In this document: piece after piece, positions 1 through 64,000 of the stretch
Position numbering within the stretch: the stretch's first letter is position 1
How the letters are laid out: each line of letters starts with the position of its first letter
From: Candidatus Aminicenantes bacterium
Lineage (GTDB): Bacteria; Acidobacteriota; Aminicenantia; Aminicenantales; Saccharicenantaceae
NCBI GenBank assembly: GCA_963719985.1
Contig: CAVRDU010000005.1
Location: forward strand, 1,156,432-1,220,431
DNA length: 64,000 nt
Direction: 5' to 3'
The notes under the pieces: generated by a model
Database searches by the model: none
Seen by the model: the letters and a program-made list of their open reading frames with translations, nothing else
What the model was told of the DNA's origin: nothing
Program-made: the position numbers and the translations under genes

Positions 1-1
1 G

Positions 2-1243
2 CTCGTCGCCGTCTCCTTGGTCGGCCTGGCGGCCAGCCTGTTCGCCGTCGACTACATGGAGCACTACGGGGGCAAGGCCGCCTACCACGCCCTCTACCTG
101 ATCATGATCGCCGGGATGAACGGGCTTCTCCTCTCGACCGACCTCTTCAGCGTCTACCTCTTCCTCGAGGTGGCCGCCGTCGCCTCGTACGCCCTCGTCG
201 CCTTCGGCCTCGGCCACGACGAGCTCGAGGCCGCGTTCAAGTACCTGATGCTCTCGGTCGTCGCCTCGGCGGCGATCCTGGCGGCGATCGCGGTCATCTT
301 CGGCGTGACCGGCAGCCTCGATTTCGCGGCCGTGGCGGCCGCCCTGCCGGAGCTCGACGCGGGCGCGGTCGTGGCCATCGCCTCCGGCCTTTTCCTCATG
401 GGATTCGGGCTCAAGGCGGCCCTCATCCCCTTCCACGCCTGGCTGCCGGACGCGCACCCTTCGGCCCCGGCGCCCATCTCGGCCGTCCTGTCCGGCCTGC
501 TGATCAAGGTCTCCGGCGTTTACGCGCTGGCCCGGATCTTCCTCAACGTCTTCGGCCTCACGCCGGCCCTGTCGGCCGTCCTGATGGTCGTCGGCACGGT
601 GTCGATCGTCGTCGCCGCCTTCCTGGCGCTCGGCCAGAAGGACATCAAGAGGATGCTCGCCTACTCGTCGATCAGCCAGGTCGGCTACGTCGTCCTAGGC
701 ATCGGCCTCGGGACGCCGCTCGGGATCGCCGGCGGCCTCTTCCATCTCTTCAACCACGCCCTGGCCAAGGGGCTGCTGTTCCTGACCAGCGGCTCCGTCC
801 AGCAGGCCACCGGGACGCGCGACCTGGACGAGATGGGCGGGCTGGCCAAGCGCATGCCGGTCACGGCCGCGACGAATCTCGTCGGGGCCCTGTCGATCGC
901 CGGCGTCCCGCCGCTCAACGGCTTCTGGTCCAAGCTCATCATCATCGTGGCCCTCGTCCAGGCCGGGGAGCCCGTGTTCGCCGTGATCGCCGTCCTGGCA
1001 TCGGTCCTGACCCTCTGGTATTACCTCCTCATGCAGCGGAAGGCCTTCTTCGGCAAGCTCGACGAGAAGTGGGCCGCGGTCAAGGAGGCGCCGTTCTGGA
1101 TGACGGCCGCGACCGTCCTCCTGGCCCTCCTCTGCGTGGGGATCGGCATCCTCTTTGCGTCGACCGTCTCGACCTGGATCCAGCCCGCCGCCGACATCCT
1201 CGCGGACGGGGTCCGGGCCGCGGCCGGATCGTGGGGATTTTAG
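2..1243 (+). CDS. Antiporter-like membrane subunit of an Mbh-type group 4 hydrogenase / complex I family (MbhH, NuoL/M/N, MrpD-like); 5' end truncated by the window edge
   Basis: The 408-aa polytopic membrane ORF has the characteristic WLPDAHPSAPAPISAV and SQVGYV motifs of the NuoL/M/N-MrpD family, and the reading frame is open to the window start. It is first in an operon that continues with NuoA/B/C/D/H/I-like genes. Confidence 0.8.
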   Translation, partial: LVAVSLVGLAASLFAVDYMEHYGGKAAYHALYLIMIAGMNGLLLSTDLFSVYLFLEVAAVASYALVAFGLGHDELEAAFKYLMLSVVASAAILAAIAVIFGVTGSLDFAAVAAALPELDAGAVVAIASGLFLMGFGLKAALIPFHAWLPDAHPSAPAPISAVLSGLLIKVSGVYALARIFLNVFGLTPALSAVLMVVGTVSIVVAAFLALGQKDIKRMLAYSSISQVGYVVLGIGLGTPLGIAGGLFHLFNHALAKGLLFLTSGSVQQATGTRDLDEMGGLAKRMPVTAATNLVGALSIAGVPPLNGFWSKLIIIVALVQAGEPVFAVIAVLASVLTLWYYLLMQRKAFFGKLDEKWAAVKEAPFWMTAATVLLALLCVGIGILFASTVSTWIQPAADILADGVRAAAGSWGF

Positions 1244-1246
1244 ACG

Positions 1247-1729
1247 ATGATCGTTCAAACCGCCCTTCTCATCGGTGTCGTGCTCTTCTCCGTCCTGGCC
1301 ATCCTGCTCAAGGACGTGCTCAAGTCGGCCATCTCCCTGGCCGTGTCCAGCCTCCTTCTGGGGATCATCTTCTTCCGGATGGACGCGCCCTACGCGGGTG
1401 TCTTCGAGATCTCCGTCGTCGCCGGGCTGATCACTGTCCTGTTCATCCTGACCATCGCCCTGACCAAGGCCGGCGAGGAGGTCCGCGAGTCCAAGGCCGC
1501 CAACGTGGTCTTCCCGCTCGTTTTCGTGGCCTTCGTCGTCATCGACGCGCTGGTCATGAAGGGCCTGATCGGCAAGGTCCCGGCCCTGGCCGGCGGCGCC
1601 GAGGCCGGGTCGTTCGGCGAAGTCCTCTGGAGGGGCCGGACCTTCGACCTCGTAGGCCAGATCGCGGTCATCCTGGCCGGGGTGTTCGCCGTTCTGGCGC
1701 TATTCCGCAAGAGGGACAAACATGACTAA
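1247..1729 (+). CDS. MrpB/MnhB-like small membrane subunit of the Mbh-type hydrogenase
   Basis: The 160-aa hydrophobic ORF is tightly packed in the operon and is MnhB-domain-like by composition. An RBS lies upstream. Confidence 0.55.
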   Translation: MIVQTALLIGVVLFSVLAILLKDVLKSAISLAVSSLLLGIIFFRMDAPYAGVFEISVVAGLITVLFILTIALTKAGEEVRESKAANVVFPLVFVAFVVIDALVMKGLIGKVPALAGGAEAGSFGEVLWRGRTFDLVGQIAVILAGVFAVLALFRKRDKHD

Positions 1730-2030
1730 TACCTGGTATCTCTACCTGTTCTTCGCGGCCGCCCTCATTTTCGCCGGGCTCCTCGGCCTGCTGGCCCGGC
1801 GCAACCTCATCAAGCTCCTGATCGCCGTCGAGGTCATCGGCAAGGGCATCAGCCTGCTCCTCCTGTCGACCGGCTTCGCCAAGGGCCACATCCTGACAGC
1901 CCAGGCCCTGGTCATCACGTTCATCGTCGTCGAGGTCAGTCTCGTCGCCACGGCGCTGGCCCTGGTCATCAATATCTACCGCCACACGAAGGGCCTGGAC
2001 GTCCGCAAGCTGGCCCACCTGAAAGGGTAA
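1722..2030 (+). CDS. NuoK/MrpC-like membrane subunit (MbhG-like)
   Basis: The 102-aa protein has three TM helices and resembles NADH-quinone oxidoreductase chain 4L (LLIAVEVIGKGISLLLL). Its start overlaps the upstream stop by 8 nt. Confidence 0.6.
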   Translation: MTNTWYLYLFFAAALIFAGLLGLLARRNLIKLLIAVEVIGKGISLLLLSTGFAKGHILTAQALVITFIVVEVSLVATALALVINIYRHTKGLDVRKLAHLKG

Positions 2031-2033
2031 GCC

Positions 2034-2366
2034 ATGAACGGAATCGGCATCCTGCTCTCCCCGCCCGTAGCCTTTCTCTTCTTCCTCGGCGCGGCCTTCG
2101 GCCTTTACGCCCTGGGCCGGGGCATGGCCCCCAAGCTGACCAAGGCCGGCGGGAAGCTCACGACCTACGCCTGCGGCGAGGACATCCCCGGGGTCAAGGT
2201 CCAGTTCGGCTACCGTCTCTTCTTCTTCATCGCTCTCTTCTTCACCATGATGCACGTCGCCGTCCTGGTCATCGCCACCGTGCCGTCCGGCAAGATCGTC
2301 TTCTTCGCCCTGTTCTACCTCGTCATGATCTTCCTGTCCGTCATGGCCCTGGTCACGAGGAGTTAA
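2034..2366 (+). CDS. NuoA-like small membrane subunit (MbhI-like)
   Basis: The 110-aa protein carries a TYACGEDIP motif resembling the NuoA P-Y-E-C-G motif, followed by a FFFIALFFTMMHVAVL helix. Confidence 0.55.
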   Translation: MNGIGILLSPPVAFLFFLGAAFGLYALGRGMAPKLTKAGGKLTTYACGEDIPGVKVQFGYRLFFFIALFFTMMHVAVLVIATVPSGKIVFFALFYLVMIFLSVMALVTRS

Positions 2367-2367
2367 C

Positions 2368-2787
2368 ATGCTCAAAAAGCTCACGCGCTGGTCCAGGATC
2401 AAGTCGCCCTGGATCCTCCACCTCAACTCCGGCGCCTGCAATGCCTGCGACATCGAGATCGTCGCCGCGCTGACGCCGCGTTTCGACGTCGAGCGCTTCG
2501 GCATCCTGCTCAAGGCCACGCCGCGGCACGCCGACGTCATCGTGGCCAGCGGCCCGGTGACCCGCCAGATGAGGGACAGGATCATCCGCATCTACGAGCA
2601 GACGCCCGACCCCAAGTTCGTCATCGCCGTGGGCGCCTGCGCCATGTCCGGCTGCGTCTACCGCGGCGCCTACAACATTCTGGGCGGCATCGACCAGGTC
2701 ATCCCGGTCAACATCTACGTGCCGGGCTGCCCGGCCCGGCCCGACGCCATCGTCGACGGCGTCGTCAAACTTCTGGGAAAACTCTAG
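2368..2787 (+). CDS. [NiFe]-hydrogenase small subunit, NuoB-like (MbhJ-like)
   Basis: The Cys ligands for the proximal 4Fe-4S cluster are present (CNAC, GACAMSGC, VPGCPARP). It is 139 aa with a GAGGAG RBS. Confidence 0.85.
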   Translation: MLKKLTRWSRIKSPWILHLNSGACNACDIEIVAALTPRFDVERFGILLKATPRHADVIVASGPVTRQMRDRIIRIYEQTPDPKFVIAVGACAMSGCVYRGAYNILGGIDQVIPVNIYVPGCPARPDAIVDGVVKLLGKL

Positions 2788-2803
2788 CCATTAAGGAAAT
2801 GTC

Positions 2804-3274
2804 ATGACCGACGCCGAACTCATCGACAAGATCAAGGCCGACCTGGGAGACCGGGTCGAGATCGCCAATCCCGCCCCGCGGCGGCTCTTCCTGAAGGTTT
2901 CGCCGCAGAACCTCGTGGCCGTCACGACGAGGCTCCGGGACGCGTTCGGGGTCGTCTTCCTCTCGACCATCAGCGGGGTAGACCTTGGCGCGACGTTCGA
3001 GATCGTCTACCATTTCTCCACGCCCGAGACGGACTACAACCTCCGGACGGAGATCCCGAGGGACCGTCCCCATGTCGCCAGCATCACGTCCGTCATCCCG
3101 GGCGCCATCCTGTACGAGCGCGAGCTCCAGGACATGTTCGGCATGGTCGTCGACGGCCTCCCCGATCCCCGCCCCCTCGTCCTCCCCGACGACTGGCCGG
3201 CGGGCAACTACCCCCTGCGGAAGGACTGGAAGCACGAGCGGCCCCAGGAAGTCATCCCCGGAGGTAAGTCATGA
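2804..3274 (+). CDS. NuoC-like 30-kDa subunit of the group 4 hydrogenase (MbhK-like)
   Basis: The 156-aa ORF has a NuoC-family fold signature (ERELQDMFG) and sits in operon position between the NuoB- and NuoD-like genes. Confidence 0.8.
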   Translation: MTDAELIDKIKADLGDRVEIANPAPRRLFLKVSPQNLVAVTTRLRDAFGVVFLSTISGVDLGATFEIVYHFSTPETDYNLRTEIPRDRPHVASITSVIPGAILYERELQDMFGMVVDGLPDPRPLVLPDDWPAGNYPLRKDWKHERPQEVIPGGKS

Positions 3275-4476
3275 GTTTCCAGATCCCCATCGGGCCCCAG
3301 CACCCGGCCCTCAAGGAGCCGATCAGCCTGCGCATGACGGTCGAGGGCGAGGTCATCACCGACGTCGACATCCGCCTGGGCTACAACCATCGGGGCGTCG
3401 AGAAGATCGCCGAGGACAGGAACTGGACCCAGAACATCTACCTCGTCGAGCGCATCTGCGGCATCTGCTCCCACTCCCACTCCACCTGCTACGTCCAGGG
3501 CGTCGAGAAGCTCATGGAGCTCGAGCCGCCCAAGCGCGGCATGTACATCCGCTATCTCGTCTCCGAGCTCGAGCGCATCCACAGCCACCTCCTCTGGCTC
3601 GGCGTCGCCGGCCACGAGGCCGGCTTCGACTCCTTCTTCATGTACACCTGGCGGGACCGCGAGATCGTCATGGACCTCCTGGAAATGATCACCGGCAACC
3701 GCGTCCACTACGCCATCAACACGATCGGCGGCGTCCGCCGCGACCTCGACGAAGGCCAGAAGGCCAAGATCCTGGAGGGCATGGCCACGCTGAGGAAGAG
3801 GAGCGAGTACTACTTCCACATCGGCGCGAACGAGCCCAGCTTCGTCGGCCGGATCGCCGGCGTCGGCATCCTGCCCAAGGAGAGGGCCATCGCCCTTTGC
3901 GCCGTCGGCCCGACGGCCCGGGCCTCGGGCTGGCCCCGGGACGTCCGCAAGGAGGATCCCTACGCGGTCTACGACGGAGCTCGAATTCGACGTCGCCACC
4001 GCCGATTCCTGCGACGTCCTCGGCCGCGTCGTCGTCCGGGTCAAGGAGCTCCTGGAGTCCTACAAGCTCTGCGAGCAGATGGTCCGCAACCTCCCGCGCC
4101 GGGGAGATCGCCGTCAAGGCGCCGCGCAAGGCCAAGCCCGGCGAGGTCGTCAGCCGCTACGAAGCCCCCCGCGGCGAGAACATCCACTACATCAAGGCCA
4201 ACGGGACGCGACAAACCCGAGCGGCTCAAGGTCAGGGCCCCGACGCTCGGCAACTACCCGGCTACGGTGGAGATGCTCCGGAAGGGTTTCATCGCCGACA
4301 TCCCGCTCATCTTCGCCGCCATCGACCCCTGCATCTGCTGCGCCGAACGGACCGTGACGCTCGTCGGCGCGCGGACCGGCGAAGAATCCGTCGTCCGGAT
4401 GAGCGACCTGCGCCGGCAGGCGATCGCCCGGCATCAGAACGCCCCCTTGAAAAGGAATGCCGCATGGCCGCTCTGA
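3271..4476 (+). CDS. Group 4 [NiFe]-hydrogenase large subunit (NuoD-like, MbhL-like); the reading frame is interrupted by three +1 indels, likely assembly errors
   Basis: The N-terminal RICGICSHSH motif (RxCGxCxxxH) and the C-terminal DPCICCAER motif (DPCxxCxxR) are both present. The middle of the protein (DELEFDVATADSCDVLGRVVVRVKELLESYKLCEQMVRNLP, then GEIAVKAPRKAKPGEVVSRYEAPRGENIHYIKANG) is only recovered by switching frame 1 to 2 to 3 and back to 1 around 3975, 4100 and 4210. Confidence 0.85.
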   Translation: MSFQIPIGPQHPALKEPISLRMTVEGEVITDVDIRLGYNHRGVEKIAEDRNWTQNIYLVERICGICSHSHSTCYVQGVEKLMELEPPKRGMYIRYLVSELERIHSHLLWLGVAGHEAGFDSFFMYTWRDREIVMDLLEMITGNRVHYAINTIGGVRRDLDEGQKAKILEGMATLRKRSEYYFHIGANEPSFVGRIAGVGILPKERAIALCAVGPTARASGWPRDVRKEDPYAVYDGARIRRRHRRFLRRPRPRRRPGQGAPGVLQALRADGPQPPAPGRSPSRRRARPSPARSSAATKPPAARTSTTSRPTGRDKPERLKVRAPTLGNYPATVEMLRKGFIADIPLIFAAIDPCICCAERTVTLVGARTGEESVVRMSDLRRQAIARHQNAPLKRNAAWPL

Positions 4477-5435
4477 GAACGATCCTTTACCTCGTCGTCT
4501 ATCCCGGGCTGCTGTTCCTTTTCGTCTACTCGACCTTCTGCGAGTGGTTCGACCGCAAGGTCTACGCCCGCCTGCAGAACCGGATGGGGCCGACCCATAC
4601 CGGGCGGTTCGGCCTGCTCCAGCCGATCGCCGATTTCGTCAAGCTCCTGGCCAAGGAGGACGTCGTCCCCGAGGCCGCGGACAAGCGCCTTTTCTCGGTC
4701 CTGCCCGTGGTCGGGCTGGCCGTGGTCATGACGGCCGGTCTCCTCCTCCCCGTCTGGAACTTCGACCTGACCCAGCCGGGCTGGACGTCCTTCTCCGGCG
4801 ACATCATCGTCATCCTGTACCTGCTCAGCCTGCCGACGCTCGTCCTCTTCCTGGCCGCCTGGTCCTCGACCAACCTCTTTTCCACGATCGGCGGCGCCCG
4901 CGTCCTGACCATGCTCTTCGGCTACGAGGTGCCGCTCTTCCTGGCCGTGCTCACCCCGGCCATCCTGGCCGATTCCTGGCGCCTGGCCGAGATCGCGGCC
5001 TTCTATCAGGCCAGGCCGGTCCTCCTCCTGCCGAACCTGCTGGCGTTCGTCATCGCCGTCATCGCCGTCCAGGCCAAGCTCGAGCGGACCCCGTTCGACA
5101 TCCCCCACGCCGAGACGGAGATCGTCGGAGGCACGTTCACGGAATACTCGGGCAAGAAGCTGGCCCTCTTCCGGCTGACCTTCGACATCGAGATGGTCGT
5201 CGCCAGCGGCCTTCTGGCGACCGTTTTCCTCGGCGGCTTCCCCGGCGGGGCGGTCCTGGGCCTCCTCCAGTTCGTCGCCAAGACCCTCTTCATCATCTTC
5301 CTCCTGTCCCTGCTCCGGGCCCTGACGTCGCGGATCCGCGTCGACCAGGTCGTCTCTTTCGCCTGGGGGTACCTGGCCCCGCTGGCGGTCTTCCAGCTTC
5401 TGGCCATCATCCTCCTGAAGGGATTCCTGAAATGA
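4464..5435 (+). CDS. NuoH-like membrane subunit (MbhM-like)
   Basis: The 323-aa polytopic protein matches the NuoH family (GLLQPIADFVKLLAKEDVVP, ERTPFDIPHAETEIVGG). Its ATG at 4464 follows an RBS. Confidence 0.85.
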   Translation: MAALRTILYLVVYPGLLFLFVYSTFCEWFDRKVYARLQNRMGPTHTGRFGLLQPIADFVKLLAKEDVVPEAADKRLFSVLPVVGLAVVMTAGLLLPVWNFDLTQPGWTSFSGDIIVILYLLSLPTLVLFLAAWSSTNLFSTIGGARVLTMLFGYEVPLFLAVLTPAILADSWRLAEIAAFYQARPVLLLPNLLAFVIAVIAVQAKLERTPFDIPHAETEIVGGTFTEYSGKKLALFRLTFDIEMVVASGLLATVFLGGFPGGAVLGLLQFVAKTLFIIFLLSLLRALTSRIRVDQVVSFAWGYLAPLAVFQLLAIILLKGFLK

Positions 5436-5854
5436 AGATCGCCGTCTTTCTCCCCGAGCTCCTCCGCCACCTTTTCAAGAAGCCGGCCACCGTCGACTAT
5501 CCCTTCAAGAAGCTCGAGGTGCCCCCCGACTTCCGCGGGACGCCCTACCTCGACCCCGAGATGTGCATCGTCTGCAAGGCCTGCGAGCGGGACTGCCCGG
5601 CCGAGGCCATCGAGATCACCGACGTCGATCCCGCCGAGAAGCGCTTCAAGATGGTCATCCACAACGACCGCTGCATCCACTGCGCCCAGTGCGTCGATTC
5701 CTGCCCGACGACGCCCAAGGCCATGCGCATGGACAACCTTTTCGAGATCGCGACGGACAGCCGCCACAAGCTCAAGGCCGAGTGGGTGTACGTCCGGGCC
5801 GTGATCAAGCCCAAGGCGCCCGCGCCACCGCCGCCGGTCGCCCCGGCCGCCTGA
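5432..5854 (+). CDS. NuoI-like 2x[4Fe-4S] ferredoxin subunit (MbhN-like)
   Basis: Two CxxCxxCxxxCP motifs are present (CIVCKACERDCP and CIHCAQCVDSCP). The ATG at 5432 overlaps the NuoH-like stop. Confidence 0.85.
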   Translation: MKIAVFLPELLRHLFKKPATVDYPFKKLEVPPDFRGTPYLDPEMCIVCKACERDCPAEAIEITDVDPAEKRFKMVIHNDRCIHCAQCVDSCPTTPKAMRMDNLFEIATDSRHKLKAEWVYVRAVIKPKAPAPPPPVAPAA

Positions 5855-5936
5855 TCGCCTAGCGAATTCCCCTGCCCTTATCCGCCCGCGGATCGAGGGC
5901 TTTCCCCGTTCATCTTCCGGCTCCGCGAGGCCGGCG

Positions 5937-7034
5937 TCAGATCTTCATGGGCATGAGGACGTAGATGTTCGTGATCGCTTCCTCGGCCTCAGGCTTGAGG
6001 AGGACGGCGCTGTTCTCGTCCTTGATCTCGAAAACGACCTTCTCGGAACCGACCGCGGTGAGGAAATCGAGGAGATACTGGGCGTTGAAGCCGATCTCCA
6101 GGTCCTGGCCCTTGTATTCGACCGCCAGGCGGTCGCGGGCCTCTCCGATCTCCGGGTTGGACGAGAAAAGCCTCAGCTTGTTCTTCTCGACCGTGAACTT
6201 GATCCCCTTGGACCGCTCTGCCGACAGGAGCGACACCCGGCGGATGGCCCCGGCGAGCTCCTCTCTTCCGATCGTCAACCGCCCGGGGTTGTCCTTGGGG
6301 ATGACGGCCTGATAATTGGGGAACTTGCTCTCTATGATCCGCGAGATGAGCGTCCGCGGCCCGACCCGGAAGAAGAGGTTGTTCTCGTCGAGATCGAAAG
6401 AGATCGTCTCGTCCTCGAACTTCCTGATCTCGGCCAGGGTCTTCTTGGCGACGATGACGCTCGTCTCCTTGTCGAGCTTCAGGCCGTCCTCGGCTTTGCG
6501 CGTATAGGAGAGCCGGTGCCCGTCGGTGCTGACCAGCTCGATCTGCCTGTTCTTGAGCGACAGGAGCGCCCCGTTGAGATAGTAGCGCTGTTCCTGGGTG
6601 ATCGCGAAAAATACGCGGTCGATCATGTCCTTGAAGGCGGCCAGAGGCAGCTCGATGCCTTTTTCGAACCTGGCGTCCGGCACCTGAGGGTAATCCTCTT
6701 TGGCCAGGCAAAGGACCTTGAACTCGCTTTCGCCGGCCTTGATCTCGATCGTCTCGTCCTTCAGCTCGACCTGGACGGTCTGCCCCTCGGGCAGCGACTT
6801 GACGATCTCGAATATCTTCTTGCCGTTGATCGTTATCGCGCCGGTCCGTTCGATCCCGGCTTCGAGGTGCGTCCTCAGCCCGACCTCGAGGTCCGTCCCC
6901 GTCAGTTCGATGTCCTTCTCGCCGACGTTCATGAGGATATTGGCCAGGATCGGCATCGTGTTCCTCTTCTCGACGATGCCCTGGAGGATCTGGAGCTCGC
7001 TCAGGAACGCTTCTTTCGGTATCGAGAATCTCAT
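5937..7034 (-). CDS. dnaN: DNA polymerase III beta sliding clamp
   Basis: The 365-aa protein has typical DnaN sequence throughout (MRFSIPKEAFLSELQILQGIVEKRNTMPILANILM), with a GAGGTGG RBS 6 nt upstream of the ATG. Confidence 0.95.
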   Translation of the reverse strand: MRFSIPKEAFLSELQILQGIVEKRNTMPILANILMNVGEKDIELTGTDLEVGLRTHLEAGIERTGAITINGKKIFEIVKSLPEGQTVQVELKDETIEIKAGESEFKVLCLAKEDYPQVPDARFEKGIELPLAAFKDMIDRVFFAITQEQRYYLNGALLSLKNRQIELVSTDGHRLSYTRKAEDGLKLDKETSVIVAKKTLAEIRKFEDETISFDLDENNLFFRVGPRTLISRIIESKFPNYQAVIPKDNPGRLTIGREELAGAIRRVSLLSAERSKGIKFTVEKNKLRLFSSNPEIGEARDRLAVEYKGQDLEIGFNAQYLLDFLTAVGSEKVVFEIKDENSAVLLKPEAEEAITNIYVLMPMKI

Positions 7035-7059
7035 AAGACCACCTCTCGCGCCGTTTTCC

Positions 7060-7150
7060 TTGTTCTTCGCTCTTTATTCTTTATTCTTTATTCTTAATAT
7101 TTAATTCAGAATAAGACCTAAATCAAGAAGAGAAATAAGAATGTCCTCTG
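7060..7150. repeat. AT-rich tandem repeat (TTTATTC x3 plus TTAATATTTAAT) in the dnaA-dnaN intergenic region; candidate DNA unwinding element of oriC
   Basis: A roughly 90-bp stretch of below 30% GC sits inside a roughly 70% GC genome. It contains ctttattctttattctttattcttaatatttaattcagaataag, located between the dnaA stop and the dnaN start. Confidence 0.55.
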
Positions 7151-7186
7151 GAAATGTGGGAATCCGCCCGAACTCGTTGATCCGCC

Positions 7187-8530
7187 TCATTGGATGAAGG
7201 CCAGAAGGCTGTTGATCTCTTTGTTGAATTCGGGATCGTCCGTCCTCAATTTCTCTATCTTGCGGATGCTGTGGATCACCGTCGTGTGGTGTTTTCCACC
7301 GAATTTCTTGCCGATCTCCGGGAGAGAGGACTTGGTCAGCTCCTTGGCCAGATACATGGCGATCTGGCGGGGAAAGGCGATCTTGGGGGAATTGTTCTTC
7401 GATTTGAGCTGAGAGGCCTTGATCTTGAACCTGTGACAGATGAGCTTCTGGATCTTTTCCACAGTGACGATGGTCGTCGAGGGGTCCAGAAGCCCCTTGA
7501 GGGCCTCCTTCGTCAAGTCGAGGTCGATGCGCTCCCCCTTGAGCGAGGCGAAGGCGATAACGCGGCGCAAATAGCCTTCGAGCTCGCGGATATTGGTCTG
7601 GACCTTGTCTGCGATATAAAGAGCGACGCTCTCGGGGAGAAGGACGGCCTCGGCTTCGGCCTTCTTCTGGAGGATGGCGATGCGCGTCTCGATGTCCGGG
7701 GGCTTGAGGTCGGCGATCAGGCCCCATTCGAAGCGCGAACGGAAGCGTTCCTCGAGGTGGGGGATCTCCTTTGGTGGGCAATCGCTGGAGATGACGATCT
7801 GCTTCTGGCTGTCGTAAAGATGGTTGAAGGTGTGGAAAAACTCCTCCTTCGTCCGTTCGCGGCCGGAGAGGTAGTGGATATCGTCCATGAGAAGAAGGTC
7901 GACGCTCCGGTATTTCTCCCGGAATTCCAGGATCTTGCCGTACTGGAGGTGATTGACGAGGTCGTTCATGAACTTCTCGGTCGTGACGTAGAGGATCTTG
8001 TTCCGCGGATTCTGCTGGATGGAGAAATGGCCGATGGCGTTCATGAGATGGGTCTTGCCGAGGCCCGCCCCGCCGTAGACGTACAGGGGGTTGTAGGATT
8101 TGGCCGGGTTCTTGGCCACGGCCGAGGCCGCGGCGTGGGCGAATTGATTGCAGCTGCCGACGACGAAGTTCTCGAAAGTGTAATTCGGATTGAGGTTCGG
8201 ATTGACCGCCTGTCCGGGCTTCGTCTTCCTCTCCTCGGGCGACCGCCTCATGAAAGCGGTCGGCGTGTCGTCGTGGATGTAGCGGATGTCGAACGTCTTG
8301 CCGAAGACGTCGCGGGAGCAATCGTTGATGATGTTCGAATAGTGGAACGAGAGCCAGTCGCGGAAGTAGGCGTTCGGGACCTTGACGTACAAGCAGTCCT
8401 GCTCCTGGCCGATGAAGGCCGTCGGATCGAACCAGGTCTCGAAGGAATTGGGATCGACCTTGGTTTCGACCAGCCGGAGGATATCGATCCAAGGGTTTTG
8501 TTTTTCTTTAGGTTCCATGGGAGCCGTCAT
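7187..8530 (-). CDS. dnaA: Chromosomal replication initiator protein DnaA
   Basis: DnaA domain I (NPWIDILRLVETKVDPNSFETWFDP), the AAA+ Walker A motif (GGAGLGKTHL) and a C-terminal DNA-binding domain are all present. The start codon is uncertain (the Met at 8530 or 8518; the ORF is open to 8611). Confidence 0.93.
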   Translation of the reverse strand: MTAPMEPKEKQNPWIDILRLVETKVDPNSFETWFDPTAFIGQEQDCLYVKVPNAYFRDWLSFHYSNIINDCSRDVFGKTFDIRYIHDDTPTAFMRRSPEERKTKPGQAVNPNLNPNYTFENFVVGSCNQFAHAAASAVAKNPAKSYNPLYVYGGAGLGKTHLMNAIGHFSIQQNPRNKILYVTTEKFMNDLVNHLQYGKILEFREKYRSVDLLLMDDIHYLSGRERTKEEFFHTFNHLYDSQKQIVISSDCPPKEIPHLEERFRSRFEWGLIADLKPPDIETRIAILQKKAEAEAVLLPESVALYIADKVQTNIRELEGYLRRVIAFASLKGERIDLDLTKEALKGLLDPSTTIVTVEKIQKLICHRFKIKASQLKSKNNSPKIAFPRQIAMYLAKELTKSSLPEIGKKFGGKHHTTVIHSIRKIEKLRTDDPEFNKEINSLLAFIQ

Positions 8531-8531
8531 T

Positions 8532-8605
8532 TTTTCCACAGAATTTTCCACATCTGTGGAAAATCTCTCCCGGGGGGATGGCAGCCGGAAGAGGCCTGGG
8601 GATAA
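8532..8605. promoter_or_regulatory. Cluster of DnaA-box-like 9-mers upstream of dnaA (oriC / dnaA autoregulatory region)
   Basis: TTTTCCACA occurs at 8532-8540 and 8544-8552, TGTGGAAAA at 8556-8564, and TGGGGATAA (reverse complement TTATCCCCA) at 8597-8605. Each is within one mismatch of TTATCCACA. Confidence 0.6.
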
Positions 8606-8797
8606 TAGCATTCCGGGGGGGCCAATTCAAGCTTTTTTTTAGGGGAAAAAGGCCTTCGTGGGAGGTTCGGGCCGGACGATGGCCAAGGATCGCCGAGCCC
8701 TTCGCGGGAAGGACGAAAAAGCTTGGAAATCGGCCCGCGGCGGGGTCCGGAGGCCGGCTAAAAGGGCCTGTTTTGTCGGGCTTAGAGAGGGTTCGCG

Positions 8798-9421
8798 TCA
8801 GCGTCCGAGGAGGGTCCGCTTCTCGAGCGTCGTCGTCCCAAGAAGGATGGGCAGAAGCCGGGCCCGGAGCCGGGCGGAGAGCTCGGAGAAGGCGAAGTCG
8901 GCGGGCTTTTCGACGTCGGCGTAGTCGCGCTCCTCCCGATACTCTTTGCGGAAGAGCGGCTCGCCGTCGGCCGCCGCGAGGACCGAGACCTCAACGGACA
9001 TCGTCCAACGGCGGACCTCGAGCAGTCCGCGCTCCGCGCGCTTGAACGGTCCGTCGGCGGGGATCGGCTTGTTGTCGAGGGCCTTGCGGACCTCGGTCGA
9101 CAGCCGGACCGAGCCGGTGATAACGACGGCGCGACCGCTCCCACCGGCCGGGGCGTCGGCGGCGCGCTCGAGCCGGGTGACCGGGCCCGTGAAGGCCAGA
9201 TCGATCTCGCCCGCAAGATATTCGGAGAGGGCCCGGCCGGCCGGGAAGCCTTCGACCGGGGAATCCTCTTGAAAATCGGTCACGATGATCGCGTCGAACG
9301 ATCCGGCGGAGAAGGGCGAGACGCCGGGCAGGTCGACGCGGACCTCGATGGGCCCGCCGGACCTGCAGGCCGGAGCGGCGGCCAGGGCGAGGACCAGGGC
9401 GATCGCGGCCGCGGTCCTCAC
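8798..9421 (-). CDS. Hypothetical lipoprotein
   Basis: It has a signal peptide with an LAAAPAC lipobox and is 207 aa. No recognisable catalytic motif was found. Confidence 0.6.
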   Translation of the reverse strand: MRTAAAIALVLALAAAPACRSGGPIEVRVDLPGVSPFSAGSFDAIIVTDFQEDSPVEGFPAGRALSEYLAGEIDLAFTGPVTRLERAADAPAGGSGRAVVITGSVRLSTEVRKALDNKPIPADGPFKRAERGLLEVRRWTMSVEVSVLAAADGEPLFRKEYREERDYADVEKPADFAFSELSARLRARLLPILLGTTTLEKRTLLGR

Positions 9422-9771
9422 GCGCCGCCTGCCCGGCCCGACTCCAGGCGGGCCTTGAAGGACTCGTAGTTGAGCTTGATCGTCCGGTTGGCGGGTTCGA
9501 GGCGGAGGGCCTCCTCGTACTCCCTGCGGGCCTCCTCCCAGGCGCCGCGCTTTTCGTGGGCGATGGCCAGGTTGTTGTGGGCCGCGGCCGAGCCCGGATC
9601 CTGCCGGACGGCCTCGGTCCAGTGGCGGAGCGCCGCGTCCCAGTCGTCGGCGCGGGCCGCCGAGATGCCCGCCTTGAGGGGGCCGATGGCCAACGATCGG
9701 GCGCAGGCCGAGAAGACGACGAGGCCGCCGAGGACGAGGGGGCCGACTGATGCGACGAGGAAGCGTTTCAT
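9418..9771 (-). CDS. TPR-repeat lipoprotein
   Basis: It has an LVVFSAC lipobox and a TPR-like AAHNNLAIAHEKRGAWEEARREYEEALRLEP segment. It is 117 aa and overlaps the downstream lipoprotein gene by 4 nt. Confidence 0.6.
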   Translation of the reverse strand: MKRFLVASVGPLVLGGLVVFSACARSLAIGPLKAGISAARADDWDAALRHWTEAVRQDPGSAAAHNNLAIAHEKRGAWEEARREYEEALRLEPANRTIKLNYESFKARLESGRAGGA

Positions 9772-9837
9772 GCCGGTCTCAGGGAAAGATTACGCCTTTT
9801 GGGACGCTCCGGTCAAGCGGCCGCGGGCCCGGCCCGG

Positions 9838-9866
9838 CTTGCCTGACCGGGGCTTTTGTGGTATAA
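9838..9866 (+). promoter_or_regulatory. Sigma70-like promoter for rpmB (TTGCCT, 17-nt spacer, TATAAA)
   Basis: The -35 element TTGCCT lies at 9838-9843 and the -10 element TATAAA at 9861-9866, about 35 nt upstream of the rpmB ATG. Confidence 0.5.
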
Positions 9867-9901
9867 AATCGGCTCAATCCTCGAACGAGAGAGATGCGAC
9901 C

Positions 9902-10093
9902 ATGCCGAAAGTCTGCGAGATCTGTGAAAAAGGGCCCGTCTTCGGGCATAGCGTCAGCCATTCGCACAAGTCGTCGCCAAAAAAGTGGAAGCCCAATCTC
10001 CAGCGCGTCAGAGCCCAGACCCCCAAGGGTGTCCGCCAGATCTGGGTCTGCGCGCGATGCCTGCGCTCGGGCAAGGTGGCCAAGGCCGCCTGA
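9902..10093 (+). CDS. rpmB: 50S ribosomal protein L28
   Basis: The sequence MPKVCEICEKGPVFGHSVSHSHKSSPKKWKPNLQRV is canonical L28. The upstream in-frame ORF extension is spurious. Confidence 0.9.
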   Translation: MPKVCEICEKGPVFGHSVSHSHKSSPKKWKPNLQRVRAQTPKGVRQIWVCARCLRSGKVAKAA

Positions 10094-10159
10094 CCTGGCC
10101 TATTTATTCGAACGCCCCGCTATTCTCCATCTCTGATCTATAGGCCAGGTCCTCCCCGA

Positions 10160-12301
10160 TCACACCCGTTCGACCGAAAGCACTTCCTTAAGCCCCGCGA
10201 TCCGCTTCACGATCGCCTCGAGGTGGCGGATATCCTTGATGCGCACGTCGAGGCGGATCCGCGCCTTCCCCTCCGAGATCATCGCGGCCTCGGCCTTGAA
10301 GATGTCACCGTCGAGCCCGGCGATGGCCGTGGCCACCTTGGCCAGGACACCGGGGGAGTCCTGCGACTTGACCAGGAGGCGGGCCTTGAAGGGCGCGGAG
10401 AACGACGGGTCCCAGGCGACCTCGACCTGACGCTGGGCGTCGAGCAGCTCCTTCGTCACGAGCGGGCAGCGCAGGGAGTGGACCGTCAAGCCGCGCCCGG
10501 CCGTGATGTACCCGACGACGGGCTCGCCTTTGACCGGCGAGCAGCACTGGGCCAGCTTGACCATCTGACCGTCGAGGTCCTTGATCAGGAAGCCCGGGCC
10601 CGGGGCGAGCCGGGCCTTCGCCTTGCCGAGCAGGGTCGGGCGGCGGGGCTCGACCGGGCCGAAGACGGCCTCGACGAGCTTCGGGTCGACGACGATCCGG
10701 CCGAGGCCGACCCGCCGGTAGAACTCGTCCAACGTCGCGGCCCGGAGGCCGACGACGGCGGCCACGCGCTTGGCCAGGTCCTCATCGCGGCGGAGCTCGG
10801 CCGGCAGGGCGTACTTCCGGACCTCCCGCTCCCAGAGCTTGCGCCCCAGGGAGACGCTCGTCGTCCGGCTCCGGAGGTTGAGCCAGCGCTTGAGATGCTG
10901 GCGGGCGCCGGCCGTGGCGGCCGCGGCGAGCATGGCCCGCGTCGGCGCCCTGTCGGGATCGGTCAGGATCTCGACGATGTCGCCCGTCGCGAGCGGCGTC
11001 TTGAGCGGGGCTGACGTGCCGTTGATCCGGGCGCCCGAGGCGTGCAGCCCGATCTCGGTGTGGATCTTGAAGGCGAAGTCGAGGGCGGTGGCCCCGGGCG
11101 GCAGGTTGACGACCTTGCCCTTGGGCGTGAAGACGTAGACCTCCTCGGGGATGAGGTTCGTCTTGAGGCTCTGGAGGAACTCGCGCGGGGCCTTCTGTTC
11201 CTTGAAGAGGGCGGCCATCTCCCGCAGCCAATGGAGGCGGCGGTCCTCCTTTTGGGGGCCGGGCGGGGCGTCGTCCTTGTAGCGCCAGTGGGCGGCGATG
11301 CCGTTCTCGGCGAGGTCGTGCATCTCCCGCGTCCGGATCTGGATCTCGAACATCTTCCGGTCCTCGGTGATGATCGTGGTATGCAGCGCCTGGTAGAGGT
11401 TCGGCTTGGGCATGGCGACGAAATCCCGGAAGCGCTGGGGCAGGTGAGGCCAGCGCTGGTGGATGATGCCCAAGATGGCGTAGCAGTTCTTGACCGTGTC
11501 GGTGATGACCCGGAGGGCCAGGAAGTCGAAGACCTGGTCGAAGTCGACGTCGCGCCGCTTCATCTTGCTCCAGACGCTGTACGGCCTCTTGACCCGGGAA
11601 TAGATCTCGGCCGGCAGGGCGTTGTCCGAGACGAGCCCGGCCAGGGCCTTGGTCATGGCGGAGAGGTCGGCCTCGGCGGCTTTCCGCTGCGGCTCGACGG
11701 TCGCGGCGATCTTGACGTACTCCTCGGGGGCCACGTAGCGGAACGACAGGTCCTCGAGCTCGGCCCGGATCCGGCCCATGCCGAGGCGGTTGGCGATGGG
11801 CGCGTAGATGTCGAGCGTCTCGCGGGCGATCTGGCGCCGCTTTTCCTCGTCGAGGTGCCTCAGGGTCTTGAGGTTATGGACGCGGTCGGCGAGCTTGATG
11901 AAGATGACCCGGATGTCGTCGGTCATGGCCAGGATGATCTTGCGGAGGGTCTCGGCCCGGCGGACCTCGGGCGATACTTCCTGGACCCGGCTGATCTTGG
12001 TCACGCCCTCGACCAGGTCGGCGACGTCCTTGCCGAAGCTCTCGCGGAGCTCGCCGGGCGTCGTCTCCGTGTCCTCGAGGACATCGTGGAGGAGGGCGGC
12101 GACGAGCGTCGTCCGGTCGAGCTTCATGTCGGCGAGGTAATCGGTCACCTCGAGAGGGTGGCTGAGATAGGGCTCGCCGGAGCGCCGGACCTGGCCCTTG
12201 TGGGCCTGCCCCGAGAAGACGTAGGCCTTGCGGAGGACCGCGACGTCCTTTTCGCTGATGTAGGAGGACGCCTTCTCGAGGATGTCGTCAAAGCGGACCA
12301 T
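10160..12301 (-). CDS. rel: Bifunctional (p)ppGpp synthetase/hydrolase (RelA/SpoT family)
   Basis: The 713-aa protein has an HD hydrolase domain (HPLEVTDYLADM, HDVLEDT), a synthetase domain, and TGS and ACT regions. Confidence 0.93.
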   Translation of the reverse strand: MVRFDDILEKASSYISEKDVAVLRKAYVFSGQAHKGQVRRSGEPYLSHPLEVTDYLADMKLDRTTLVAALLHDVLEDTETTPGELRESFGKDVADLVEGVTKISRVQEVSPEVRRAETLRKIILAMTDDIRVIFIKLADRVHNLKTLRHLDEEKRRQIARETLDIYAPIANRLGMGRIRAELEDLSFRYVAPEEYVKIAATVEPQRKAAEADLSAMTKALAGLVSDNALPAEIYSRVKRPYSVWSKMKRRDVDFDQVFDFLALRVITDTVKNCYAILGIIHQRWPHLPQRFRDFVAMPKPNLYQALHTTIITEDRKMFEIQIRTREMHDLAENGIAAHWRYKDDAPPGPQKEDRRLHWLREMAALFKEQKAPREFLQSLKTNLIPEEVYVFTPKGKVVNLPPGATALDFAFKIHTEIGLHASGARINGTSAPLKTPLATGDIVEILTDPDRAPTRAMLAAAATAGARQHLKRWLNLRSRTTSVSLGRKLWEREVRKYALPAELRRDEDLAKRVAAVVGLRAATLDEFYRRVGLGRIVVDPKLVEAVFGPVEPRRPTLLGKAKARLAPGPGFLIKDLDGQMVKLAQCCSPVKGEPVVGYITAGRGLTVHSLRCPLVTKELLDAQRQVEVAWDPSFSAPFKARLLVKSQDSPGVLAKVATAIAGLDGDIFKAEAAMISEGKARIRLDVRIKDIRHLEAIVKRIAGLKEVLSVERV

Positions 12302-12875
12302 GGCCGGAGAGCCCCTCCCGTTCGAGGATCCAGGCGGCGGCCTCGAGGACGCCCGGGGCCGTGTGCGCCGGGCGGACTCCGAGGGCCGCGAGCGCCGCCG
12401 GCGCCCCTTGTCCGTAGCCGGTGAGGACGAGCACAGGGACGGCCCCGACGTTGAGGCCGAAGAGGACGTCGGCCGGTTTGTCCCCGATCATGTAGGACGC
12501 GCCGAGGTCGAGCCCGAGCTCACGGGAGGCCCGCAGGCCCAGGCCGGGCCGCGGCTTGGCGCATGAACATGCGGCGCAGGCCGGGTCCTCCGGGGCGTGG
12601 GGACAGAAGTACAGGGCGTCGAGCGGCGCGCCGCGACGGGCGAACTCGTCCAGGAAGCTGGCGTGGAGCGCGTCGAGCTCGGCCGCGTCGAAGTAGCCGC
12701 GGCCGAGCCCGGACTGGTGGGTGACGACGACGGTGGCGAACCCGGCCCGGCCGAGGCGGCGGACGGCCTCGAAGGCCTCCGGATAGATGTGGACCTGGCG
12801 GAAGTCGGCCGGGTATCCGGTGTCCTCGTTGAGGGTCCCGTCGCGGTCGAGGAAAACGGCCCGGCGCGTCGTCAT
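12288..12875 (-). CDS. HAD-IIIA phosphatase, GmhB-like (D,D-heptose 1,7-bisphosphate phosphatase / histidinol-phosphatase family)
   Basis: The FLDRDGTLNEDTGYP motif and a Zn-binding CPHAPEDPACAACSCAKP motif are present. The longer ORF reaching 14429 is a spurious high-GC extension. Confidence 0.75.
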   Translation of the reverse strand: MTTRRAVFLDRDGTLNEDTGYPADFRQVHIYPEAFEAVRRLGRAGFATVVVTHQSGLGRGYFDAAELDALHASFLDEFARRGAPLDALYFCPHAPEDPACAACSCAKPRPGLGLRASRELGLDLGASYMIGDKPADVLFGLNVGAVPVLVLTGYGQGAPAALAALGVRPAHTAPGVLEAAAWILEREGLSGHGPL

Positions 12876-12918
12876 GGCATGCGCTCGCCGATGATGGCGA
12901 AGACCTCCGCTCGGTCGA

Positions 12919-13218
12919 TCACGAGGCGGGCTTGTCCGCCTTTTCGGGCTTCGCCGCCGGGGCGTCGGCGGACCCGTCCTTCGTCCCGTCCTTCGGCTCC
13001 GCTTTCTTCCCGGTCTTGGCCCCGGGGTCCGCGGCGCCCTTCTTGGCGTAGTCGGTGATGTACCAGCCGTTCCCCTTGAACTGGATGGCCGGAGTGGAGA
13101 TGAGCTTGACAACGGCGCCGCCGCACTTGGGGCACTTCTCGAGCGGCTTGTCCAAGGCCTTCTGGAGCACCTCGGTCCTCTCCCGGCATTGCTTGCACTG
13201 GTATTCGTAAAGCGGCAT
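12919..13218 (-). CDS. FmdB-family zinc-ribbon protein
   Basis: The N-terminus is MPLYEYQCKQC...CPKCGG, followed by a low-complexity K/A/P-rich tail. Confidence 0.7.
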   Translation of the reverse strand: MPLYEYQCKQCRERTEVLQKALDKPLEKCPKCGGAVVKLISTPAIQFKGNGWYITDYAKKGAADPGAKTGKKAEPKDGTKDGSADAPAAKPEKADKPAS

Positions 13219-13324
13219 CGCGTCTGTCTCCGATGGGACTCGTTCCCCGAAGCGCCCATTATATCAGAATTCCGCCCGATTGGGGGGCTCCTCCGTCTCC
13301 GCGGCCGGCTGGGAACGAGGGGCG

Positions 13325-14827
13325 CTATTCGTGGAAGACGATGGCGTCGAAGACCGAGAGCTTGGCCCCGCGCCTCCAGGCGTCGCGCGGCAGCCCGGCC
13401 TTGAGAGAGGCCTCTTCGAGGAAGGTCTCCCGGTCCCAGCCGTTCTCGACGGGGACCTGCGGCAGGAGCAGGCCCTTCCGCCCGTCCCTTTCGACGATGA
13501 GGCCGTGCGTGCCGACCTTGACGGCCCGGGGGTTGGAGATCTCGCGGGGAGGCGTCAGAACGGAGACCTCGATCCGGATGGAATCGAGCTCGGCGGCGGA
13601 GACCGGCGGGAAGCGGGGGTCCTCGGTGGCCGCCAGGATCGCGGCCTGGATCACGGTCCGGCCCAGCGGCGCGACCGGCTCGGCGTAGCCGATGCAGCCG
13701 CGAAGCCGGCCGGCCTTCCTGAGCGTGACGAACGCTCCCCGCGGCTCCTTGAACGCGCCCCGCCCGGTGCGGTCCTCGATGACGGCCCGCCGGCCGATGA
13801 ATTCCGTCATCGCGGCCCGGGCCAGGCGAAGGAGGTCCTCCCTCTCGTCCGGTCCGAGGGCGAACTCCTCCGGGGCTGACCCCTCGCCGGAGAGGACGGC
13901 GGCGGCGAGATAGCCGACGACGGGGCCGCCGAAGGAGGACGAGTCGGTCCGGTCGAGGATCTCGACCGACGGGCGCCCCGCTTTCTCGGCGAGGAGAAGC
14001 AGGGCGGCGACCGCACCGCCGCCGCACATGATGTTCTCCCCGGCCTCGACCTTGCGGAGGATCGTGTCGACGCGCCTGTCCCGGATGAGCCCGGCCGTCG
14101 CCGCGTCGGTCGCCTCGGCCCGGGCCTTCGGTAGGAAGTGCGACAGGTCGGTCGAAGCGACGACGAGGACCTTCTTCGCCAGACAAGTTTTGGCCAGCGC
14201 GGCCGCGAGGCCCTGGACGGTCGAGCGGTCCGGGAGGCCCATCACGATGGGGACGATGGCCGCCCCGGGCAATGCCCGCTGGATGAAAGGCACCTGGACC
14301 TCGACGGCGTGCTCCTCGGCGAACGCGTCGGCGCGGAACTTCGAGCGGCAGGCCCGGGCGATCTCGCGGGCCAGGTCCTCGTCGACCCGGGCGACGCCGA
14401 GCGGCGTCTCGAAGCCGCCGTCGGGCCATACGGACACTCCCTCGAACGCGACCCGGTGGGACGGGGAGAGGATGACGACCGTCTCGAAGGGCGTCCCGCG
14501 GACCCGGGCGTAGGCCGCGGCCGCCGTCCTCCCCGAATAGACATAGCCCGCGTGGGGAGCGATGAGGCCGACGACGCGGGCGGAGGAAGGGGCGGCCGGG
14601 GCGGCTTCCGCGAGGTAGGCGTCGATCGTCGAGGCCAGCCGGGACGCGTCGTCCGGATAGAACTCGCCGGCGAAGGCCGGCGGCCGGATCCCCTGCCCGC
14701 CGAGGGCTGTGGGGAGGAGCATGGCAGCCGCGGCCATGAGGCCGAGCGCTCTTGTGAACGGGTGGCCGATCATCGCGTCCCTCGCGCCTTCCGAGCCCAT
14801 GATATCGGCGGCGGGACGAAATTGCAA
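13325..14827 (-). CDS. Fusion protein: Memo-like (AmmeMemoRadiSam system protein B) N-terminal domain plus AMMECR1 C-terminal domain
   Basis: The Memo region includes LIAPHAGYVYSG and STDLSHF. The AMMECR1 region includes GAFVTLRKAGRLRGCIGY. An alternative start at 14773 would give a hydrophobic N-terminus. Confidence 0.8.
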   Translation of the reverse strand: MQFRPAADIMGSEGARDAMIGHPFTRALGLMAAAAMLLPTALGGQGIRPPAFAGEFYPDDASRLASTIDAYLAEAAPAAPSSARVVGLIAPHAGYVYSGRTAAAAYARVRGTPFETVVILSPSHRVAFEGVSVWPDGGFETPLGVARVDEDLAREIARACRSKFRADAFAEEHAVEVQVPFIQRALPGAAIVPIVMGLPDRSTVQGLAAALAKTCLAKKVLVVASTDLSHFLPKARAEATDAATAGLIRDRRVDTILRKVEAGENIMCGGGAVAALLLLAEKAGRPSVEILDRTDSSSFGGPVVGYLAAAVLSGEGSAPEEFALGPDEREDLLRLARAAMTEFIGRRAVIEDRTGRGAFKEPRGAFVTLRKAGRLRGCIGYAEPVAPLGRTVIQAAILAATEDPRFPPVSAAELDSIRIEVSVLTPPREISNPRAVKVGTHGLIVERDGRKGLLLPQVPVENGWDRETFLEEASLKAGLPRDAWRRGAKLSVFDAIVFHE

Positions 14828-14846
14828 ATCGGGCCGGGCCGGACGA

Positions 14847-14874
14847 TTGACTTTTCGCCCGATTTGGCTAAAAT
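14847..14874 (+). promoter_or_regulatory. Strong sigma70-like promoter (TTGACT, 16-nt spacer, TAAAAT) ahead of a small ORF and the lolB-like/ispE operon
   Basis: The -35 element TTGACT lies at 14847-14852 and the -10 element TAAAAT at 14869-14874, 18 nt before a GGGAAGG RBS and the ATG at 14893. Confidence 0.5.
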
Positions 14875-14892
14875 TAGAAAGGGAAGGTTGCG

Positions 14893-15027
14893 ATGAAAGG
14901 CTTCTTCAAATTCATGCTCGCGGTCCTGACGCTCGGCGCGGCGTTCTCCCTCGGTCTCCATCTCGGGAAAGAGAAAGAGAAGTCCAAGATCCCTATCTTC
15001 CAGGAAGAGCCGGAAAGCGGCGAGTGA
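14893..15027 (+). CDS. Small (44 aa) membrane protein, hypothetical
   Basis: The peptide MKGFFKFMLAVLTLGAAFSLGLHLGKEKEKSKIPIFQEEPESGE contains one TM helix. A strong promoter and an RBS lie upstream. It is below the ORF-track length cut-off. Confidence 0.4.
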   Translation: MKGFFKFMLAVLTLGAAFSLGLHLGKEKEKSKIPIFQEEPESGE

Positions 15028-15099
15028 TCCTTTGTCTGTCCGGCCGGCCCGGCGCGCGGCGCCCGGCGGAGATCCTGGGGGGAGCGTGAGGATCGAACG

Positions 15100-15297
15100 A
15101 TGAACGCGGGGACGATCGGCATCCTCGTCGTCTTCGCGGCGTTCGTCCTGCTACTCATCATCAATCCCAACATGTCGTGCTTCGGCCGGCGGATCAAATC
15201 CCCTTTCTACCCGCTCTTCCGCAAAAAGCGGCTTAAGGAAGGGGCCGGGGAGGCCCCCAAGAAGGCGCCGAAGACCGAAGATTATGGCTTCCGCTAG
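15100..15297 (+). CDS. Small (65 aa) membrane protein, hypothetical
   Basis: It has one TM helix followed by a basic tail and overlaps the next gene start. Confidence 0.3.
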   Translation: MNAGTIGILVVFAAFVLLLIINPNMSCFGRRIKSPFYPLFRKKRLKEGAGEAPKKAPKTEDYGFR

Positions 15298-15970
15298 GGC
15301 CTCCGCCCGGCACCGGCCGCGAGCGGCCGGGGCGTTCCTCCTGGCCTCTTCCCTGATCGCGTGCTCGGGCCGCACTCCCGTTCTCGTGCCTCCCCCCGGC
15401 GGCGTCGAGGCCGTCGAGGGTTTCGCCTTCGCCTCGGTCGCCGGCGCCGAGGCCTCGGTCAAGGGCCGGTTCGCCTTCCTCTTCCGGCGCCCGGGGCTCG
15501 GCCGGGTCGAAGCCGTCGATCCGCTCGGGAGGACCGTCTTCCGCGTCCATTTCCGCGACGGCCGGGCCTGGTTCGTCCTACCCTCCAGGAAGGTCTATGC
15601 CGAGGCCGAGGCCGAGGTCATGATGGACCGCATCCTCGGCCTCGTCATCCGGCCCGACGACACGCTGGCGCTCCTCTCTGGGACCTGGACGGAAGGCGGC
15701 GCGGCGGGCGGCTGGATCGTCGCCAGGGACGCGCAGGGGCGCGTCGTCCAGGGCGAGCGGGGCGGCTTCTCGTTCGAGGTCAGGGAATTCTTCCGCGGCG
15801 GCGCGGCCCCGCGCGAGATCGCCCTGGCCGGCCCGGAGACGTCGGGGCGGGTGAAGGTCCTCAAGCTCGCTTTCAACCCCGAGCCGCGGGACGAGGCCTT
15901 CGCGGTCGGCTTCCTCGGCCGGTACGCGGCGAAGACGTGGGAGGAGATGCTGGAGCTTCTCGACCGATGA
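15284..15970 (+). CDS. Lipoprotein in the LolB position of the conserved lolB-ispE-prs cluster (putative LolB-like)
   Basis: It has a signal peptide with an LIACSG lipobox and is 228 aa. The functional call is by synteny only. Confidence 0.5.
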   Translation: MASARASARHRPRAAGAFLLASSLIACSGRTPVLVPPPGGVEAVEGFAFASVAGAEASVKGRFAFLFRRPGLGRVEAVDPLGRTVFRVHFRDGRAWFVLPSRKVYAEAEAEVMMDRILGLVIRPDDTLALLSGTWTEGGAAGGWIVARDAQGRVVQGERGGFSFEVREFFRGGAAPREIALAGPETSGRVKVLKLAFNPEPRDEAFAVGFLGRYAAKTWEEMLELLDR

Positions 15971-16833
15971 CCGTCCGATCGTTCGCCAAAATCAACCTCG
16001 GCCTCGAGATCGTCCGCAAAAGGCCCGACGGCTACCACGACATCCGGACGCTCTTCCAGACGATCACCCTGGCCGACGAGCTCATTATCGAGCCGGCCCC
16101 GGCCGGGGCGCTCGAGCTCGAGGGGGACGATCCGGAGGTGGCCTGGGACAAGACGAACCTCGTCCACCGGGCCGCCGCGCTCCTGCGGCGATCGAGCGGG
16201 ACGGAGGCGGGGGTCCGGATCTCCGTCAGAAAAAGCGTCCCGGCCGGCCGCGGCCTCGGCGGGGGGAGCTCGAACGCGGCGGCGACCCTCCTCGCCCTGG
16301 ACGAGATGTGGGGCCTGGGGCTTGGCGCCGCCGGCCTGGCTCCCCTGGCCAGGAGCCTCGGGGCCGATGTCCCCTTTTTTCTCGAAGGCGGCCTCTGCCT
16401 GGGGGAGGAGATCGGCGACAAGCTGACCCCTCTCGCCGACCTCGATCCGTTGGCCTGCCTCCTCGTCGTTCCCCCCTTCCCCATCCCCACGCCGTCGATA
16501 TACGCCGGAGTGGGCCCGTCCTTGACTTCCCCGGGCAAAGACAGTAAAATTGGGCGCTTTCTGGAGTCCCGAGACTTCGGTCTTCTGGAAAACGACCTGG
16601 AGCGCGTCATTTTCCGGGCCCATCCCGAGCTCGAACGCTGGAAGAGCTTTTTGCGGGACGAGGGGGCCCTCGTCGCCCAGGTCAGCGGCTCGGGCTCGGC
16701 GGTCTACGGGCTTTTCCCCGACCCGGCGAGCGGCGAGAAGGCGCGGAGGAGGCTCCCCGGCGCGACGGACGCCCGGCTTGCGGCGACCCTGCCGCGGCGG
16801 GGCTTTAGGGCCCAGCTCGGCGCTGGGGCGTAG
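15967..16833 (+). CDS. ispE: 4-diphosphocytidyl-2-C-methyl-D-erythritol kinase
   Basis: It is a GHMP kinase with the PAGRGLGGGSSNAAATLLAL motif, 288 aa long. Confidence 0.92.
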   Translation: MTVRSFAKINLGLEIVRKRPDGYHDIRTLFQTITLADELIIEPAPAGALELEGDDPEVAWDKTNLVHRAAALLRRSSGTEAGVRISVRKSVPAGRGLGGGSSNAAATLLALDEMWGLGLGAAGLAPLARSLGADVPFFLEGGLCLGEEIGDKLTPLADLDPLACLLVVPPFPIPTPSIYAGVGPSLTSPGKDSKIGRFLESRDFGLLENDLERVIFRAHPELERWKSFLRDEGALVAQVSGSGSAVYGLFPDPASGEKARRRLPGATDARLAATLPRRGFRAQLGAGA

Positions 16834-16894
16834 CCAAGCGGAAAGGCAACGGACTTTGGCTCCGTCATCGGAGGTTCGAATCCTCCCGCCCCAG
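16824..16894 (+). tRNA. tRNA-Gln (anticodon TTG)
   Basis: A manual cloverleaf fit gives acceptor TGGGGCG/CGCCCCA, a D-arm, anticodon stem ACGGA/TCCGT with loop CTTTGGC (anticodon TTG), T-arm GGAGG-TTCGAAT-CCTCC and discriminator G. It is closely similar to E. coli tRNA-Gln including U1-A72. No CCA is encoded. Its 5' end overlaps the ispE stop codon. Confidence 0.85.
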
Positions 16895-16923
16895 TTCGGA
16901 CGATATACGACGAGGTAGGAACG

Positions 16924-17853
16924 ATGAAGATATTCACAGGTTCGTCGAACACGGCCCTGGCCCTGGAGATCGTCGATTTCCTGAAGATCGACCTGGGGCG
17001 CTGCGTCCTGGACCGCTTCAGCGACGGCGAGATCCACTTCTACATCGACGAGAACGTCCGCGGCGAGGACATCTTCATCATCCAGTCGGGATCGTCCGAC
17101 GCGAACAGCCACCTCATGGAGCTGTTCATCATGATCGACGCCTTCAAGCGGGCCTCGGCGGGCCGCATCACCGCCGTCATCCCCTATTTCCCCTACGCCC
17201 GGCAGGACTGGAAAGACCGGCCGCGCGTGCCGATCTCGGCCCGCCTCGTCGCCGATCTCATCGAGACGGCCGGCGCCAACCGCGTCCTGACCATGGACCT
17301 CCACTCGCCGCAGATCCAGGGCTTCTTCTCCATCCCCGTCGACAACCTCATGTCCGCGCCCGTCCTGGCCAACCACATCAAGTCGCTCAAGCTCCAGGAC
17401 CTGACCATCGTCTCGCCGGACGCCGGCGGCGTGGGCCGGGCCCGCTATTTCGCCCAGCGTCTCGACGCCAAGCTGGCCATCATCGACAAGAGGCGGCCGG
17501 CCCCGAACGTGGCCAAGGTCCTCCACGTCATCGGCGAGGTCGCCGGGCAGAACGTCGTCATCTACGACGACATGGTCGACACGGCCGGAACGCTGACCCT
17601 CAGCGTCGAGGCCCTGGCCAAGGAAGGCGCCGAGCGGATCTTCAGCGCCTGCACGCACCCCGTCCTGTCCGGACCGGCCCTCGAGAGGATCGCGCGCTCC
17701 AGGCTCGAGCGCGTCTTCACGACCAACACCATCCCGCTCGGGGAGAAGGCCGTCGGGACCGGGCGGTTCAGCGTCCTGTCCGTGGCCGAGCTCTTCGGGG
17801 AGGCCATCCGGAGGATCAACGAGGGGAGCTCGGTCAGCTCCCTCTTCGCTTAA
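16924..17853 (+). CDS. prs: Ribose-phosphate pyrophosphokinase
   Basis: The 309-aa protein has the PRPP synthetase motifs (DLHSPQIQGFF, VSPDAGGV). Confidence 0.95.
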   Translation: MKIFTGSSNTALALEIVDFLKIDLGRCVLDRFSDGEIHFYIDENVRGEDIFIIQSGSSDANSHLMELFIMIDAFKRASAGRITAVIPYFPYARQDWKDRPRVPISARLVADLIETAGANRVLTMDLHSPQIQGFFSIPVDNLMSAPVLANHIKSLKLQDLTIVSPDAGGVGRARYFAQRLDAKLAIIDKRRPAPNVAKVLHVIGEVAGQNVVIYDDMVDTAGTLTLSVEALAKEGAERIFSACTHPVLSGPALERIARSRLERVFTTNTIPLGEKAVGTGRFSVLSVAELFGEAIRRINEGSSVSSLFA

Positions 17854-17860
17854 GGAGAAC

Positions 17861-18532
17861 ATGATGAACATCGTCGTCAAGAGCGAGAAACGCCAAGGGC
17901 TGGGATCGAACGCCTCGCGCCGCCTGCGGGGGCAGGGCTTCGTGCCGGCCGTGCTTTACGGAGAGACCATGGAGGCGACCTCCCTCGTCCTCAGCAAGAA
18001 GGACATCGTCCAGATCCTGAGGCTCGAATCGGGCGAGAACACCATCTTCAAGGTCGCCGTCGGGGCCGACGCCTACGACGCCATGATCAAGGAGATGCAG
18101 GTCGATCCGTCCACCGACGAGCTCCTCCACGTCGACCTCATCCGCATCTCCATGGACAAGGCCATCCGGGTCACCGTGCCGGTCATCCACCGCGGCGAAC
18201 CCGTCGGGGTCAAGACGGAGGGCGGCTTCATCGACTTCGTCACCCGCGAGGTCGAGGTCGAGTGCCTGCCCCGGGACATCCCCGAAAGCCTGGCGATCGA
18301 CATCTCGGAGCTCCACATCAACCAGTCGATCAAGGTCCAGGCGATGGGAGTCCCGGCCGGGGTCAAGGTCCTCACCGAACCCAATACGGTCCTCGTCCTC
18401 ATCTCCCTGCCGCACAAGGAAGAAGAGGTGTTCCCCGGCGAGAAGCCGGAGGGCGAGGTCGCGGCCGAGGAGCCCCAGGAGCCCGAGGTCATCAAGAAGG
18501 AGCGGGCCGAGAAGGAAGAGCCGGAGAAATAG
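17861..18532 (+). CDS. rplY: 50S ribosomal protein L25 / general stress protein Ctc
   Basis: It is a typical L25 N-terminal domain with an acidic C-terminal tail. Confidence 0.88.
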   Translation: MMNIVVKSEKRQGLGSNASRRLRGQGFVPAVLYGETMEATSLVLSKKDIVQILRLESGENTIFKVAVGADAYDAMIKEMQVDPSTDELLHVDLIRISMDKAIRVTVPVIHRGEPVGVKTEGGFIDFVTREVEVECLPRDIPESLAIDISELHINQSIKVQAMGVPAGVKVLTEPNTVLVLISLPHKEEEVFPGEKPEGEVAAEEPQEPEVIKKERAEKEEPEK

Positions 18533-18535
18533 AGC

Positions 18536-19102
18536 TTGTGGCTGGTCGTGGGGCTGGGTAACCCGGGTGACGAGTACGCGGCGACGCGCCACAACGCCGG
18601 GTTCATGCTGGTCGACCGGCTGGCCGCCGCCTGGGGCGTCGAGCTCCGGGGCCGGCTGTTCAAGGCCCGGACCGCCATGGCCCGGCGCGGCGCGGAGGAT
18701 GTCCTCCTGGTCGAGCCCAAGACCTTCATGAACCGGAGCGGGACGTCCGTGCGGACGGCCCTGGCGGGAAAGGACGTCCCGCCGGAACGCCTCGTCGTCG
18801 CCTACGACGACCTCGACGTCCCCCTCGGCGAGATCCGGGTCCGGAAGCAGGGCGGGCCGGGGACCCACAAGGGCATGATCTCGATCGCCGGCGAGATCGG
18901 GACGGACGGGTTCCCCCGGGTCCGGATCGGCATCGGCCCGCTCCCGGCCGGCCGGGACGCGGCCGAGTACGTCCTCGAGGCCTTCAAGAAGGGCGAGCGC
19001 CGTCAGCTCGACGAGAGCCTCGGGGCGGCCGCCGAGGCCGTGGAGATGATCCTCGACGGGCGGATCGAGCTGGCCATGACCCGTTTCAACCGCCGAGGTT
19101 GA
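18536..19102 (+). CDS. pth: Peptidyl-tRNA hydrolase
   Basis: The N-terminus carries the LVVGLGNPGDEYAATRHNAGF motif. It probably starts at a TTG or GTG codon. Confidence 0.9.
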   Translation: MWLVVGLGNPGDEYAATRHNAGFMLVDRLAAAWGVELRGRLFKARTAMARRGAEDVLLVEPKTFMNRSGTSVRTALAGKDVPPERLVVAYDDLDVPLGEIRVRKQGGPGTHKGMISIAGEIGTDGFPRVRIGIGPLPAGRDAAEYVLEAFKKGERRQLDESLGAAAEAVEMILDGRIELAMTRFNRRG

Positions 19103-19190
19103 TTTTTTCCCAGATTCGTCTAAGATAGGCTTTTCAACTCCTTGTTCCTTCCTTAAGAGAAGGAGCTGTCGAAGCCATAAGGAGGTCCGA

Positions 19191-19568
19191 GTGAGACAGT
19201 ACGAGACGGGGTTCGTTCTCTCCCCCACGCTCTCCGAAGAAGAGACATCCCAGTTCGTCCAGCAGATGGCCGAGATCGTGGCCCAGAAGAAAGGCCAGAT
19301 GGTCAAGCAGGACGTCTGGGGCAAGCGCCGCCTGGCCTTCCCCATCAAGAGGTTCCAGGAAGGCGTCTACGTGTTCTTCACCTACGACGGTCCCGGCGAC
19401 GTCGCCACGGAGCTCGAGCGGCGGTTCAAGCAGACCGAAGCCGTGATCCGGTTCATGACCGTCCTCAAGGACCCGCGGGACCTCGTCCGGCGGAAGAAGA
19501 AGAAGAGGCGGGCCGACGAGGCCGCCCCGGCCGGCGAGCCCAAAGAGGAGAAGTCCCATGCCGCGTGA
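19191..19568 (+). CDS. rpsF: 30S ribosomal protein S6
   Basis: It has a GTG start after an AAGGAGG RBS, and the N-terminus [18 protein letters not shown] is canonical S6. Confidence 0.9.
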
Positions 19569-19824
19569 CGACAGGCCCGAACGCAGCGAGCGCGGCGGCT
19601 ACCGCAGGTATTTCGCGCCCAAGAGGAAGTTCTGCCGGTTCTGCCAGCGGGACGTCCGGGGCATCGACTACAAGGCCTTCGACATCCTGAAGAAGTACAT
19701 CCCGGACCGGGGCAAGATCACGCCGCGCCGGATCACGGGGACGTGCGCCTTCCATCAGAGAAAGCTGGCCCTGGCCATCAAGAGGGCCCGGCTCATGGCC
19801 CTGCTGCCCTACGTCGAGGACTGA
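19558..19824 (+). CDS. rpsR: 30S ribosomal protein S18
   Basis: The S18 motif [12 protein letters not shown]...[26 protein letters not shown] is present. Confidence 0.92.
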
Positions 19825-19825
19825 G

Positions 19826-20329
19826 ATGAAGGTCATCCTGAAACAGGACGTGGAGAAGCTGGGCCGACGCGGCGACGTCGTCAACGTCGCCCCCGGATAC
19901 GGGCGGAACTACCTCCTCCCCCGGAAGATGGCCCTGGCCGTCACGGCGACGAACATGAAGACGATCGAGATCGAGCGCCAGGCCCAGAAGAAGAAGCTCG
20001 AGGTCGAGCGCAAGTCCTTCAAGTCGCTCGTCGAGAAGCTCAACGAGGTCACTCTGACCTTCACCCGTCGGGCCGGCGACAAGGACGTCATCTTCGGCTC
20101 CGTGTCCTCGGGCGACATCCGGGACGGCCTGGCCGGGCTGGGATACGACATCGACAAGAAGAAGATCCTGCTCGAGGAGCCGATCAAGCGGCTCGGGAAT
20201 TTCGCGGTGCCCGTCAAGATCAGCATGGACGACCGGGCCGAGGTCAAGATCGTCGTGGCCCGGGAGGAGACCGAGGGTGTCGGCGAGGCCGGCGGGCCCG
20301 CGGAGGAACCGGAAGCGGGCGAGAGCTGA
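19826..20329 (+). CDS. rplI: 50S ribosomal protein L9
   Basis: The N-terminus is MKVILKQDVEKLGRRGDVVNVAPGYGRNYLLP. Confidence 0.92.
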   Translation: MKVILKQDVEKLGRRGDVVNVAPGYGRNYLLPRKMALAVTATNMKTIEIERQAQKKKLEVERKSFKSLVEKLNEVTLTFTRRAGDKDVIFGSVSSGDIRDGLAGLGYDIDKKKILLEEPIKRLGNFAVPVKISMDDRAEVKIVVAREETEGVGEAGGPAEEPEAGES

Positions 20330-20360
20330 GCGTTCCCGGCCGGAATAAGGCCGGACAGAG

Positions 20361-21722
20361 GTGGCTATGGAACTCGACCTGATGTTCCTGAAGAAGACGC
20401 CGCCGCACAGCCTCGAGGCCGAACGGACGGTCCTGGGGGGGATCCTCGTCCAGAACGAGAGCCTCAACGTCGTCCTCTCGACGATCTCCCCGGAGGACCT
20501 CTACAAGGACGCCCACCGCAAGATCCTCGAGCGGATCGTCGCCCTCGTCGACAAGGGCCTCGCGGTCGACCTCCTGACCCTGACCGAGGACGCCGTGCGG
20601 GCCGGCATCCTCGAGGAGATCGGCGGGGCCTCCTACCTGTCCTCCCTCCTCGACGGCGTGCCCCGCAACCTCAACGTCGAGTACTACGCCCAGATCATCA
20701 AGGAGAAGGCCCTCCTCCGCCGGCTGATCGTCTCGTCGACGCGGATCATCCAGGAGAGCTACGAGCAGAAGGAAGACGCAGACGAGCTTCTCAACGCCGC
20801 CCAGGCGGCCATCATCGAGGTGGCCGAGCAGCGCATCAAGCCCGGCTTCCGGCCCATGAACCAGCTGACCGGGCCGACCCTGGAGTCCATCCGGATCATG
20901 GCCGCGCGCAAGGAGGCCGTCACGGGCGTGCCCTCCGGCTTCCGCTATCTCGACGGCCTGACCGCGGGATTCCATCCTTCGGAGCTCGTCATCCTGGCGG
21001 CCCGCCCATCCATGGGCAAGACCGCCCTGGCCCTGAACATCTCCCACCACGTCGGCCTCAAGACGGACAAGGCCGTCGGCTTCTTCTCCATGGAGATGGC
21101 CGAGGCCCAGATCGTCATCCGGCTCCTCTGCGCCGAGGCCCAGATCGACATCAAAAAGACCCGGACCGGCTTCATCAGCGATCGCGAGTTCGAGAAGCTC
21201 AAGCTCGCCGGGGAAGCCCTTTCCCAGGCCCGCATCTTCATCGACGAGTCGCCGGCCCTGACGGTCATGGAGATGAAGGCCAAGTGCCGGCGCCTGAAGA
21301 TGGAGCAACGCCTCGACGTCGTCTTCGTCGACTACATCCAGCTCATGCGAACGGCCGGCCGGTTCGAGAACCGCAACCAGGAGATGTCGTTCATCTCCCG
21401 GTCGCTCAAGGAGCTGGCCAAGGAGCTGCGCATCCCCGTCGTCGGCATCTCCCAGCTCAGCCGGGCCCCGGAGAAGGGGCGGCGCGAGCCCAAGCCCATG
21501 CTCTCGGACCTGCGTGAGTCGGGGGCCATCGAGCAGGACGCCGACCTCGTCATCTTCATCTACCGGCCCGAGTTCTACCACCCCGACGACGAGACGCTCA
21601 AGGGCGTCGCCGAGGTCAGCATCGCCAAGCAGCGGAACGGCCCGATCGGGAACATCCGGCTGGCCTTCATCCGCGAGTACGCCCGCTTCGCCGACATGGA
21701 GCAATTCGCTCCGGAGTACTGA
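20361..21722 (+). CDS. dnaB: Replicative DNA helicase
   Basis: It has a DnaB N-terminal domain and a RecA-like core with Walker A (ARPSMGKTALALN). It is 453 aa and lies directly after rplI. Confidence 0.95.
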   Translation: MAMELDLMFLKKTPPHSLEAERTVLGGILVQNESLNVVLSTISPEDLYKDAHRKILERIVALVDKGLAVDLLTLTEDAVRAGILEEIGGASYLSSLLDGVPRNLNVEYYAQIIKEKALLRRLIVSSTRIIQESYEQKEDADELLNAAQAAIIEVAEQRIKPGFRPMNQLTGPTLESIRIMAARKEAVTGVPSGFRYLDGLTAGFHPSELVILAARPSMGKTALALNISHHVGLKTDKAVGFFSMEMAEAQIVIRLLCAEAQIDIKKTRTGFISDREFEKLKLAGEALSQARIFIDESPALTVMEMKAKCRRLKMEQRLDVVFVDYIQLMRTAGRFENRNQEMSFISRSLKELAKELRIPVVGISQLSRAPEKGRREPKPMLSDLRESGAIEQDADLVIFIYRPEFYHPDDETLKGVAEVSIAKQRNGPIGNIRLAFIREYARFADMEQFAPEY

Positions 21723-21734
21723 ACGAAGGGAGCG

Positions 21735-23093
21735 ATGAAGGACAAGACGGTCTTCATCTGCCAGGGCTGCGGCGCCCGCTCGCCGAAGTGGATGGGCCGC
21801 TGCCACGCCTGCGGCGAGTGGAACACGCTGATCGAGGAGATCGAGGAGGAGACCCCGTCCGGCGGCCTCGTCTTCGCCCCGGCCGAGCCCGTCCTCTACA
21901 AGGACGTCCAGGACATCCCGCGCCAGCGGATCGCCGTCGGCATCAAGGACTTCAACGAGGTCCTCGGCGGCGGTCTCGTCCCGGGCTCGGTCGTCCTCCT
22001 GGGAGGCGAGCCGGGCATCGGGAAGTCGACCCTCCTGCTCCAGGTGGCCCGGGACATGGCCGGCGGCGAGGCCACGGTCCTCTACGTTTCGGGCGAGGAA
22101 TCGCTGGAGCAGATCAAGCTCCGGGGCGACCGGCTCGGCGTCCGGGACGGCCGTCTCTTCCTCCTCGCCGAGACCAATCTCGAGCGCATCCTGGCCCAGG
22201 CCGACCGGCTGCAGCCGGGGATGATCATCGTCGACTCCATCCAGACCGTGTTCTCGGCCAAGATGAGCTCGGGGCCGGGGACGATCAGCCAGGTCCGGGA
22301 GGCGGCCAACCAGATCTTCCGCTTCGCCAAGACCCGGCAGGTCCCCACGTTCCTCGTCGGGCACATCACCAAGGACGGCACCCTGGCCGGGCCGAAGTCG
22401 CTCGAGCACATCGTCGACGTCGTCCTGCTCTTCGAGGGAGAGAGGGACCACAGCCAGCGCGTCCTCCGGGCCATGAAGAACCGCTTCGGCCCGGTCTCCG
22501 AGCTGGCCGTCTTCGAGATGACGGCGGCCGGCCTCCAGCCGGTCCTCAATCCCTCGGCCTTCTTCCTCCGCGAGCGGCCCCGCGAGGAGGCCGGAAGCGC
22601 CGTCGTCTGCACGCTCAAGGGCACCCGGCCGCTCCTCGCCGAGATCCAGGCCCTGGTTTCCTCGACGCTGTTCTCGGGCAATCCCCGGCGCATGACCATC
22701 GGCCTCGACCACCACCGCACGGCCATGCTCCTGGCCCTGGTCGAGAAGAAAGCGGGCTACAGCTTCGCCGGGGAGGACATCTACGTCAACGTCGCCGGGG
22801 GGATGTCGATCGACGAGCCGGCGGTCGACCTCGGCGTCGTCATGGCCGTCGTCTCCTCGCTCAAGAACGCGCCCCTACCCTCGGACATGGCTTTTTTCGG
22901 CGAGGTCGGCCTGAGCGGCGAGATCCGCTCCGTCGGCCAGCCGGTCGTCCGGATCAAGGAGGCCCAGGCCCTGGGGTTCGGGACGGTCCTCGTGCCGGCG
23001 GGCAACCTGGCCGGGCTCGACCGGAAGGACCTCCCGGCGATCGAGTGCCTGGGGGCGCGGACCGTCCGCGAGGCCCTGCAGCGCGTTTTTTGA
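21735..23093 (+). CDS. radA: DNA repair protein RadA (Sms)
   Basis: It has a Zn ribbon (CQGCGARSPKWMGRCHACGEWNT), a RecA-like ATPase with Walker A (GGEPGIGKST), a KNRFG motif and a Lon-like C-terminal domain. Confidence 0.95.
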   Translation: MKDKTVFICQGCGARSPKWMGRCHACGEWNTLIEEIEEETPSGGLVFAPAEPVLYKDVQDIPRQRIAVGIKDFNEVLGGGLVPGSVVLLGGEPGIGKSTLLLQVARDMAGGEATVLYVSGEESLEQIKLRGDRLGVRDGRLFLLAETNLERILAQADRLQPGMIIVDSIQTVFSAKMSSGPGTISQVREAANQIFRFAKTRQVPTFLVGHITKDGTLAGPKSLEHIVDVVLLFEGERDHSQRVLRAMKNRFGPVSELAVFEMTAAGLQPVLNPSAFFLRERPREEAGSAVVCTLKGTRPLLAEIQALVSSTLFSGNPRRMTIGLDHHRTAMLLALVEKKAGYSFAGEDIYVNVAGGMSIDEPAVDLGVVMAVVSSLKNAPLPSDMAFFGEVGLSGEIRSVGQPVVRIKEAQALGFGTVLVPAGNLAGLDRKDLPAIECLGARTVREALQRVF

Positions 23094-23133
23094 CCGGGCA
23101 TCCCTTGAAACGCTATATATAAGGAACGGACCC

Positions 23134-24126
23134 ATGGGCATCTGGATCTTCCGCGTCTTCGTCATCAGCCTCATCACGATCGGCGGCTATTTCTACCCGC
23201 CGTTCAAGCTCGGCCCGACCCCGGGGGCCGGGGCGGCCTTCCTGGCCGGCGCCCTGATGATGTTCCTCGAGACCCGCATCCGCCGGGTCCCGTTCCGGGT
23301 CCTTTGGAGCGCCGGGTGGGGCCTCATCGCCGGGCTCCTCCTCGGCTGGCTGCTCGGCGCGATCTACCGCTCCGTCGTCCACACCAGCGAGATGGCCTCG
23401 TTCATCCGCATCTTCTTCCTGATCATCATGCCCTACATCGGGCTCCTCTTCGGGACCAAGAAGCCCGAGTGGCTCGAACCGGCACACCTCGCCTCGCTGT
23501 TCCGGGAGAAGCGGTCCGGCCGAAGCCACAAGGTCCTCGACACGAGCGTCATCATCGACGGCCGCATCGCCGACCTCTGCGACACGGGCTTCATCGAGGG
23601 GACGCTCGTCGTCCCCCGCTTCGTCGTCAAGGAACTCCAGCTCGTCGCCGATTCGCCCGACGCGCTGAAGCGGCAGAGGGGCCGCCGCGGCCTCGACGTC
23701 GTCGACCACCTCCAGAAGTCGTCCCAGGTCGCGGTCGACCTCTCCGATATGGACTTTCCCGAGGCCCAGGACGTCGATTCCAAGATCATCGAGTGCGCCA
23801 AGGCCATGGACGCCCAGATCGTCACCACCGACTTCAACCTCAACAAGGTCGCCCGCATCCACGGCATCAAGGTCCTGAACATCAACGACCTGGTCAACGC
23901 CCTCCGGCCGGTCGCCCTGCCTGGCGAGATCATGAGCGTCTTCATCCTCAAGGAGGGCAAGGAGAAGGAGCAGGGCGTCGCCTACCTCGAGGACGGGACG
24001 ATGGTCGTCGTCGACAACTCGCGGCGGATGATCGGACAGACGGTCGACATCACGGTCACCTCGGTCCTCCAGACGACGGTCGGCAAGATGATCTTCGGCC
24101 GATTCAGCGACGGGGAGACGACATGA
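23134..24126 (+). CDS. Membrane-anchored PIN plus TRAM domain protein (YacL family)
   Basis: It has N-terminal TM helices, a PIN-like domain (KVLDTSVIIDGRIADL) and a C-terminal TRAM-like domain. It shows radA-yacL-ispD-ispF synteny. Confidence 0.75.
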   Translation: MGIWIFRVFVISLITIGGYFYPPFKLGPTPGAGAAFLAGALMMFLETRIRRVPFRVLWSAGWGLIAGLLLGWLLGAIYRSVVHTSEMASFIRIFFLIIMPYIGLLFGTKKPEWLEPAHLASLFREKRSGRSHKVLDTSVIIDGRIADLCDTGFIEGTLVVPRFVVKELQLVADSPDALKRQRGRRGLDVVDHLQKSSQVAVDLSDMDFPEAQDVDSKIIECAKAMDAQIVTTDFNLNKVARIHGIKVLNINDLVNALRPVALPGEIMSVFILKEGKEKEQGVAYLEDGTMVVVDNSRRMIGQTVDITVTSVLQTTVGKMIFGRFSDGETT

Positions 24127-24788
24127 GCCGGACCGCGGCCCTCGTCGTCGCCGCCGGGGCGGGCAAGCGCTTCGGCGAGCCGAAGCAGTTCGCCTACCTG
24201 AGGGGCAAGCCGGTCCTCGAGTGGACCCTGGAGAGGTTCGAGGCCCATGCCGAGGTGGACGCCATCGTCCTCGTCCTCCCCGACGAGCGCGACCGGAAGC
24301 ACTACCGGATGCGCTACTCCAAGATCGTCGACATCGTGCGCGGCGGCGCGAGGCGGCAGGATTCGGTCTGGCAGGGGTTCCGCCTGCTCGACACCGCGTC
24401 GCCCGAGATCGTCCTCGTCCACGACGGGGCCCGGCCCCTGGTCGGGGCGGACCTCATCAGCCGGGTCATCGCCGCGGCCCGGGCCGAGGGGGCGGTCGTG
24501 CCGGTCCTGGCGATCGACGACACCCTCAAGGAGGTCCGCGACGGCCGGGTCGCCGGGACGGTCGACCGGACCTTCCTCGCCCGGGCCCAGACGCCCCAGG
24601 GGTTCCGCTTCGAGGTGCTCAAGAAAGCCCTGGAGGCGGCCCGGCGCGACCGGATCTACGGGACCGACGAAGCGGCCCTGGCCGAACGGCTCGGCATTCC
24701 CGTGGCCACGGTCCCGGGCGACCCGCGGAACATCAAGATCACGACCCCGGTCGACATCGACCTGGCGGAGGCGCTCCTCGATGCATAA
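24123..24788 (+). CDS. ispD: 2-C-methyl-D-erythritol 4-phosphate cytidylyltransferase
   Basis: The N-terminus carries VVAAGAGKRFG. It is 221 aa and its start overlaps the yacL stop. Confidence 0.92.
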   Translation: MSRTAALVVAAGAGKRFGEPKQFAYLRGKPVLEWTLERFEAHAEVDAIVLVLPDERDRKHYRMRYSKIVDIVRGGARRQDSVWQGFRLLDTASPEIVLVHDGARPLVGADLISRVIAAARAEGAVVPVLAIDDTLKEVRDGRVAGTVDRTFLARAQTPQGFRFEVLKKALEAARRDRIYGTDEAALAERLGIPVATVPGDPRNIKITTPVDIDLAEALLDA

Positions 24789-25260
24789 GATCGGCTTCGG
24801 CTACGACATCCACAGGCTCGAGGCCGGGCGCCGGCTCGTCCTGGGCGGGACCGACATCCCTCACGGAGCCGGTCTCCTAGGGCACTCCGACGGCGACGCG
24901 CTCGTCCACGCCGTCATCGACGCCCTGCTCGGGGCCCTCGGCGAAGGCGACATCGGGACGCTTTTCCCCGACACGGACGAGCGCTACCGGGGGGCGCGCA
25001 GCGCGGACCTTCTCGAGACCGTCGTGGGGCGGGTCCGGGAGCGCGGCGGCGAGATCGTCAACGTCGACGCGGTCGTCGTCGCCGAGGAGCCGAAGATCGG
25101 CCCCCACGCCGCGGCGATCAAGGCGGCCCTGGCGCCCGTCCTCGGCGTCCCGGAAGGCGCCCTGGGCATCAAGGCCAAGACGAACGAGGGGTTGGGGCCC
25201 GTCGGCGAGAAGCGGGCCATCGCCTGTTACGCCGTCGCCCTGGTCCGCTTTCAGGACTGA
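24781..25260 (+). CDS. ispF: 2-C-methyl-D-erythritol 2,4-cyclodiphosphate synthase
   Basis: The motifs GFGYDIHRL, GHSDGDALVHAV and FPDTDERYRGA are present. Confidence 0.93.
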   Translation: MHKIGFGYDIHRLEAGRRLVLGGTDIPHGAGLLGHSDGDALVHAVIDALLGALGEGDIGTLFPDTDERYRGARSADLLETVVGRVRERGGEIVNVDAVVVAEEPKIGPHAAAIKAALAPVLGVPEGALGIKAKTNEGLGPVGEKRAIACYAVALVRFQD

Positions 25261-25287
25261 GCGTTTCTGTCGGTTCGGCCGTGGAGC

Positions 25288-25555
25288 GACTCGGAGGTCA
25301 GCCTCCCCGGCCGGGAAAGTCCTTCACGCCGGTCCGTGCGCCGGACTCGGCGGCAAAACAACTCGCTCGGCTTACGCTAAGCCTCGCTCAAACACGTTTT
25401 GCCGGTTTGCAGGCAAACTCCCCTTGTCCGGCACGCGTCCCGACTAGACTTCCCCTACACCGAGTTCGGCTGACCTCCTCGCCGGTTAGGGCGGCCTCCC
25501 TTGGGAGAACGGCAGGCTGACGAGGCCCTGCCGCGGCCTGTTCGATGGAGACGGG
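25288..25555 (+). repeat. Copy A of a roughly 210-270 nt element with terminal inverted repeats. It is a candidate structured ncRNA (sense strand +) or MITE-like repeat, and is about 90% identical to an inverted copy at 46325-46600.
   Basis: It is intergenic between ispF and the carboxypeptidase gene. It has terminal inverted repeats GGAGGTCAGCC and GGCTGACCTCC and internal hairpins (GGCAAAAC/GTTTTGCC, GGCTTA-CGC-TAAGCC, GTTTGC/GCAAAC). Compensatory changes relative to copy B preserve the pairings. Confidence 0.55.
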
Positions 25556-25614
25556 CGGTTGACTCGGCGCAGCGTTCCGGCTATCCTCGGCGTATTCACC
25601 GACGAGGAGGCCAC

Positions 25615-27531
25615 ATGGACAAGCGCGCGCGGAAAGTCATCGTTCCGGCGATCTTCGCGGCCGCGGGCGTTATCGCCCTGACGGCGCAGGATCAGGGCCT
25701 GCGGGGCCGGGAGAGCTTCGAGCCGAGGCCGACGAAAGCGTACATCGTCGGGGGCGTCCGTCACGGCGCGAGCTTCTTCCCCCGGGCCGGCTACGAGTTC
25801 ACCAAGCCCAAGGCCGCCGGGGAGATGGACTTCCTCCACTACCACACCTACGACGAGGTCAACGGCTTCCTCGAGAAGTGGGCCGCGGACCACCCCGACA
25901 TCGTCGAGCTCTATTCGGTCGGGAAATCCTACGAGGGCCGGGAGATCTGGCAGATCACCATCACCAACAAGACGACCGGCAAGGACACCGACAAGCCGGC
26001 CATGTTCATCGAGGGCAACCGGCACTCCGGCGAGGTCACGGCGGCCGAGTGCGCGCTCTGGTTCGCCGACCACATCATCCGGGGCTACGGCAAGGACCCG
26101 GGGCTGACGAAGCTCGTCGATACCAAGGCGATCTACGTCCGGGTCAAGAACAATCCCGACGGCTCGATGCTCTACCTGAACACGGCCCAGTCGAACCGGA
26201 GCACGGTCCGGCCCTACGACGACGACCGCGACGGCCTTCTCGACGAGGACCCGCCCGAGGACCTCGACGGCGACGGCTTCATCCTCCAGGTCCGCAAGAA
26301 GGTCGAGCCCGGGAAGGGCACGATGGTCGTCGATCCCGACGACCCTTCGGGCCGGCTCATGAAGCGGGCCGAGCCGGGCAAGGGCGACTATGTCGTCTCC
26401 TCCGAGGGCGTCGACAACGACGGCGACGGCCGGACGAACGAGGACGGCATCGGCGGCCTGGACCTCCACCGCAACTACCCGGAGAACTGGCGGCCCATGC
26501 CCGGCCGCGACCTGACCGGACGCGGCTGGACCCAGGGCGGGGCCGGCGAGTATCCGCTCTCCGAAACCGAGACGCGGGCCGTCTTCACTTTCCTCCTCGA
26601 GCACCCCAACGTCAGCGTCGTCCAGACGATGGACACGACCGTGCCCATGCTGCTCCACGGCCCGTCGACCAGCCGGATGAGCGAGTCGATGTTCCCCGAG
26701 GACATGAAGATCTACCAGTACTTCGACGAGCAGGGCAAGAAGATCACCGGCTACGCCAGCGCCGGGGACACCTATTGGGACTACGCCAACATGGGCCGCG
26801 GCGACCGCGAGATGAGGGCCCGGGCCGCGGAGATGGGCTTCGAGGTCCCCGACGAGCCCCAGGGCAGGCCGCTCTTCGGCCACTCCCCCGACTTCGGCTA
26901 CCTCTATTACGGCGCCGTCTGGTACGGCGACGAGCTCTGGAACGGCGGCCGGCTCAAGGACTACGACGGCGACGGCCGCGTGACCGAGCTCGAGAGCCTG
27001 CGCTTCATCGACGAGGAGCTCGGCGGCCGCTATTTCAAGCCCTGGACGAAGGCCCACCACCCGGTCCTCGGCGAGGTCGAGATCGGCGGCTTCAACCCCA
27101 AGTTCTGGCGTCAGAACCCGCCCGTCGAGCTCCTCGAGGAATGGATCAAGAAGGAGGCCCTGTTCAATCTCCTCCTGGCCCAGTCGCTGCCGCAGGTGCA
27201 GGTCCTCTCCGCGGAGATGAAGCCGGTCCGGAAGGAAGCGGACACGTACGAGATCGTGGCCGTCTTCACGAACGAAGGCTTCCTGCCGACGGCCCTCAAG
27301 ATGGCCGAGCGGGTCAAGATCGTCCGGCCGGACGCGGTCTCGGTCCGGCTCCCGGCCGGGGCCGAGCTCGTCGGCGGCCGGGCCCGCCAGGAGATCGGCC
27401 ACCTCAAATCGAACGAGCGCAAAGAGGTCCGGTGGAAGATCAAGGTCAAGCCGGGCACGGCCGGCGAGGCCGAGGTCTCGATCCAGTCGACGCGGGGCGG
27501 CGTGGCCCGCAAGACTGTCAAGATCGGCTAG
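25615..27531 (+). CDS. Secreted M14-family zinc carboxypeptidase
   Basis: It has a signal peptide and an M14 core (HYHTYDEVNGFLEKWAADHPD, GNRHSGEV). It is 638 aa. Confidence 0.8.
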   Translation: MDKRARKVIVPAIFAAAGVIALTAQDQGLRGRESFEPRPTKAYIVGGVRHGASFFPRAGYEFTKPKAAGEMDFLHYHTYDEVNGFLEKWAADHPDIVELYSVGKSYEGREIWQITITNKTTGKDTDKPAMFIEGNRHSGEVTAAECALWFADHIIRGYGKDPGLTKLVDTKAIYVRVKNNPDGSMLYLNTAQSNRSTVRPYDDDRDGLLDEDPPEDLDGDGFILQVRKKVEPGKGTMVVDPDDPSGRLMKRAEPGKGDYVVSSEGVDNDGDGRTNEDGIGGLDLHRNYPENWRPMPGRDLTGRGWTQGGAGEYPLSETETRAVFTFLLEHPNVSVVQTMDTTVPMLLHGPSTSRMSESMFPEDMKIYQYFDEQGKKITGYASAGDTYWDYANMGRGDREMRARAAEMGFEVPDEPQGRPLFGHSPDFGYLYYGAVWYGDELWNGGRLKDYDGDGRVTELESLRFIDEELGGRYFKPWTKAHHPVLGEVEIGGFNPKFWRQNPPVELLEEWIKKEALFNLLLAQSLPQVQVLSAEMKPVRKEADTYEIVAVFTNEGFLPTALKMAERVKIVRPDAVSVRLPAGAELVGGRARQEIGHLKSNERKEVRWKIKVKPGTAGEAEVSIQSTRGGVARKTVKIG

Positions 27532-28909
27532 ATCGACCGGAGCCCGGCTTTCCGGCCGAGAGGCCGTAGGTCTTGACCTTGTAGGCGAGCATCCGCTCGG
27601 TGATGCCCAGCGCGCGGGCGGCCCGGCTCTTGACCCCGCCGGCCTCCCGGAGGGCCATACGGATCTCCTGCGTCTCGAGGCGGCGGACCTTGTCGACCAG
27701 GGAATCGCCGGCCGTTCCGGGATCCTCGTAGGCGGCTTCCGTGAGGCTGAGGGGAAGGTCGGCGACGCCGAGGACGTCCCGCTCGGCGAATACGACCGCC
27801 CGCTCGACGACGTTCTCGAGCTCGCGGACGTTGCCGGGATAGGCGTGGCCCACGAGGGCGCCCAGGGCCTCCCGCGTGATCCCCTGGATCTTCTTTCCCT
27901 CCCGCTCGGCGAATTTCCTGAGGAAGAGGTCGGCCAGGAGCGGGATGTCCTCCTTCCTCTTGCGGAGCGGAGGCACGGCGATGGGGATGACGTTCAGGCG
28001 GTAGAAGAGGTCGGCCCGGAACCGGCCGCCTTTCATCTGGGTTTCGAGGTCCCGGTTGGTCGCGGCGATGATCCTGACGTCGGCCCGGAGCGCCTGGCTC
28101 GAGCCGAGCCTGTAGTACTCCCGGTCCTGGAGGAAGCGCAGCAGCTTGACCTGGGCCTCGGGGGCGAGGTCGCCGATCTCGTCGAGGAAGACGGTCCCGC
28201 CGGAGGCGGCCTCGAACTTGCCGATCTTCCGCTCGTGGGCGCCGGTGAAAGACCCTTTCTCGGCCCCGAAGAGCTCCGCCTCGATGAGGGTCTCGGGGAG
28301 GGAAGGGATGTTCAGCGCGACGTACGGGCCTTTCTTTCGCGCCGAGGACTGGTGGATCATCCGGGCCACGAGGTCCTTGCCGGTCCCCGTCTCCCCGGTG
28401 ACGAGGACCGTGGCCTCGCTCCGCGCGGCCTTGAGGACAAGGCGGGCGACGTCCTCCATGAGCGGGGAGGCGAAGACGAAGTTCCGGACGCTGAGCTTCT
28501 CCTCCAGGCGCTCCTGGAGGGACGAGATCTCTTTCTTGAGCTTCTGCCGCTCCGCGGCCCGCTCGAGGACGAGGAGGAACCTCTCGAAGTCGAGCGGCTT
28601 GACGATGTAGTCGTAGGCCCCGGCGCGGACGGCCTCGACGGCCCGCTCGATGTTCCCGTAGGCGGTGACCATGATCGGCGTCACCAGGGGATTGGCCGCG
28701 AGCACGTCCCGGATGACGTCGATGCCCGTTTCGTCGCCGAGCTTGTAGTCGACGACGGCCACGTCGACCGGGTTGCGGAGCACGGCCTCGAGGGCCTCCT
28801 TCCGGGAAGCGGCCTCGACGACCGGGAAGCCGCGCGCCTCCAGGTTCTTCCGGATGAGCTGGCGCTGGACGGGATCGTCCTCGACGATCAGGATGAGGGG
28901 CTCGTTCAT
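27518..28909 (-). CDS. Sigma54-dependent response regulator (NtrC family enhancer-binding protein)
   Basis: It has a REC domain (LIVEDD...D54), an AAA+ sigma54-interaction domain (GETGTGKDL, GAFTGA-like GSFTGA, ESELFGAEKG) and a C-terminal HTH. The probable start MNEPLIL is at 28909. Confidence 0.92.
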   Translation of the reverse strand: MNEPLILIVEDDPVQRQLIRKNLEARGFPVVEAASRKEALEAVLRNPVDVAVVDYKLGDETGIDVIRDVLAANPLVTPIMVTAYGNIERAVEAVRAGAYDYIVKPLDFERFLLVLERAAERQKLKKEISSLQERLEEKLSVRNFVFASPLMEDVARLVLKAARSEATVLVTGETGTGKDLVARMIHQSSARKKGPYVALNIPSLPETLIEAELFGAEKGSFTGAHERKIGKFEAASGGTVFLDEIGDLAPEAQVKLLRFLQDREYYRLGSSQALRADVRIIAATNRDLETQMKGGRFRADLFYRLNVIPIAVPPLRKRKEDIPLLADLFLRKFAEREGKKIQGITREALGALVGHAYPGNVRELENVVERAVVFAERDVLGVADLPLSLTEAAYEDPGTAGDSLVDKVRRLETQEIRMALREAGGVKSRAARALGITERMLAYKVKTYGLSAGKPGSGRSSRS

Positions 28910-28910
28910 G

Positions 28911-30152
28911 TCACGCTCCAGGAAGCTCGATCCGGAATTCCGTCCCGTGGCCTTCGCGGCCGCGGACATCGATCGTTCCGCCGTGCGCTTCGATGATCCT
29001 TCTGGTCAGGTACAGGCCTATCCCCATCCCTTTCTCCTTGGTCGTGTAGAACGGCTCGAAGACACGGGCCGCGGCTTCAGGCGGCAGGCCGGGCCCGCCG
29101 TCGTGGACGATGACCTCGACCTTCTTGCCGATCCGCCGGCCGCGGGCCCGTACGGGCGCGTCCGGCGAGGCCTCGATGGCGTTCTTCAGGACGTTGAGGA
29201 AGGCCTGGACCAGGAGGTCCCGATCGCCGGACAGGAGGACACCCGGAGCGGGCTCGACCTCGAGGCGCGACGGCGCGCCAGGGACCTCGGCGGCCAGGCT
29301 CTCCGCGGCCTGTCGCAGAACGTCGTCGAGCGACAGGGCCTCGAGGTCCGGCCGGACGGCCTTAACGACGCGCGAGAACCGGTCGACGATGCGGGCGATC
29401 GTCCGGACCTGGGCCTTTCCGAGATCGACGTCGCTCTTGGCCTCCGGGGGGGACTTGCGGCCCAGGAGCTCGAGGGCGAGGGCCAGGCTGTTGAGGGGGT
29501 TCTTGATCTCGTGGGCGACGCCCGATGTGAACGCCGAGATCTCCCGGAACCTCTCTTTCTCGAGCCGCTCGGTCTCGGCCTCGCGGGCCTTGGCCACGTA
29601 ATCCGACTGGAGCCGGTAGAGGCCCCGGAAGAAGATGGCGCCGGCGAGAAGGATGAGCCCGGCGATGAGGTAGGAGGTTCGCCGGGACGAGGCGATCATC
29701 TCCTCCATCCCCGCCAGGGCATAGCCCAGGTAGAGGAAGTACGCGCGGCCGCCAGCGGCCGAGAAGGCCGAAAGAGAGCTGTAGATCTTGCCGGCGGGGG
29801 ACTCGATGACGCTCGATCCCCCGGACCGGGCGTCCCTGAGGGAGATCGGGAGGTAGCCCTCGTATCGGGAGTTCCAGGCCAGGACGTTCTTCTCCGCGTC
29901 GAGGAGGGCGACGAAATAGATGTTCTCCCCGGACAGGATGGCCTCGAGGACCTCCTCGGGGGCCCTGCCCTCGTCGAGGAAGTGGGAAGCCGTCGTCCGG
30001 AGGATGCCCGACGTGGCCTCGAGCTGATCGTGGACGAGCCCTTCCGTCCGGCGCTTCAGGTCGGCCTGGGCGAGGACGGACGACAGGGCGAAGAAGACGA
30101 GCACGCCCAGGAAGGGGAGGACGAAGAAAAGGAGGACGCTGCGCCGCTTCAA
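28911..30152 (-). CDS. Sensor histidine kinase with periplasmic sensing domain
   Basis: It has two TM helices flanking a roughly 140-aa periplasmic domain, a HisKA domain (SGVAHEIKNPLNSL) and a HATPase_c domain (HDGGPGLP, GMGIGL). Confidence 0.9.
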   Translation of the reverse strand: MKRRSVLLFFVLPFLGVLVFFALSSVLAQADLKRRTEGLVHDQLEATSGILRTTASHFLDEGRAPEEVLEAILSGENIYFVALLDAEKNVLAWNSRYEGYLPISLRDARSGGSSVIESPAGKIYSSLSAFSAAGGRAYFLYLGYALAGMEEMIASSRRTSYLIAGLILLAGAIFFRGLYRLQSDYVAKAREAETERLEKERFREISAFTSGVAHEIKNPLNSLALALELLGRKSPPEAKSDVDLGKAQVRTIARIVDRFSRVVKAVRPDLEALSLDDVLRQAAESLAAEVPGAPSRLEVEPAPGVLLSGDRDLLVQAFLNVLKNAIEASPDAPVRARGRRIGKKVEVIVHDGGPGLPPEAAARVFEPFYTTKEKGMGIGLYLTRRIIEAHGGTIDVRGREGHGTEFRIELPGA

Positions 30153-30583
30153 ATGCCGCCGAACCTCTTGATGCCCCGTTTCCGCTGTCCGCCCTGCCAG
30201 CGGGGGAAGCCCCGCTTGTCCCGGAGCGTGAGCGTTTCGCCCCGGAACTGGAGCTCGCGGGCGATGATGGTCGCCTTCCCGTCGGGGGTCTCCGAGAGGG
30301 AGCCTATGCCCTTCACCCTCTCGCCGCCGTGGATGTCCTCTTGGAAGAACCAGGACGGGCTGACCTCGACGCTGACCATCTTCTCCCGTCCGGGCGCCTC
30401 GATGCGGAGGACGAGAAAGGGGGCCGTCCCCTGGTAGCGGGGTTCGAGGACGATCTCCCGGACCGTCCCTTCGAAGCGGACCTCCTTGTCGACGTCGTAG
30501 AAGTGTCCGGCGGCCGTCTGCCCCGCGGCCGGGACCGCGGCGAGCGCCGCGAGCAACGGGATGAGCCAGGCCGTGCGTTTCAT
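30149..30583 (-). CDS. Small periplasmic protein (signal peptide), hypothetical
   Basis: The 144-aa protein starts MKRTAWLIPLLAALAAVPAAGQ. The longer ORF extension to 30988 is spurious. Confidence 0.6.
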   Translation of the reverse strand: MKRTAWLIPLLAALAAVPAAGQTAAGHFYDVDKEVRFEGTVREIVLEPRYQGTAPFLVLRIEAPGREKMVSVEVSPSWFFQEDIHGGERVKGIGSLSETPDGKATIIARELQFRGETLTLRDKRGFPRWQGGQRKRGIKRFGGI

Positions 30584-31833
30584 GAGAGTCCTCCCTTCCG
30601 CCGGATCGGCAGGTTCCACTGGAACCCGCCCATGATGTAGCCGCTGCTCCATTCGAACAGCGGGTCGGTCGAGGCGTTGTCGATGTGGGAATAGGCCAGG
30701 AAGACCGTGAATCGCCGGAAGTTCTTCTCCAGGCGGGCCTCGAAGAGATGCCGGACGTCGTTCCGGACGATGCCGAGGGGCAGGCCGTCGAGGCCCATGC
30801 TTTCGACGCCGGGATAGGTCTTGTCGGAATAGGTGTATCCGGCCCTGACCTCGACGCTCCCCGGCAGGCTCAGGGTGATCCGGCCGGTGAGCTGGTCGCC
30901 CTCCCAGGAAAAGGCGTCCGCGCTCGGGTTCGGCACGAGGTAGAACTCCTCGATCGACATGAACGGGTTCTCCCCGGAGACGACCCACTGCCTCATGGCC
31001 GAAGCGCTCAAGCCGACGACGTCGGCGACGCCCTGGGCCACGAGGAAGGACGCGGAAACGTGCCCGATGCCGGCGCCTCCCTCCCCCGGCCGCGGGATGA
31101 AGCCGTAGCCGCCCTCGTAATCGCGGCCGCCCCAGCCCCCGCCGCCCCCCGAGCCCGCGCCCATGCCGCCGCCCCCGGCGGCGGCCAGGGAGGCCGTCCC
31201 GGACGGCTCCGTCATGGGAACGTAGGCCTCAGGCACGAACGGATGGAGAAAATACTTGTACCCGTATTCCGCCTCCGCCTTCAGGGTCGTCCGGGTCGGG
31301 AAGTACTTGTCGATGGAGAGGAGCGCGGCGTGGCTGAAGAAGTCGAACAGGCTGTCCGCGTACGAGGAGTAGGTCCCCTGCCATTGGACCCTGAGGATAG
31401 AGGACGGGGCCAGGTAGGTCTTGAAAGCGCCGGTCAGGCTTCCGCCGATCGCGCTGAAGGCCTCGTATCCCCGGCCATAGAAGGCCCCGGCCCCGCCGGC
31501 GGCGAAATAGAAGGCGCTCTTGCCTCCGGCCGGAACGAGGTAATCGAGACCGAGCCCGGCCGAGAGGAAGCTCAGCCCGCTCGTCTGATGAAAGGCCGAG
31601 TAATCCACATTGGCCATGAGGGTGAGGGCCGAGATGTCGTGGTCGACGGCGAGCGAGAAGGCCGTGATCTGATCCGCCACGGCGTCGCGCGTCTGGAACA
31701 GGTTCTGAGTGGCGTGCTGGTTGAAGGTCAAGTCGAGCGTGGCCCCATGGGCCGAGACGGCCGCGACGAGGAGGACCAGGGCGATTTGCCGCATCTGCCT
31801 CATTATCATGATGTAAAACCCCCGATCAATCAA
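30580..31833 (-). CDS. Putative outer-membrane beta-barrel protein, hypothetical
   Basis: It has a signal peptide (MRQMRQIALVLLVAAVSAHG) and alternating aromatic/hydrophobic beta-strand-like segments separated by Gly-rich loops. The start is probably internal, near 31803. Confidence 0.55.
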   Translation of the reverse strand: MIDRGFYIMIMRQMRQIALVLLVAAVSAHGATLDLTFNQHATQNLFQTRDAVADQITAFSLAVDHDISALTLMANVDYSAFHQTSGLSFLSAGLGLDYLVPAGGKSAFYFAAGGAGAFYGRGYEAFSAIGGSLTGAFKTYLAPSSILRVQWQGTYSSYADSLFDFFSHAALLSIDKYFPTRTTLKAEAEYGYKYFLHPFVPEAYVPMTEPSGTASLAAAGGGGMGAGSGGGGGWGGRDYEGGYGFIPRPGEGGAGIGHVSASFLVAQGVADVVGLSASAMRQWVVSGENPFMSIEEFYLVPNPSADAFSWEGDQLTGRITLSLPGSVEVRAGYTYSDKTYPGVESMGLDGLPLGIVRNDVRHLFEARLEKNFRRFTVFLAYSHIDNASTDPLFEWSSGYIMGGFQWNLPIRRKGGLS

Positions 31834-31885
31834 GAATAAAGGGCCTCCCCCCCGCGCCGGCGGAGGGGAGGCCTCGGATAACGGG

Positions 31886-32515
31886 TCAGCGGCCGCCCTT
31901 TTTCTGCGTGCCGCCCTTGGGCCCGGCGCCGTTGCCGGCCCCGGCCGCCTTTCCGGCGCCCTGGATGCCGGCGCGGAAAGAGCCCTTGCCGAAGCTGGAC
32001 TTGGTCACCTTGCCGGCCTTCTGCCCCTGGGTCATCTCGGTCTCGTCCGGCTGGCCGATCTTGTGCTGGCCTTGGTAGCCGGATCCGTCCTCGGGCTTGA
32101 CCCAGTCGGGGTCTTGGCCGTTGGGGACTCCGTCGCCGTCGTCGTCGCGCGCGAGCTGGTAGGCGTAGCCCTCAGCCGTGCCGGCCGCGGCGCCCTTCTT
32201 GTTCTGGGCCTTGTCGCCGGTCCCGTCCCCGGGCTTGGCCCAGTCGGGGTCCTGGCCGTTGGGGACGCCGTCCCCGTCGTGGTCCTTGGCGCGGTCGTTG
32301 ATCCCGTCGCCGTTCTCGTCGATGAAGGCGACGCGATTGCGATGCTGGAACTCCGGCTTCGCCTGGACCTTGTTCTGCTGGGTCTCGCCCTTGGCCTTCA
32401 GCCCGGTCTTGATCTGGGCCTTCTCCTGGGCCTTGGTCGCGGTCTGGTCCTGAGCGGCCGCGAAGAGCATGCCGACCATCAGGATCCCGACCATGATCGT
32501 GAACATCTTTTTCAT
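31886..32515 (-). CDS. Secreted protein with thrombospondin type 3-like Ca-binding repeats (DGDGVPNGQDPDW x2)
   Basis: It has a signal peptide (MKKMFTIMVGILMVGMLFAAA) and a GGAGG RBS. It is 210 aa, with Asp/Gly-rich Ca-binding repeat motifs. Confidence 0.7.
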   Translation of the reverse strand: MKKMFTIMVGILMVGMLFAAAQDQTATKAQEKAQIKTGLKAKGETQQNKVQAKPEFQHRNRVAFIDENGDGINDRAKDHDGDGVPNGQDPDWAKPGDGTGDKAQNKKGAAAGTAEGYAYQLARDDDGDGVPNGQDPDWVKPEDGSGYQGQHKIGQPDETEMTQGQKAGKVTKSSFGKGSFRAGIQGAGKAAGAGNGAGPKGGTQKKGGR

Positions 32516-32551
32516 CTTATGACCTCCTAAGTCATGGATGCCAGACATATA

Positions 32552-32569
32552 TGCGAAAGGCGTGCCAAC
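32552..32569 (-). promoter_or_regulatory. Sigma54 (-24/-12) promoter TTGGCACGCCTTTCGCAT driving the 31886-32515 gene and the downstream operon
   Basis: The minus-strand sequence TTGGCACG-N4-TCGCAT is one mismatch from the TTGGCACG-N4-TTGCA consensus. It lies about 35 nt upstream of the start codon. An AT-rich tract and palindromes further upstream could be IHF or EBP binding sites. Confidence 0.65.
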
Positions 32570-32680
32570 ATGGATATATAAGAAAACAAAAAAGATATAA
32601 AAATCTGCGGAGCCGCGGACCGACAAAAATGTCGGACCGAACGACATTTTCGGCATCCGATGCCCGCGTCGGCGGATTCC

Positions 32681-32688
32681 TGTATAAT
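32681..32688 (+). promoter_or_regulatory. Extended -10 element TGTATAAT upstream of the ECF sigma gene
   Basis: TGTATAAT lies 80 nt upstream of the ATG at 32770. Confidence 0.35.
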
Positions 32689-32769
32689 GGAGTGGATCGC
32701 CAGGCCCTTCGGAAGATTTCAACCCTCCCCCCGTCTAATAGGGTGCGGAGGACGAGTGAGAATATCCGC

Positions 32770-33348
32770 ATGGAAGAGAAACAGCTGGTCCGACTGGCCC
32801 AGGAAGGAAGCGCGGAGGCTTTCGAGGAGCTGGTCAGGAGATTCCAGCCCAAGGTGTTCAGCATGGCATTGAGCTTCACGCGCAACCGGCAGGCGTCCGA
32901 CGACCTGGCCCAGGAGGTCTTCCTGAAGGCCTATCTCGCCCTGCCCCGGTTCCACGGGAAGTCGGAGTTCGGGACCTGGCTCTACCGCATATCGGTCAAC
33001 CACATCAAGGACTTTCTGCGCAAGAAGGGCCGGGCCAAGGAAGTCTCGCTCGACGACGTCCGCGAGATCTCCTTCTCGGACCGGGAACAGACGGAGCGCG
33101 CGGAGGAAGAGAGGGAGATCGAGGACCGCCGGACGCTCGTGCGGAGGTTCGTCGAGGCCCTGCCCGAGAAGTACCGGGTCATCCTGACGCTCCGGGACAT
33201 CCAGGGCCTGGCCTACGAGGACATCTCCCGGGTCCTCAAGCTCTCGCCCGGGACGGTCGACTCGCGGCTCCACCGGGCGCGCCGGATGCTCCGCGTCAAG
33301 CTGGCTCCGCATCTCGCCGGCGAAGGAGGGACACATGAACTGTCGTAA
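32770..33348 (+). CDS. ECF-subfamily RNA polymerase sigma factor
   Basis: It has sigma70 regions 2 and 4 (LAQEVFLKAYLALPRF and YRVILTLRDIQGLAYEDISRVLKLSPGTVDSRLHRAR) and is 192 aa. Confidence 0.9.
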   Translation: MEEKQLVRLAQEGSAEAFEELVRRFQPKVFSMALSFTRNRQASDDLAQEVFLKAYLALPRFHGKSEFGTWLYRISVNHIKDFLRKKGRAKEVSLDDVREISFSDREQTERAEEEREIEDRRTLVRRFVEALPEKYRVILTLRDIQGLAYEDISRVLKLSPGTVDSRLHRARRMLRVKLAPHLAGEGGTHELS

Positions 33349-33823
33349 GGCCGAAAAACGGCTCCTGCAGTCCCTCGACGGGCGCCTCGACGGGCCCGCC
33401 GCGGGCCTCCTCGGCAAGCACCTCGAGTCCTGCCCGGCCTGCCGGAAAGCCGCGAGGGAATACCGGTCCATGCTCGGCCTCCTGCGGGACCGCGGCGAAG
33501 CCGAACCTCTCCCCCGGTTCTGGGAGCGGTTCGAGCCCCGGCTTCGGGAGGAGAAAGAGATCGCCCCGTTCCTCTTCTGGGAGCGCTGGAGCCTGAGGGC
33601 CATCCCCGTGTTCCTGGCGCTCGTCGTCATGATGGGCGGGTTCCTCTTCCTGACCCCCCAGGCCGGCGAGCTGAGCCAGTCGGCGGCCCTGCTCCTCGAG
33701 AACCGCGATCCCCTCTCGGAGACCCACGCCCTCCTCGAGGTGGACAAGCCCGAGACGAGGACCATGATGCTCCTGTTCGCGTCGCTGGACGAGAAAACGC
33801 CCCTAAGGAGGCCGACGCCATGA
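33335..33823 (+). CDS. Membrane-anchored zinc-finger anti-sigma factor
   Basis: It carries an HLESCPACR motif (the HxxxCxxC zinc-binding anti-sigma motif) and a TM helix. It is translationally coupled to the sigma factor gene. Confidence 0.75.
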   Translation: MNCRKAEKRLLQSLDGRLDGPAAGLLGKHLESCPACRKAAREYRSMLGLLRDRGEAEPLPRFWERFEPRLREEKEIAPFLFWERWSLRAIPVFLALVVMMGGFLFLTPQAGELSQSAALLLENRDPLSETHALLEVDKPETRTMMLLFASLDEKTPLRRPTP

Positions 33824-34275
33824 AGACGAAATACAGGATCCTCGTCGCCCTGACCCTGCTCGTCGTCTTCGGCCTCGGTGTCGCCGCCGGCGTCCTCGGT
33901 GAACGGTATGTCCTGCAGAAGAGGAACCGGCGCACGACCGCCGTGCGGTCGCACCCGCCGTCCCCCGAGAGCTGGGCCAAGGAGCTCGGCCTGACCGAGG
34001 AGCAGCAGGCCGCGATGCGCGGGATCTTCGAGAAGAACGAAGAGCGGATGAAGACCTACCGGGGCGAGAGCCGGGCCCGGCTCGGCGAGCTCCGCAAGAT
34101 GCTCTGGGACGAGACCAACGCGGTCCTCACGCCGGAGCAGAAGAAGAAGAACGACGAGATGATCCGCCGCTTCGAGGAGCGGCGAAAACAGGAATCCGGC
34201 CGTTCCGGATCGGATCGGAACAACACGCGCGACCGGCGCGGCGACGACCCGCCATCACCGGACCGCGAGCGATAA
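33820..34275 (+). CDS. Periplasmic CpxP/Spy-family (LTxxQ motif) protein
   Basis: It has a signal peptide and two LTxxQ motifs (LGLTEEQQAAM, LTPEQKKKNDEM). Confidence 0.7.
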   Translation: MKTKYRILVALTLLVVFGLGVAAGVLGERYVLQKRNRRTTAVRSHPPSPESWAKELGLTEEQQAAMRGIFEKNEERMKTYRGESRARLGELRKMLWDETNAVLTPEQKKKNDEMIRRFEERRKQESGRSGSDRNNTRDRRGDDPPSPDRER

Positions 34276-34287
34276 AGGAGACACGCC

Positions 34288-35708
34288 ATGAAAAAGAAGG
34301 TCATCTGGATCATCGTCGCCCTGGTCGTCGTGGCCGGGGCCATCCTCGGCCTGACCGTCTTCCGCAACGGGAAGGACGGCAAGGTCGAATATCGGACCGA
34401 GGCCGTCAGCCGGGGCGACATCGAGGCCCTGGTCGTCACGTCCGGGACGCTCAATCCTCTCGAGACGGTCGACGTCGGGGCCCAGGTCTCGGGCAAGATC
34501 GTCGAGCTCTACGCCGACTTCAACTCCCAGGTCACCAAGGGCCAGGTCGTGGCCGAGCTCGACCAGGAGCCCCTGAAGATGAAGATCGACCAGAACGAGG
34601 CCAACTACAAGAGCCGCGTCGCTTCTCTGGACCGGTCCAAGGTCAACCTGCAGACCGCCGAGAAGAACCTCGAGCGGGCCAAGTCGCCTCTTCGCCAAGG
34701 ACCTCATCTCGATCGAGGAGATGGACGCCGCCGAGGCGAACTACCTCAACGCCAAGAGCGACCTCGTCTCCGCCGAGGCCAGCCTGGCCCAGGCCAAGAG
34801 CACGCTCGACCTGAGCAAGGTCGACCTCGGATACGCCGTCATCAAGGCGCCGGTCGACGGGGTCGTCATCACCCGGAAGGTCAACATCGGCCAGACCCTC
34901 CAGTCGAGCTACCAGGCCCCGGTCCTGTTCCAGGTGGCCACCGACCTGACCAAGATGAAGGTCGAGTGCAGCGTCGACGAGTCCGACATCGGCAAGGTCA
35001 AGGAAGGGCAGAAGGTCCGGTTCACGGTCGAAGCTTACCCCACCGAGAACTTCAACGGCATCGTCCAGCAGGTCCGCTTCTCGCCCGAGACCGTCCAGAA
35101 CGTCGTCACGTACACGACGATCGTCAGCGTCGAGAACCCCGCGAAGAAGCTCCTCCCCGGCATGACGGCGACGGTGTCCATCATCGTCGGCGAGGCCAAG
35201 AACGTCCTCCGGGTCCCCAACGCCGCCCTCCGGTTCACGCCCATCCTCACTCCCGAGGAGATGGAGAAGCTGCTGACGGAGATGCGGGACAAGCTGATGG
35301 CCCAGCGACAGGCCGAAGGCGGCCAGCCGGCCGGCGCCCAGCCGGGCGCCAAGGTCAGCGGCGGGGCCGCTCCGGCCGCGGCCCGGCCGCAAGGCCAGGG
35401 CGGGCGCGATGATGTTTCCGGGCCAGGGCGGCGGCGAAGGCCAGGCCGGCCGGGCCCGCCAGCAGGCGCCCCGGATCTGGATCAAGGGAGAGAACGGGAA
35501 GCTCCTGCCGGTCATGGTCCGGACGGGCGTCGCGGACACAAGCTACACGGAGATCGCCCGGGCCATCGGCGCCGAGCTCAAGGAGGGCGATGTCCTCGTC
35601 ACCGGAACGCTGACGGCGTCGTCCAGGACAACGAACACCGGCATGAACCAGATGATGTTCATGGGCGGCCCGGCGCCGGCGGTAGGCTCGGCCCGGCTGA
35701 GGAGAACG
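34288..35708 (+). CDS. macA: MacA/HlyD-family efflux periplasmic adaptor; two +1 frameshifts (near 34683 and 35398), likely assembly indels
   Basis: The N-terminal part is in frame 1, the middle in frame 2 (from 34721) and the C-terminal part in frame 3 (from about 35400). No in-frame stop separates it from the macB ATG. Confidence 0.8.
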
Positions 35709-35711
35709 ACC

Positions 35712-36397
35712 ATGCCCGGAAACGTCATAGAGCTGCAGAACCTGATCAAGACCTATCACATCGGCGAGACCCAGGTCAGAGCCCTGCGCGGCGTATCCTA
35801 CTCGATCGCCGCGGGGGAGTTCCTGGCCATCATGGGCCCGTCGGGATCGGGCAAGTCGACCTTGATGAACATCCTCGGCTGCCTGGACCGCCCGACCTCG
35901 GGAGAGTACATCCTCGACGGCGAGGAGGTCTCCACGTTCGACAAGAACAAGCTGGCCCGCGTCCGGAACCGTAAGATCGGATTCGTGTTCCAGAGCTACA
36001 ACCTCCTGGCCCGGACGACGGCCCTCGAGAACACCGAGCTGCCGCTTCTCTATTCGACCACGAACGGCCAGGACGTGACGAAGCGGGCCCTGGCCTCTCT
36101 CGCCGCCGTCGGCCTCAGCGACCGGGCCCACCACAAGACGAACCAGCTCTCGGGGGGCGAGCAGCAGCGGGTGGCCATCGCCCGGGCCCTGCTCAACAAC
36201 CCGACCCTGATCCTGGCCGACGAGCCGACGGGGAACCTGGACAGCAAGACGTCGTCGGAGGTCATGAACATCTTCAAGACCCTCAACGAGGACAAGGGCA
36301 TGACCATCGTCATGGTCACCCACGAGCCCGACATCGCCGCCTGGGCCCGGGCCCGGATCTACCTCAAGGACGGGCTCATCGTCGGGGAGGAGCGGTC

Positions 36398-36401
<4 letters not shown>
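35712..36401 (+). CDS. macB: ABC transporter ATP-binding protein (MacB/LolD family)
   Basis: Walker A (GPSGSGKST), the ABC signature (LSGGEQQRVAIARAL) and Walker B (ILADEPTGNLD) are present. Confidence 0.93.
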
Positions 36402-37642
<1,241 letters not shown>

Positions 37643-37693
37643 GCGCCGCCGGTCCCGCCGAGGGGCCGCCGGATGACGTTAAGGAGTATGACC

Positions 37694-39268
37694 ATGATGA
37701 AAAAGCTGATCCTGCCTATCATAGCCGTTTCCCTCGCCCTGGCCCCGGCCGTTCCGGCCCAGGAGGCCCAGGGCCCGACGCTGTCGATCTCTCTCGACGA
37801 GTGCATCGCCAGGGCCCTCAAGGACAACCTGGGCGTCGCCATCCAGGTGCTCGGGCCCCAGATCTCGTCGGAAGGGCTCAACCAGGCCCAGGCCAAGTAC
37901 ATCCCGACCCTGAGCATGAGCCTCAGCACGAGGAAATCGGAGAACGCCTCCTATTCCTATCTGGACGCGACCGACAGCCTCATCGACAAGACCCAGAACT
38001 TCACCTTCATGAACGCCAGCCAGAGCCTGCCGACCGGCGGGACCATGACACTGGACTTCACCGGATACCGGACGACGACGAACCGGAGAGGGACGACGAT
38101 CGACCCCCGCTACAGCACGACCCTGAGGTTCAGCCTCAGCCAGCCGTTGCTCAGGAACTTCGGCTTCAAGACGGCCCGGCGAGAGATCCTCGTGGCCACG
38201 AACAACCTCGGCGTTTCCGAGGAGACCCTCAAGAGGACCCTGCAGGAGACCGTCTACAGCGTCGAGAGCGCCTACTGGAACCTCGTCTACAGCATCGAGA
38301 ACCTGGAGGTACGGCGCCAGTCCCTGGCGCTGGCCAAGGACCTCCTCGAGAAGAACCAGCGATCGGTCGAGGTCGGGACCCTGGCCCCGATAGAGGTTCT
38401 GAGCGCCCGGGCCGAGGTGGCCACCCGCGAGGCCGACCTCATCCAGGCGGAGACCCAGATCCAGAGCAGCGAGGACGCCCTCCGGCTGCTCCTCAACCTC
38501 ACCGAGGGCGAGGGCCAGCCCGTGACAGCGCTCGTGCCCAAGGACAAGCCGACGTACCTCGCGAGAGAGGTCGACCTCGAGGAAGCCCTGGCCGCCGCCG
38601 TCCAGAACCGGACCGACCTCGAGATCTCCCGGATCGGCCTCGAGACGGAGAAGATCAACCTCAGCTACGCCAAGAACCAGGTCCTGCCCGACCTCAACCT
38701 GTCGGCGTCCTACTCCAGCCCGGGCATCGACGGGACCCAGATCGTCTACATCGGCAACCCTCTCGACGGGATCATCGACTACACCATTCCCGGAGATATC
38801 AGCGGCGCCCTGAAGCAGACCGCCAGGTTCCAATACCCGAACTGGAACCTCGGGCTGACCCTGAACATCCCTCTGGCCAACGTCTTCTCCCGGGCCTCTC
38901 TGGCCCAGGCCCGGCTGAACATGCGCCAGGCTATGCTCGAGATCGAGAACCAGAAGGAGCAGGTCTACGTCGAGATCAAGAACGCCGTCCGCGCCGTCCA
39001 GGCCAACTATAAAAGGATCCTCGCCTTCGGCACGGCCCGGCAGCTCGCCGAGCAGAAGCTCGCGGCCGAGGAGGAGAAGCGCCGGGTCGGCATGAGCACG
39101 AACTACATGGTCCTGTCCTATCAGAGGGACCTGGCCAACGCCCGGATCTCCGAGCTCAACGCCATCATCTCCTACAACGTCTCCCTCGCCTCGCTGGAGA
39201 GGTCGATGGGGACGAACCTCAAGTCGAAGAACATCAACCTGTCCGGAATCGCCCCGGGCCTCGATTGA
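37694..39268 (+). CDS. TolC-family outer membrane efflux protein
   Basis: It has a signal peptide, two repeat halves with outer membrane efflux protein motifs, and an AGGAG RBS. Confidence 0.85.
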   Translation: MMKKLILPIIAVSLALAPAVPAQEAQGPTLSISLDECIARALKDNLGVAIQVLGPQISSEGLNQAQAKYIPTLSMSLSTRKSENASYSYLDATDSLIDKTQNFTFMNASQSLPTGGTMTLDFTGYRTTTNRRGTTIDPRYSTTLRFSLSQPLLRNFGFKTARREILVATNNLGVSEETLKRTLQETVYSVESAYWNLVYSIENLEVRRQSLALAKDLLEKNQRSVEVGTLAPIEVLSARAEVATREADLIQAETQIQSSEDALRLLLNLTEGEGQPVTALVPKDKPTYLAREVDLEEALAAAVQNRTDLEISRIGLETEKINLSYAKNQVLPDLNLSASYSSPGIDGTQIVYIGNPLDGIIDYTIPGDISGALKQTARFQYPNWNLGLTLNIPLANVFSRASLAQARLNMRQAMLEIENQKEQVYVEIKNAVRAVQANYKRILAFGTARQLAEQKLAAEEEKRRVGMSTNYMVLSYQRDLANARISELNAIISYNVSLASLERSMGTNLKSKNINLSGIAPGLD

Positions 39269-39300
39269 GCCCCGGCGTCTCCTGTCGTTGGACCCCGTCC

Positions 39301-39355
39301 GCCGGGGCGCCGCGAGGCGGCCTCCCGGACGGGGTCTTCTCTTCGCCCGCCGCCT
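39301..39355 (+). terminator. Hairpin (GACCCCGTCCG ... CGGACGGGGTC) followed by a TTCTCTTCG tract downstream of tolC
   Basis: An 11-bp inverted repeat with a structured 24-nt loop is followed by a pyrimidine-rich tract. Confidence 0.35.
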
Positions 39356-39451
39356 CGGCCGGCGGGTCTCCTTGCGTTCGCGGCGCGGCTGTGCTATGCT
39401 CGGATCAAAGGGTGATCGAGCCAGCCCAAACCAGCTTTGGGAGAATCTTCC

Positions 39452-39796
39452 ATGAACAGAAGGCTGATACGGCCTAACCTCACCGAGATCAAGGAACGGA
39501 TGAGCCAGGACAAGGACCGGGAGAAGGAGGCCTCGCGGAAGCGGATGCATCCGCCGACCGACACTTTCGCCGAGAGCTACTACTACCTCAAGCAGATGAA
39601 CAAGAAGACCCCGGTGGCCGTCGTCTACACGAGCGGCGAGGCCGTCGAGGGCTACATCGAGTGGTACGACCGCAACTGCATCAAGCTCAACCGGGACGAC
39701 GCTCCGAACCTCCTCATCTACAAGGCCAGCATCCGCTGCGTCTACAAGGTCGGCGAGGCCCCCGAGCCCGAAGGCGAGCCCTCCGGCGGGAAATGA
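39452..39796 (+). CDS. Sm-like (Hfq-like) protein with an N-terminal extension
   Basis: The segment VAVVYTSGEAVEGYIEWYDRNCIKLNRDDAPNLLIYKASI parallels the Hfq Sm1/Sm2 pattern ([39 protein letters not shown]). The stop overlaps the pdxA start. Confidence 0.55.
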   Translation: MNRRLIRPNLTEIKERMSQDKDREKEASRKRMHPPTDTFAESYYYLKQMNKKTPVAVVYTSGEAVEGYIEWYDRNCIKLNRDDAPNLLIYKASIRCVYKVGEAPEPEGEPSGGK

Positions 39797-40770
39797 CGGT
39801 CCCCAGGATCGGGCTCGCCGCCGGCGATCCCGGCGGCGTCGGGCCTGAGATCGTCGTCAAGACCCTGGCCCGTTCCGACCTCCTCCCTTCGGCCGCCTAT
39901 GTCCTGTTCGCGGACCCCCGAAGCGTCGAAGCCGAAGAGCGCCGCCTCGGCCTCCGGCTCGAGCTCCTCCCCTGGCGCCCCGCAGAGCCGGCCGAAGCGG
40001 GACTGTTCCTAGCTCCCGTACCCGGGCCGGCCGGCCCCTTCGAACGCGGCCGCGTTTCGGCGGCGAACGGCGAGGCCTCCTTCCGGTCGTTCGAGGCGGC
40101 CGTCGCCGAGGCCCGAGGCGGCCGGCTCGATGCCTTGGTCACCGCGCCGGTCTCGAAGGCGGCTTGGAACCTGGCCGGACACCCCTTCCAGGGGCACACG
40201 GACTACCTGGCCCGGCTCTACCCGGGCGCCCTCATGACCTTTTGGTCGGAACGGCTCAGGATCGCCCTGTTCAGCCACCACCGACCCCTCGGCGAGGCCG
40301 TCGCGGCCGTCCGCAAGGACGCGCTCCTCGCCTTTTTCCGGGCTCTCCACCGGGCACTCGGAAAAGTCCCCGGGGGCCCGTTCCGGCTGCTGGTAGCCGG
40401 GCTGAACCCGCACGCCGGCGAGGAGGGCGGGCTCGGCCGGGAGGAGATCGAGGAGATCGGGCCGGCCGTGGCTGCCGCGGCGGCCGAGGGGATCCCGGTA
40501 AGCGGCCCGTTCCCGCCGGACGCCGTCTTCCTGAGAGCGTTGGGGAAAGCCGGAACCGTCGTCGTCGCCCTCTACCACGACCAGGGGCTCATCGCCTTCA
40601 AGCTCGAGGCCTTCGCCACGGGGGTCAACGCGACCCTCGGGCTGCCGTTCGTCCGGACGTCCCCGGACCATGGGACGGCCTTCGACATCGCCGGGCGTGG
40701 GGTGGCCGATACCCGCAGCCTGGAGGAGGCGGTCCGCCTGGCGGCGGCCTTCAGCGCGACCGGTGCTTGA
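39793..40770 (+). CDS. pdxA: 4-hydroxythreonine-4-phosphate dehydrogenase
   Basis: PdxA family motifs are present (GDPGGVGPEI, TAPVSKAAW, GHTDYLA). Confidence 0.88.
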   Translation: MTVPRIGLAAGDPGGVGPEIVVKTLARSDLLPSAAYVLFADPRSVEAEERRLGLRLELLPWRPAEPAEAGLFLAPVPGPAGPFERGRVSAANGEASFRSFEAAVAEARGGRLDALVTAPVSKAAWNLAGHPFQGHTDYLARLYPGALMTFWSERLRIALFSHHRPLGEAVAAVRKDALLAFFRALHRALGKVPGGPFRLLVAGLNPHAGEEGGLGREEIEEIGPAVAAAAAEGIPVSGPFPPDAVFLRALGKAGTVVVALYHDQGLIAFKLEAFATGVNATLGLPFVRTSPDHGTAFDIAGRGVADTRSLEEAVRLAAAFSATGA

Positions 40771-41203
40771 GCGCGGCCCGGATCTCCCGGTCCGCGTCCC
40801 TCTTCTTGATGGCCTCGCGCTTCTCGTGCTCGCGCTTTCCCCGGGCGAGGGCGAGCTCCAGCTTGATCCGTCCCCTGTCGCCGACGAAGACGCGCGTCGG
40901 GACGATGGTCAGGCCGCGCTCCTGGGTCTTCCCGGCCAGCCGCTTGATCTCGCGGCGGTGGAGCAGGAGCTTGCGGTCGCGGAGAGGATCGTGGTTGAAG
41001 ATGTTGGCCGCCTCGTAGGGGCTGATGTGGCACTTGACCAGGAAGACCTCGGTCCCGCGGACTTCGGCGTAGCTCTCCTTGAGCGAGACCCGGCCGGCCC
41101 GGACCGATTTGACCTCGCTGCCGACGAGGGCCATCCCGGCCTCGAAGGTCTCGAGCACGAGGTAGTCGTGGGAGACGGACTTGTTGACGGCCAGCGTCTT
41201 CAT
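40751..41203 (-). CDS. smpB: SsrA-binding protein
   Basis: The 150-aa protein has the SmpB signature (NKSVSHDYLVLETFEAGMALVGSEVKS) throughout. Confidence 0.93.
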   Translation of the reverse strand: MKTLAVNKSVSHDYLVLETFEAGMALVGSEVKSVRAGRVSLKESYAEVRGTEVFLVKCHISPYEAANIFNHDPLRDRKLLLHRREIKRLAGKTQERGLTIVPTRVFVGDRGRIKLELALARGKREHEKREAIKKRDADREIRAALKHRSR

Positions 41204-42474
41204 TTCAAGACCGATCCGCCGCCTGCCACGGGAGCGATCTCGATGAGGCTGATGTGCCGCTTGGACATCTTCTCGACGGTCAGCCGGAAACCGCCGAACT
41301 CCAGGGAATCCTTCTCGCGGGGCAGGCGCCCGAACGCGTAGAGGAAGAACCCGGCGATGGTCGTGTAGTCCCGCTTCTCGGGGGCGCCCAGGGCGAAGAG
41401 GGCGTTGACGTCCTTGACCGGCGCGGCGCCGGCGACGACGACGCGGCCGCCGTCGCGGCGGGAGTACCAGTCCTCGGACTGCCCGTCGTGCTCGTCCTGG
41501 ATCTCGCCGACGATCTCCTCGATGATGTCCTCGAGGGTCACAAGCCCGTCGACGTTGCCGAACTCGTCGACGACGAGGGCCATGTGGACGGCCTTCTCCT
41601 GCATCTGGAGCAGGACCTTCTCGAGCGAAGCGAGCTCGGGGACGAAGAACGGCTTGCGCAGGATGTCCTGCACGGAAAACTCTTTGTTGTCAATTAGATG
41701 GCCGATGACGTCCTTGCTGTGGACGACCCCCTCGATGTTGTCGAGGCGGCCCCGGTAGACCGGATAGCGCGAGTAGCCGCTCGACCGGACGGCCTCGATG
41801 ACCGCCGCGCGGCCGGATTCGATCTCGATGGCTTTGACCTCGGGGCGCGGGACCATGACCTCCTTGACCGGCCGGGAGCCGATGTCGAGCGCGCCGGAAA
41901 CGATCCGGCGCCGGAGCGCGGACAGGCCGCGCGTCCCGGCGTGGATGGCGATGCGCGTCTCCTCTTCGTTGAGGGAGCGGCCGGCGGTGTCCTTGGCCGT
42001 CCTCGACGAAGGCATGAGGATCCCGGTCAGGAGCGAGAAGAGCTTGACCACGGGGGCGAGCAGGAACATCGCCGCCCGGAGCGGATAGGCGAACAGGGTG
42101 GCCGTCCTGACCGCGTTGTGGGCGGCGAAGGTCTTGGGATTGATCTCGGCGAACACGAGCAACAGGAGCGTCGTCGCGACGGTGGCGTAGATGACCGACC
42201 GGCTCCGGTGCTCCTCCGGCAGGACGCTGGCGAACAGGGTCGTGGCCAGGGAGGCCGCGGCCGCGTTGACCAGGGTGTTCCCGATGAGGATCGTGGCCAG
42301 GAGATCGTTCGTCCTGGCCCGGATCCTCCGGGCCAGGCCGGCCGGCTTCGAGCCCTTCTTGTCGCGGTATTCGAGGGAGTAGGGATTGGCCGCGATATAG
42401 GCCGTCTCGGAGGAGGAGAAGAAGGCGCTCAGGACGAGGCACAGGATGAAAAGAAGGATCCCCGGCAGGATCAT
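41200..42474 (-). CDS. HlyC/CorC-family transporter (DUF21 plus CBS pair plus CorC_HlyC domains)
   Basis: It has an N-terminal DUF21 membrane domain, two CBS domains and a C-terminal transporter-associated domain. It is 424 aa. Confidence 0.88.
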   Translation of the reverse strand: MILPGILLFILCLVLSAFFSSSETAYIAANPYSLEYRDKKGSKPAGLARRIRARTNDLLATILIGNTLVNAAAASLATTLFASVLPEEHRSRSVIYATVATTLLLLVFAEINPKTFAAHNAVRTATLFAYPLRAAMFLLAPVVKLFSLLTGILMPSSRTAKDTAGRSLNEEETRIAIHAGTRGLSALRRRIVSGALDIGSRPVKEVMVPRPEVKAIEIESGRAAVIEAVRSSGYSRYPVYRGRLDNIEGVVHSKDVIGHLIDNKEFSVQDILRKPFFVPELASLEKVLLQMQEKAVHMALVVDEFGNVDGLVTLEDIIEEIVGEIQDEHDGQSEDWYSRRDGGRVVVAGAAPVKDVNALFALGAPEKRDYTTIAGFFLYAFGRLPREKDSLEFGGFRLTVEKMSKRHISLIEIAPVAGGGSVLK

Positions 42475-42484
42475 GGGCGTCGGA

Positions 42485-43003
42485 TCAGGCGGCGGCGCGG
42501 GCCTTGGCCGTCTTGAAGCAGCGGGAGAGGGTGTCCAGGAGCTTCTCCTCGACCTTGGACGACGGCGAGGCGGCTGCGAGCGAGATCTCGGACACGATGA
42601 GCTCCTTGGCCTTCTCCATCATCTTTTTCTCGCGGAACGAGAGGGGCTTGTGGAGGCTGAGGTAGTACAGGCTCTTCAGGACGGTGGCCATGTCGTAGAG
42701 CGTGCCCGACTTCATCAGGTTGAGGTGCTCCTTGTAGCGCCCCTTCCAGTCCGTCGTGACGTCGATATCGCCGTTCCCCATGAACTCGTAGATCTTCCGG
42801 ATGGACCCCTCCGTCACCGGGCGGCGGATGCCGATCTCGAAGGCCGTCGCGCTCGGCACGGTGACCAGGGTGTTGTTGGAGATGATCCGGAGGTGGAAGA
42901 CCATGAAGCTCTGGCCGTCGAAGGCCTGCTCGCGGATGCCTTCGATGACGCCCAGGCCCTGATTGGGATAAATGATCTTATCGCCGATCTTGAGAGATTT
43001 CAT
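42485..43003 (-). CDS. CarD/CdnL-family RNA polymerase-binding transcription factor
   Basis: It has a CarD N-terminal Tudor-like domain (KIGDKIIYPNQGLGVIEGI). Confidence 0.85.
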   Translation of the reverse strand: MKSLKIGDKIIYPNQGLGVIEGIREQAFDGQSFMVFHLRIISNNTLVTVPSATAFEIGIRRPVTEGSIRKIYEFMGNGDIDVTTDWKGRYKEHLNLMKSGTLYDMATVLKSLYYLSLHKPLSFREKKMMEKAKELIVSEISLAAASPSSKVEEKLLDTLSRCFKTAKARAAA

Positions 43004-43063
43004 GCCCGCCCATTATAACCGAAGCGGGGGGCCTGAGTCAACGCGAATTCCAGGCGGGCGGCC

Positions 43064-43092
43064 TTGACAGGCCCCTGGGCTTCGGGTAACAT
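43064..43092 (+). promoter_or_regulatory. Sigma70-like promoter for rpmH-rnpA (TTGACA, 17-nt spacer, TAACAT)
   Basis: The -35 element TTGACA lies at 43064-43069 and the -10 element TAACAT at 43087-43092. Confidence 0.5.
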
Positions 43093-43118
43093 ACTCCCTC
43101 CATAGGTACCCAAAGATC

Positions 43119-43256
43119 ATGAAGAGAACGTTTCAGCCGAACAACCGCAAGCGAAAGAAAACACATGGTTTCCGAGTCCGCATGAAGACCAAGGGCGGCC
43201 AGGAAGTCATCAAGAGCAGAAGGCGCAAAGGGAGAAAGCGCGTTTCTGTCGGATGA
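43119..43256 (+). CDS. rpmH: 50S ribosomal protein L34
   Basis: The sequence [28 protein letters not shown] is canonical L34. It is 45 aa and below the ORF-track cut-off. Confidence 0.9.
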
Positions 43257-43609
43257 ATGAGCGCCTGACCCCTGTCGAGAGAATCCGTAAGAAAGGCGAT
43301 TTTGCCGGCCTTTACAGACGGGGCAGCCGCTTCAGGGGAGGGTTTTTCACCCTGGTCTTCCTGAGAAACGGGCTCGGCCACAGCCGGTTGGCGGTCGTCG
43401 CCAGCCGGAAGGTCGGGTCCGCGGTCGTCAGGAACAGGGTCAAACGGAGGTTCCGGGAGCTCTTCCGGAGGGAAAAGGGGCTCCTGGGGGAACCGCTCGA
43501 TCTTATCGTCATAGCCCGGCCGGAGTCGGGCGGGGCCGCCTGGGCCGAGCTCCGGGACGCTTACACCTCGGCGTTGACAACGATAGGTCGTAAACGGATA
43601 TCATCGTGA
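43253..43609 (+). CDS. rnpA: RNase P protein component
   Basis: The RnpA RNR motif region ([19 protein letters not shown]) is present. The start overlaps the rpmH stop. Confidence 0.9.
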
Positions 43610-43815
43610 AAGCTGTCGCGCTCCTCCTGATCAGGGCGTACCAAATGACTCTGTCCCCCCTTATCGGCAGCCATTGCCGGTACCACCCCACCTGCTCCGC
43701 CTACGCCCGGGAGGCCATCGAGAGACACGGCCTCCTCCGGGGCGTGTCCCTGGGCCTCCGCAGGCTCCTCAGATGCCATCCCTTCCACGCGGGCGGGATC
43801 GACCCCGTCCCCTGA
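43606..43815 (+). CDS. yidD: Membrane protein insertion efficiency factor YidD
   Basis: The motif [33 protein letters not shown] is present. Confidence 0.9.
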
Positions 43816-43827
43816 GAGTGAGAGATC

Positions 43828-45489
43828 ATGGAGAAACGACTCGTCCTGGCCATCGTGCTGTCGTTCCTGGTGCTGATGGGCTATCAGTACCTGTTCAACA
43901 AGCCGGATAAGGCCGCCGTCAAACCGGCCGTTACGGCCGGCGACGTGCCCGCCGCGCCCATACCGGGGACCGCGGGCGAAGCCCGCACCGAAACGAATCC
44001 GGCCGCCTCCGAGGCCAAACCGGCCCCCGTCGAGCCCTCCCCGGCGCCGGCCACGGCCGCGGTGGCCGTCGAGGCCGAGGCCGAGGTCGTCGTCGAGACC
44101 AGCCTCTATCGGGCCGTCTGGTCCAACAAGGGCGGTGTCCTCAGGAGCTGGCAGCTCAAGGAGCACGAGGACAGCCGCAAGGAGCCGCTCGAGCTCGTCC
44201 CCGACCTGGCCCGCGAGATCGGCCGCTTTCCCTTTTCGCTGGGCCTCGACGACGCCGAGCTCGCCGGGCTCCTCAACTCGGCGCTGTTCGAGGCCTCGAC
44301 GGCCTCTCTCGACCTCGCGGACGGGGCGGGCGGAGAGCTCCGCTTCGCCTTCTCCGACGGCGCCTCGGTCCAGGCCGAGAAGGTCTTCCGCTTCACCGGA
44401 GGGAGCTACGCCTTGGATACCGAGGTCAGGGTCTGGAAGGACGGCCGCCCGGTCTCCCCTTCGGTCCTTTGGGGGCCGGGGATCAGCAACCTCACCGCCG
44501 CCGACATGAAGCAGAGCTTCAGCGCGGCCAGGGGTTCCGCGGTCTACACGGGCGGGAAGGTCTTCCGGATGAACGAACGGAAATTCAAACCCGGAGAGAA
44601 CACGTACAACTTCGTCGACTGGGCCGCCTACGAGGAGAACTACTTCGTCGCTCTGTTCGTGCTGCCCTCCCAGAAGGGCCAGGCGGCCTTCCTCCGCGAA
44701 TCGGCCGAAGGCCAGGCCCCGGTCCATTTCCTCTACGTGACCGAGCCGCGGCGGGCCTTCATCGGGCCCAAATCGGCCGACGTCCTCAAGGCCTTCGGTT
44801 CCGACGCGAAGAAGGTCGTCAACTTCGGGATGTTCGGCAGCATCGCCGAGATCCTCCTCGTGGCCGTCAAGTTCTTCCACAAGCTCGTCCCGAACTGGGG
44901 CGCCGCCATCATCCTCCTGACGATCGTCATCAAGATCCTGTTCTTCCCGCTGACCTACAGCTCGACGAAGTCGATGGCCAAGATGGCCGACCTCCAGCCG
45001 AAGATCAAGGCCATCCGGGCGAGATACAAGAAGTCCAAGACCGACATCGAGCAGCGCAAGCAGATGAACGAGGAGATGATGCGGCTCTACAAGGAGCAGG
45101 GCGTCAATCCGGCCGGCGGCTGCCTGCCCCTCCTCATCCAGCTGCCTGTGTTCTGGGGCGTCTTCCGGATGCTCGTCGTCGCCGTCGAGTTCCGCCACGC
45201 CCCCTTCGCCCTCTGGATCACCGACCTCTCCGTGAAGGACCCCTACTACGTGACGCCCATCCTCATGGGCATCACCCAGTTCATATCGCAGAAGATGACG
45301 CCGACCTCGGCCGACCCGTCGCAGGCCAAGATGATGCTCGTCATGCCCTTCATAATGACCATATTTTTCATCAACTTCCAGAGCGGCCTGGTCCTCTACT
45401 GGCTGACCACCAACGTCCTCCAGATCGGGCAGCAGGCCCTCATGAACAAGATGATGCACCGTCAGCCGGCCACCGCCAAAGCGAGATGA
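43828..45489 (+). CDS. yidC: Membrane protein insertase YidC
   Basis: It has an N-terminal TM helix, a periplasmic domain and a conserved C-terminal 5-TM core (LPLLIQLPVFWGVF). It is 553 aa. Confidence 0.95.
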   Translation: MEKRLVLAIVLSFLVLMGYQYLFNKPDKAAVKPAVTAGDVPAAPIPGTAGEARTETNPAASEAKPAPVEPSPAPATAAVAVEAEAEVVVETSLYRAVWSNKGGVLRSWQLKEHEDSRKEPLELVPDLAREIGRFPFSLGLDDAELAGLLNSALFEASTASLDLADGAGGELRFAFSDGASVQAEKVFRFTGGSYALDTEVRVWKDGRPVSPSVLWGPGISNLTAADMKQSFSAARGSAVYTGGKVFRMNERKFKPGENTYNFVDWAAYEENYFVALFVLPSQKGQAAFLRESAEGQAPVHFLYVTEPRRAFIGPKSADVLKAFGSDAKKVVNFGMFGSIAEILLVAVKFFHKLVPNWGAAIILLTIVIKILFFPLTYSSTKSMAKMADLQPKIKAIRARYKKSKTDIEQRKQMNEEMMRLYKEQGVNPAGGCLPLLIQLPVFWGVFRMLVVAVEFRHAPFALWITDLSVKDPYYVTPILMGITQFISQKMTPTSADPSQAKMMLVMPFIMTIFFINFQSGLVLYWLTTNVLQIGQQALMNKMMHRQPATAKAR

Positions 45490-46178
45490 TCATGAACAAC
45501 GAGACAAAACCCGAGACCCCGCAGCCGGCGGAAATCCAACCGGACGATACGAAGGCCGCTGACTCAAAGCCGGCCGAAGAGCGTCCGGAGTACTCCGGCC
45601 GAAACCTCGAGGAGGCGATCAGCCTGGCCGAGCACCGGCTGAAGCTGCCGCGCGAAAATTTCAACTACGAGATCGTCACGGAAAAGACGAGGCTCTTCGG
45701 CCTGAAGAGCAAGGAGATCGTCATCCGCGCCTGGGCCAAGGACGAGGCCGCCGGCGACGCCGCCGAGCGCTTTCTCGCCGAGCTCATGACCGTGTTCCCG
45801 CTGGACCTGACCTACCAGGTCAAGCGGCGCCCGGACATCGTCTTCGTCGTCTTCGACGGTCCGGACAAGGCCATGCTCCTGCGAAACGACGGCTCGCTCC
45901 TCCTCTCCCTGCAGCACGTCCTGAACAAGCTCTCGCCGGTCAAGGTCCAGGTGGACTGCGAGTTCTACCGTAAGCGCAAGGAGAAGAGGCTCAAGGAGTA
46001 CGGGCAGCGCGTCGCCCGGCAGGTCGCCGAGACCGGCCGCGAGGAGGTCCTCGACCTCATGAACCCGTACGAGCGTCGGATCATCCATATCGTCGCCAAC
46101 GAAGTTCCCGGCGTCACCAGCGAGAGCATCGGCGACGGGTTCCTCAAAAAGGTCAAGATCTTCAAGGCCCCTCGCTAG
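45486..46178 (+). CDS. jag: Jag/KhpB-family RNA-binding protein (KH and R3H domains)
   Basis: It has a C-terminal R3H motif (NPYERRIIHIVANEVPGVTSESIGDG) and lies directly after yidC. Confidence 0.85.
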   Translation: MIMNNETKPETPQPAEIQPDDTKAADSKPAEERPEYSGRNLEEAISLAEHRLKLPRENFNYEIVTEKTRLFGLKSKEIVIRAWAKDEAAGDAAERFLAELMTVFPLDLTYQVKRRPDIVFVVFDGPDKAMLLRNDGSLLLSLQHVLNKLSPVKVQVDCEFYRKRKEKRLKEYGQRVARQVAETGREEVLDLMNPYERRIIHIVANEVPGVTSESIGDGFLKKVKIFKAPR

Positions 46179-46324
46179 CCCGGCCGCGGAGGGGCCTCGG
46201 GGATCCGCTCCGTTCGCTGCGGCCATTCTTCACGCCGTCCCGGTCCGGAGCCCCTTCTTAGGTCTCCGTCCCGATGACGGCTAAATGGCCGCTTTATGCT
46301 CACACCGGGATGCCCCTCAACCCC

Positions 46325-46600
46325 TCATCCGCGGCCTCGTCGATTTGTCGTTTTTCCGAGGGAGGCCGCCCCAAGTGGCGAGGAGGTCAGTCGAATCCGG
46401 TGTAGGGAGAGTTTAGGCGGGCCGCGTGGCGGACGAGGGCAGTTTGCCTGCAAACCGCCAAAACGTGTTTGAGCGAGGCTTAGCGCAAGCCGAACGAGTT
46501 GTTTTGGCGCCGAGTCCGGCGCACGGACCGGCGTCAAGAACTCTCCCGGCCGGGGAGGCTGACCTCCGAACCGCTCAGCGGCCTCCCTCGCTACTAAAAA
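46325..46600 (-). repeat. Copy B (inverted orientation) of the structured element seen at 25288-25555; candidate ncRNA transcribed on the minus strand
   Basis: The reverse complement aligns to copy A at about 90% identity over roughly 205 nt, with further similarity in the flanks. It sits between jag and mnmE, divergent from the mnmE promoter. Confidence 0.55.
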
Positions 46601-46629
46601 TAGTATGCAGTCGAACTGATCGACGGCTA

Positions 46630-46658
46630 TTGTCAACGGGGACGGCGTCCCTTAGAAT
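46630..46658 (+). promoter_or_regulatory. Sigma70-like promoter for mnmE (TTGTCA, 17-nt spacer, TAGAAT)
   Basis: The -35 element lies at 46630-46635 and the -10 element at 46653-46658. This implies that the real mnmE start is the ATG at 46683. Confidence 0.45.
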
Positions 46659-46682
46659 GGATTGCCAGACGACAGTACGCCC

Positions 46683-48053
46683 ATGCTCGAAGACACGATC
46701 ATCGCCATAGCGACGCCGCCGGGGTTCGGCGGGCTGGGCGTCGTCCGGATAAGCGGCCCGAAGGCGCTGGCCGTGGCCGGGCGCGTATTCGAGGCCAAGC
46801 GGGCGGTGAAGAGACCCTTCCCGGTAGGGCGGCCGGTCTTCGGGACCATCCGTGACCCGGAGAGGGATTCGGCCCTCGACGAAGCTTTTTTGACCTATTT
46901 CAAGGCGCCCCGGTCTTATACGCGGGAGGACGTCGTCGAGCTCAGCGCCCACGGCAGCCCGGCGGTCCTCGAGACGATCCTCCGGGGTGGCGCGAAGGCC
47001 GGCGCCCGCATCGCTCGGCCAGGGGAATTCACCCTCAGGGCCCACCTGAACGGCCGCCTGGACATCATCCAAGCCGAGGCCGTCAACGACCTCATCCGGG
47101 CCGTTTCCCTGCCTCAGGCGCGAATATCGTACGGCCAGCTCGGCGGCAGCCTATCGCGCCGGGTCGCGGGCCTGCGCGGCCGGCTGGTCGCGCTGCTCGC
47201 GGCGGTCGAGGCCGGACTGGAGTTCCCCGAGGAGGGCCTCCGGTCGGACCCCCGGACCTGGAGGCGCTCTCTCGCCTCGGTCATCTCCGACATCGAGCGT
47301 CTCGTCGTGAGCCACGAGGCGGGTCGGGCCCTCGGCCTGGGTGTCACGCTGGCCATAGCCGGCCGGACCAACGTCGGAAAATCGACCTTGTTCAACGCCC
47401 TCCTCGAGGAGGACCGGGCCATAGTCACGCCGTTCCCGGGAACGACCAGGGATTTCCTGCGGGAGCGGTTGGTCATCGACGGCTTCATCTTCAATCTGGT
47501 GGACATGGCCGGACTGGGGCGGGCCGCCCACCCTGTCGAAAAGCGCGGGGTCGCCAGGGGCCGGAGGCTCGCCGGACAGGCGGACGGCCTGATCGTCGTC
47601 TTCGACGCCTCGAGAAGATGGAGCGGCGAGGACGAAGAGCTCGTGTGGCGCTTCCGTAGGAAGAGAGCCGTTTTCGTTCTGAACAAGTCCGACCTGCCGG
47701 CAAAGACCGACAGGGAGAAGCTCCGCGAGGTCGCCGGCGAGAGCCCGGCCGTCGAGGTCTCCGCGCTCAGGGGAAAGAACATCGGCGCCCTCCGCGAGGC
47801 CATCCGGGTCCACTTCGTCCCCCGGACCCCGGCCGAGGAAGAGACGATCGTACACGCCCGCCAGAAGGACCGCCTCGAGGAGGCCCTGGAAGCCCTGCGC
47901 CGGGCGGACACCCTCCTGGCCAGGCGGCATTCCGAGGAGGTCCCGGCCGAGGAGATCCGGGCCGCCATCGGCTTCATCTGCGAGCTCACCGGGGAGGTCC
48001 GGGCCGAGGAGGTCCTGGACGAGATCTTCGGCCGCTTCTGCGTCGGTAAATAG
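46683..48053 (+). CDS. mnmE: tRNA modification GTPase MnmE (TrmE)
   Basis: The N-terminus reads [22 protein letters not shown], the G-domain has [12 protein letters not shown] and DMAGL, and the C-terminus ends in CVGK. Confidence 0.93.
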
Positions 48054-48060
48054 GGACGAT

Positions 48061-49938
48061 ATGGCCAGTAGAAATGGCTTCGATATCGTCGTCGTCGGGG
48101 CCGGCCACGCCGGCTGCGAGGCGGCCGCGGCTGCGACGGCCCTAGGGCTGCGGACCTGCCTTGTGACCATCCATCTCGAGACGATCGCCCAGATGTCCTG
48201 CAATCCGGCCATCGGCGGTCTGGCCAAGGGCCATCTCGTCCGGGAGATAGACGCTTTGGGTGGCCTGATGGGCGTCCTGGCCGACGAGACCGGCATCCAG
48301 TTCCGCCTGTTGAACAGGAGCCGGGGCGGGGCCGTCCAAGCCCCCCGGGCCCAGTGCGACAAGGCGGCCTACAGGTTGGCGATGAAGCATCGCCTCGAGA
48401 AGCTGGCTGGATTGACGGTCTTTCAAGGCATCGTCGCCGAAGTTGTCGTCAAAAAGGGCGCGGCCGCGGGTGTCCGGACGATAGATGGGATGACGATCCC
48501 GGCCAAGGCCGTGATCCTTACGCCCGGGACCTTCCTCAACGGCCTGATCCACATCGGTCTCGGCAGCTATCCGGCAGGCAGGGCGAACGAACCCCCGTCG
48601 GTCGACCTCGCGGACCAGCTCAAGAAACTCGATCTGAGGGTTTTCCGCCTGAAAACGGGCACGCCGATGCGCCTCGACAGGGAAACGATCGACTGGGCGG
48701 CGTTCACCCCACAACCGGGGGACGAAGATCCCGTGCCTTTCTCCTATCGGACGCGCGGCCCCCTTCACAACAAGGTCCTCTGCCATCTCGGCTACACCAA
48801 CGCCGCCACTCACGCCGTGATCAGGCGGAATCTCGACAAGTCCCCGCTTTACGGGGGCCGGATCAAAGGGATCGGGCCCCGGTACTGCCCTTCGATCGAG
48901 GACAAGGTGGTCAAGTTCCCGGAACGGGCCCGCCACCAGTTCTTCCTCGAGCCGGAGGGGACCGAGACTACTGAGGTTTATGCCAACGGCCTGTCCTCGA
49001 GCCTGCCCTACGAGGTCCAGCGGGAGCTCCTGGACACGATACCCGGGCTCGAGAAGGCCAAGATCCTGAGGCCGGCCTACGGCATCGAATACGACGCCGT
49101 CTCCCCCACCGAGCTTTTTCCCACGCTCGAGACACGAAAGATCAAGCGGCTCTATCTGGCCGGCCAGATCAACGGAACCTCCGGATATGAGGAGGCGGCC
49201 GCCCAGGGGCTCATGGCCGGGATCAACGCCGCCCTGGCCATCGAGAAGCGGCCGCCCTTCGTCCTGCGCCGGGACGAAGCGTATATCGGCGTCCTCATCG
49301 ACGACCTCGTTTCAACGGGCGTCGATGAGCCATATCGGCTGTTCACCTCGAGGGCGGAATACCGGCTGCTGCTGAGGATCGACAACGCCGACCGCCGCCT
49401 GATGGGCCACGGAAGGGAGCTGGGACTCATCCCCGATGCCCTATGGGCCGGATTCAGGGAGAAACAGGACCGGATCGAAAGGGCCTCGGTCTTTCTAAGG
49501 AAAACCCGCATAAAGACCGATTCGGGCGACCGCGTGACTTTGGCGGAGCACTTAAAAAAACCTGAAATAGGCCTTAGGGATGTGCTAGAATGGGGCAAGT
49601 TCCCAGGCGGGCTGAGCGAAGAAGAAGCGAGATTCCTCGAGTCGGAAACGAAATACGAAGGATATATCAGGAAACAGGAACGGGAGATCGCCAAGGCCGT
49701 GAGGACCGATTCTCTGAAGATCCCGGGCGGATTCGATTTCGGCAGGGTCCCCGGCTTGACCAGGGAAGTGACCGAGAAGCTCGAAAAGAGGAGACCGTCG
49801 AGCCTGGGCGAAGCCAGGAAGATCCCCGGGGTGACCCCGGCCGCGGTCCAGAACGTTGGGCTTTACCTCGAGATATGGCGAAGAAAGAGAGAGCCGAAGC
49901 CCCCGGTTCCACGTGAAACAGGGTCTGACGATGAATAA
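48061..49938 (+). CDS. mnmG: tRNA uridine 5-carboxymethylaminomethyl modification enzyme MnmG (GidA)
   Basis: It has an FAD-binding N-terminus ([15 protein letters not shown]) and is 625 aa. Confidence 0.95.
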
Positions 49939-50686
49939 GATCATCGCTGTCGCCAATCAGAAGGGCGGCGTCGGGAAGACGACGACGGCCATCAACCTGG
50001 CCGCATCCCTGGCCCTCAAGAACCGGCGGACGCTCCTCATCGACTTGGACCCGCAAGGCATGTCGACCCTGGGGCTGGCCAAGCCCAAGGAAGCCGGCAA
50101 GGGGATCTATCAGGCCATGATGAACGGCCGGAACCTCATGGACTGCATTGTGGGGACCGAGCTCGAAAATTTCTATCTCTCCCCCTGTTCGCCCGAGCTC
50201 TCCGGGGTCGAGGCCGAGCTCTACGCGTCCGAGCGCAGGGAGAAGCGGCTCGTCGACGCCGTCGAAAAGGCGCGCCGGTACTTCAATTTCATCCTGATCG
50301 ATTGTCCGCCTTCGCTTGGCTTCCTGACGATCAACGCGCTTTCCGCGGCGGATTCCCTGGTCATCCCCGTCCAAACGGAGTTCTTCTGCATGGAAGGCAT
50401 CCCCGACCTCTTCCAGGCTCTCGAGACGGTCCGGACCTACTTCAACCCCAGGCTGGCCATCGAAGGGATCCTGCTGACCATGTTCGACGAGCGGACGAAC
50501 CTCTCCAAACAGGTCGCCGAGGAGATCCGCAAATCCTTGAAGCACATCATGTTCGACGCCGTCATCCCGAGAAGCGTCCGCTTGGCCGAGGCGCCGAGCT
50601 TCGGCAAGCCCATCGTCCTCTACGACATCAAGTCCAAAGGGGCCGAAGCCTATCTCAATCTGGCCGAGGAGATCATCCGCCGATGA
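49931..50686 (+). CDS. parA: Chromosome partitioning ATPase ParA (Soj)
   Basis: It has the deviant Walker A motif KGGVGKTTT and is 251 aa. Confidence 0.93.
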
Positions 50687-51531
50687 GCAAGAAAGCCCTG
50701 GGAAAAGGTCTGGGGGCGTTCATCCCCGAGGAGTTCAGCATCCTGAAGGACGAGAGGTTCGCCGAACTCGACCTCGAGGACGTCAAGCCCAATCCCTTTC
50801 AACCGAGGATGAAGTTCGACGACAAAACCATCGAGGAGTTGGCCCAATCGATCCGGGAGACAGGAATAGTGCAGCCGGTCATCGTGGCCCCCGAGGAAGA
50901 CCACTACAAGATCATCGTCGGAGAAAGGCGGTGGAGGGCCGCCCAGAAGGCCGGCCTGCGCAAGATCCCCGTCCTCATCCGGAACATCCCCAAGGAGAAA
51001 CAGCTCGAGGTCTCGCTCATCGAGAACATCCATCGCGAAGAGCTCAACGCCTTGGAGATCGCCCAGGCCTATCAGCGGCTCATCGACGACCACGGCTACG
51101 CCCAGCACGAGCTGGCCGACAAGGTCGGCAAGGACAGGAGCTCGGTAGCGAACTACCTCCGGCTCCTCAAGCTGCCCCAGGAGATCCAGGACCGCCTGAC
51201 GGGCGGCGAGATCACCATGGGGCACGCCCGGGCCCTTCTCGCTTTGGAGGACACGGCGACGCAGCTCTACTGCTGCCGTCAGATCATCGACCGCAGCCTG
51301 TCCGTCCGCAACGCCGAGGCCCTGGTCAATCGGCTCAAGAAAAGGGCCCCGAGGACGCAGAGGAGCCTCTCCGATCCAGACCTCCACGCCCTGCAGGAAG
51401 AGATGCTCAAGATCCTGGGGACGAAAGTCCTGGTCGCGGGCAGCCGAAGCAAAGGCGTCGTCAAGATATTTTATTTCTCGCTGGACGACCTCAACCGGAT
51501 CTATGACCGGATCAAAGGAGAAAGCCCATGA
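50683..51531 (+). CDS. parB: Chromosome partitioning protein ParB (Spo0J)
   Basis: The ParB box (IVGERRWRAAQKAGL) and an HTH are present. Confidence 0.93.
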   Translation: MSKKALGKGLGAFIPEEFSILKDERFAELDLEDVKPNPFQPRMKFDDKTIEELAQSIRETGIVQPVIVAPEEDHYKIIVGERRWRAAQKAGLRKIPVLIRNIPKEKQLEVSLIENIHREELNALEIAQAYQRLIDDHGYAQHELADKVGKDRSSVANYLRLLKLPQEIQDRLTGGEITMGHARALLALEDTATQLYCCRQIIDRSLSVRNAEALVNRLKKRAPRTQRSLSDPDLHALQEEMLKILGTKVLVAGSRSKGVVKIFYFSLDDLNRIYDRIKGESP

Positions 51532-51923
51532 AAGACAGGCCGCGGGAGCTCAACGAGACCAAGCTGGCCGGACTGATCGACATGGAGTCGGAGTTCAACG
51601 GCGATCTCACCTTCAGGGGATCGTTCCGGATCGAGGGGAGCTTCAAGGGCACGATCAACTCGGACTCCCTGCTCGTCGTCGGCGAGCGGGGCAAGGTCGA
51701 GGCCGACGTCAAAGTCGGCCAGCTCGTCATCAACGGCGAGATCCGCGGCACCCTCCAGGCCGCCGAAAGGATCGAGGTCCACAACAAGGGCCGCGTCTTC
51801 GGGACGCTTCTCACGCCGACTCTCGTCGTCGAAGAGGGGGCCTATCTCGAAGCGAGCTGCCAGACCAAGGGCGCGGCCAAGCCGTCGGCCGCGCCGCCGG
51901 CCAAGGAGCCGGGTCAGTCCTGA
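51528..51923 (+). CDS. Bactofilin (DUF583 polymer-forming cytoskeletal protein)
   Basis: It has the repetitive beta-helical pattern of bactofilins ([46 protein letters not shown]). Confidence 0.8.
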
Positions 51924-51974
51924 GTCGTTCATCTTCTCGGCTGCGCAACGGATATCGCTCACTGCTTTTCTCCG

Positions 51975-52003
51975 CTTGAGCCCGGCGCGGCGGCGGGATA
52001 TAA
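51975..52003 (+). promoter_or_regulatory. Sigma70-like promoter for pyrG (TTGAGC, 17-nt spacer, TATAAT) with a GC-rich discriminator
   Basis: The -35 element TTGAGC lies at 51975-51980 and the -10 element TATAAT at 51998-52003, followed by CGGGGCG. Confidence 0.5.
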
Positions 52004-52035
52004 TCGGGGCGAATCGATCCAAGGACCTTACGTTC

Positions 52036-53678
<1,643 letters not shown>

Positions 53679-53699
53679 CTCCCGGCCAAGGAGGAAGAC

Positions 53700-55067
53700 G
53701 TGGACATCAACGCCAAGATCTTCCGGGAATACGACATCCGCGGCATCGTCGGCCAGGACCTGGACGAAGAGGCCGTCGAGGTCCTCGGCCGGGCCATGGG
53801 CACGTTCTTCCTCGGCCGCGGCCAGAAGACGGTCTCTCTCGGCCAGGACTGCCGCCTGAGCTCGCCCGGCTTCGCCCGGGCCCTGACGACAGGCCTTCTT
53901 TCCACGGGCTGCGACGTCGCGCCGCTCGGCGTCGTCCCCACGCCGCTCCTCTACTTCTCCGTGTTCCACAAGGGGATGCCGGCCGGGGTCATGATCACCG
54001 GATCGCACAATCCGCCCGAGCACAACGGCTTCAAGATGATGTCCGGCCACGACACGCTCTACGGCAAGACGATCCAGGCCCTCTACGAGATCGTCCGCAA
54101 GGGCGTCTTCCCGAGGGGCGAGGGCCGGGTCGTGCCGCTCGACGTCGTGCCCGAATACATGGACTACGTCGCCGCGAACGTCAGCTTCGCCCGGCCTGTC
54201 AAGGTCGTCGTCGACTCGGGCAACGGCACGGGCGGGGCCGTGGCCGTGCCGCTCTTGCGGCGGATGGGCGCCGAGGTCATCGACATCTTCACCGAGCCGG
54301 ACGGCCGGTTCCCCAACCACCATCCGGATCCGACGCTCCCCGAGGCCATGGAGAAGCTCATCGCCAAGGTCCGCGAGAGCCGGGCCGAGCTCGGCATCGC
54401 CTATGACGGCGACGCCGACCGGATCGGCGTCGTCGACGACGAGGGCCGGATCATCTGGGGCGACCAGCTCCTCATCGTCTTCGCCCGGGACATCCTGCCG
54501 TCGCGCCCCGGCGCCGCCGTCATCTCGGAGGTCAAGGCCTCCCAGGTGCTCTACGACGAGGTCGCCAGGCTCGGCGGGAAGCCGATCATGTGGCGGACGG
54601 GCCACTCGCTGATCAAGAAGAAGATCAAGGAGGAGGACGCGCCGCTCGCCGGGGAGATGAGCGGGCATATCTTCTTCAACGACCGCTGGTTCGGCTTCGA
54701 CGACGCCATCTACGCCTCGGCCCGGCTGCTCGAGATCCTGTCCCGCTCGAAGGACAGGCTGTCGACGATGATGGCCGGGCTGCCCAAGACCTATTCGACC
54801 CCGGAGATCCGCATCTACGCCTCCGACGAGGTCAAGTTCAAGATCGTCGACGAGGTCCGCCGCGAGCTCGCCGCCCGCGTCCCGGTCATCGACATCGACG
54901 GCGTCCGGGCCAACTTCCCCAAGGGCTGGGGCCTCGTCCGGGCCTCGAACACCCAGGCCGTCATCGTCATGCGCTTCGAGGCCGCGACCGAAGCCGACCT
55001 GGCCGCGATCCAGAAGGAGGTCCGGGGCGTTCTCCAGAAGGTCATCAACCGGCTCGGGGCGGCATGA
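53700..55067 (+). CDS. Phosphomannomutase/phosphoglucomutase
   Basis: It has the active-site TGSHNPPEHNGFK motif and is 455 aa. Confidence 0.9.
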   Translation: MDINAKIFREYDIRGIVGQDLDEEAVEVLGRAMGTFFLGRGQKTVSLGQDCRLSSPGFARALTTGLLSTGCDVAPLGVVPTPLLYFSVFHKGMPAGVMITGSHNPPEHNGFKMMSGHDTLYGKTIQALYEIVRKGVFPRGEGRVVPLDVVPEYMDYVAANVSFARPVKVVVDSGNGTGGAVAVPLLRRMGAEVIDIFTEPDGRFPNHHPDPTLPEAMEKLIAKVRESRAELGIAYDGDADRIGVVDDEGRIIWGDQLLIVFARDILPSRPGAAVISEVKASQVLYDEVARLGGKPIMWRTGHSLIKKKIKEEDAPLAGEMSGHIFFNDRWFGFDDAIYASARLLEILSRSKDRLSTMMAGLPKTYSTPEIRIYASDEVKFKIVDEVRRELAARVPVIDIDGVRANFPKGWGLVRASNTQAVIVMRFEAATEADLAAIQKEVRGVLQKVINRLGAA

Positions 55068-56152
55068 AGGCGCGGGACGTTCGGGCCGTCATCCTGGCCG
55101 GGGGCCGGGGCACGCGGTTCTGGCCCCTGGGCCGGGAGTCCAGGCCGAAGCAGTTCCTCCGCATCGCCGGCCGCGATCCCATGGTCGTCGAGACCGTCCG
55201 CCGCATCCGGCCGCTCGTCCCGTCCCGGCGGGTGACGCTCGTTGCCGATGCCGCCCAGACCCGCCTGGCCCGAAAGCTCCTGCCGCGCCTTCCCAAGTCG
55301 AGCTTTCTCGTCGAGCCCCTGGCCCGCAACACGGCCCCGGCGCTCATGCTGGCGACGGCCCGCGTCTGGCTCGACGATCCCGAGGCCGTCGTGGCCGTGC
55401 TGCCCGCCGATCACCTCATCCGTGACGAACCGCGGTTCCTGCGGGCGCTCCGGGCCGCCGTCGAGGCGGCCGCGCGCGAGGACGCCCTGGTCACCTTCGG
55501 CATCCCGCCGACCTATCCCGCGACGGGATACGGATACATCCGCCACGACCGGGACAAGGGCCGCCGGATCGGCGGGGCCGTCTTCTATCCCGTCAGAGCG
55601 TTCAAAGAGAAACCGAACCTGGCCCAGGCCGACGAATACCTGGCCTCAGGCGACTACGCCTGGAACTCCGGCATGTTCGTCTGGCGGGCCGAGGTCTTCG
55701 CCGAGACGCTGGCCGTCTCGGCCCCCGAGCTCAGGCCGGCCTGGAACGCGATGGTCAAGGCCCTGCGCTCGGGCGGGGCGCCGAAGCTTCGGGCGGCCTT
55801 CGCCCTGGCCCCGGCCCTGTCCATCGACTACGCCCTCATGGAAAAGGCCCGCCGGGTCCTCGTCGCCGACGGGAACTTCGGCTGGTCGGACGTCGGCGCC
55901 TGGTCGACGCTCCTCGAGGTCTGGCCCCGGGACCGCGACGGCAACGCCGTCCGAGGCGAGACGCTGGCCGTCGACGCCAAGAACTGCCTCGTCTGGAACC
56001 CGGGCCGGCTGACGGCGCTCGTCGGCGTCCGCGACCTCATCGTCGTCGACACCGGGGACGCCCTGCTCGTCTGCGACGCGGCCCTCGACCAGAGGGTCAA
56101 AGAGGTCGTCGAAGCCCTGAAGAGAAAGAAAAAGCTCGGGAGATACGTCTAA
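55064..56152 (+). CDS. Mannose-1-phosphate guanylyltransferase
   Basis: The N-terminus carries the nucleotidyltransferase motif ILAGGRGTRFWPL. It is 362 aa. Confidence 0.88.
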   Translation: MKARDVRAVILAGGRGTRFWPLGRESRPKQFLRIAGRDPMVVETVRRIRPLVPSRRVTLVADAAQTRLARKLLPRLPKSSFLVEPLARNTAPALMLATARVWLDDPEAVVAVLPADHLIRDEPRFLRALRAAVEAAAREDALVTFGIPPTYPATGYGYIRHDRDKGRRIGGAVFYPVRAFKEKPNLAQADEYLASGDYAWNSGMFVWRAEVFAETLAVSAPELRPAWNAMVKALRSGGAPKLRAAFALAPALSIDYALMEKARRVLVADGNFGWSDVGAWSTLLEVWPRDRDGNAVRGETLAVDAKNCLVWNPGRLTALVGVRDLIVVDTGDALLVCDAALDQRVKEVVEALKRKKKLGRYV

Positions 56153-56180
56153 AACCCAGAATCCCTAGGAGGTGCCGGAG

Positions 56181-57702
56181 ATGAAAAAGCGTATCCTGGT
56201 TCTCGCCCTGGCGGCGGCCGTCGTCGCGGCCTTCGCCCTGGCCGGCGACGTCACCCTGGACGTCAAGGAACATGTGCTCGGGAACGGCATGAAGATCCTG
56301 ATGATCCCCAAGCCGGGCGTCCCCCGCGTCGTCTGTCACATCTACTTCAAGGTCGGCTCGATCAACGAGCGCCCGGGCATCACCGGGAGCGCCCACGTCC
56401 ACGAACACCTGATGTTCAAGGGCACCGAGGTCATGGGAGTCACGGACTACGCCGCGGAATCCAGGATCGACGCCGAGATCGACAAGCTGATGGGCCAGAT
56501 CTACCGCGAGCGGTTCTGGAAGGGGAACGGACGACGAGGCCAAGATCGCGGCCTGGCAGAAGAAGGTCGACGAGCTGGTCCAGGCCCAGAAGGCCTACAT
56601 CATCAAGGACGACCTCTGGACCCAGTACATGAAGAACGGCGGCACCGGCCTCAACGCCTCGACCAGCCAGGAGACGACCGGCTACTACGTCACCCTGCCC
56701 TCGAACAAGGTCGAGCTCCAGATGCTGATGGAGTCCGACCGGATGATGAACGCCCGCTTCCGCGAGTTCTACTCCGAGAAGGACGTCATCATGGAGGAGA
56801 GGCGCCTCAGCGAGAACCAGCCCGGCTTCTTCTTCAGCGAACAGGTCCAGGCCGCCTTCTACACGGCCTCGCCCTACCACTGGGGCGTCATCGGCTGGAT
56901 GGACGATCTCAGAAAGATGACGAAGGAGGACCTCGTCGCGTTCCACGACACCTACTACGTCCCGAACAACGCCGTGGCCATCTACGTCGGCGACTTCGAT
57001 CCCGCGGCGATCACGGCCATGGCCGAGAAGTACTTCGGCCGCATCCCCAAGGGCCCGGACCTCGAGCCCGTCCGGACGGGCGTCCCGGCCCAGTTCAGCG
57101 AGAAGAGGTTCTACGGCGAGGGACCGGCGCCGACGAGCCTGCAGATGATGTTCCACATCCCGCCGGACGGCGACCCGGACACGGCCGCCCTCGGTGTCCT
57201 GGCCAGCACGCTGGGGTCGGGCGGAGGCGGCGGCTTCCGCGGTGGCCGGGGCGGCGGCGGCGGATCGGGCCGGCTTTACAACAGCCTCGTCCGCGACAAA
57301 CAGCTGGCCGTCAGCGCCTCGGCCTCGAGCCGGGCCCAGTGGTACGTCGGCGCGTTCCAGTTCAGCGCGACGCCGCGCTTGGACAAGGGTGTCAAGCCCG
57401 AGGACCTGGAGAAGGAGATCTGGGCCGAGATCGAGAAGGTCAAGAAAGAGGGCCTGACCGACGAAGAGATCCAGATGGCCAAGAACAGAGGCGAGGCCGC
57501 CTTCATCCGTAGTCTGGCCAGCGCTTCGGGCCTGGCCAGCCGGGTCGGCCGGGCCGACCTCATGCGCGGCTGGCGGTCCATCCTGACCGACCTCGAGGAC
57601 CTCCAGAAGGTCACGACCGACGACATCAAACGGGTCGCGGCTAAGTACTTCGTCAAGGACAACAGCCTGGCGGCCATCTATACCCGGAAATCGGGCCGGT
57701 AA
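56181..57702 (+). CDS. M16-family zinc peptidase (active HxxEH subunit); one +1 frameshift near 56527, likely an assembly indel
   Basis: It has a signal peptide and the HVHEHLMFKGT zinc motif. An extra G in WKGG shifts the frame. The downstream part is recovered in the ORF that starts at 56629. Confidence 0.85.
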
Positions 57703-57712
57703 GGAGGACGAC

Positions 57713-59179
57713 ATGAAAAAGACCGTCATCGCCATCCTGGCGCTCGCCTTCGTCTGCGCCGGCCTGGGCTTCGGCCAGGCTAAACATCCCTCCGAGCTCA
57801 AATACCCGGCCCTCAAGTACGATCCGCCCGATCCGAAGGAGTTCCGGACCGTTTACGCCGGCGGGCTCCGCGCGTATGTCCAAGAGGACCGCGACCTCCC
57901 TCTCTTCAACATCACGGCCATCGTCAATTGCGGGGACCTCAATATCCCCAAGGAAAAAGCCGGGTTGGGGACCGTCCTCGGCGACCAGCTGATCAAGGGA
58001 GGGACCGGGACGCGCGAAGGCTCGACCATTCAGGAGAGGCTCGATTTCCTCGGCGGCTCGCTCAGCTTCAATGTGGGCGAGAGGACCTCGACCCTGAGCT
58101 TATCGGTCCTGAGCAAGGACTTCGACGAGGGCCTGGCCCTCTTCTTCGACGTCCTCAGGAACCCGGCTTTCCGCGAGGAGCCGCTGCAGCTGGCCAAGGC
58201 CCGGTTCGTCGAACAGCTCCGGCAGGCCAACGACAACCCCGGCACGGTGCTCAGCCGGGAATACGAGAAGCTCCTCTACGGGGACAACGTCCTGACCTGG
58301 CAGCCGACCAAGGCCACGTACGAGGGCATAACGGCGGGCAACCTCAAGGCCTTCCATCTTCACTACTTCTTCCCCGAGAACATCATCCTGGCTGCTTCAG
58401 GCGATTTCTCCAAGGCCGACCTCAAGGCCAAGATCAATAAGATCGCCGCCAGCTGGAAGAATACGAAGGCCCTTCCCCCCGCCCTGCCGAAGAGCTTCCC
58501 CGAGTCCGAGCCGGGCGTCTACTTCATCCAGAAGGCCATCAACCAGGGCTATATCAGCCTGGGCCATCTCGGCCTCGAGGACACGAGCCCCGATTACTTC
58601 GCCGTCCAGGTCATGAACTTCATTCTCGGCGGCGGCAGCTTCACCTCGCGGATCACGACCAAGGTCCGATCGGACGAGGGGCTGTCCTACAGCCAGGGCA
58701 GCCGGTTCAGCTATCGCTGGGGCTTCCCGGGCACGTTCTCCGGCTACGTCCAGACGAAATCGTCGACCGTCGGCTACGCCATCTCGCTCATCCTGGCCGA
58801 GTTCGACCGCATCCGCAAGGAGCCGGTGTCGGACGCCGAGATGGAAACGGCCATCAACTACTATCTCGAGAGCTTCGCCGACGGCTTCCAATCGCCGCTC
58901 CAGACCATGATGAGCTTCGCCAACCTGGAGATGACCGGCAAGCCGATGGACTACTACAAGACCTACCGGTCGAAGATCCAGGCCGTCACCAAGGCCCGGA
59001 TCCAGGAGGTGGCGCGGAAATACATCCGCCCGGACAAGGCCGTCATTTCGATCGTCGGCGACTTCGAGCCTTGTAACAAGGGAGGGGACAAGTGGGCCGG
59101 TCCGCTCGAAAGACTGGGCAAGCTCCACCGGATCAGCCTGACCGACCCGATGACCGGACAGGAGATCAAGACCCCGTAG
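57713..59179 (+). CDS. M16-family peptidase-like protein (no HxxEH; probable non-catalytic partner subunit)
   Basis: It has a signal peptide and an M16 fold-like sequence. It is 488 aa. Confidence 0.8.
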   Translation: MKKTVIAILALAFVCAGLGFGQAKHPSELKYPALKYDPPDPKEFRTVYAGGLRAYVQEDRDLPLFNITAIVNCGDLNIPKEKAGLGTVLGDQLIKGGTGTREGSTIQERLDFLGGSLSFNVGERTSTLSLSVLSKDFDEGLALFFDVLRNPAFREEPLQLAKARFVEQLRQANDNPGTVLSREYEKLLYGDNVLTWQPTKATYEGITAGNLKAFHLHYFFPENIILAASGDFSKADLKAKINKIAASWKNTKALPPALPKSFPESEPGVYFIQKAINQGYISLGHLGLEDTSPDYFAVQVMNFILGGGSFTSRITTKVRSDEGLSYSQGSRFSYRWGFPGTFSGYVQTKSSTVGYAISLILAEFDRIRKEPVSDAEMETAINYYLESFADGFQSPLQTMMSFANLEMTGKPMDYYKTYRSKIQAVTKARIQEVARKYIRPDKAVISIVGDFEPCNKGGDKWAGPLERLGKLHRISLTDPMTGQEIKTP

Positions 59180-59195
59180 CTCTCATAGAGAACAA

Positions 59196-61787
59196 ATGAC
59201 CGATCCCGAATATTCCGGCGGCGTCGTCCGCGAGCTGGAGCGGCGCTTCCGCGTCGCGGCGCTCTTCCGGCGCTTCCGCGTTCGGCGGCACGAGCCGATG
59301 CAGGTCCTCGAGTACGACGCCCGGGGCGTCTGGCCGCCGCGCCCGGCCCGGCTCAATCTGTCCGTCGAACGGCACGTCGGCGGAGGATTCGCGGGCCAGG
59401 TCTACAAAGTCCGGGTCCTCGATATAGACGCGCCGGAGGGGCCCCTCGTGGGCCTCGAGCGGGGAGGGACGTATGCCCTGAAGGTCCTGGTCCCCGTTTC
59501 GGGCTTCGGGCGCTTCATCCGGAACCTCCTCTACGGCCTCGGCTTCCAGGCCGCCTTCGCCCCCCAGGTCAATCCGGACGCGGCCCGGGCGGGGGCCCTG
59601 TGGCAGAAGCTCATCCGCCGCGGGGCGCGGGAGCGGCTGGGATCGGAGCGGGCCGTGGTCGACGTCCTGGCCACCCTGGTCGACCCGATACTCGGCAGCT
59701 GCGGCGAGATCAGCGAGTGGGTGGACGGCCGGCTCTGGCGCTACGAGGTCGACGACGACCTCTTCGCCCGGCTCGGCTGGAAGCCCGGCCGGCCCGCCAA
59801 GGGCCTGGGCTCGCCGGAGTACAGGGCCAAGCGGGCCTTCATGAGGGACCTCGTCGGGCTCATGCGCGACATGGGCGCCGAGGAGCTCGCCCGCCAGTAC
59901 GAATGGTGGACGATGAAGAGCCAGCCGAACGCCCTCAAGCGACTGGAACACGACGGAGATCCGGACCTCGGACTTGTTGCCGTCGACTTCCGGGCCGGGA
60001 TGGCCCTGTTGCCCTTCCTGCCCCAATGCCCCGCCGACTTCAAGCTGATCCTCCGGGGCATCGGCCGCGGCAGCCTGGTCCAGTTCGACCGGGGCGACCT
60101 ACGCAAGCTCGAGGCGTACGCCGCCGCGCGGCCGGGGCTTTTCGGCGACATGACCGCCACTATCGAGGAGCTTAAAAAAGCCGACGGAGCCTATCGGGAC
60201 TCACTGCCCGACGTCGCCCATCACCATGTGCGGCTCCTCGCGGCGCCGCGGCTCTGGACGGCCATCCACGCCGCCTGGGTCCGGGGGTGGGAGATCCGGA
60301 ACATGGCCGACGAGCGAGCGGCGGCGGCCCTCGGCCGGAGCCGCCTCGCGGCGCTCCTCTTCGTCGGCCTCGGGCTCCTGCCTCTCCTCACGCCTGTCCT
60401 GTTCCTGCTCCGCTTCCCCGGCCGGTCGGCCGGCCTCTGGCTTCTGTGGCTCGCGCCCCTCCTGGGCCCCTTCGTCCGCCGGCTCTGGGGCCGGGGGGAC
60501 GTCAGGCGGCATGTCGCCGCCATCGTTACGAAGGGCGGCTATGTCGGCCGGGCCTTCCGCGGCCACGTGGCCGAGGCCCTGGTCGGGTGGCACAGGTCGG
60601 GCCGGGTGAACGACAAGAGGACCCTGGCCATCGCCGAAAGGCCCTGGCTCTACCTGCTCAACCGGCCGTTGGCGCTCCTCCCGCCGGGCCTGCACCGATT
60701 CCTGACGGACAAGGCCTATTTCAAAGAACGGCTCCACAGCATGTTCGTCAAGCCGTTCCTGCTCTACTTCAAGCCGTCGGTCCGCGCCGAGTGGCTCCGC
60801 GACATGGTCGAAGAGGGCCGCAAGAACCGCATGCTGAGCCCGGAGGAGGCGGAGCGGATCCTGGCCCAGATCGGCGAGCCCTACATCCAGAAGTACCTGA
60901 AGAGCCTGGCCGTCCACATGGCCACGCTGTTCGTCTCGGAGACGGTCTTCCTGACGATCGCCGCGATCTATGTCCTGGGACACCCCGAGTTCGGCTGGGC
61001 CGAGGCGACGGCCCGGGCCGCGCTCATCATCGGCGCGTTCAACCTCCTCCCGGTCTCTCCGGGCTCGCTCATCCGGGGATTCTATGTGCTGGGCCTGGGC
61101 GTCAAGGAGAGGAGCTTCAAGGACTACCGGCTGGCCCTGCCGGTCAGCTTCTTCAAGATCATCGGCTACCTGGCCTTCCCGCTCCAGATGGCCTATCGCT
61201 TTCCCGAGCTGGCCCGGTTCATGGCCGCCCATTGGGCCACGGAAGCCGTCCACATCATCCCCGTCTTCGGCGAGCGGGGCGCCTGGCTCGAACATGCCGT
61301 CTTCGACGCCTTCTACAACTATCCGCTGAGCCTCGGCATAAGGATCAGGAAGCGGGACGACCTCGCGGCGGCGAACAAACCCCGGTGGTGGGCCGTCCCG
61401 GCGACCGCGATCATCGGCGCGCTCTTCGTCACGCTGGCCGACTTTCTCTTCGTCCGGTCCGCCGGGAGGGTCCCGGCCCTCAAGGACATCTGGTGGGCCG
61501 TCTTCCTGGCCCCGATCGGGGCGGGGTTCCTGGCCTCGCTCTGGTCGCGGCGGAAAAAGATGGGGAGGAGGGTCGCGGCCGGGATCCTGGCCGGCGCGCT
61601 CGTCGGCCTAGGCTACGGTCTCGTCAACGCCTTCCTGACGCCCCTCGTCCCCGGCCTGGCCGCCGCGGCCGGAGAGACCGTAGCGAACGGCTCCCCGGCC
61701 CTGGCCATCCTCTGGAAGACCTTCATCTTCGCCCTGCTGGCCATCCCCGGCGCCTTCGTCGCCGAGACCCGCCCGCCAGGTGGATAA
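59196..61787 (+). CDS. Large membrane protein with an N-terminal UbiB/ABC1-like atypical kinase domain
   Basis: It has a GGGFAGQVYKV Gly-rich loop, YALKVL (a VAVK-like motif), an EISEWVDGRLW motif resembling the ABC1 E-W-I-D-G motif, and then more than 10 predicted TM helices. It is 863 aa. Confidence 0.7.
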   Translation: MTDPEYSGGVVRELERRFRVAALFRRFRVRRHEPMQVLEYDARGVWPPRPARLNLSVERHVGGGFAGQVYKVRVLDIDAPEGPLVGLERGGTYALKVLVPVSGFGRFIRNLLYGLGFQAAFAPQVNPDAARAGALWQKLIRRGARERLGSERAVVDVLATLVDPILGSCGEISEWVDGRLWRYEVDDDLFARLGWKPGRPAKGLGSPEYRAKRAFMRDLVGLMRDMGAEELARQYEWWTMKSQPNALKRLEHDGDPDLGLVAVDFRAGMALLPFLPQCPADFKLILRGIGRGSLVQFDRGDLRKLEAYAAARPGLFGDMTATIEELKKADGAYRDSLPDVAHHHVRLLAAPRLWTAIHAAWVRGWEIRNMADERAAAALGRSRLAALLFVGLGLLPLLTPVLFLLRFPGRSAGLWLLWLAPLLGPFVRRLWGRGDVRRHVAAIVTKGGYVGRAFRGHVAEALVGWHRSGRVNDKRTLAIAERPWLYLLNRPLALLPPGLHRFLTDKAYFKERLHSMFVKPFLLYFKPSVRAEWLRDMVEEGRKNRMLSPEEAERILAQIGEPYIQKYLKSLAVHMATLFVSETVFLTIAAIYVLGHPEFGWAEATARAALIIGAFNLLPVSPGSLIRGFYVLGLGVKERSFKDYRLALPVSFFKIIGYLAFPLQMAYRFPELARFMAAHWATEAVHIIPVFGERGAWLEHAVFDAFYNYPLSLGIRIRKRDDLAAANKPRWWAVPATAIIGALFVTLADFLFVRSAGRVPALKDIWWAVFLAPIGAGFLASLWSRRKKMGRRVAAGILAGALVGLGYGLVNAFLTPLVPGLAAAAGETVANGSPALAILWKTFIFALLAIPGAFVAETRPPGG
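61667..61777 (+). repeat. Direct repeat DR1 (111 bp): the functional 3' end of the 59196-61787 gene
   Basis: It is 108/111 identical to 62655-62765. Confidence 0.8.
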
Positions 61788-61980
61788 ACGTTCGTCGCGG
61801 AGAAGCCGCCACCGGATCTCAATTTCTTGATTCTCGTCCCCGGCCGGGGCCAGCGATCTCAAGCCGAGCGCGAAAAGGAAATTCCTTTCGTGAACGCCAA
61901 AGGGCGGATGTCCCGCGAGGGGCCCCCGTCCTTTTTTATTTTCGGGGGATTTCCATTATAATCGGGGCGGACCGACCTCC

Positions 61981-62487
61981 ATGGAAAAGGCGCTTCTGAT
62001 CATCGAGGAGATGACCCGCCTGGGGGTCATCAGGGCCTATGCCATCGGAGGGGGGGTCGCCGCCACGTACTATATCGAGCCCGTCTTGACCTACGATCTC
62101 GACATCTTCTTCATTCCGGTCAAGTCGGGGTTCGACGAGCTGAGCCCGGTTTATGACTTCGCCCGCAGCCGTGGTTATGTCGAAGAGGCCGAGGCCCTGG
62201 TCATCGAAGGGTTCCCCGTCCAGTTCATCCCGGCCTACAACGATCTCGTTCGGGAGGCCGTCACGAACGCGGCGACACTGGCCTACCGCGGCGTCCTGGC
62301 CAAGGTCGTCAGAGCCGAATACCTGGCCGCCATCGCCATGCAGACGGGGCGAGCCAAGGACCGGGAACGGGTCGTACGCCTCCTGGACGGCGACGCCGTC
62401 GACAGGGGCATGCTGGCCGACCTTCTTGAGAGACATGGCCTGGCGGAAAAGCTCAAAAAGCTCGAAGGCGGGACCGATGAAAAGTGA
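61981..62487 (+). CDS. Nucleotidyltransferase-fold protein (minimal NTase motif hG[GS]-x9-13-DhDh), hypothetical
   Basis: The segment AIGGGVAATYYIEPVLTYDLDIFF matches the minimal NTase G[GS] ... D-x-D pattern. It is 168 aa, with its own TATAAT promoter and a GGACCGACCTCC RBS region. Confidence 0.5.
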   Translation: MEKALLIIEEMTRLGVIRAYAIGGGVAATYYIEPVLTYDLDIFFIPVKSGFDELSPVYDFARSRGYVEEAEALVIEGFPVQFIPAYNDLVREAVTNAATLAYRGVLAKVVRAEYLAAIAMQTGRAKDRERVVRLLDGDAVDRGMLADLLERHGLAEKLKKLEGGTDEK

Positions 62488-62638
62488 GTCGGCAGAAGCC
62501 GCATTCGAGAAGAAGCGCCGCCGCCGCCGCCAGTTGGCCCGATTGCCGTTCGAGAAAAAGATCGAGATCGTCGTCGAACTCCAAAAGGCCGCCGCTGGCA
62601 TCCGCAAGAACTCCGCGCATCGGATCTGGCCGCTCTAG
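62477..62638 (+). CDS. Small basic protein (53 aa) with an R-x4-H (HEPN-like) motif, hypothetical
   Basis: The peptide is MKSESAEAAFEKKRRRRRQLARLPFEKKIEIVVELQKAAAGIRKNSAHRIWPL. It overlaps the NTase stop by 11 nt. Confidence 0.35.
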   Translation: MKSESAEAAFEKKRRRRRQLARLPFEKKIEIVVELQKAAAGIRKNSAHRIWPL

Positions 62639-62654
62639 CGCCTATTCCGGGGAC

Positions 62655-62765
62655 GGCCGGAGAGACCGTAGCGAACGGCTCCCCGGCCCTGGCCATCCTC
62701 TGGAAGACCTTCATCTTCGCCCTGCTGGTCATCCCCGGCGCCTTCGTCGCCGAGATCCGTCCGCC
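62655..62765 (+). repeat. Direct repeat DR2 (111 bp): a displaced duplicate of the gene 3' end
   Basis: It is the partner of DR1 and encodes an alternative C-terminus (...LLVIPGAFVAEIRPPYS). Confidence 0.8.
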
Positions 62766-62790
62766 CTATAGCTGACTCGAAGCTTCGGCT

Positions 62791-63945
62791 TTATCTCATC
62801 CGCCAGACGACCAGCTCCTTGTAGCCGTCCTGTCGTTCTGCGAGATGATAGATATGACCCCTTTTGGCCAGCGCGAAGAGGATGCCTTTGGATCTGCCGT
62901 AGGTCCCGTAATTGCCGAGGCTGACCCGCCCGGCGAAACCGCCGTCCTTCTCGAAAACATCGTACCAGTAATGGCCTTGCTCTCCTGATCCCTCGTAAGT
63001 CATTACGAACAGTCGGTCTTCATCATCGGCGAAGCCCATCTGAAACGGCGGGAACACCGTCGGGTATTCCACGTTGTCCCTGAACTCCTGCGGGAAATTT
63101 TCATACACCTTGACCAGGTCCTTCCGATCCTCCACCGACAGAGATACGGCCTGAAAGACTTTGCGGATGATCTTCTTCAGCTTGCCGCTCTTTTCGAAGC
63201 ACGCGACCTCATAGCCGGCCTCGCTGTTCCCATAAAAGACGTAATTTCTCGAGATGGCAAGGAGGATCGGCGCCTGAAGCGCTGGGAACCTCCGTCCGGG
63301 ACCTGGCCAAGTGCCCTTCCTTCGGCCGATCTCCTTCACGATCTCTAGATCAGGACCGCAGATGAGGATCCTCGAAATGGTCAGGCGTTCCACTGGATCT
63401 GGTTCCTGCTCGTGGGTGACGTAACGGCCGTCTCCCAGAGGGACGATCAAATAGGGCCGCCGAGATAGGGTTTTTTGCCGCAGAAAGACGCCGCTCCCGC
63501 CGAAGAACACCACCTTGCTCTGGGCACTATCCCAGGCCATGAGCTCGCCGCTCGTTTCGAAATAGGCACTGGTCAAGAGCCGGACCTCACCGGGCCCCTG
63601 GCCGGAGCGTCCGAAAGCGGACAGAAAGACGCCGGCCGGGCTGAACTTGAAGAAGTGGGCATCGTTGGACGATTGGCTCCAGACGAGGATGTTGCCGGCC
63701 GCGTCGACGTCGAAGGCCGCCGGATCGGAGAGACCACGCTGGACGAGGTCGGTTGAAGAAAGGTCGATCACCGCTTCCCGCCGCAATTCGAAGATGCGCG
63801 GAGGTGACGAATGATCGAGCCCCGGATCGTTCAAGACGATCTCGACGCCATCCTCCACGGAACGCACGACCGAGCTCTCTTTTTGCCGGCAACTGGTGAT
63901 CGCGAGGATCAGGACGAGGGGAATAACGCGGGCCAAACGTTTCAT
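62791..63945 (-). CDS. Lipoprotein, predicted beta-propeller (6-bladed TolB-like), hypothetical
   Basis: It has a signal peptide with an LAITSC lipobox and is 384 aa. Confidence 0.6.
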   Translation of the reverse strand: MKRLARVIPLVLILAITSCRQKESSVVRSVEDGVEIVLNDPGLDHSSPPRIFELRREAVIDLSSTDLVQRGLSDPAAFDVDAAGNILVWSQSSNDAHFFKFSPAGVFLSAFGRSGQGPGEVRLLTSAYFETSGELMAWDSAQSKVVFFGGSGVFLRQKTLSRRPYLIVPLGDGRYVTHEQEPDPVERLTISRILICGPDLEIVKEIGRRKGTWPGPGRRFPALQAPILLAISRNYVFYGNSEAGYEVACFEKSGKLKKIIRKVFQAVSLSVEDRKDLVKVYENFPQEFRDNVEYPTVFPPFQMGFADDEDRLFVMTYEGSGEQGHYWYDVFEKDGGFAGRVSLGNYGTYGRSKGILFALAKRGHIYHLAERQDGYKELVVWRMR

Positions 63946-64000
63946 GGTGACACACTTTCCGCGGGACGGGTTCCCTACTCGATGTGCGGGCCCCTTTCGG

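Follow-up and report, generated by a model that had tools for sequence, protein, structure and literature searches.

A probable two-component-controlled, sigma-54-dependent envelope module conserved across Candidatus Aminicenantes, with predicted attenuated read-through

The uncultured phylum Candidatus Aminicenantes reaches high abundance in anoxic sediments and in digesters. In the 64 kb of DNA analysed here (the window), five genes (g1 to g5) lie behind a candidate sigma-54 promoter, the last two of them encoding a sensor kinase and an NtrC-type activator. The question raised by this locus is whether it is an operon that drives the production of its own activator, as had been proposed from the sequence of the window, and how the genes of the unit would be expressed relative to each other. 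We compared it with 44 orthologous loci from species-representative Aminicenantes genomes. The reading that we consider probable is a two-component-controlled, sigma-54-dependent envelope module conserved across Candidatus Aminicenantes, in which g2-g5 would be reached by attenuated read-through. Coordinates are given in Table 1.

Table 1. Features of the locus in the window, with their positions and the basis of each assignment
Feature	Position	Strand	Basis
Distal candidate activator-site register	32642-32655	minus	begins ~-88 from TGGCAC; sequence comparison
Proximal candidate activator-site palindrome CGACATTTTTGTCG	32621-32634	minus	begins -67 from TGGCAC; sole perfect window match
AT-rich spacer with phased T-tracts, palindromes to promoter	32568-32620	minus	sequence
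Sigma-54 -24/-12 promoter element TGGCACGCCTTTCGCA	32567-32552	minus	consensus scan and conservation
g1 5' leader	32516-32541	minus	inverted repeat ATGAC-N7-GTCAT flanks AGGAGG ribosome-binding site
g1, secreted protein, 209 aa	32515-31886	minus	signal peptide, Q/K-rich segment, DxDxDG units
GC-rich hairpin and tail CTTTATTCTT	31832-31873	minus	14-bp stem, 4-nt loop, -33.6 kcal/mol
g2, outer-membrane barrel, 409 aa	30580-31809	minus	16-strand beta-barrel
g3, periplasmic OB-fold protein, 144 aa	30583-30149	minus	signal peptide; predicted fold
g4, membrane histidine kinase, 413 aa	30152-28911	minus	HisKA and HATPase_c
g5, NtrC-class sigma-54 activator, 463 aa	28909-27518	minus	REC, Sigma54_activat and HTH_8

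The genes and their products

The five same-strand genes expected behind the promoter were found in the window, and the order g1-g2-g3-g4-g5 is conserved in the orthologous loci. Families g1, g2 and g3 are present in all 44 species-representative genomes carrying the locus. Genes g2 to g5 are tightly coupled: the start of g3 overlaps the g2 stop (ATGA), the TTG start of g4 overlaps the g3 stop (TTGA), and a 1-nt gap follows, the most likely start of g5 being the ATG one base past the g4 stop.

The assignments of g4 as a periplasmic-sensing histidine kinase and of g5 as a sigma-54-dependent response regulator were borne out. Besides its two kinase domains, g4 has transmembrane segments at residues 2-32 and 159-181 around a periplasmic loop of ~125 aa. 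The product of g5 is an NtrC-class response-regulator enhancer-binding protein by its Pfam matches (Response_reg, E = 5.5e-23; Sigma54_activat, E = 2.3e-66; HTH_8, E = 2.4e-10) and is close to an NtrC-family regulator (4l4u, E = 1e-105) and to ZraR (1ojl, E = 1e-87) in the PDB. Its sigma-54 contact loop reads GSFTGA in the window, and all orthologues have a GAFTGA, GSFTGA, GAYTGA or GSYTGA loop.

The cargo families g1 to g3 are uncharacterised. The g1 protein contains one FIDENGDGIND unit and two DGDGVPNGQDPDW units, followed by a basic Gly-rich C-terminus; species differ in the number of repeats, which ranges from 1 to 4, and most of the chain is predicted to be disordered. It matched no family in Pfam or NCBIfam, and a PDB sequence search returned nothing significant. 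The label 'thrombospondin type 3-like' that g1 had been given could not be maintained, since the repeat HMMs stayed below threshold (TSP_3, E = 6.3; TSP3_bac, E = 3; Excalibur, E = 0.057) and only the DxDxDG motif is present. These units appear to be of the calcium-loop type, with calcium binding backed by no HMM.

Structure prediction, which the original prediction had called for, yielded a 16-strand barrel for g2 and an OB-fold for g3. In the AF2 model of g2 the barrel begins at residue 23; apart from it the model has only a Gly-rich, disordered loop at residues 196-234. The barrel assignment thus stood, whereas the length of 417 aa, counted from a TTG at 31833, probably did not: the ATG at 31809 (409 aa) is the more likely start because the TTG adjoins the T-tail of the hairpin described below. 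Neither Pfam nor NCBIfam gave a match for g2; a lone sub-threshold Pfam match, to SlipAM (E = 5e-4), was noted as a hint and not as evidence. Membership in the TpsB/Omp85 transporters of two-partner secretion (e.g. FhaB/FhaC, CdiA/CdiB) was rejected, as no POTRA domain precedes the barrel and Pfam ShlB/POTRA models did not match g2. For g3, the expected periplasmic protein of 144 aa was found, and it bears a signal peptide. Its closest structural matches are generic OB-folds of the SSB/PriB type, and nothing significant came out of a PDB sequence search. The BOF family (YgiW) shares the OB-fold, and no significant sequence link between the two was found; ygiW adjoins the qseBC two-component genes. 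A weak match of g3 to the C-terminal domain of MamS (E = 2.6e-7, 31 bits) does not make it a member of that family (NCBIfam NF040991), as it covers this domain only and the cutoff is 200 bits.

As a best guess, the cargo would serve cation or envelope handling, and g2 would be a channel or an exporter. It is also conceivable, although we regard it as quite unlikely, that g1 and g2 form a minimal export pair of a type not described before. The POTRA-less 16-strand barrel g2 would then move abundant disordered g1, with its calcium-loop units, to the surface or the medium, and the kinase g4 would have the OB-fold protein g3 as its co-sensor in the periplasm. Taken as a whole, this would be a system for handling cations, matrix or minerals that is specific to the phylum and switched on through sigma-54. 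The three conserved envelope protein families are priorities for study.

The promoter element and the palindromes upstream of it

The -24/-12 element, contained in the longer string TTGGCACGCCTTTCGCAT (minus strand, 32569-32552), was searched for with the consensus TGGCACG-N4-TTGCW, the GG and GC cores being placed exactly 10 bp apart. It deviates from this consensus at one position and is the sole site with at most one mismatch on both strands of the 64 kb. At least one such site was contained in 13 of 100 shuffled sequences; we place the decisive weight on position and conservation rather than on the site count. The element occurs upstream of g1 in 43 of the 44 orthologous loci, the 44th being truncated at a contig edge, and its distance to the g1 start in these 43 is 33-41 nt, or 65 nt in two of them. 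Conservation was scored in 41 loci, the promoters of L025 and L026 having been confirmed separately. In 39 of the 41 the element and the g1 ATG are 33-41 nt apart, and in 35 it is the top match of the entire 6-17 kb locus on both strands. TGGCA is invariant in all 41, the base following GC is always A or T, and the spacer is variable; the GG and GC cores were demanded by the scan, so that their conservation carries no evidential weight. Eight loci have a perfect consensus. A chance match is ruled out by this conservation in orthologous loci. The near-consensus element ahead of g1 is thus genuine, and the lack of conservation among orthologues that the original prediction had named as telling against it was not found.

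From the position of the element, transcription of g1 would start near 32541 (minus). The inverted repeat in the g1 leader is kept in the close clade. An RpoN box was found neither in the 64 kb window nor in 656 kb of loci, a scale too small to inform on its presence; from the conserved GAFTGA loop and the promoter, the genome would be expected to contain rpoN. A literature search for sigma-54 or rpoN in Aminicenantes found no papers.

A search upstream of the promoter, also suggested beforehand, revealed conserved palindromes where an enhancer is expected, at about 80-150 bp upstream. These candidate activator sites are 14-bp palindromes of the form C[G/T]ACA-N4-TGT[C/A]G in two registers ~20 bp apart. 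The pattern was defined post hoc on data already seen; strict palindromes amount to 38 sites in 33 of 43 loci, all of them at -89 to -67 from TGGCAC and none elsewhere in ~630 kb. In the window alone, when one mismatch is allowed, there is no enrichment (2 matches against 2.4 expected), so that the support for the palindromes comes from the cross-species comparison and not from the window count. The centre of the proximal palindrome lies ~87 bp upstream of the predicted transcription start. In the window, the distal register retains just an intact TGTCG half (TGCCGAAAATGTCG), and together the two read TGTCG-N7-CGACA-N4-TGTCG; across the loci, this register holds full palindromes in 13 site occurrences. 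In some lineages, both half-sites are altered together (CTACA..TGTAG, CTGACA..TGTCAG).

The palindromes are putative binding sites of g5. The nearly invariant DNA-binding helix of g5 shows no clean co-variation with the variants of the half-sites, so the link between the two is one of position and co-inheritance. The spacer between palindromes and promoter is AT-rich in all loci, and its phased T-tracts may provide an intrinsic bend for DNA looping; an IHF consensus was not seen in it by eye.

The hairpin behind g1 and the expression of the unit

The stem of the window hairpin has 12 GC pairs out of 14, and a U-tract follows it, as in a Rho-independent terminator. Its folding energy of -33.6 kcal/mol corresponds to z = -3.2. 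A hairpin of -19 kcal/mol or lower is found at the g1/g2 junction in ~38 of 42 loci (median -32 kcal/mol, 17 pairs). Six of the 14 pairs show double compensatory changes within the close clade, and in distant clades the hairpin stands at the same place with stems of unrelated sequence. Its tail is T-rich, as judged by eye, in about two thirds of the loci, with the look of a classical intrinsic terminator in L002, L008, L009, L011, L013, L018, L022 and L035, and about one third have a weak T-run or none (L004, L012, L034, L037, L038, L044). We read it as a predicted leaky intrinsic terminator or as an mRNA-stabilising 3' stem-loop. Only 0-37 nt, often taken up by the ribosome-binding site alone, separate the end of the hairpin from the g2 ATG. 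As this gap leaves no space for a separate g2 promoter in most lineages, g2-g5 are probably transcribed through the hairpin.

The mechanism that we propose as probable is the following. The kinase g4 would sense a periplasmic cue, possibly together with g3, and phosphorylate g5. The activator would bind the two palindromes, with centres ~87 and ~107 bp ahead of the transcription start, and across the AT-rich spacer of ~50 bp remodel sigma-54 RNA polymerase at TGGCAC-N7-GCA. The transcript would code first for the secreted g1, most copies being halted or stabilised by the hairpin behind it, and a minority would continue into g2-g3-g4-g5, which are translationally coupled. Far more g1 than g2-g5 would be expected, together with a damped positive autoregulation of kinase and activator. 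A purely self-activated sigma-54 promoter would need g5 to be supplied at a basal level, and our analysis identified no source of it.

That basal supply would be settled if the locus consisted of two units, with g1 alone as a fully terminated sigma-54 target, as zraP likewise is a single-gene target, and g2-g5 expressed constitutively from a promoter of their own without autoregulation. The many loci in which hairpin and T-run resemble a classical intrinsic terminator fit this arrangement, as does a block conserved 3' of the hairpin in the close clade (CTTGATTGATCGGGGGTTTT.CATCATGAT), which holds a weak sigma-70-like match (TTGATC-16-GATAAT, 31829-31802, minus) that could be an internal promoter. 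However, the putative -10 of the window and the start codon of g2 overlap, and in the distant clades (L027-L036, L044) the ~5-25 nt between hairpin and g2 ATG are mostly ribosome-binding site, where a promoter cannot fit. Together with the third of loci in which the T-run is weak or absent, this makes two separate units unlikely in our judgement. The opposite arrangement is a simple five-gene operon, as in the original prediction, with uniform expression and strong positive feedback; the hairpin would then have no functional relevance. Co-direction, conserved gene order and the single conserved sigma-54 promoter upstream stood up to the comparison. A neutral spacer, however, would not be expected to keep position and pairing despite unrelated stems and through compensatory changes. 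The stems are also very stable, and we consider a plain operon very unlikely, g1 being split from g2-g5 by the conserved terminator-like hairpin. The arrangement for positive feedback is likewise there, but any feedback would pass by read-through and be attenuated.

As to the palindromes, they might be operators of another regulator, for example one of a divergent operon with an ECF sigma factor, g5 acting elsewhere or a different activator serving the promoter. In the window they do lie in a 255-bp intergenic region that g1 shares with an ECF gene, and the absence of clean co-variation noted above for the HTH of g5 would be compatible with this. Against it, the spacing between palindromes and TGGCAC is kept exactly in loci that lack the ECF gene or have it at a distance of 3 kb (L007, L014, L023, L030, L031, L034-L036, L042). 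Furthermore, g5 is the sole enhancer-binding protein of the window and of each locus and always accompanies the promoter. We hold this to be the least probable of the readings weighed here.

Likeness to known systems and neighbourhood

In the glnALG operon (glnA-ntrB-ntrC) of enterobacteria, the transcript is attenuated past glnA, ahead of ntrB, and the operon has auxiliary sigma-70 promoters. This operon, with its enhancer, is a sigma-54 unit that ends in its own kinase and NtrC-type activator (PMC4987338). The module resembles it in its two upstream candidate activator sites, an effector predicted to be abundant in first position, kinase and activator last, and the predicted positive autoregulation. 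In contrast, glnALG has glutamine synthetase as effector, the cytoplasmic kinase NtrB and nitrogen status as signal, whereas the module has a kinase with a periplasmic loop and secreted envelope cargo, and no auxiliary promoters were identified in it. Against the NtrC equivalog, g5 scores 385, below the cutoff of 559.

In the envelope-stress system ZraPSR, a periplasm-sensing kinase and an NtrC-type regulator activate sigma-54 promoters of a small periplasmic cargo protein and of their own genes (PMC4987338). The best NCBIfam matches of g4 and g5 include ZraS and ZraR, but zraP and zraSR are divergent, unlike the co-directional module with its hairpin in between. Membership in this system was rejected: the equivalog scores are below cutoff (g4 against ZraS, 116 vs 479; g5 against ZraR, 395 vs 760), and g1-g3 gave no LTXXQ/ZraP match, in agreement with the claim that the cargo is unrelated to ZraP. 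A sigma-54 unit that closes with the gene of its own activator is not unusual, as glnALG and zraSR have the same layout (PMC4987338). By this analogy the regulatory logic is of a known kind and its principle not new. With putative activator sites, promoter, predicted attenuator and cognate two-component pair, the locus would nevertheless be a complete, comparatively validated regulatory unit that could be reconstructed in a heterologous host.

The module had also been described as self-contained, which is not clearly so. In 26 of the 44 loci, a unit of ECF sigma factor, anti-sigma factor and Spy-CpxP-ZraP-family protein lies within ~1.1 kb of it, mostly head-to-head. The ZraP-family gene belongs to this neighbouring ECF operon and not to the sigma-54 module. 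In the window, the ECF unit runs on into a MacAB-TolC-type efflux operon.

Gene cluster and sigma-54 promoter

As originally predicted, the cluster comprises five co-directional genes, g1 to g5 (table), although the start choices for g2 and g5 had been slightly long. Translation is coupled from g2 to g5, whose junctions are an ATGA overlap, a TTGA overlap and a 1-nt gap. Homologues of the cargo proteins g1, g2 and g3 were nearly all unnamed proteins from MAGs and metagenomes of Candidatus Aminicenantes (Acidobacteriota). An orthologue scan with one genome per species yielded 44 loci (g2 identity 36-78%), and the order g1-g2-g3-g4-g5 was preserved in every sufficiently long one. The activator g5 matched an NtrC-family regulator (4l4u, E 1e-105) and ZraR (1ojl, 1e-87), and its orthologues all kept the sigma-54 contact loop as GAFTGA, GSFTGA, GAYTGA or GSYTGA.

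Features of the g1-g5 locus and its surroundings (window positions)
Feature	Position	Strand	Remarks
g1	32515-31886	-	209 aa, signal peptide
g2	31809-30580	-	409 aa; most likely start
g3	30583-30149	-	144 aa
g4, histidine kinase	30152-28911	-	TM segments at residues 2-32 and 159-181
g5	28909-27518	-	REC + Sigma54_activat + HTH_8
-24/-12 element	32569-32552	-	TTGGCACGCCTTTCGCAT
Proximal palindrome	32634-32621	-	perfect
ATGAC-N7-GTCAT repeat	32519-32535	-	g1 leader
CTTGATTGATC block	31824-31834	-	11 nt
TATAAT box	32683-32688	+	perfect
Operon head-to-head with g1	32770-39268	+	
HlyD-family adaptor gene	34288-35470	+	
Hfq-related ORF	39416-39796	+	
CNNM/CorC-type transporter gene	41200-42618	-	CBS-domain
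Convergent ORF	25611-27531	+	640 aa

The element upstream of g1 has one mismatch to TGGCACG-N4-TTGCW; no other site in the 64-kb window matches with one mismatch or none. Since 13 of 100 dinucleotide shuffles of the window also contained at least one such site, this count by itself is weak evidence. The comparison between loci was more telling. The -24/-12 element that the original prediction had placed here was conserved in 43 of the 44 loci (41 scored and two checked separately), the last one ending at a contig edge. The original prediction had named a lack of conservation in orthologous loci as a refutation, and it withstands this check. In the 41 scored loci, a GG-N10-GC site with 0-3 mismatches to the consensus was present upstream of g1, perfect in eight of them; because the scan demanded the GG and GC cores, their presence does not count as evidence. 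TGGCA was invariant in all 41, the GC core was always followed by A or T, and the spacer between the cores was variable. The element was the top match of the whole 6-17 kb locus on both strands in 35/41 loci, and its distance to the g1 ATG was 33-41 nt in 39/41 and 65 nt in the other two. In the window it lies 36 nt from the ATG, which is preceded by AGGAGG. We are confident that this sigma-54 promoter is real. No rpoN was found in the window or in 656 kb of orthologous loci, which are portions of the genomes, and our literature search found nothing on sigma-54 or rpoN in Aminicenantes; the presence of rpoN in the host genome is what we infer. In the g1 leader, an ATGAC-N7-GTCAT inverted repeat, conserved in the close clade, flanks the AGGAGG ribosome-binding site and may expose or hide it.

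Candidate activator sites

Alignment of all loci on TGGCAC, the start of the -24/-12 element, revealed palindromes of 14 bp, C[G/T]ACA-N4-TGT[C/A]G, upstream of the promoter. A strict search returned 38 sites in 33/43 loci and none elsewhere in ~630 kb. All 38 start at -89 to -87 or at -69 to -67 from TGGCAC, the two registers being 20 bp apart where both occur, and an AT-rich spacer of ~50 bp with T-tracts separates them from the promoter. Both half-sites change symmetrically to CTACA..TGTAG in L027-L029, in L043 and in one of the two sites of L034, and to CTGACA..TGTCAG in L023. Of the distal register, the window retains the TGTCG half alone, giving TGTCG-N7-CGACA-N4-TGTCG.

A divergent operon with an ECF sigma factor lies head-to-head with g1, and the palindromes might have belonged to it. 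Their position, however, was unchanged in loci where the ECF gene is far off or missing, which indicates that they belong to the g1 promoter. Position and co-inheritance make g5 a likely candidate to act on them; its HTH was too conserved for a comparison of co-variation with the palindrome variants. The TATAAT box in the same region probably serves the ECF operon promoter as its -10 box, although no good -35 box accompanies it. The reverse complement of TATAAT sits inside the ATTATACAGGA block, a stretch ~120 nt ahead of TGGCAC that is conserved in the close clade.

Hairpin between g1 and g2

The five genes had been proposed to form one operon, but a conserved hairpin splits g1 from the coupled g2 to g5, so that a plain five-gene unit does not hold. 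In the window, the 76-nt spacer contains a stem of 14 bp (12 GC), closed by a 4-nt loop and followed by CTTTATTCTT as its tail, folding at -33.6 kcal/mol (z = -3.2). Comparable hairpins were found 0-38 nt past the g1 stop in about 38/42 loci (median -32 kcal/mol, 17 pairs), with a T-rich tail, judged by eye, in roughly two thirds. Double compensatory changes affected 6 of the 14 pairs within the alignable clade, and in distant clades structure and position were retained with unrelated stem sequences.

A complete terminator would require a separate promoter for g2 to g5. The gap between hairpin and g2 ATG is only 0-37 nt, in distant clades essentially the ribosome-binding site alone, so that in most lineages such a promoter cannot fit and transcripts of g2 to g5 must cross the hairpin. 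Loci of the close clade share a conserved block past the hairpin with a weak sigma-70-like match, where an auxiliary promoter could have room. A leaky terminator, or else a stem-loop that stabilises the 3' end, explains the hairpin most economically, and either would set g1 far above g2 to g5 and would damp feedback on kinase and activator. We lean, if only moderately, towards a leaky attenuator. The CTTGATTGATC block, conserved in the close clade immediately past the hairpin tail and followed by GGGGGTTTT.CATC ahead of the g2 ATG, could be a processing site, translation context or a weak internal promoter.

The wiring of the cluster is that of glnALG: there, the effector comes first and kinase and activator last behind a sigma-54 promoter that has NtrC sites upstream of it (PMC4987338). 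A further resemblance is to ZraPSR, an envelope two-component system whose periplasmic cargo and own genes are both expressed from sigma-54 promoters (PMC4987338). The regulation is a new instance of an already-known type; what had not been described is the cargo, whose three envelope protein families are conserved but uncharacterised and come from an uncultured phylum. For the whole, a sigma-54 two-component envelope module with hairpin-attenuated autoregulation is the mechanism we favour with some reserve. The locus comparison provides a fully specified, testable regulatory region. Membership in ZraPSR, TpsAB, TSP3 and MamS was considered, and each failed its defining tests.

Cargo proteins and neighbouring genes

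Proteins of the g1 family have a signal peptide, a Q/K-rich segment, 1-4 copies of FxDxNGDGxND...DxDGDGIPNGQDPDW and a basic Gly-rich C-terminus. The number of DxDGDGIPNGQDPDW units varies between species from 1 to 4, the length from about 140 to 255 aa (P0242-P0359; L001-L044). Most orthologues carry a Cys in a C-terminal GxGVCDGTGPKG motif, but the window g1 lacks it. No match to g1 was found in Pfam, NCBIfam or PDB, and the thrombospondin type 3-like label initially given to its repeats had no HMM support. DxDxDG is a classical calcium-loop motif, and on this motif g1 is a candidate calcium binder. The g2 family, a small one, counts 295 representatives among 1.84 billion and is without Pfam annotation, except for one sub-threshold SlipAM match in a remote member. 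Protein g3 is a periplasmic OB-fold with weak similarity to the MamS C-terminus. The convergent 640-aa ORF, a conserved neighbour in most closer loci, overlaps the g5 stop by 14 nt and carries several g1-like DxDGDG motifs; it had no Pfam or NCBIfam match.

The operon head-to-head with g1 encodes ECF sigma, a zf-HC2 anti-sigma and an LTXXQ (Spy/CpxP/ZraP-family) protein, together with an HlyD-family adaptor, an ABC ATPase, a MacB-type permease (MacB_PCD/FtsX) and a TolC-like OEP. The ZraP-family gene is thus placed under the ECF system and not under the sigma-54 promoter. The ECF unit lies within about 1.1 kb of g1 in 26/44 loci and at about 3 kb in 5/44; it is absent from the available flank in 9/44, and 4/44 are limited by contig edges. 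The reading frames of g1 to g5 look intact. The HlyD-family adaptor gene appears to be split across three reading frames; the breaks, near 34700 and 35400, could reflect assembly indels of the kind met in a long-read MAG, or mark a pseudogene. A few kb past the efflux operon lie an Hfq-related ORF and a gene for a CNNM/CorC-type divalent-cation transporter.

Follow-up and report, generated by a model that had tools for sequence, protein, structure and literature searches.

A predicted enhancer-dependent sigma-54 promoter of conserved geometry, divergent from an ECF sigma factor operon, in Candidatus Aminicenantes

In the general scheme of enhancer-dependent transcription, an activator bound to upstream sites contacts the sigma-54 RNA polymerase by DNA looping, and its AAA+ ring remodels the closed complex via the GAFTGA loop; the activator sites usually lie about 100-150 bp upstream of the promoter (PMC7057263). 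Two of the described systems are arranged, as is the locus presented here, around a divergent intergenic region: ZraR, which controls divergent promoters from one intergenic region (PMC4987338); and orp1/orp2 of Desulfovibrio vulgaris, an anaerobe outside the enterobacteria, in which both divergent promoters are sigma-54-dependent and the binding of IHF has been demonstrated experimentally (PMC3897727). A link between sigma-54 and the cell exterior is a known theme (PMC3162934). A search of the literature retrieved no paper mentioning both Aminicenantes and sigma-54 or rpoN.

The DNA analysed here is a stretch of 64,000 nucleotides from Candidatus Aminicenantes (GCA_963719985.1, CAVRDU010000005.1:1156432-1220431), which is referred to below as the window. 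The region of interest is the intergenic gap between two divergent operons, whose G+C content is 50%, compared to 66% for the window (Table 1). The minus-strand cluster includes, in this order, gene A, gene B, gene C, a histidine kinase gene and, as its last gene, the gene of an NtrC-family response regulator. The plus strand encodes an ECF sigma factor, a zf-HC2 anti-sigma factor and an LTXXQ (Spy/CpxP-like) protein, followed by genes that, as read from their translations, appear to be MacA-, MacB- and TolC-like. A GTG at 32743 was considered as an alternative start of the ECF sigma gene; it is in frame, but the frame is not open in one of the relatives (L026), and the ATG was kept. The product of gene A contains two DGDGVPNGQDPDW repeats and matched no Pfam or NCBIfam family; gene B matched no known family either, and its homologues are numerous and belong, where the source names an organism, to Candidatus Aminicenantes or Acidobacteriota. 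The response regulator is the sole activator in the locus and carries both a sigma-54 interaction domain and an HTH_8 domain (Pfam matches: Sigma54_activat, E=2e-66; Response_reg; HTH_8, E=2e-10). Its sigma-54 contact loop, the equivalent of GAFTGA, reads GSFTGA at residue 219; the nearest NCBIfam models are AtoC and ZraR, each scoring below the curated cut-off, and the nearest solved structures are Aquifex NtrC1 and ZraR.

Table 1 Coordinates of the genes and of the observed or predicted features of the intergenic gap, counted from the first nucleotide of the window.
Feature	Position	Strand	Description
Intergenic gap	32516-32769		254 bp between two divergent start codons
Gene A start codon (ATG)	32515-32513	minus	
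ECF sigma gene start codon (ATG)	32770	plus	
Predicted 5' leader of gene A	32516..32541	minus	about 26 nt; Shine-Dalgarno GGAGG at 32527-32523
Predicted sigma-54 (-24/-12) promoter, TGGCACGCCTTTCGCA	32567-32552	minus	GG at 32566-32565, GC at 32554-32553
AT-rich spacer, putative enhancer to promoter	32568..32620		53 bp; 36% G+C; core 32570-32605, 17% G+C
Promoter-proximal putative enhancer site, CGACAAAAATGTCG	32621-32634		perfect CGACA-N4-TGTCG palindrome, centre near -86.5
Promoter-distal putative enhancer site, CGACATTTTCGGCA (plus strand), TGCCGAAAATGTCG (gene A strand)	32642-32655		centre near -107.5
P1 block, GGATTCCTGTATAAT	32674-32688	plus	sigma-70-type -10 TATAAT at 32683-32688, facing the ECF operon
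P2, ECF-type promoter GGAAGA-N15-CGTCTAA	32711-32738	plus	predicted start near 32745
ECF sigma gene Shine-Dalgarno (GGAGGA)	32747-32752	plus	
Gene A	31886-32515	minus	first gene downstream of the sigma-54 promoter; 209-aa secreted protein
Terminator-like hairpin after gene A	31842..31873	minus	14-bp stem with 12 G-C pairs, then T-rich CTTTATTCTT
Gene B	30580 to about 31809	minus	signal peptide; predicted 16-strand beta-barrel (mean pLDDT 77)
Gene C	30149-30583	minus	weak MamS-like match
Histidine kinase gene	28911-30152	minus	
NtrC-family response regulator (enhancer-binding protein) gene	27518-28909	minus	receiver, sigma-54 interaction AAA+ and HTH_8 domains

The minus-strand half of the gap is, very probably, a standard enhancer-dependent sigma-54 promoter for gene A. 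The sequence TGGCACGCCTTTCGCA, on the correct strand and 52 nt upstream of the gene A start codon, is the sole match in the 64 kb to TGGCAC-N5-TTGCW when up to one mismatch is allowed (it has one), and also the sole GG-N10-GC candidate in the gap on either strand, the ECF strand having none. The chance of a sigma-54 match at that spot is about 0.001 (roughly 0.67 x 254/128000). Its -12 element is TCGC, not TTGC, and this element varies among the relatives described below. Transcription from sigma-54 promoters starts about 12 nt downstream of the -12 GC, a spacing from which the start of gene A transcription is predicted near 32541. The resulting leader, about 26 nt long in most of the loci compared, includes a hairpin also found in most relatives (ATGAC, 32535-32531, pairing with GTCAT, 32523-32519), with most of the Shine-Dalgarno sequence in its loop. 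A tblastn search using a C-terminal fragment of E. coli RpoN (an approximate query) gave no match in the window or the related loci; since rpoN is absent from both, we infer the presence of sigma-54 from the activator and the promoter motif.

The comparison was based on 35 Aminicenantes loci, found by scanning species-representative genomes with an alignment of gene B homologues as the query, and on 34 upstream regions, aligned without gaps on TGGCAC. The gene order A-B-C-kinase-regulator is kept in all 35 loci, and all 34 upstream regions have the same layout: two 14-bp palindromes, an AT-rich spacer, TGGCAC-N5-xxGC and a leader. The mean information was 1.18 bits per column in the promoter and 0.92 and 0.83 in the proximal and distal sites, compared to 0.34 between the sites and 0.18 in the upstream flank. 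TGGCAC-N5-xxGC precedes a homologue of gene A (or B), on the same strand, in every locus reaching the region, and gene A homologues follow the promoter in the related loci. TGGCAC lies 50-53 nt from the start codon in loci with well-placed starts, and farther (57-81 nt) in L021, L024, L026 and L027. In about 390 kb of locus DNA, the strict sigma-54 pattern was found at this site in 29 of the 35 relatives and nowhere else; it misses three relatives, whose -12 region departs from the pattern. Even where divergence is deep (identity of protein B as low as 37%), the motif accompanies the operon and its activator, and the recognition helix of the regulator, GITERMLxYK, is kept in all loci.

The two palindromes are tandem 14-mers of the form CGACA-N4-TGTCG. 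The half-sites of the proximal one are present with up to one mismatch in 33 and 30 of the 34 loci, and its N4 centre is 96% A/T. The distal one has, in the window, a perfect promoter-proximal half and a degenerate distal half; allowing the same single mismatch, the conserved half is present in 34/34 loci and the degenerate half in 17/34, the site being a full palindrome in the more distant clades and its outermost half degenerate in the clade of the window. Taking both sites together, the N4 centres are 93-96% A/T in the 34 loci, whereas the stretch between the sites is short (5-7 bp), variable and GC-rich (32% A/T). In 23 loci the two sites lie 21 bp apart, centre to centre; in 10 loci the figure is 20 bp and in one 19 bp. 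A spacing of 21 bp corresponds to two helical turns, and both sites therefore lie on one face of the DNA. The proximal site is 53-55 bp from TGGCAC, and site spacing and gap add up to 74 bp everywhere but in L008 and L010, where the total is 75 bp (the 48 printed for L015 is a padding artefact), so that the position of the distal site is near-constant. Both dyad sites fall within the roughly 80-150 bp upstream of the promoter that are usual for such enhancers. Exact matches to the palindrome occur at this place only in the approximately 390 kb of related loci. Statistics inside the window do not carry this result: in the window, perfect inverted repeats whose arms reach 9 bp or more number 13, compared to 8.2 ± 4.1 in Markov simulations, which is not above chance, and matches to CGACANNNNTGTCG with up to one mismatch number two, compared to 2.4 expected. 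The significance of the palindromes comes from their conservation in the 34 related loci.

An earlier note on this DNA, all of whose quoted strings are present in the window, had already proposed the palindromes as upstream activator sequences and their conservation in related genomes as the check; the proposal is supported, the palindromes being kept in 34/34 loci in a fixed register with the sigma-54 promoter. Its parsing is not supported. The two palindromes that it described as overlapping, CCGACAAAAATGTCGG (32620-32635; perfect 6-bp arms and an AAAA centre) and CCGAACGACATTTTCGG (32637-32653; arms of only 5 bp), are adjacent, and what overlaps both is a third inverted repeat that bridges them, AAAATGTCG-N7-CGACATTTT (32626-32650; 9/9 arms). 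The conserved units are instead the two tandem 14-mers, and the second palindrome of the note (arms CCGAA/TTCGG) joins the distal site with the inter-site spacer. The unit bound by a dimer could be CGACA-N4-TGTCG or the bridging TGTCG-N7-CGACA; the A/T centres favour the former.

The spacer between the proximal site and the promoter includes T5, T6 and T4 tracts on the gene A strand, and only two places in the 64-kb window are as AT-rich as its core. It measures 53-55 bp in the 34 loci, with a G+C fraction of 0.22-0.47 (correctly parsed loci) and a poorly conserved sequence. Conserved length and composition without conservation of the sequence indicate a constraint on geometry and bendability, and the AT-rich spacer fits a role in looping or bending. 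The same region had been presented in the earlier note as a 60-bp AT-rich tract (the quoted CATGG...AAATCT, at 32569-32606) and as a plausible IHF site for looping: it is indeed AT-rich, but includes part of the then-unreported sigma-54 promoter, and by its kept length and composition it fits a looping or bending spacer; an IHF site in it is at most a candidate, the best match of the window spacer to the IHF consensus WATCAANNNNTTR having three mismatches. Among the relatives, WATCAANNNNTTR was found with up to one mismatch in 11 of the 34 spacers, compared to 3.3 ± 1.7 in shuffled sequences (about threefold), and these weak IHF-like matches often share one location within the spacer, about 50 nt ahead of the predicted start. 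E. coli IhfA and HupA, used as approximate tblastn queries, gave no match in the window or the Aminicenantes loci.

A scan of metagenome contigs for CGACAANNTTGTCG-N50-57-TGGCAC, a pattern search and not a census of the regulon, gave, among the matches listed, mostly chance matches (no -12 GC, a GC-rich spacer, or no second site), as expected because only 18 bases are specified against so large a collection. About 10-12 of the matches listed carry all the features, and these precede homologues of A or B, or other genes encoding small secreted proteins or lipoproteins.

The predicted ECF-side promoters are separate from the minus-strand half of the gap. Wherever the ECF operon is adjacent, the hexamer TATAAT is invariant, and in L007 a similar hexamer precedes a different divergent gene by about 30 nt. 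A scan of 32300-33000 for sigma-70 -35/-10 pairs found none, so it is conservation that identifies this element. Part of what had been read as an extended -10 (TGTATAAT, at 32681-32688) is thus retained, namely TATAAT; the TG directly adjoins the hexamer (cTGTATAAT), without the one-base interval of an extended -10, and the distant clade has TC or CC in its place. The element is a probable housekeeping -10, not a canonical extended -10. A conserved GGAWTCC adjoins it. Downstream, GGAAGA-N15-CGTCTAA, likewise invariant, has its sole exact match in the window at P2 (other matches have one or two mismatches). Among the 23 relatives with an adjacent ECF operon, CGTCTAA begins 38 nt from the ATG in every case but L026, where the distance is 42 nt, and both L026 and L035 carry a further copy of the motif ahead of other genes. 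These features suggest that P2 is driven by the ECF sigma factor, probably in an autoregulated manner. Neither this promoter, directly upstream of the ECF gene, nor the sigma-54 promoter had been reported in the earlier note. Two other candidates were rejected: a LexA-box reading of CTGTATAAT, whose right half-site is absent (judged by eye); and a known riboswitch, leader or small RNA in the gap, dropped because an Rfam scan of 32200-33100 (E up to 1) gave no match.

The palindromes are most likely the enhancer of the activator, and not an operator shared by both operons, because the enhancer-promoter module stays with gene A and its distance to the ECF side varies. In the shared arrangement, which the earlier note had in mind when it described a common control region coupling two envelope-related modules, a factor bound to the palindromes, be it the activator or some other, would act on the divergent ECF operon as well; from the distal site the activator could, for instance, lower or raise transcription from the TATAAT promoter. 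Overlap of NtrC sites with sigma-70 promoters, leading to their repression, is known from glnA, the TATAAT promoter has no -35, and the divergent pairing is kept in 24 of the 35 loci. Furthermore, in the sub-clade of the window (12 loci) the TATAAT block is a constant 42-43 bp from the enhancer, so that a start near 32695 would have the distal site about 40-53 bp ahead of it, although this constancy may reflect close relatedness only. Considering all the loci, the distance from the enhancer varies between 36 and 293 bp to TATAAT and between 92 and 354 bp to CGTCTAA (36-354 bp overall), whereas that to TGGCAC is fixed. The enhancer also persists with gene A in loci that lack an adjacent ECF operon, whether that operon is about 3 kb away (L027-L029) or was not found within the stretch examined (L007, L016, L030, L033), and the ECF strand has no sigma-54 candidate. 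Control of both operons from the palindromes is, on balance, unlikely, and we hold equally doubtful its specific form, in which the phosphorylated activator would, from one pair of sites, switch on the gene A operon and modulate the housekeeping promoter of the ECF operon. If such a dual role were true, a two-component and an ECF sigma pathway would be wired into one Aminicenantes-specific envelope-stress circuit.

The motif is assigned to the regulator by neighbourhood, and many protein families bind 14-bp palindromes with A/T centres; the sites might accordingly bind a factor encoded outside the locus, the NtrC-type activator binding elsewhere or acting from solution. No observation speaks for this directly, and it is very improbable given that the motif travels with the operon and the activator, always at enhancer distance from a sigma-54 promoter, that the helix-turn-helix of the activator is conserved in parallel, and that no other regulator gene is conserved alongside. 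Hardly credible is a last reading, in which the inverted repeats would be an RNA or DNA hairpin (a terminator or processing site) or chance repeats in an AT-rich gap: AAAATGTCG-N7-CGACATTTT could fold as a 9-bp stem, and the in-window counts are at chance level, but the half-site sequences themselves are conserved, without co-variation, in 34 loci they keep an unchanging register with TGGCAC, a T-tail is lacking, the gap contains no end of a convergent gene, and the Rfam scan was empty.

Returning to the enhancer-dependent promoter of gene A, the following sequence of events can be proposed. The histidine kinase would phosphorylate the NtrC-type activator, whose dimers would bind the tandem CGACA-N4-TGTCG sites near -87 and -108 and form an AAA+ ring; the 53-bp AT-rich spacer would bend, alone or with an HU/IHF-like protein, bringing the ring to the sigma-54 RNA polymerase in the closed complex at TGGCAC-N5-TCGC; and ATP hydrolysis would then open the promoter, giving a gene A mRNA that starts near 32541. 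On the plus half, the sigma-70-type -10 and the ECF-type promoter would serve the operon of the ECF sigma factor, its anti-sigma factor, the Spy-like protein and the MacAB-TolC-like efflux system. How far transcription proceeds beyond gene A would depend on the terminator-like hairpin that follows it, which is found in nearly all relatives, its stem being maintained despite changes in both arms; gene B has its ribosome-binding site and start codon about 25 nt past it. Because this conserved hairpin directly follows gene A, gene A is probably the main product of the sigma-54 promoter. The beta-barrel protein B, C, the kinase and the activator would also be produced by read-through of the hairpin, and since it resembles a strong terminator, the autoregulation of kinase and activator would depend on that read-through, giving an attenuated positive feedback. 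A sigma-70-like match upstream of gene B (31829-31802) was rejected, its -10 overlapping the conserved ribosome-binding site and start codon of B.

As judged from sequence comparison, the locus appears to be a previously uncharacterised instance of a textbook architecture, with unusually clear comparative support. The mechanism itself being textbook, its general interest is modest; what the analysis provides is a prediction at base resolution (a promoter, two activator sites, a spacer and two further promoters) for an uncultured phylum without genetics, two motifs (CGACA-N4-TGTCG and GGAAGA-N15-CGTCTAA) that can be used to search Aminicenantes genomes for both regulons, and, in the strict length of a spacer whose sequence is not conserved, a clear case from nature of enhancer-promoter geometry under constraint.

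In autoregulated ECF promoters, the -35 generally contains AAC and the -10 contains CGT, with about 16-17 nt between them. P2 resembles them in its form and in directly preceding, at a fixed distance, the genes of the ECF sigma and anti-sigma factors, and differs from the general form in its -35, which has AAG, not AAC. On the minus-strand side, the locus resembles the glnAp2-type NtrC promoters in having two tandem dyad sites about 90-110 bp upstream of a -24/-12 promoter (PMC7057263), a site spacing in whole helical turns, and an activator with receiver, AAA+ and Fis-type helix-turn-helix domains. In contrast to that type, the site here, CGACA-N4-TGTCG, departs from the NtrC consensus, the score of the activator stays below the cut-off of the NCBIfam NtrC model, the spacer is an AT-rich tract of conserved length, and instead of nitrogen assimilation the promoter would serve a secreted repeat protein and a beta-barrel protein. 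The GlrR (QseF) site at glmY/glmZ, TGTC-N10-GACA, shares its core with the bridging repeat of the window (TGTC-N9-GACA) and is 1 bp off; GlrR is the eighth-ranked NCBIfam model for the activator.

The ZraSR-ZraP system of E. coli and Salmonella is close in other respects: ZraS and ZraR are among the best NCBIfam and PDB matches of the kinase and the activator, and both loci are divergent, have to do with the envelope and encode a Spy/CpxP/ZraP-like LTXXQ protein opposite. The differences are that there is one sigma-54 promoter here, on the minus strand, versus two divergent ones sharing an enhancer; that the LTXXQ gene belongs to an ECF sigma operon served by separate promoters of sigma-70 and ECF type; that the scores are below the ZraR/ZraS equivalog cut-offs; and that A, B and C have no Zra counterpart. 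With orp1/orp2 of D. vulgaris the locus shares a divergent region that contains activator sites and, separating the enhancer from the promoter, an AT-rich element of the bending type (PMC3897727); it departs from orp1/orp2 in the three mismatches of its best IHF match and in having one side served by sigma-70-type and ECF-type promoters.

The 3' end of gene A, the secreted 209-aa protein gene that heads the minus-strand cluster, is directly adjoined by a strong terminator-like hairpin, and this hairpin is kept 3' of gene A in nearly all the relatives, its two arms having changed in ways that maintain the stem. This suggests that sigma-54 transcription yields mainly gene A, and that the genes downstream of it rely on read-through. 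At the other end of the gene, most of the Shine-Dalgarno sequence lies in the window inside the loop of a small hairpin predicted in the short leader; among the relatives there are similar hairpins, or hairpins pairing with the Shine-Dalgarno sequence itself. The next gene in the cluster, gene B, has abundant homologues in the Aminicenantes. The structure predicted for its product is a beta-barrel of 16 strands; the protein also has a signal peptide, and residues 194-234 make up a Gly-rich, disordered loop. It is probably an outer-membrane protein without assigned function.

Features of the window.
Feature	Position	Strand	Remarks
Gene C	30149-30583	-	weak MamS-like match
Gene B	30580-31809	-	no Pfam or NCBIfam family
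Terminator-like hairpin	31842-31873	-	strong; 14-bp stem, 12 G-C pairs, T-rich tail
Short leader of gene A	32516-32541	-	small hairpin, ATGAC/GTCAT
GGAWTCC near-palindrome	32674-32680		conserved; abuts TATAAT hexamer
MacA-like gene (HlyD family)	34276-35672	+	downstream of Spy-like gene

On the ECF side of the gap, most loci have, upstream of the GGAWTCC near-palindrome and within the 20-30 bp 5' of TATAAT, a G+C-rich dyad whose sequence varies and whose centre is A/T-rich; in the window it reads GGCATC-C-GATGCC. In relatives with a longer gap (loci L002-L005, L008-L012, L017, L020-L025 and L031-L032), an additional conserved element of the form GGAAC, GAAAC or GCAAC, followed by N17 and GTT, lies downstream of the TATAAT block and ahead of the ECF-type promoter. 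This element resembles a further ECF-type promoter, and the shorter gap of the window lacks it.

Further along the ECF operon, the MacA-like gene of the window is broken across three reading frames, whereas in L002, L006 and L013 (all Candidatus Aminicenantes) it forms one ORF of about 460 aa, indicating two frameshifts in the window, one near 34690 and the other near 35350-35450. Either the gene is a pseudogene, or the assembly is in error here.

Elsewhere in the window, within 8534-8564, a perfect palindrome, TTTTCCACATCTGTGGAAAA, was observed at 8544-8563, with a longer flanking repeat. The only extremely AT-rich 36-nt stretch besides the spacer upstream of gene A is located near 7050.

The two sites, the AT-rich spacer and the sigma-54 promoter also precede other first genes in the metagenome contigs L053, L075 and L121. 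Labelled by reading their translations, these genes encode a ferritin-like-looking (DUF2202-type) protein, a lipoprotein and a secreted protein rich in Cys. The cargo of this module may be variable in other lineages.

Follow-up and report, generated by a model that had tools for sequence, protein, structure and literature searches.

An unnamed protein family in Aminicenantes that fuses a divergent protein-kinase-like domain to a membrane domain

Gene X (59196..61787, + strand, from the open reading frame list), part of the 64,000-nucleotide stretch of Aminicenantes DNA analyzed here (the window), encodes an 863-aa protein of an unnamed family in which a protein-kinase-like (PKL) domain is joined to a membrane domain. 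Our preferred reading, to which we give a probability of roughly 0.45, is that the kinase-fold domain binds Mg-ATP and acts as a switch or energizer of a membrane core, and that X is neither a UbiB/ABC1 protein nor dependent on the M16 peptidases encoded directly upstream.

In total, 2951 homologues of X were found. At least 347 species-level genomes carry the gene, most of them from uncultured Aminicenantes; the family is common in this group and scattered in other phyla, and its members are nearly always annotated as “hypothetical protein”. Neither a Pfam search at E ≤ 0.1 nor an NCBIfam search at E ≤ 10 returned a match for X. No Pfam domain was found among the 120 homologues listed of the 2951, and 30 relatives compared with Pfam at E ≤ 10 gave neither ABC1 nor any other kinase family, while 20 more distant relatives gave zero matches at E ≤ 0.01. 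Against PDB sequences, both phmmer of X and hmmsearch with a 106-sequence X profile returned coiled-coil noise only. A wider superfamily was also considered and set aside, as a profile search of 1.84 billion representatives yielded only 488 matches, of which the 20 scanned all lacked a Pfam domain.

In the AlphaFold2 model of X (pLDDT 90.5, pTM 0.86), residues 1–372 (59196..60311, +) are predicted to adopt a very divergent protein-kinase-like fold; structure comparison recovered the bilobal kinase architecture, at 12–16% identity to Hanks-type kinases in the structural alignments. No signal peptide was found on this domain, which is therefore probably cytoplasmic. The motifs that first suggested a kinase were confirmed at residues 62–72 (GGGFAGQVYKV), 93–97 (YALKV), and 171–181 (EISEWVDGRLW). 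Conservation was counted across 106 relatives of X with 28–83% identity. The Gly-rich loop, G62-G-G64-F-A-G67 (59379..59396, +), lies between modeled strands 50–63 and 68–78, with all three numbered glycines present in 106/106 relatives. Equally invariant are K96 of YALK (59481..59483, +), the β3 (VAIK-type) lysine in strand 92–97, and D264 of D-F-R (59985..59993, +), the putative DFG-type metal-binding aspartate that follows strand 260–262. The catalytic-loop position falls at residues 234–245 (QYEWWTMKSQPN; 59895..59930, +), where Q234, W237, Q243, and N245 are kept in 106/106 and E236 and S242, together with D298, are near-invariant; V69 and G268 complete the invariant positions. N245 and D264 are 19 residues apart, the former preceding strand 246–249, and their equivalence to the kinase metal ligands was set by motif order and secondary structure, not by residue-level superposition. 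As judged from these alignments, the domain appears to retain the full set of residues by which kinases hold Mg-ATP, namely the Gly-loop, K96, N245, and D264, and it is probably an ATP-binding domain.

The residues that would transfer phosphate appear to be missing. Position 240, the HRD-Asp equivalent, is Met in X and C, L, F, or M among the 106 relatives, hydrophobic and variable throughout. Ser occupies position 242, a Lys in kinases, and no D....N pattern occurs in residues 1–380. The two candidate αC helices (103–117 and 127–147) contain no Glu that is invariant across the 106 relatives, their conserved residues being R109, W136, Q137, and R141; the apparent lack of an invariant αC Glu would be unusual for an active ATP site.

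C-terminal to the kinase-like domain, hydropathy and the model (helices 383–404 and 412–432) place a hydrophobic helical hairpin at residues 383–432 (60342..60491, +), a probable membrane anchor. This stretch is more than 75% covered in only 18/106 relatives, and in the alignment most, such as L043, have a single helix in its place. A basic helical bundle follows in the model at residues 433–561 (60492..60878, +); it contains 24 Lys and Arg residues, looks soluble, is probably cytoplasmic, and conserves R437, H439, W465, H500, R501, D505, R530, and W533. Residues 562–725 (60879..61370, +) form a conserved membrane core with the motifs EPYIQKYLKSLAVH, P619-x-S-P622-G-S-x-x-R627, G657, and P689-V-F-G692-E-R-G695-x-x-L-E699. 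Within it, P619, P622, R627, G657, G692, and P710 are found in 106/106. An accessory extension of four hydrophobic helices (residues 733–858; 61392..61769, +) is present in 55/106 relatives and absent from 51/106, and none of its columns is conserved at 85% or above. A repeat search also detected a 112-nt direct repeat, the first copy of which (61666..61777, +) makes up the in-frame 3′ end of X. The second copy (62654..62765, +; 97% identical) encodes an alternative X C-terminus (...AEIRPPYS, then stop) and marks an approximately 0.99-kb insertion at the end of the gene.

X had been credited with more than ten transmembrane helices. Its polytopic character holds, and the count appears generous, with seven hydropathy segments above a strict cut-off and approximately 9–12 helices possibly in the membrane in the AlphaFold2 model. 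A structure search with the membrane domain, for which the domain-only model was mediocre (pLDDT 80, pTM 0.55), gave only weak, generic matches; the folds considered included MOP/MurJ, ECF S-component, ABC permease, and Na+/H+ exchanger. The membrane core is without detectable relatives, and because the structural matches are weak and generic, a “transport” role for this part of X, called transporter-like in the preliminary description, is a guess. One of the 120 homologues listed (P0061) bears the name UppP/BacA from JGI; this identity was rejected, since neither X nor 30 close relatives matched a BacA/UppP profile. Profile support was likewise nil for the P-x-S-P-G-S loop as a flippase-like (LPG_synthase_TM) or UppP-type mark.

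Three short relatives (P0171, P0176, and P0189) have a degenerate Gly-loop and no N245. Also gone from each of them are the activation segment, the anchor helix, and the bulk of the helical bundle; P0176 additionally lacks K96 and D264. All three retain P619, P622, R627, G657, P689, G692, G695, E699, and P710. Judged by these alignments, the membrane core appears to be the constant part of the family.

Tolerance of motif loss in these short relatives, together with the missing catalytic Asp and invariant αC Glu, would be accounted for if the N-terminal domain were a dead pseudokinase scaffold, unable to bind nucleotide and acting only as a platform on which the membrane domain docks or dimerizes, like the pseudokinase of MviN (Rv3910). 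In such scaffolds the Gly-loop, Lys, Asn, and Asp usually drift, whereas in X these residues are kept in 106/106 sequences at identities down to 28%. Such invariance points to selection for the binding of nucleotide and metal, and we regard the scaffold explanation as unlikely.

In the reading we prefer, X would be an inner-membrane protein whose cytoplasmic kinase-fold domain binds nucleotide, and perhaps hydrolyzes it, while tethered through the hydrophobic anchor and the basic helical bundle to core 562–725. The membrane core would carry the primary activity, for example one that moves or otherwise handles lipids or small molecules, with the kinase-fold domain as its switch or energy source and without classical phosphotransferase activity. 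A more specific form of this proposal, in which Mg-ATP on a kinase fold devoid of phosphotransfer drives or gates a previously unseen membrane fold, such as a translocator of lipids or envelope precursors, is a long shot; if true, a kinase fold, and not an ABC or P-type ATPase, would be the motor of a transporter.

The preliminary description had called X a UbiB/ABC1-like kinase. While its kinase-like fold is upheld by structure comparison, the UbiB/ABC1 assignment is not, and profile searches, motifs, and structure all led us to reject membership. No match to the ABC1 profile (PF03109) was obtained for X or approximately 50 relatives (sets searched at E ≤ 0.1, E ≤ 10, and E ≤ 0.01), and hhalign against E. 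coli UbiB gave a probability of 0.4%. The nucleotide loop of UbiB/ABC1 proteins is Ala-rich in COQ8A structures, unlike the Gly-rich loop of X. Hanks kinases have hinges such as MEYVDG in PknB, which the E-W-V-D-G hinge of X also resembles; the hinge is therefore no specific pointer to ABC1. [quoted passage not shown] The name UbiB/ABC1 is unsuitable for annotation of X.

Upstream of X, coordinates and Pfam matches agree with the earlier account of a typical M16 heterodimer, one subunit with HxxEH and one without. M16-A (56181..57702, +), the active-type subunit, matches Peptidase_M16 and M16_C on both of its fragments and carries the motif as HVHEH at residue 72 in a sequence motif scan. M16-B (57713..59179, +), the non-catalytic-type subunit, matches both domains (Peptidase_M16, 1.2e-07; M16_C, 1.2e-31), and an H..EH pattern scan of the protein found no such motif. 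Adjacent genes, shared domains, and HxxEH in one partner only are what is found in heterodimeric M16B peptidases. Both N-termini look signal-peptide-like, as read from the sequence only.

M16-A is broken by a one-base frameshift at approximately 56531–56533, in a GGGG run. By tblastn with the L001 orthologue, residues 1–117 lie in frame 3 and 118–504 in frame 1. This break was missed in the preliminary description. A true pseudogene or a programmed frameshift is unlikely, and sequencing or assembly error is the most likely cause, because the essential gene pyrG, upstream of M16-A, contains two comparable frame shifts and further long-read MAGs of the group (L013 and L023) are split at other positions. 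Apparent pseudogenes near X should thus be annotated as probable sequencing errors.

A UbiB/ABC1-type kinase acting with the M16 pair on an envelope substrate, which they would either process and export or modify, was the function originally proposed for these three genes. Their spacing on one strand (10 nt between M16-A and M16-B, 16 nt between M16-B and X) and the kinase-like fold of X agree with this proposal, as does the adjacency of M16 and X in 18 of 20 relatives at 60% identity or above; because UbiB proteins are ATPases anchored in membranes (bioRxiv 10.1101/149823), a loose functional analogy is possible. Apart from the failure of every UbiB-defining feature tested, the linkage itself decays with distance. 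Among 45 more distant Aminicenantes loci (below 60% identity), M16 adjoins X in 6 and lies within 2.5 kb in 12, and in 26 no M16 gene was found within 6 kb. At five still more distant loci (L085, L086, L090, P0294, and P0322), of which three belong to other phyla by name or by inference, no M16 gene is near X (0/5). Co-conservation of M16-A, M16-B, and X is largely confined to close relatives, and we rejected a conserved M16-M16-X module in favor of local gene order. The trio is doubtful also because the kinase-like domain is probably cytoplasmic and the M16 proteins look secreted, which would put them on opposite sides of the membrane. We consider a functional trio highly improbable and the adjoining peptidases no guide to the function of X. 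Instead, the M16 pair would be a separate secreted heterodimer that probably shares a transcript with X in this sub-lineage only.

Other neighbors of X vary as well. In 41 of 65 Aminicenantes loci, X is preceded by PGM and ManC genes; individual loci place X after kdsB/A/D/C (L087) or directly after pgpA (L088), with pilY1 upstream (L004), or near genes for an MscS-like protein, a cNMP-binding protein, aspS, or parAB-bactofilin. As clues to function, PGM/ManC, kds, pgpA, and this last group were set aside, none being constant across lineages, and we read them as gene order at the level of the phylum or as anecdotes. Because its neighbors vary between lineages, X is best viewed as a self-contained gene. 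The upstream PGM/ManC genes could nonetheless point to a genuine connection with envelope sugar metabolism instead of simple synteny.

Such a link bears on another possibility, that X is a small-molecule or lipid kinase or other ATP-dependent transferase, such as an AMPylase, that uses a non-HRD base, its membrane domain binding a membrane-embedded or envelope-precursor substrate and presenting it to the kinase-fold active site. A genuine enzyme with an unconventional base (a lipid or sugar kinase, an AMPylase, or an ATPase) would likewise be consistent with how strictly the Mg-ATP residues are kept, and the fixed Q234, W237, and Q243 and near-fixed E236, S242, and D298 would suit one, as would a position after PGM/ManC, kds, or pgpA genes. 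The PKL enzymes WaaP and KdkA act on LPS sugars and lipids. These precedents, together with the bacterial PKL lipid kinases that have been proposed (bioRxiv 10.64898/2026.09.18.752743), lend the idea further support. Against it, the equivalents of both the catalytic-loop Asp and Lys are missing, the sugar and lipid neighbors are not kept outside Aminicenantes, and the branch with degenerate kinase motifs keeps its membrane core intact, which would be odd if chemistry were the core function. We regard an enzymatic role as conceivable, if doubtful.

X would add a strongly divergent branch to the PKL superfamily, one in which the ATP and Mg ligands all appear fixed and both phosphotransfer residues gone, and it physically links that branch to a membrane domain with no recognizable relatives. 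The family lacks a name in Pfam and NCBIfam. Should the kinase-fold domain regulate or power the membrane core, X would represent a new coupling of nucleotide state to a membrane process.

Several known systems invite comparison. The M16-A/M16-B layout is that of heterodimeric M16B peptidases, one HxxEH subunit and one inactive, although the assembly has a frameshift in the active subunit and linkage of the pair to X is inconsistent. Like UbiB/ABC1/COQ8 proteins (PF03109), X combines a kinase-like fold with membrane attachment, and its nucleotide loop is followed by a superficially similar G-Q-V-[HY]-[KR] stretch; COQ8 has an ATPase activity that membranes stimulate (bioRxiv 10.1101/149823), and a role other than protein kinase is plausible for X too. 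The mycobacterial MviN/MurJ-pseudokinase fusion (Rv3910; kinase-homology domain 3uqc) is also among the closest known systems, as are the bacterial Hanks-type Ser/Thr kinases, such as YabT (6g4j), PpkA (5hnv), and PknB (1mru). X has no detectable sequence similarity to the Hanks-type kinases, matching neither the Pkinase Pfam family nor a PDB sequence, and it differs in having T-[CLFM]-x-S in place of the HRD-Asp and catalytic-loop Lys, an extra helix between β3 and the αC position, and a fused polytopic membrane domain where Hanks-type kinases have a single transmembrane helix and sensor domains.

The window belongs to a Candidatus Aminicenantes genome and carries on its plus strand, in order, parA, parB, bactofilin, pyrG, a phosphomannomutase-type gene, a ManC-type nucleotidyltransferase gene, M16-A (56181-57702), M16-B (57713-59179) and the gene for the 863-aa protein X (59196-61787). 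Both M16 products match Peptidase_M16 and M16_C in Pfam and have signal-peptide-like N-termini as read from sequence; as the preliminary description had it, one (M16-A, HVHEH) carries HxxEH and the other lacks it. Because the gaps are only 10 nt (M16-A/M16-B) and 16 nt (M16-B/X), co-transcription of the three genes is likely in this genome. Relative to orthologues, M16-A changes frame at ~56531-56533, inside a GGGG run, and pyrG (CTP synthase gene) contains two frameshifts at ~52364-52471. Since pyrG is essential and the sister long-read MAG contigs L013 and L023 are split at other positions, these are probably sequencing errors of the long-read indel type.

The window neighbours were compared by tblastn with 80 Aminicenantes loci, tabulated as 20 at ≥60% identity and 45 at <60%. 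M16-B lies directly upstream of X (<400 nt) in 18/20 and 6/45 of these, respectively, and ≤2.5 kb upstream in 20/20 and 12/45; an M16 gene is lacking within 6 kb of X in 0/20 and 26/45. ManC is found ≤6 kb upstream in 20/20 and 21/45, and aspS downstream on the other strand in 18/20 and 31/45. In some loci X directly follows ManC, with a 35%-identical M16 pair downstream in the opposite orientation. Other individual loci place X beside pilY1, an AAA_23 protein gene and SpoU, MFS and beta-lactamase genes, kdsB/A/D/C-PGM-ManC (L087), or CN-hydrolase and M55 peptidase; in another a DUF7670 protein gene overlaps the end of X, and the 43%-identical relative P0322 sits between an MscS-like gene, with a 4-nt overlap, and the gene of a cNMP-binding protein. 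Because adjacency falls off with distance and neighbours elsewhere are unrelated, the proposed functional M16-M16-X trio is not borne out, and gene order argues that it is a lineage-specific synteny within a conserved housekeeping block.

The phylum-wide order (window 49856-56152; loci L005-L084) is parA-parB-bactofilin-pyrG-(kds genes in some)-PGM-ManC-(M16 pair)-X, followed by convergent aspS-hisS, and at the P0322 locus bactofilin-parB-parA is again <2 kb from X. In locus L088 (221-736), pgpA (phosphatidylglycerophosphatase A) stops 3 nt upstream of the gene for a ~50%-identical relative, a single case and the only lipid-enzyme neighbour among the loci seen.

A 112-nt direct repeat (97% identical; 61666-61777 and 62654-62765, 988 nt apart) lies at and beyond the end of X. 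The first copy forms its in-frame 3' end (...AETRPPGG*), and the second encodes an alternative C-terminus with its own stop (...AEIRPPYS*). This looks like a ~0.99-kb insertion at the end of the gene by which the last ~37 codons were either brought in or duplicated, at a place where most relatives have aspS next on the other strand. The inserted segment holds a 168-aa ORF (61981-62487, +) overlapping a 53-aa basic ORF (62477-62638, +), neither with a Pfam or NCBIfam match at E≤1; their arrangement recalls compact two-gene cassettes such as toxin-antitoxin pairs, to which they may tentatively be compared. The place of aspS is taken in this genome by the gene of a 384-aa protein (62791-63945, -) whose N-terminus resembles that of a lipoprotein (...LAITSC) and which weakly matches the DUF5128 six-bladed beta-propeller (E 1.9e-05).

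X has no match in Pfam (E≤0.1), NCBIfam (E≤10) or PDB sequences (E≤10). Searched against Pfam, 30 close relatives gave scattered noise only and no kinase family (E≤10), and 20 distant relatives gave no match (E≤0.01); a profile of 106 relatives found nothing meaningful among PDB sequences. A word-indexed search returned 2951 homologues, and the 120 listed are mostly ~860 aa, with a few truncated and none containing a Pfam domain. Only 488 of 1.84 billion representative proteins matched when these were searched exhaustively with a profile, so the family stands alone in sequence space. Named relatives come from Aminicenantes MAGs. GTDB species representatives contain a relative in 347 genomes, the best 80 of which (48-82% identity) carry, with few exceptions, the label Aminicenantes or unclassified. 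A search started from a distant member reached relatives at 28-32% identity, a few of them labelled Chloroflexota, Microgenomates, Hydrogenedentes, Planctomycetota, Cloacimonetes or Armatimonadetes.

Full-length X was modelled confidently with AlphaFold2 from the 106-sequence alignment (pLDDT 90.5, pTM 0.86). Foldseek comparison of the N-terminal third with the PDB gave nothing at E≤1e-3; the best 50 matches (E from 2.5e-3) are all protein kinases or choline kinase, and the kinase-like assignment made earlier is therefore right at the level of fold. Every motif quoted with that assignment occurs in X, and motif order agrees with the modelled secondary structure: a Gly-loop (G62xG64xxG67) flanked by two strands, K96 in the following strand, the hinge E174-W175-V-D-G, a long helix (residues 207-226), the catalytic-loop-position segment Q234-Y-E-W237-W-T-M-K-S242-Q243-P-N245, and a short strand followed by D264-F-R. 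G62, G64, G67, V69, K96, W175, Q234, W237, Q243, N245, D264 and G268 are identical in 106/106 sequences. With equivalences assigned by motif order and secondary structure rather than superposed coordinates, and counted back from N245, position 240 (the HRD aspartate) is C/L/F/M and S242 replaces the catalytic-loop lysine. D....N is absent throughout residues 1-380, and neither candidate alpha-C helix contains an invariant Glu. Given the invariant residues and these replacements, the domain retains the Mg-ATP ligands without the phosphotransfer residues. X adds a new branch, as yet without a name, to the kinase-like superfamily; its catalytic-loop pattern is unusual and its fusion partner new.

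The retained ligands would also suit an enzyme that truly phosphorylates lipids or sugars, or some other ATP-dependent transferase; the replacements at 240 and 242 would oblige it to use an unconventional base, and we consider this rather unlikely. Those replacements would also fit a nucleotide-free pseudokinase scaffold, which the invariance of the Gly-loop, K96, N245 and D264 makes improbable.

The remainder of X comprises a hydrophobic hairpin (383-432; a single helix in most relatives), a basic helical bundle (433-561; 24 K+R; conserved R437, H439, W465, H500, R501, D505, R530 and W533), a conserved membrane core (562-725; P619-x-S-P622-G-S-x-x-R627, G657, P689-V-F-G692-E-R-G695-x-x-L-E699 and P710) and four further hydrophobic helices (733-858) with no conserved column, missing in 51 of the 106 relatives. 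The >10 TM helices first proposed are the most that the data permit, seven segments passing a strict hydropathy threshold. A 1216-aa relative without a Pfam match (P0141) adds to the kinase-fold domain and core ~450 C-terminal residues, which form additional hydrophobic helices and a soluble part rich in Ala/Leu. Three short relatives (P0171, P0176 and P0189; 480-530 aa) have a degenerate Gly-loop, lack N245 (P0176 also K96 and D264) and are without the activation segment, the anchor helix and the greater part of the helical bundle; their membrane-core motifs are nearly unchanged. This suggests that the core is the primary functional part and the kinase-fold domain an accessory that regulates or energises it. 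X has no signal peptide as read from its sequence, so this domain is probably cytoplasmic. Our preferred reading, at a probability of roughly 45%, is that a cytoplasmic kinase-fold module would bind nucleotide and thereby switch or power the new membrane core. What the analysis shows is the fold together with the motif pattern; location, ligand and coupling are inferred.

A UbiB acting in a trio with the M16 pair would fit the kinase fold and the tight gene spacing, but UbiB/ABC1 identity failed every profile, motif and hhalign test, and we regard the trio as highly improbable. The E-W-V-D-G hinge is not specific to ABC1, since Hanks kinases have a similar one. No ABC1 profile matched X or its 30 close and 20 distant relatives, and hhalign gave a probability of 0.4% against E. 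coli UbiB. X has no HxDxxxxN loop and lacks the KxGQ motif that is invariant in the UbiB family (bioRxiv 10.1101/149823). The nucleotide loop itself is Gly-rich in X, whereas that of UbiB/ABC1 is Ala-rich.

What the first reader, a model, noticed from the sequence alone, without database searches (positions are those of the whole stretch)
61667..62765. Roughly 1-kb insertion flanked by 111-bp direct repeats that duplicate the 3' end of the kinase-membrane gene
The last 111 nt of the 863-aa gene (61667-61777) reappear at 62655-62765 at 108/111 identity. The downstream copy ends in a different reading-frame tail and stop codon. Between the copies sit a GC-dyad plus T-run (61908-61950), an AT-rich promoter (TATAAT at 61957) and two overlapping genes. 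This is the architecture expected when an element integrates into the 3' end of a gene while carrying a replacement 3' end, with the attL and attR sites duplicating the target. No integrase is present, so it is either a decayed island or an uncharacterised insertion mechanism.
Basis: seen in the sequence. Interest (0 to 1): 0.7.

Follow-up and report, generated by a model that had tools for sequence, protein, structure and literature searches.

The report
Toxin-antitoxin insertion scar duplicating a gene end
A 1-kb piece of foreign DNA (a dead IS91-type transposon end plus a two-gene toxin-antitoxin-like operon) was recombined into the end of a conserved membrane-protein gene, bringing its own copy of the gene end and leaving the original end as a dead 112-base relic; it is a real but largely ordinary recombination scar, not a new kind of integrating element.

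Summary
The repeat is real: 61666-61777 and 62654-62765 match at 109/112, and there are only two copies in the window. The DNA between them is composite:
- a 10-nt new gene tail;
- a ~100-nt remnant of the 3' end of an IS91-family (Y2 transposase) element;
- the terminator/promoter that normally follows an RRM RNA-binding-protein gene in Aminicenantes;
- a conserved two-gene operon, A (168 aa, MenT1/AbiEii-like nucleotidyltransferase fold) and B (53 aa);
- a 15-nt scar.

The downstream copy (T2) is the original gene end and is now decaying. The upstream copy (T1) came in with the insert.

Relatives show single-ended empty sites. One close relative (L048) has the same left junction, but a different right junction in a different host haplotype. 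Another relative (L047), whose cassette is 99.7% identical, diverges from the window exactly after the 9-nt microhomology CGGCCGGAG.

So the left side was resolved by homology and the right side by illegitimate joining. This resembles homology-facilitated illegitimate recombination. A circular ISCR-like intermediate is a possible rival. No att sites, fixed element ends or integrase are supported. Similar gene-end duplications recur around this cassette and around another AbiEii module.

The parts
59196..61787 (+). 863-aa conserved Aminicenantes membrane-protein gene, with no Pfam/NCBIfam family. Its present 3' end is T1 plus a new 2-codon tail.
   Evidence: ORF. There are no family hits. More than 100 full-length orthologs at 64-84% identity end in ..LLAIPGAF.AETRPP...
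61666..61777 (+). T1: upstream copy of the 112-nt repeat, the functional C-terminal coding end (..LLAIPGAFVAETRPP).
   Evidence: It matches the ortholog consensus at the residues where T2 deviates.
61778..61787 (+). New tail (GG + TAA) that replaces the native last codons. Homology to all orthologs stops at ..CCGCC.
   Evidence: Alignment of T1, T2 and four orthologs. The same junction (CCGCC[T/A]GGTGGATAA[G/A]CGTTCG) is present in L048.
61788..61887 (+). Remnant of the 3' end of an IS91-family (Y2 HUH transposase) element. The last codons of the transposase (TFVAEKPPP, 61788-61815) are followed by an internally deleted terminal module ending GCCGAGCGCGAAAAGGAAATTCC (61863-61885).
   Evidence: It is collinear with the Y2_Tnp remnant downstream of the ortholog in L042 (Pfam). 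The 19-mer at 61789-61807 lies at the C-terminus of more than 25 Y2 transposase copies in metagenomes. Copies of the terminal motif in L017 (x3), L042 and L062 diverge from one another right after it.
61888..61980 (+). 3'-UTR terminator hairpin plus T-run of an RRM RNA-binding-protein gene, followed by the cassette's -10 box (TATAAT 61957-61962). It was carried along with the cargo from its home locus.
   Evidence: 86-91% identical to the sequence between the RRM gene and A in L012, L007 and L019. Terminator scan.
61981..62487 (+). Gene A, 168 aa: MenT1/AbiEii-like (DUF2204-type) nucleotidyltransferase, a putative toxin.
   Evidence: More than 1000 homologs and 1538 clusters at 50% identity. 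29 of 64 diverse homologs hit Pfam DUF2204. The profile hits PDB 8an4, MenT1, at E 1.3e-6. AF2 model pLDDT 93.9. Foldseek top hits are MenT1/MenAT1, E 3e-9, TM 0.68-0.71.
62477..62638 (+). Gene B, 53 aa, basic, overlapping A by 11 nt: the invariable partner of A and a putative antitoxin.
   Evidence: It follows A, usually with the same 11-nt overlap, in every locus whose contig reaches past A. It has no family hits.
62639..62662 (+). Right junction: a 15-nt scar (cgcctattccgggga) plus the 9-nt microhomology CGGCCGGAG, which is also the start of T2.
   Evidence: L047 (99.7% identical over 61916-62662) is identical through CGGCCGGAG and then continues into an RRM tail. T1 is preceded by GCGGCCGGAG.
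62654..62775 (+). T2 plus the original tail and stop (..LLVIPGAFVAEIRPPYS*): the relic of the recipient's original gene end, now non-coding and decaying.
   Evidence: Its tail CCGCCCTATAGCTGA is homologous to ortholog tails (L043 CCGCCCCATTCATGA). It carries A->V and T->I at conserved residues. It lies 15 nt from the convergent gene whose ortholog (80% identity) lies next but one downstream of the gene in L043, with a paralog in between.
62791..63945 (-). Convergent DUF5128 (6-bladed beta-propeller) gene, the native downstream neighbour.
   Evidence: Pfam. 80% identical to L043:7796-8950.

Best explanation
The segment 61778-62653 is a composite piece of foreign 'flexible' DNA: a new tail, an IS91-family 3' remnant, an RRM-gene terminator, the A-B nucleotidyltransferase toxin-antitoxin-like operon, and a scar. 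It entered a genome that originally read gene-T2-PPYS*-DUF5128. The incoming DNA came from a related lineage in which the same 863-aa gene was already followed by the IS remnant and the cassette, so it carried its own copy of the gene end (T1). On the left, the join was made by homologous recombination within the conserved gene. On the right, the foreign end was joined illegitimately at a 9-nt microhomology (CGGCCGGAG) 122 nt upstream of the recipient's stop codon. Because the right join fell upstream of where left-side homology ends, the last 112 nt of the gene are now present twice. T1 is translated. T2 is an untranslated relic that has picked up C->T changes. This is the pattern of homology-facilitated illegitimate recombination (HFIR). 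Retention of the insert is plausibly favoured by the addictive toxin-antitoxin cargo.

What is shown: the composition of the insert, the empty sites, the shared left junction, and the different right junctions at microhomologies.

What is inferred: the order of events, a linear donor with RecA/transformation-type uptake, and the toxin-antitoxin function and addiction.
For: 1. Empty sites. Orthologous loci have one gene end and no A-B (L043, L046, L042, L044).

2. T2 is the native end. Its tail aligns with ortholog tails, whereas T1's tail (AGGTGGATAA) aligns with none. T2 abuts the gene whose ortholog (80% identity) lies next but one downstream of the gene in L043, with a paralog in between. 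T2 carries two non-conservative changes at near-invariant residues.

3. L048, from an independent sample, has the identical left junction (gene end | GGTGGATAA | IS remnant | terminator | A | B). Its right side runs about 100 nt further into a C108 remnant, then joins at CGTCGCCGAG to the last ~40 nt of a different host haplotype. That haplotype's empty form is L046 (95.9-96.7% identical downstream).

4. L047 has a cassette 99.7% identical to the window's. It shares the 24 nt after B, then diverges exactly after CGGCCGGAG into an RRM tail.

5. The insert is about 94.5% identical between the window and L045/L049/L050, whereas the adjacent gene is only 85% identical between the window and L048. 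This argues for horizontal spread of the insert.

6. The cassette has no fixed ends. Its home locus is RRM-terminator-A-B-C108, and transplanted copies carry RRM pieces of varying length.

7. HFIR is documented to join foreign DNA at 3-10 bp microhomologies next to a one-sided homologous anchor (PMC6382021, read).

8. Among about 20 distinct cassette loci, 8 are flanked by direct repeats, against 0 of 52 control positions.
Against: - The donor state (gene - IS remnant - A - B with no relic) was not found. The left flank of L047 is unknown because the contig is only 905 nt.
- An attempt to locate the left crossover in L048 was inconclusive. T is so conserved that donor-like and recipient-like sites cannot be told apart.
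- T1 and T2 are 97% identical, so a purely intragenomic duplication cannot be excluded from the window alone.
- The three mismatches cluster in the last 37 nt (chance about 0.04).
- IS91-family ends lie next to one repeat copy in several other loci (L007, L024, L036, L110). This hints that a transposon-driven route may be involved rather than plain HFIR.
- Natural competence in Aminicenantes is unknown.
- No read-level check of the assembly was possible.
Confidence: 0.55

Rival explanations
1. ISCR-like route. An IS91-family rolling-circle element sitting just downstream of the gene co-mobilised the gene's last ~120 nt by reading past its terIS end. It later picked up the RRM-terminator-A-B segment next to its oriIS end. 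A circular intermediate [T - IS remnant - A - B] then integrated by RecA recombination within T (Campbell type), duplicating T. This is how complex class 1 integrons acquire ISCR1 plus captured genes between two partial copies of the 3'-conserved segment.
For: - The IS remnant sits exactly between T1 and the cargo. It has the same orientation as ISCR1 between 3'CS1 and its captured genes, with the oriIS side facing the cargo (ISCR1 layout from PMC6218425).
- The terminal motif is a sharp boundary after which independent copies diverge.
- Gene-3'-end or terminator fragments lie directly upstream of IS91-type remnants, in the same orientation, in L036, L062 and L110. An IS-end fragment directly follows the right-hand repeat copy in L007 and L024.
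- The repeat length (112 nt) is adequate for RecA.
Against: - Only about 100 nt of the IS survive, and no transposase is found in the window.
- The window and L048 share the same oriIS|terminator junction but differ in both T length (112 versus ~22 nt) and right junction. On this model that needs two independent captures ending at the same point, or RecA recombination across ~22 nt.
- No GTTC/CTTG target signature was seen at the junctions (sequence inspection).
- ISCR transposition itself has never been shown experimentally (PMC6218425).
Confidence: 0.22
2. One reading: a decayed site-specific integrative element (a CIME-like island remnant). On this reading its attL and attR are the 112-nt repeats, and it was mobilised by an integrase that has since been lost or is encoded elsewhere.
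For: The architecture resembles islands that integrate into gene 3' ends: a replacement 3' end plus a direct repeat of the target. A second module (DUF6922-AbiEii) in L043 is likewise flanked by 110-nt duplicates of the aspS 3' end.
Against: - There is no integrase in the insert.
- The element ends are not fixed. The cassette lineage shows three different right ends, and the left side is an IS remnant shared with an ortholog locus that lacks the cassette (L042).
- The duplication length differs between related insertions in the same gene (112 versus ~22 nt).
- The targets differ (863-aa gene, RRM, gene X, aspS) with no common core.
- The junctions lie at short microhomologies.
Confidence: 0.06
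3. In-situ event in a single genome. Either a transposition or repair-type insertion with a very long (112-bp) target-site duplication, or a tandem duplication followed by replacement of the interior.
For: T1 and T2 are 97% identical. T2's differences look like post-duplication decay: two non-synonymous and one synonymous, all C->T.
Against: - T1's tail and the IS remnant are shared with L048 in a different host haplotype. The left junction therefore predates, and is independent of, the window's duplication.
- T2's upstream edge (CCGGGGACGG) resembles other alleles (L043 CCGGAACGG) and not T1 (CCGCCGCGG).
- No known prokaryotic transposition makes 100-nt duplications of variable length.
Confidence: 0.07
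4. Assembly artefact: two strain haplotypes (one with the cassette, one with the DUF5128 neighbour) joined into one contig.
For: This is a metagenome-assembled genome, both flank types exist in nature, and no reads are available to check.
Against: - The join would have to occur at a 9-nt microhomology, far below any assembler's k-mer or overlap length.
- The copies differ at 3 positions, so this is not a collapsed or duplicated k-mer.
- The protein database places the window's genes on a single 1.70-Mb contig.
- Analogous structures occur in independent assemblies made with different assemblers (L007, L024, L031, L048).
Confidence: 0.04

Closest known systems
Homology-facilitated illegitimate recombination (HFIR) products described in Acinetobacter baylyi, Streptococcus pneumoniae and Pseudomonas stutzeri (de Vries & Wackernagel 2002; Prudhomme et al. 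2002; as summarised in PMC6382021)
   Same: There is a one-sided homologous anchor (the conserved gene). Foreign DNA is joined at its other end through a 3-10 bp GC-rich microhomology close to the anchor. Independent events from one donor type give different illegitimate junctions.
   Different: Here the process is inferred from natural genomes of an uncultured phylum, not from transformation experiments. The illegitimate joint fell inside the anchor, so the outcome is a duplication rather than the usual insertion-deletion. The uptake route is unknown.
Complex class 1 integrons: 3'CS1 - ISCR1 - captured genes - partial 3'CS2 (Stokes 1993; Toleman 2006; layout in PMC6218425)
   Same: A conserved segment is partially duplicated on both sides of an IS91-family element plus captured genes. 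The IS abuts the left copy, its oriIS side faces the cargo, and the right copy is truncated at its left end at variable positions.
   Different: Only a ~100-nt dead IS remnant is left. The cargo is a toxin-antitoxin-like operon, not a resistance gene. The duplicated segment is the coding 3' end of a chromosomal gene. The host phylum is Acidobacteriota/Aminicenantes. No transposase or circular form was seen.
Genomic islands / CIMEs integrated in gene 3' ends by tyrosine recombinases
   Same: A direct repeat of the target gene's 3' end flanks the insert, and the insert supplies a replacement 3' end.
   Different: There is no integrase, no fixed element ends and no conserved core. The repeat length and right junction vary between related insertions.
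MenAT1 / AbiE nucleotidyltransferase toxin-antitoxin systems (DUF1814/DUF2204 superfamily; PMC10435456)
   Same: A has the MenT1 fold (TM ~0.7) and the GG..TxDxD nucleotidyltransferase motif. It is always paired with a very small partner protein in a two-gene operon. MenA1 is likewise a 68-aa non-DNA-binding antitoxin.
   Different: Sequence identity to MenT1 is about 18%. The window protein itself does not reach any Pfam threshold. The small gene lies downstream of the toxin-like gene, whereas menA1 lies upstream. Toxicity is untested.

Membership tests
Site-specific integrative element (attL/attR island) | Integrase/recombinase gene in or next to the element | tested here: not met
   The only genes between the repeats are A (nucleotidyltransferase fold) and B (53 aa). 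Neither hits any recombinase family.
Site-specific integrative element (attL/attR island) | Fixed element ends and the same att core in independent insertions | tested here: not met
   The window, L048/L045 and L047 share the cassette but have three different right junctions. The duplication is 112 nt versus ~22 nt. Transplanted copies carry RRM fragments of varying length on the left.
HFIR-type insertion | Homologous anchor on one side only, shared between independent events | tested here: met
   The left junction (gene end | GGTGGATAA | IS remnant) is identical in the window and in L048, which sit in different host haplotypes.
HFIR-type insertion | Illegitimate joint at a 3-10 bp microhomology | tested here: met
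   CGGCCGGAG (9 nt) in the window, shown by comparison with L047 and T1. CGTCGCCGAG (7-10 nt) in L045/L048, shown by comparison with L007 and L046.
HFIR-type insertion | RecA-dependent uptake of linear donor DNA (transformation) | not testable with these tools
   The lineage is uncultured. The left crossover could not be localised.
IS91/ISCR family element | Y2/HUH rolling-circle transposase gene | tested here: not met
   Only the last ~9 codons (TFVAEKPPP) survive at 61788-61815. tblastn with a Y2_Tnp ORF finds nothing else in the window.
IS91/ISCR family element | Conserved oriIS-side terminus downstream of the transposase, forming a sharp boundary with unrelated DNA | tested here: met
   The terminal module ending GCGCGAAAAGGAA(A/T)TTCC lies 190-275 nt after the transposase stop in L017, L042, L059, L079 and L128. 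Flanks diverge right after it, and the window and L045 carry a shortened version.
IS91/ISCR family element | Insertion next to GTTC/CTTG without target duplication; evidence of rolling-circle intermediates | tested here: inconclusive
   No clear tetranucleotide signature was seen at the boundaries inspected. Circular forms cannot be assayed here.
MenT/AbiEii (DUF1814/DUF2204) nucleotidyltransferase toxin-antitoxin | Nucleotidyltransferase fold with catalytic G..(S/T)xDxD motif | tested here: met
   AF2 pLDDT 93.9. Foldseek hits MenT1 at E 3e-9, TM 0.68-0.71. D41 is invariant, and G24, T37 and D39 are nearly invariant, across 64 diverse homologs. DUF2204 is hit by 29 of 64.
MenT/AbiEii (DUF1814/DUF2204) nucleotidyltransferase toxin-antitoxin | Toxicity of the nucleotidyltransferase and its neutralisation by the adjacent small protein | not testable with these tools
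   The only evidence is strict A-B co-occurrence and translational overlap.
Diversity-generating retroelement (TR/VR pair at a gene 3' end) | Reverse transcriptase nearby and adenine-specific mismatches between the repeats | tested here: not met
   There is no RT. The only three mismatches are C/T transitions, and they are not at template adenines.

The most novel reading that the evidence does not exclude
The window shows one product of a recurrent, IS91-derived (ISCR-like) capture system in Aminicenantes. In this reading, non-autonomous oriIS-bearing remnants, mobilised in trans, pick up the 3' ends and terminators of conserved genes (RRM, the 863-aa gene, others) together with nucleotidyltransferase toxin-antitoxin operons. 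They then re-enter genomes as circles by recombination within the captured gene end. This would explain why long gene-end duplications cluster around these cassettes.
Probability: 0.2. Interest if true: 0.55.

Novelty: new member of a known kind. Interest (0 to 1): 0.35.

Why it matters
It gives a clear natural example, in an uncultured phylum, of how a small selfish toxin-antitoxin operon spreads between lineages without its own recombinase. It rides next to a conserved gene and is stitched in by homology on one side and microhomology on the other.

It also cautions against a common inference: a 'gene-3'-end direct repeat plus cargo' pattern is not by itself evidence of an integrase-type island.

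Three by-products may be useful:
- It defines a large uncharacterised MenT1-like nucleotidyltransferase family (more than 1500 clusters at 50% identity) with a conserved 53-aa partner.
- It identifies that family's home locus, downstream of an RRM gene.
- It flags an IS91-family element whose ends sit at many of the rearrangement joints.

The 112-nt repeats also make the insert potentially reversible by RecA-mediated deletion. That would restore an intact gene end. This point is an inference.

Tried and rejected
- DGR TR/VR pair: rejected. There is no RT, and the mismatches are C/T, not at adenines.
- Structured RNA or tRNA target: Rfam found nothing in 61600-62900, and only one tRNA (at 16824) in the whole window.
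- Phage or plasmid carrier: there are no relatives of A in viral contigs, and only one distant (36%) plasmid hit. PHROGs and PADLOC gave no hits.
- Other copies in the window: none for the repeat, the terminator, A/B or the transposase.
- JGI metagenome scan for the IS-remnant|terminator junction: 0 hits. The close relatives were found only in Logan assemblies.
- First AF2 run, on a shallow alignment, gave an unusable model (pLDDT 54). It was redone with 64 diverse homologs.
- Locating the left crossover in L048 from donor-like versus recipient-like sites: the apparent signal (Fisher p = 0.004) is explained by the high conservation of T, so it is not used.
- Looking up the window's own contig through P0121 failed, so no genome-wide search of the source MAG was possible.
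- I first read the RRM-fragment 'repeats' as att-like sites of a circular unit. The variable junctions after C108 argue against a fixed unit.

Full report
OBSERVATION

The repeat is real. Positions 61666-61777 and 62654-62765 are 112 nt long and 109/112 identical. They are the only two copies in the window, with 0 expected by chance. The first 75 nt are identical. The three differences are all C in copy 1 versus T in copy 2.

Copy 1 (T1) is the coding end of the 863-aa ORF 59196-61787. Copy 2 (T2) continues in the equivalent frame to a different tail and stop (..PPYS*, stop 62773-62775). That stop lies 15 nt from the stop of a convergent DUF5128 gene at 62791-63945.

Between the copies lie the hairpin plus T-run, TATAAT at 61957-61962, and two overlapping genes: A (61981-62487, 168 aa) and B (62477-62638, 53 aa). 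Elsewhere in the window, 0 of 52 control positions are flanked by comparable repeats.

WHAT THE CARGO IS

A and B hit no Pfam, NCBIfam, PADLOC or PHROGs model directly. A nevertheless belongs to a very large family:
- more than 1000 close homologs, mostly Aminicenantes;
- 1538 clusters at 50% identity;
- 29 of 64 diverse members hit Pfam DUF2204, 'nucleotidyl transferase of unknown function';
- a family profile hits the MenT1 toxin (PDB 8an4) at E 1.3e-6.

An AlphaFold model built on the diverse alignment (pLDDT 93.9) is closest to MenT1/MenAT1 of M. tuberculosis (Foldseek E 3e-9, TM 0.68-0.71). The GG..T37-x-D39-x-D41 motif is conserved.

B follows A, usually with the same 11-nt overlap, in every locus whose contig extends past A. 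MenT1 is also neutralised by a very small (68-aa) partner, although that partner lies upstream (PMC10435456). I therefore read A-B as a MenT/AbiEii-like toxin-antitoxin pair. The function is inferred, not shown.

WHERE THE CARGO COMES FROM

In GTDB genomes and metagenome contigs, the A-B pair most often follows a 103-105-aa RRM RNA-binding-protein gene and its terminator. It is often followed by a conserved minus-strand 106-112-aa gene, here called C108. Examples are L012, L016, L017, L019 and L007.

The 95 nt upstream of A in the window (about 61888-61980) is this RRM terminator/promoter region, at 86-91% identity. Copies of A-B found in other contexts carry RRM 3' fragments of different lengths, or none. 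The cassette therefore has no fixed left end. On the right it ends at B's stop or runs into C108. This is not what a discrete mobile element looks like.

THE SPACER IS A DEAD IS91-FAMILY END

Positions 61788-61887 are collinear with the region downstream of the orthologous gene in L042. That region contains a Y2_Tnp (PF04986) remnant.

Positions 61788-61815 encode the transposase's last residues (TFVAEKPPP). The 19-mer at 61789-61807 sits at the C-terminus of more than 25 Y2 transposase copies retrieved from metagenomes.

Positions 61823-61885 are a shortened version of the element's terminal module, ending GCCGAGCGCGAAAAGGAAATTCC. In L017 (three copies), L042 and L062, the flanking sequences diverge immediately after this motif, so it marks the element's end on the side downstream of the transposase.

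Homology between T1 and every ortholog stops at ..CCGCC. The next 10 nt (AGGTGGATAA) supply the new tail GG*.

WHICH COPY IS ORIGINAL

More than 100 orthologs end ..LLAIPGAF.AETRPP followed by a short variable tail. T1 matches this. T2 encodes LLVIPGAFVAEIRPP, with changes at two near-invariant residues, as expected for an unselected relic.

T2's tail (CCGCCCTATAGCTGA) aligns with ortholog tails (L043 CCGCCCCATTCATGA). T1's tail aligns with none.

The gene after T2 is the ortholog (80% identity) of a DUF5128 gene downstream of the 863-aa gene in L043. L043 has an extra paralog in between. The upstream M16 peptidase genes are syntenic in L043 and L046.

So T2-tail2-DUF5128 is the recipient's native arrangement, and T1-tail1-IS remnant came in with the insert.

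RELATIVES OF THE INSERTION

Logan contigs L045, L048, L049 and L050 carry the same IS remnant-terminator-A-B block, about 94.5% identical to the window. The adjacent gene in L048 is only 85% identical to the window's.

L048 shows the whole structure:
- the gene end with the same left junction (CCGCC[T/A]GGTGGATAA[G/A]CGTTCG..);
- the same block, but continuing after B for about 100 nt into a C108 remnant;
- a junction at CGTCGCCGAG to the last ~40 nt of the host's own gene, followed by that host's native downstream 421-aa gene.

The empty form of that host haplotype is L046, which is 95.9-96.7% identical downstream and has the tail ..HPKTI*. In L048 the duplication is only about 22 nt.

L047 has a cassette 99.7% identical to the window over 61916-62662. 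This includes the 15-nt scar and CGGCCGGAG. L047 then continues into an RRM RGG-tail (..GGGGRY*) instead of T2.

One cassette lineage thus has one shared left junction and three different right junctions, each at a short GC-rich microhomology, in different host backgrounds.

MECHANISM

The simplest reading has four parts.
- A donor lineage already carried gene - IS remnant - terminator - A - B.
- DNA from it entered naive genomes.
- The conserved gene provided the homologous join on the left.
- The heterologous right end was joined illegitimately at a microhomology that happened to lie inside the recipient's copy of the gene end (122 nt before the stop in the window, about 40 nt in L048).

This is the signature of homology-facilitated illegitimate recombination, which joins foreign DNA at 3-10 bp microhomologies beside a one-sided anchor (PMC6382021). 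Here the outcome is a duplication instead of the usual deletion.

Two things may explain why such scars are seen so often around this cassette. Toxin-antitoxin cargo may favour retention. Events that deleted part of the conserved gene would be lost.

RIVAL: A CIRCULAR, ISCR-LIKE INTERMEDIATE

This rival is not excluded. The layout T1 - IS91 remnant (oriIS side facing the cargo) - cargo - left-truncated T2 parallels complex class 1 integrons: 3'CS1 - ISCR1 - captured genes - partial 3'CS2 (PMC6218425).

IS91-type ends also adjoin repeat copies or gene ends in L007, L024, L036, L062 and L110.

Against it:
- only about 100 nt of the IS remain;
- the window and L048 share the oriIS|terminator junction yet differ in T length and right joint, so two circles would have to close at the same point;
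- recombination across ~22 nt would be needed for L048.

OTHER RIVALS

A site-specific island is disfavoured by the absence of an integrase, of fixed ends and of a constant core.

An assembler cannot create a join at 9 nt of identity. The two copies differ at three positions. The same kind of structure appears in independent assemblies. I could not check reads.

GENERALITY

Among about 20 distinct A-B loci with enough flank, 8 have direct repeats flanking the cassette. The strongest are the window (112 nt), L007 (83 nt, RRM), L017/L019 (RRM), L024 (146 nt, the end of another gene, joined in-frame to a truncated ORF) and L031 (129 nt).

Across all 861 kb fetched, only 9 direct-repeat pairs of 60-300 nt at 0.3-5 kb spacing exist:
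- six are at A-B loci;
- one flanks RRM-tail duplicates next to an IS91 remnant (L110);
- one is a set of internal WD40 repeats;
- one, in L043, flanks a DUF6922-AbiEii toxin-antitoxin module with 110-nt duplicates of the aspS 3' end.

The sample is biased by how the loci were fetched. Even so, the architecture recurs.

VERDICT

The 'insertion carrying a replacement 3' end' idea is right. The att/integrative-element reading is not supported.

It is a recombination scar of a known kind with an uncharacterised but recognisable cargo. Interest is moderate: higher if the IS91-linked capture route proves real, low if it is plain HFIR.

Noticed in passing
window 25277-25527 and 46333-46583: A 251-nt intergenic sequence is present twice in inverted orientation (87% identical), 21 kb apart. 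One copy follows an ispDF-like (YgbB) gene; the other lies between jag and mnmE. There is no Rfam hit. It could be a MITE-like element or an unannotated RNA.
   Followed up: partly
window 32059-32146 and 32197-32284: An 89-nt near-tandem direct repeat (86.5% identical) with a 50-nt spacer. Not examined.
   Followed up: no
L043 9140-9249 and 10325-10434 (locus of the P0125 ortholog): A DUF6922 + AbiEii (PF08843, E 2.6e-12) toxin-antitoxin module is flanked by 110-nt direct repeats (90%) that duplicate the 3' end of the aspartyl-tRNA synthetase gene. This is the same architecture as the finding, with a different gene and a different nucleotidyltransferase toxin.
   Followed up: partly
L012, L016, L019, L017, L007, L013 (A-B home loci): The conserved arrangement is RRM gene - terminator - A - B - C108(-). 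After C108 there is a conserved ~60-nt stretch. It is then joined to RRM fragments starting at different codons (about 26-31, 47 and 53) in L007, L019 and L013. These look like repeated independent joints or differential decay of a second RRM copy.
   Followed up: partly
L024 4470-4730; L007 6290-6360; L017 515-600: The right-hand repeat copies in L007 and L024 are both followed at once by the same ~55-85-nt sequence (GATATCCTCATTTTGTGAG...GAGCNCGAAGCCGG). This is a variant of the IS91-family terminal module. In L024 the relic of gene X's end is fused in-frame to a truncated ORF whose sequence looks RelE/ParE-like (judged by eye; no family search was run).
   Followed up: partly
L062 1-290: A ~190-nt non-autonomous derivative of the IS91-family element (last ~25 transposase codons plus the full terminal module) sits directly after an RRM-type terminator. 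It shares the window's internal deletion (..AEKPPPDL..TTGAC..CCGGCCGGG), which suggests a MITE-like subfamily.
   Followed up: partly
L042 2885-3400; L044 6196-7079; L046 4517-4744: The region downstream of the 863-aa gene differs in every relative examined: IS91 remnant + AraC, a PRiA4_ORF3 gene, a 421-aa gene, or DUF5128 paralogs. The gene's 3' flank is a variable hotspot.
   Followed up: partly
L110 12128-13886: An RRM gene tail plus its 3'UTR is duplicated (126 nt, 86%) around a partial 207-aa gene. An IS91-family transposase C-terminal remnant lies directly downstream of the intact RRM copy, in the same orientation.
   Followed up: partly
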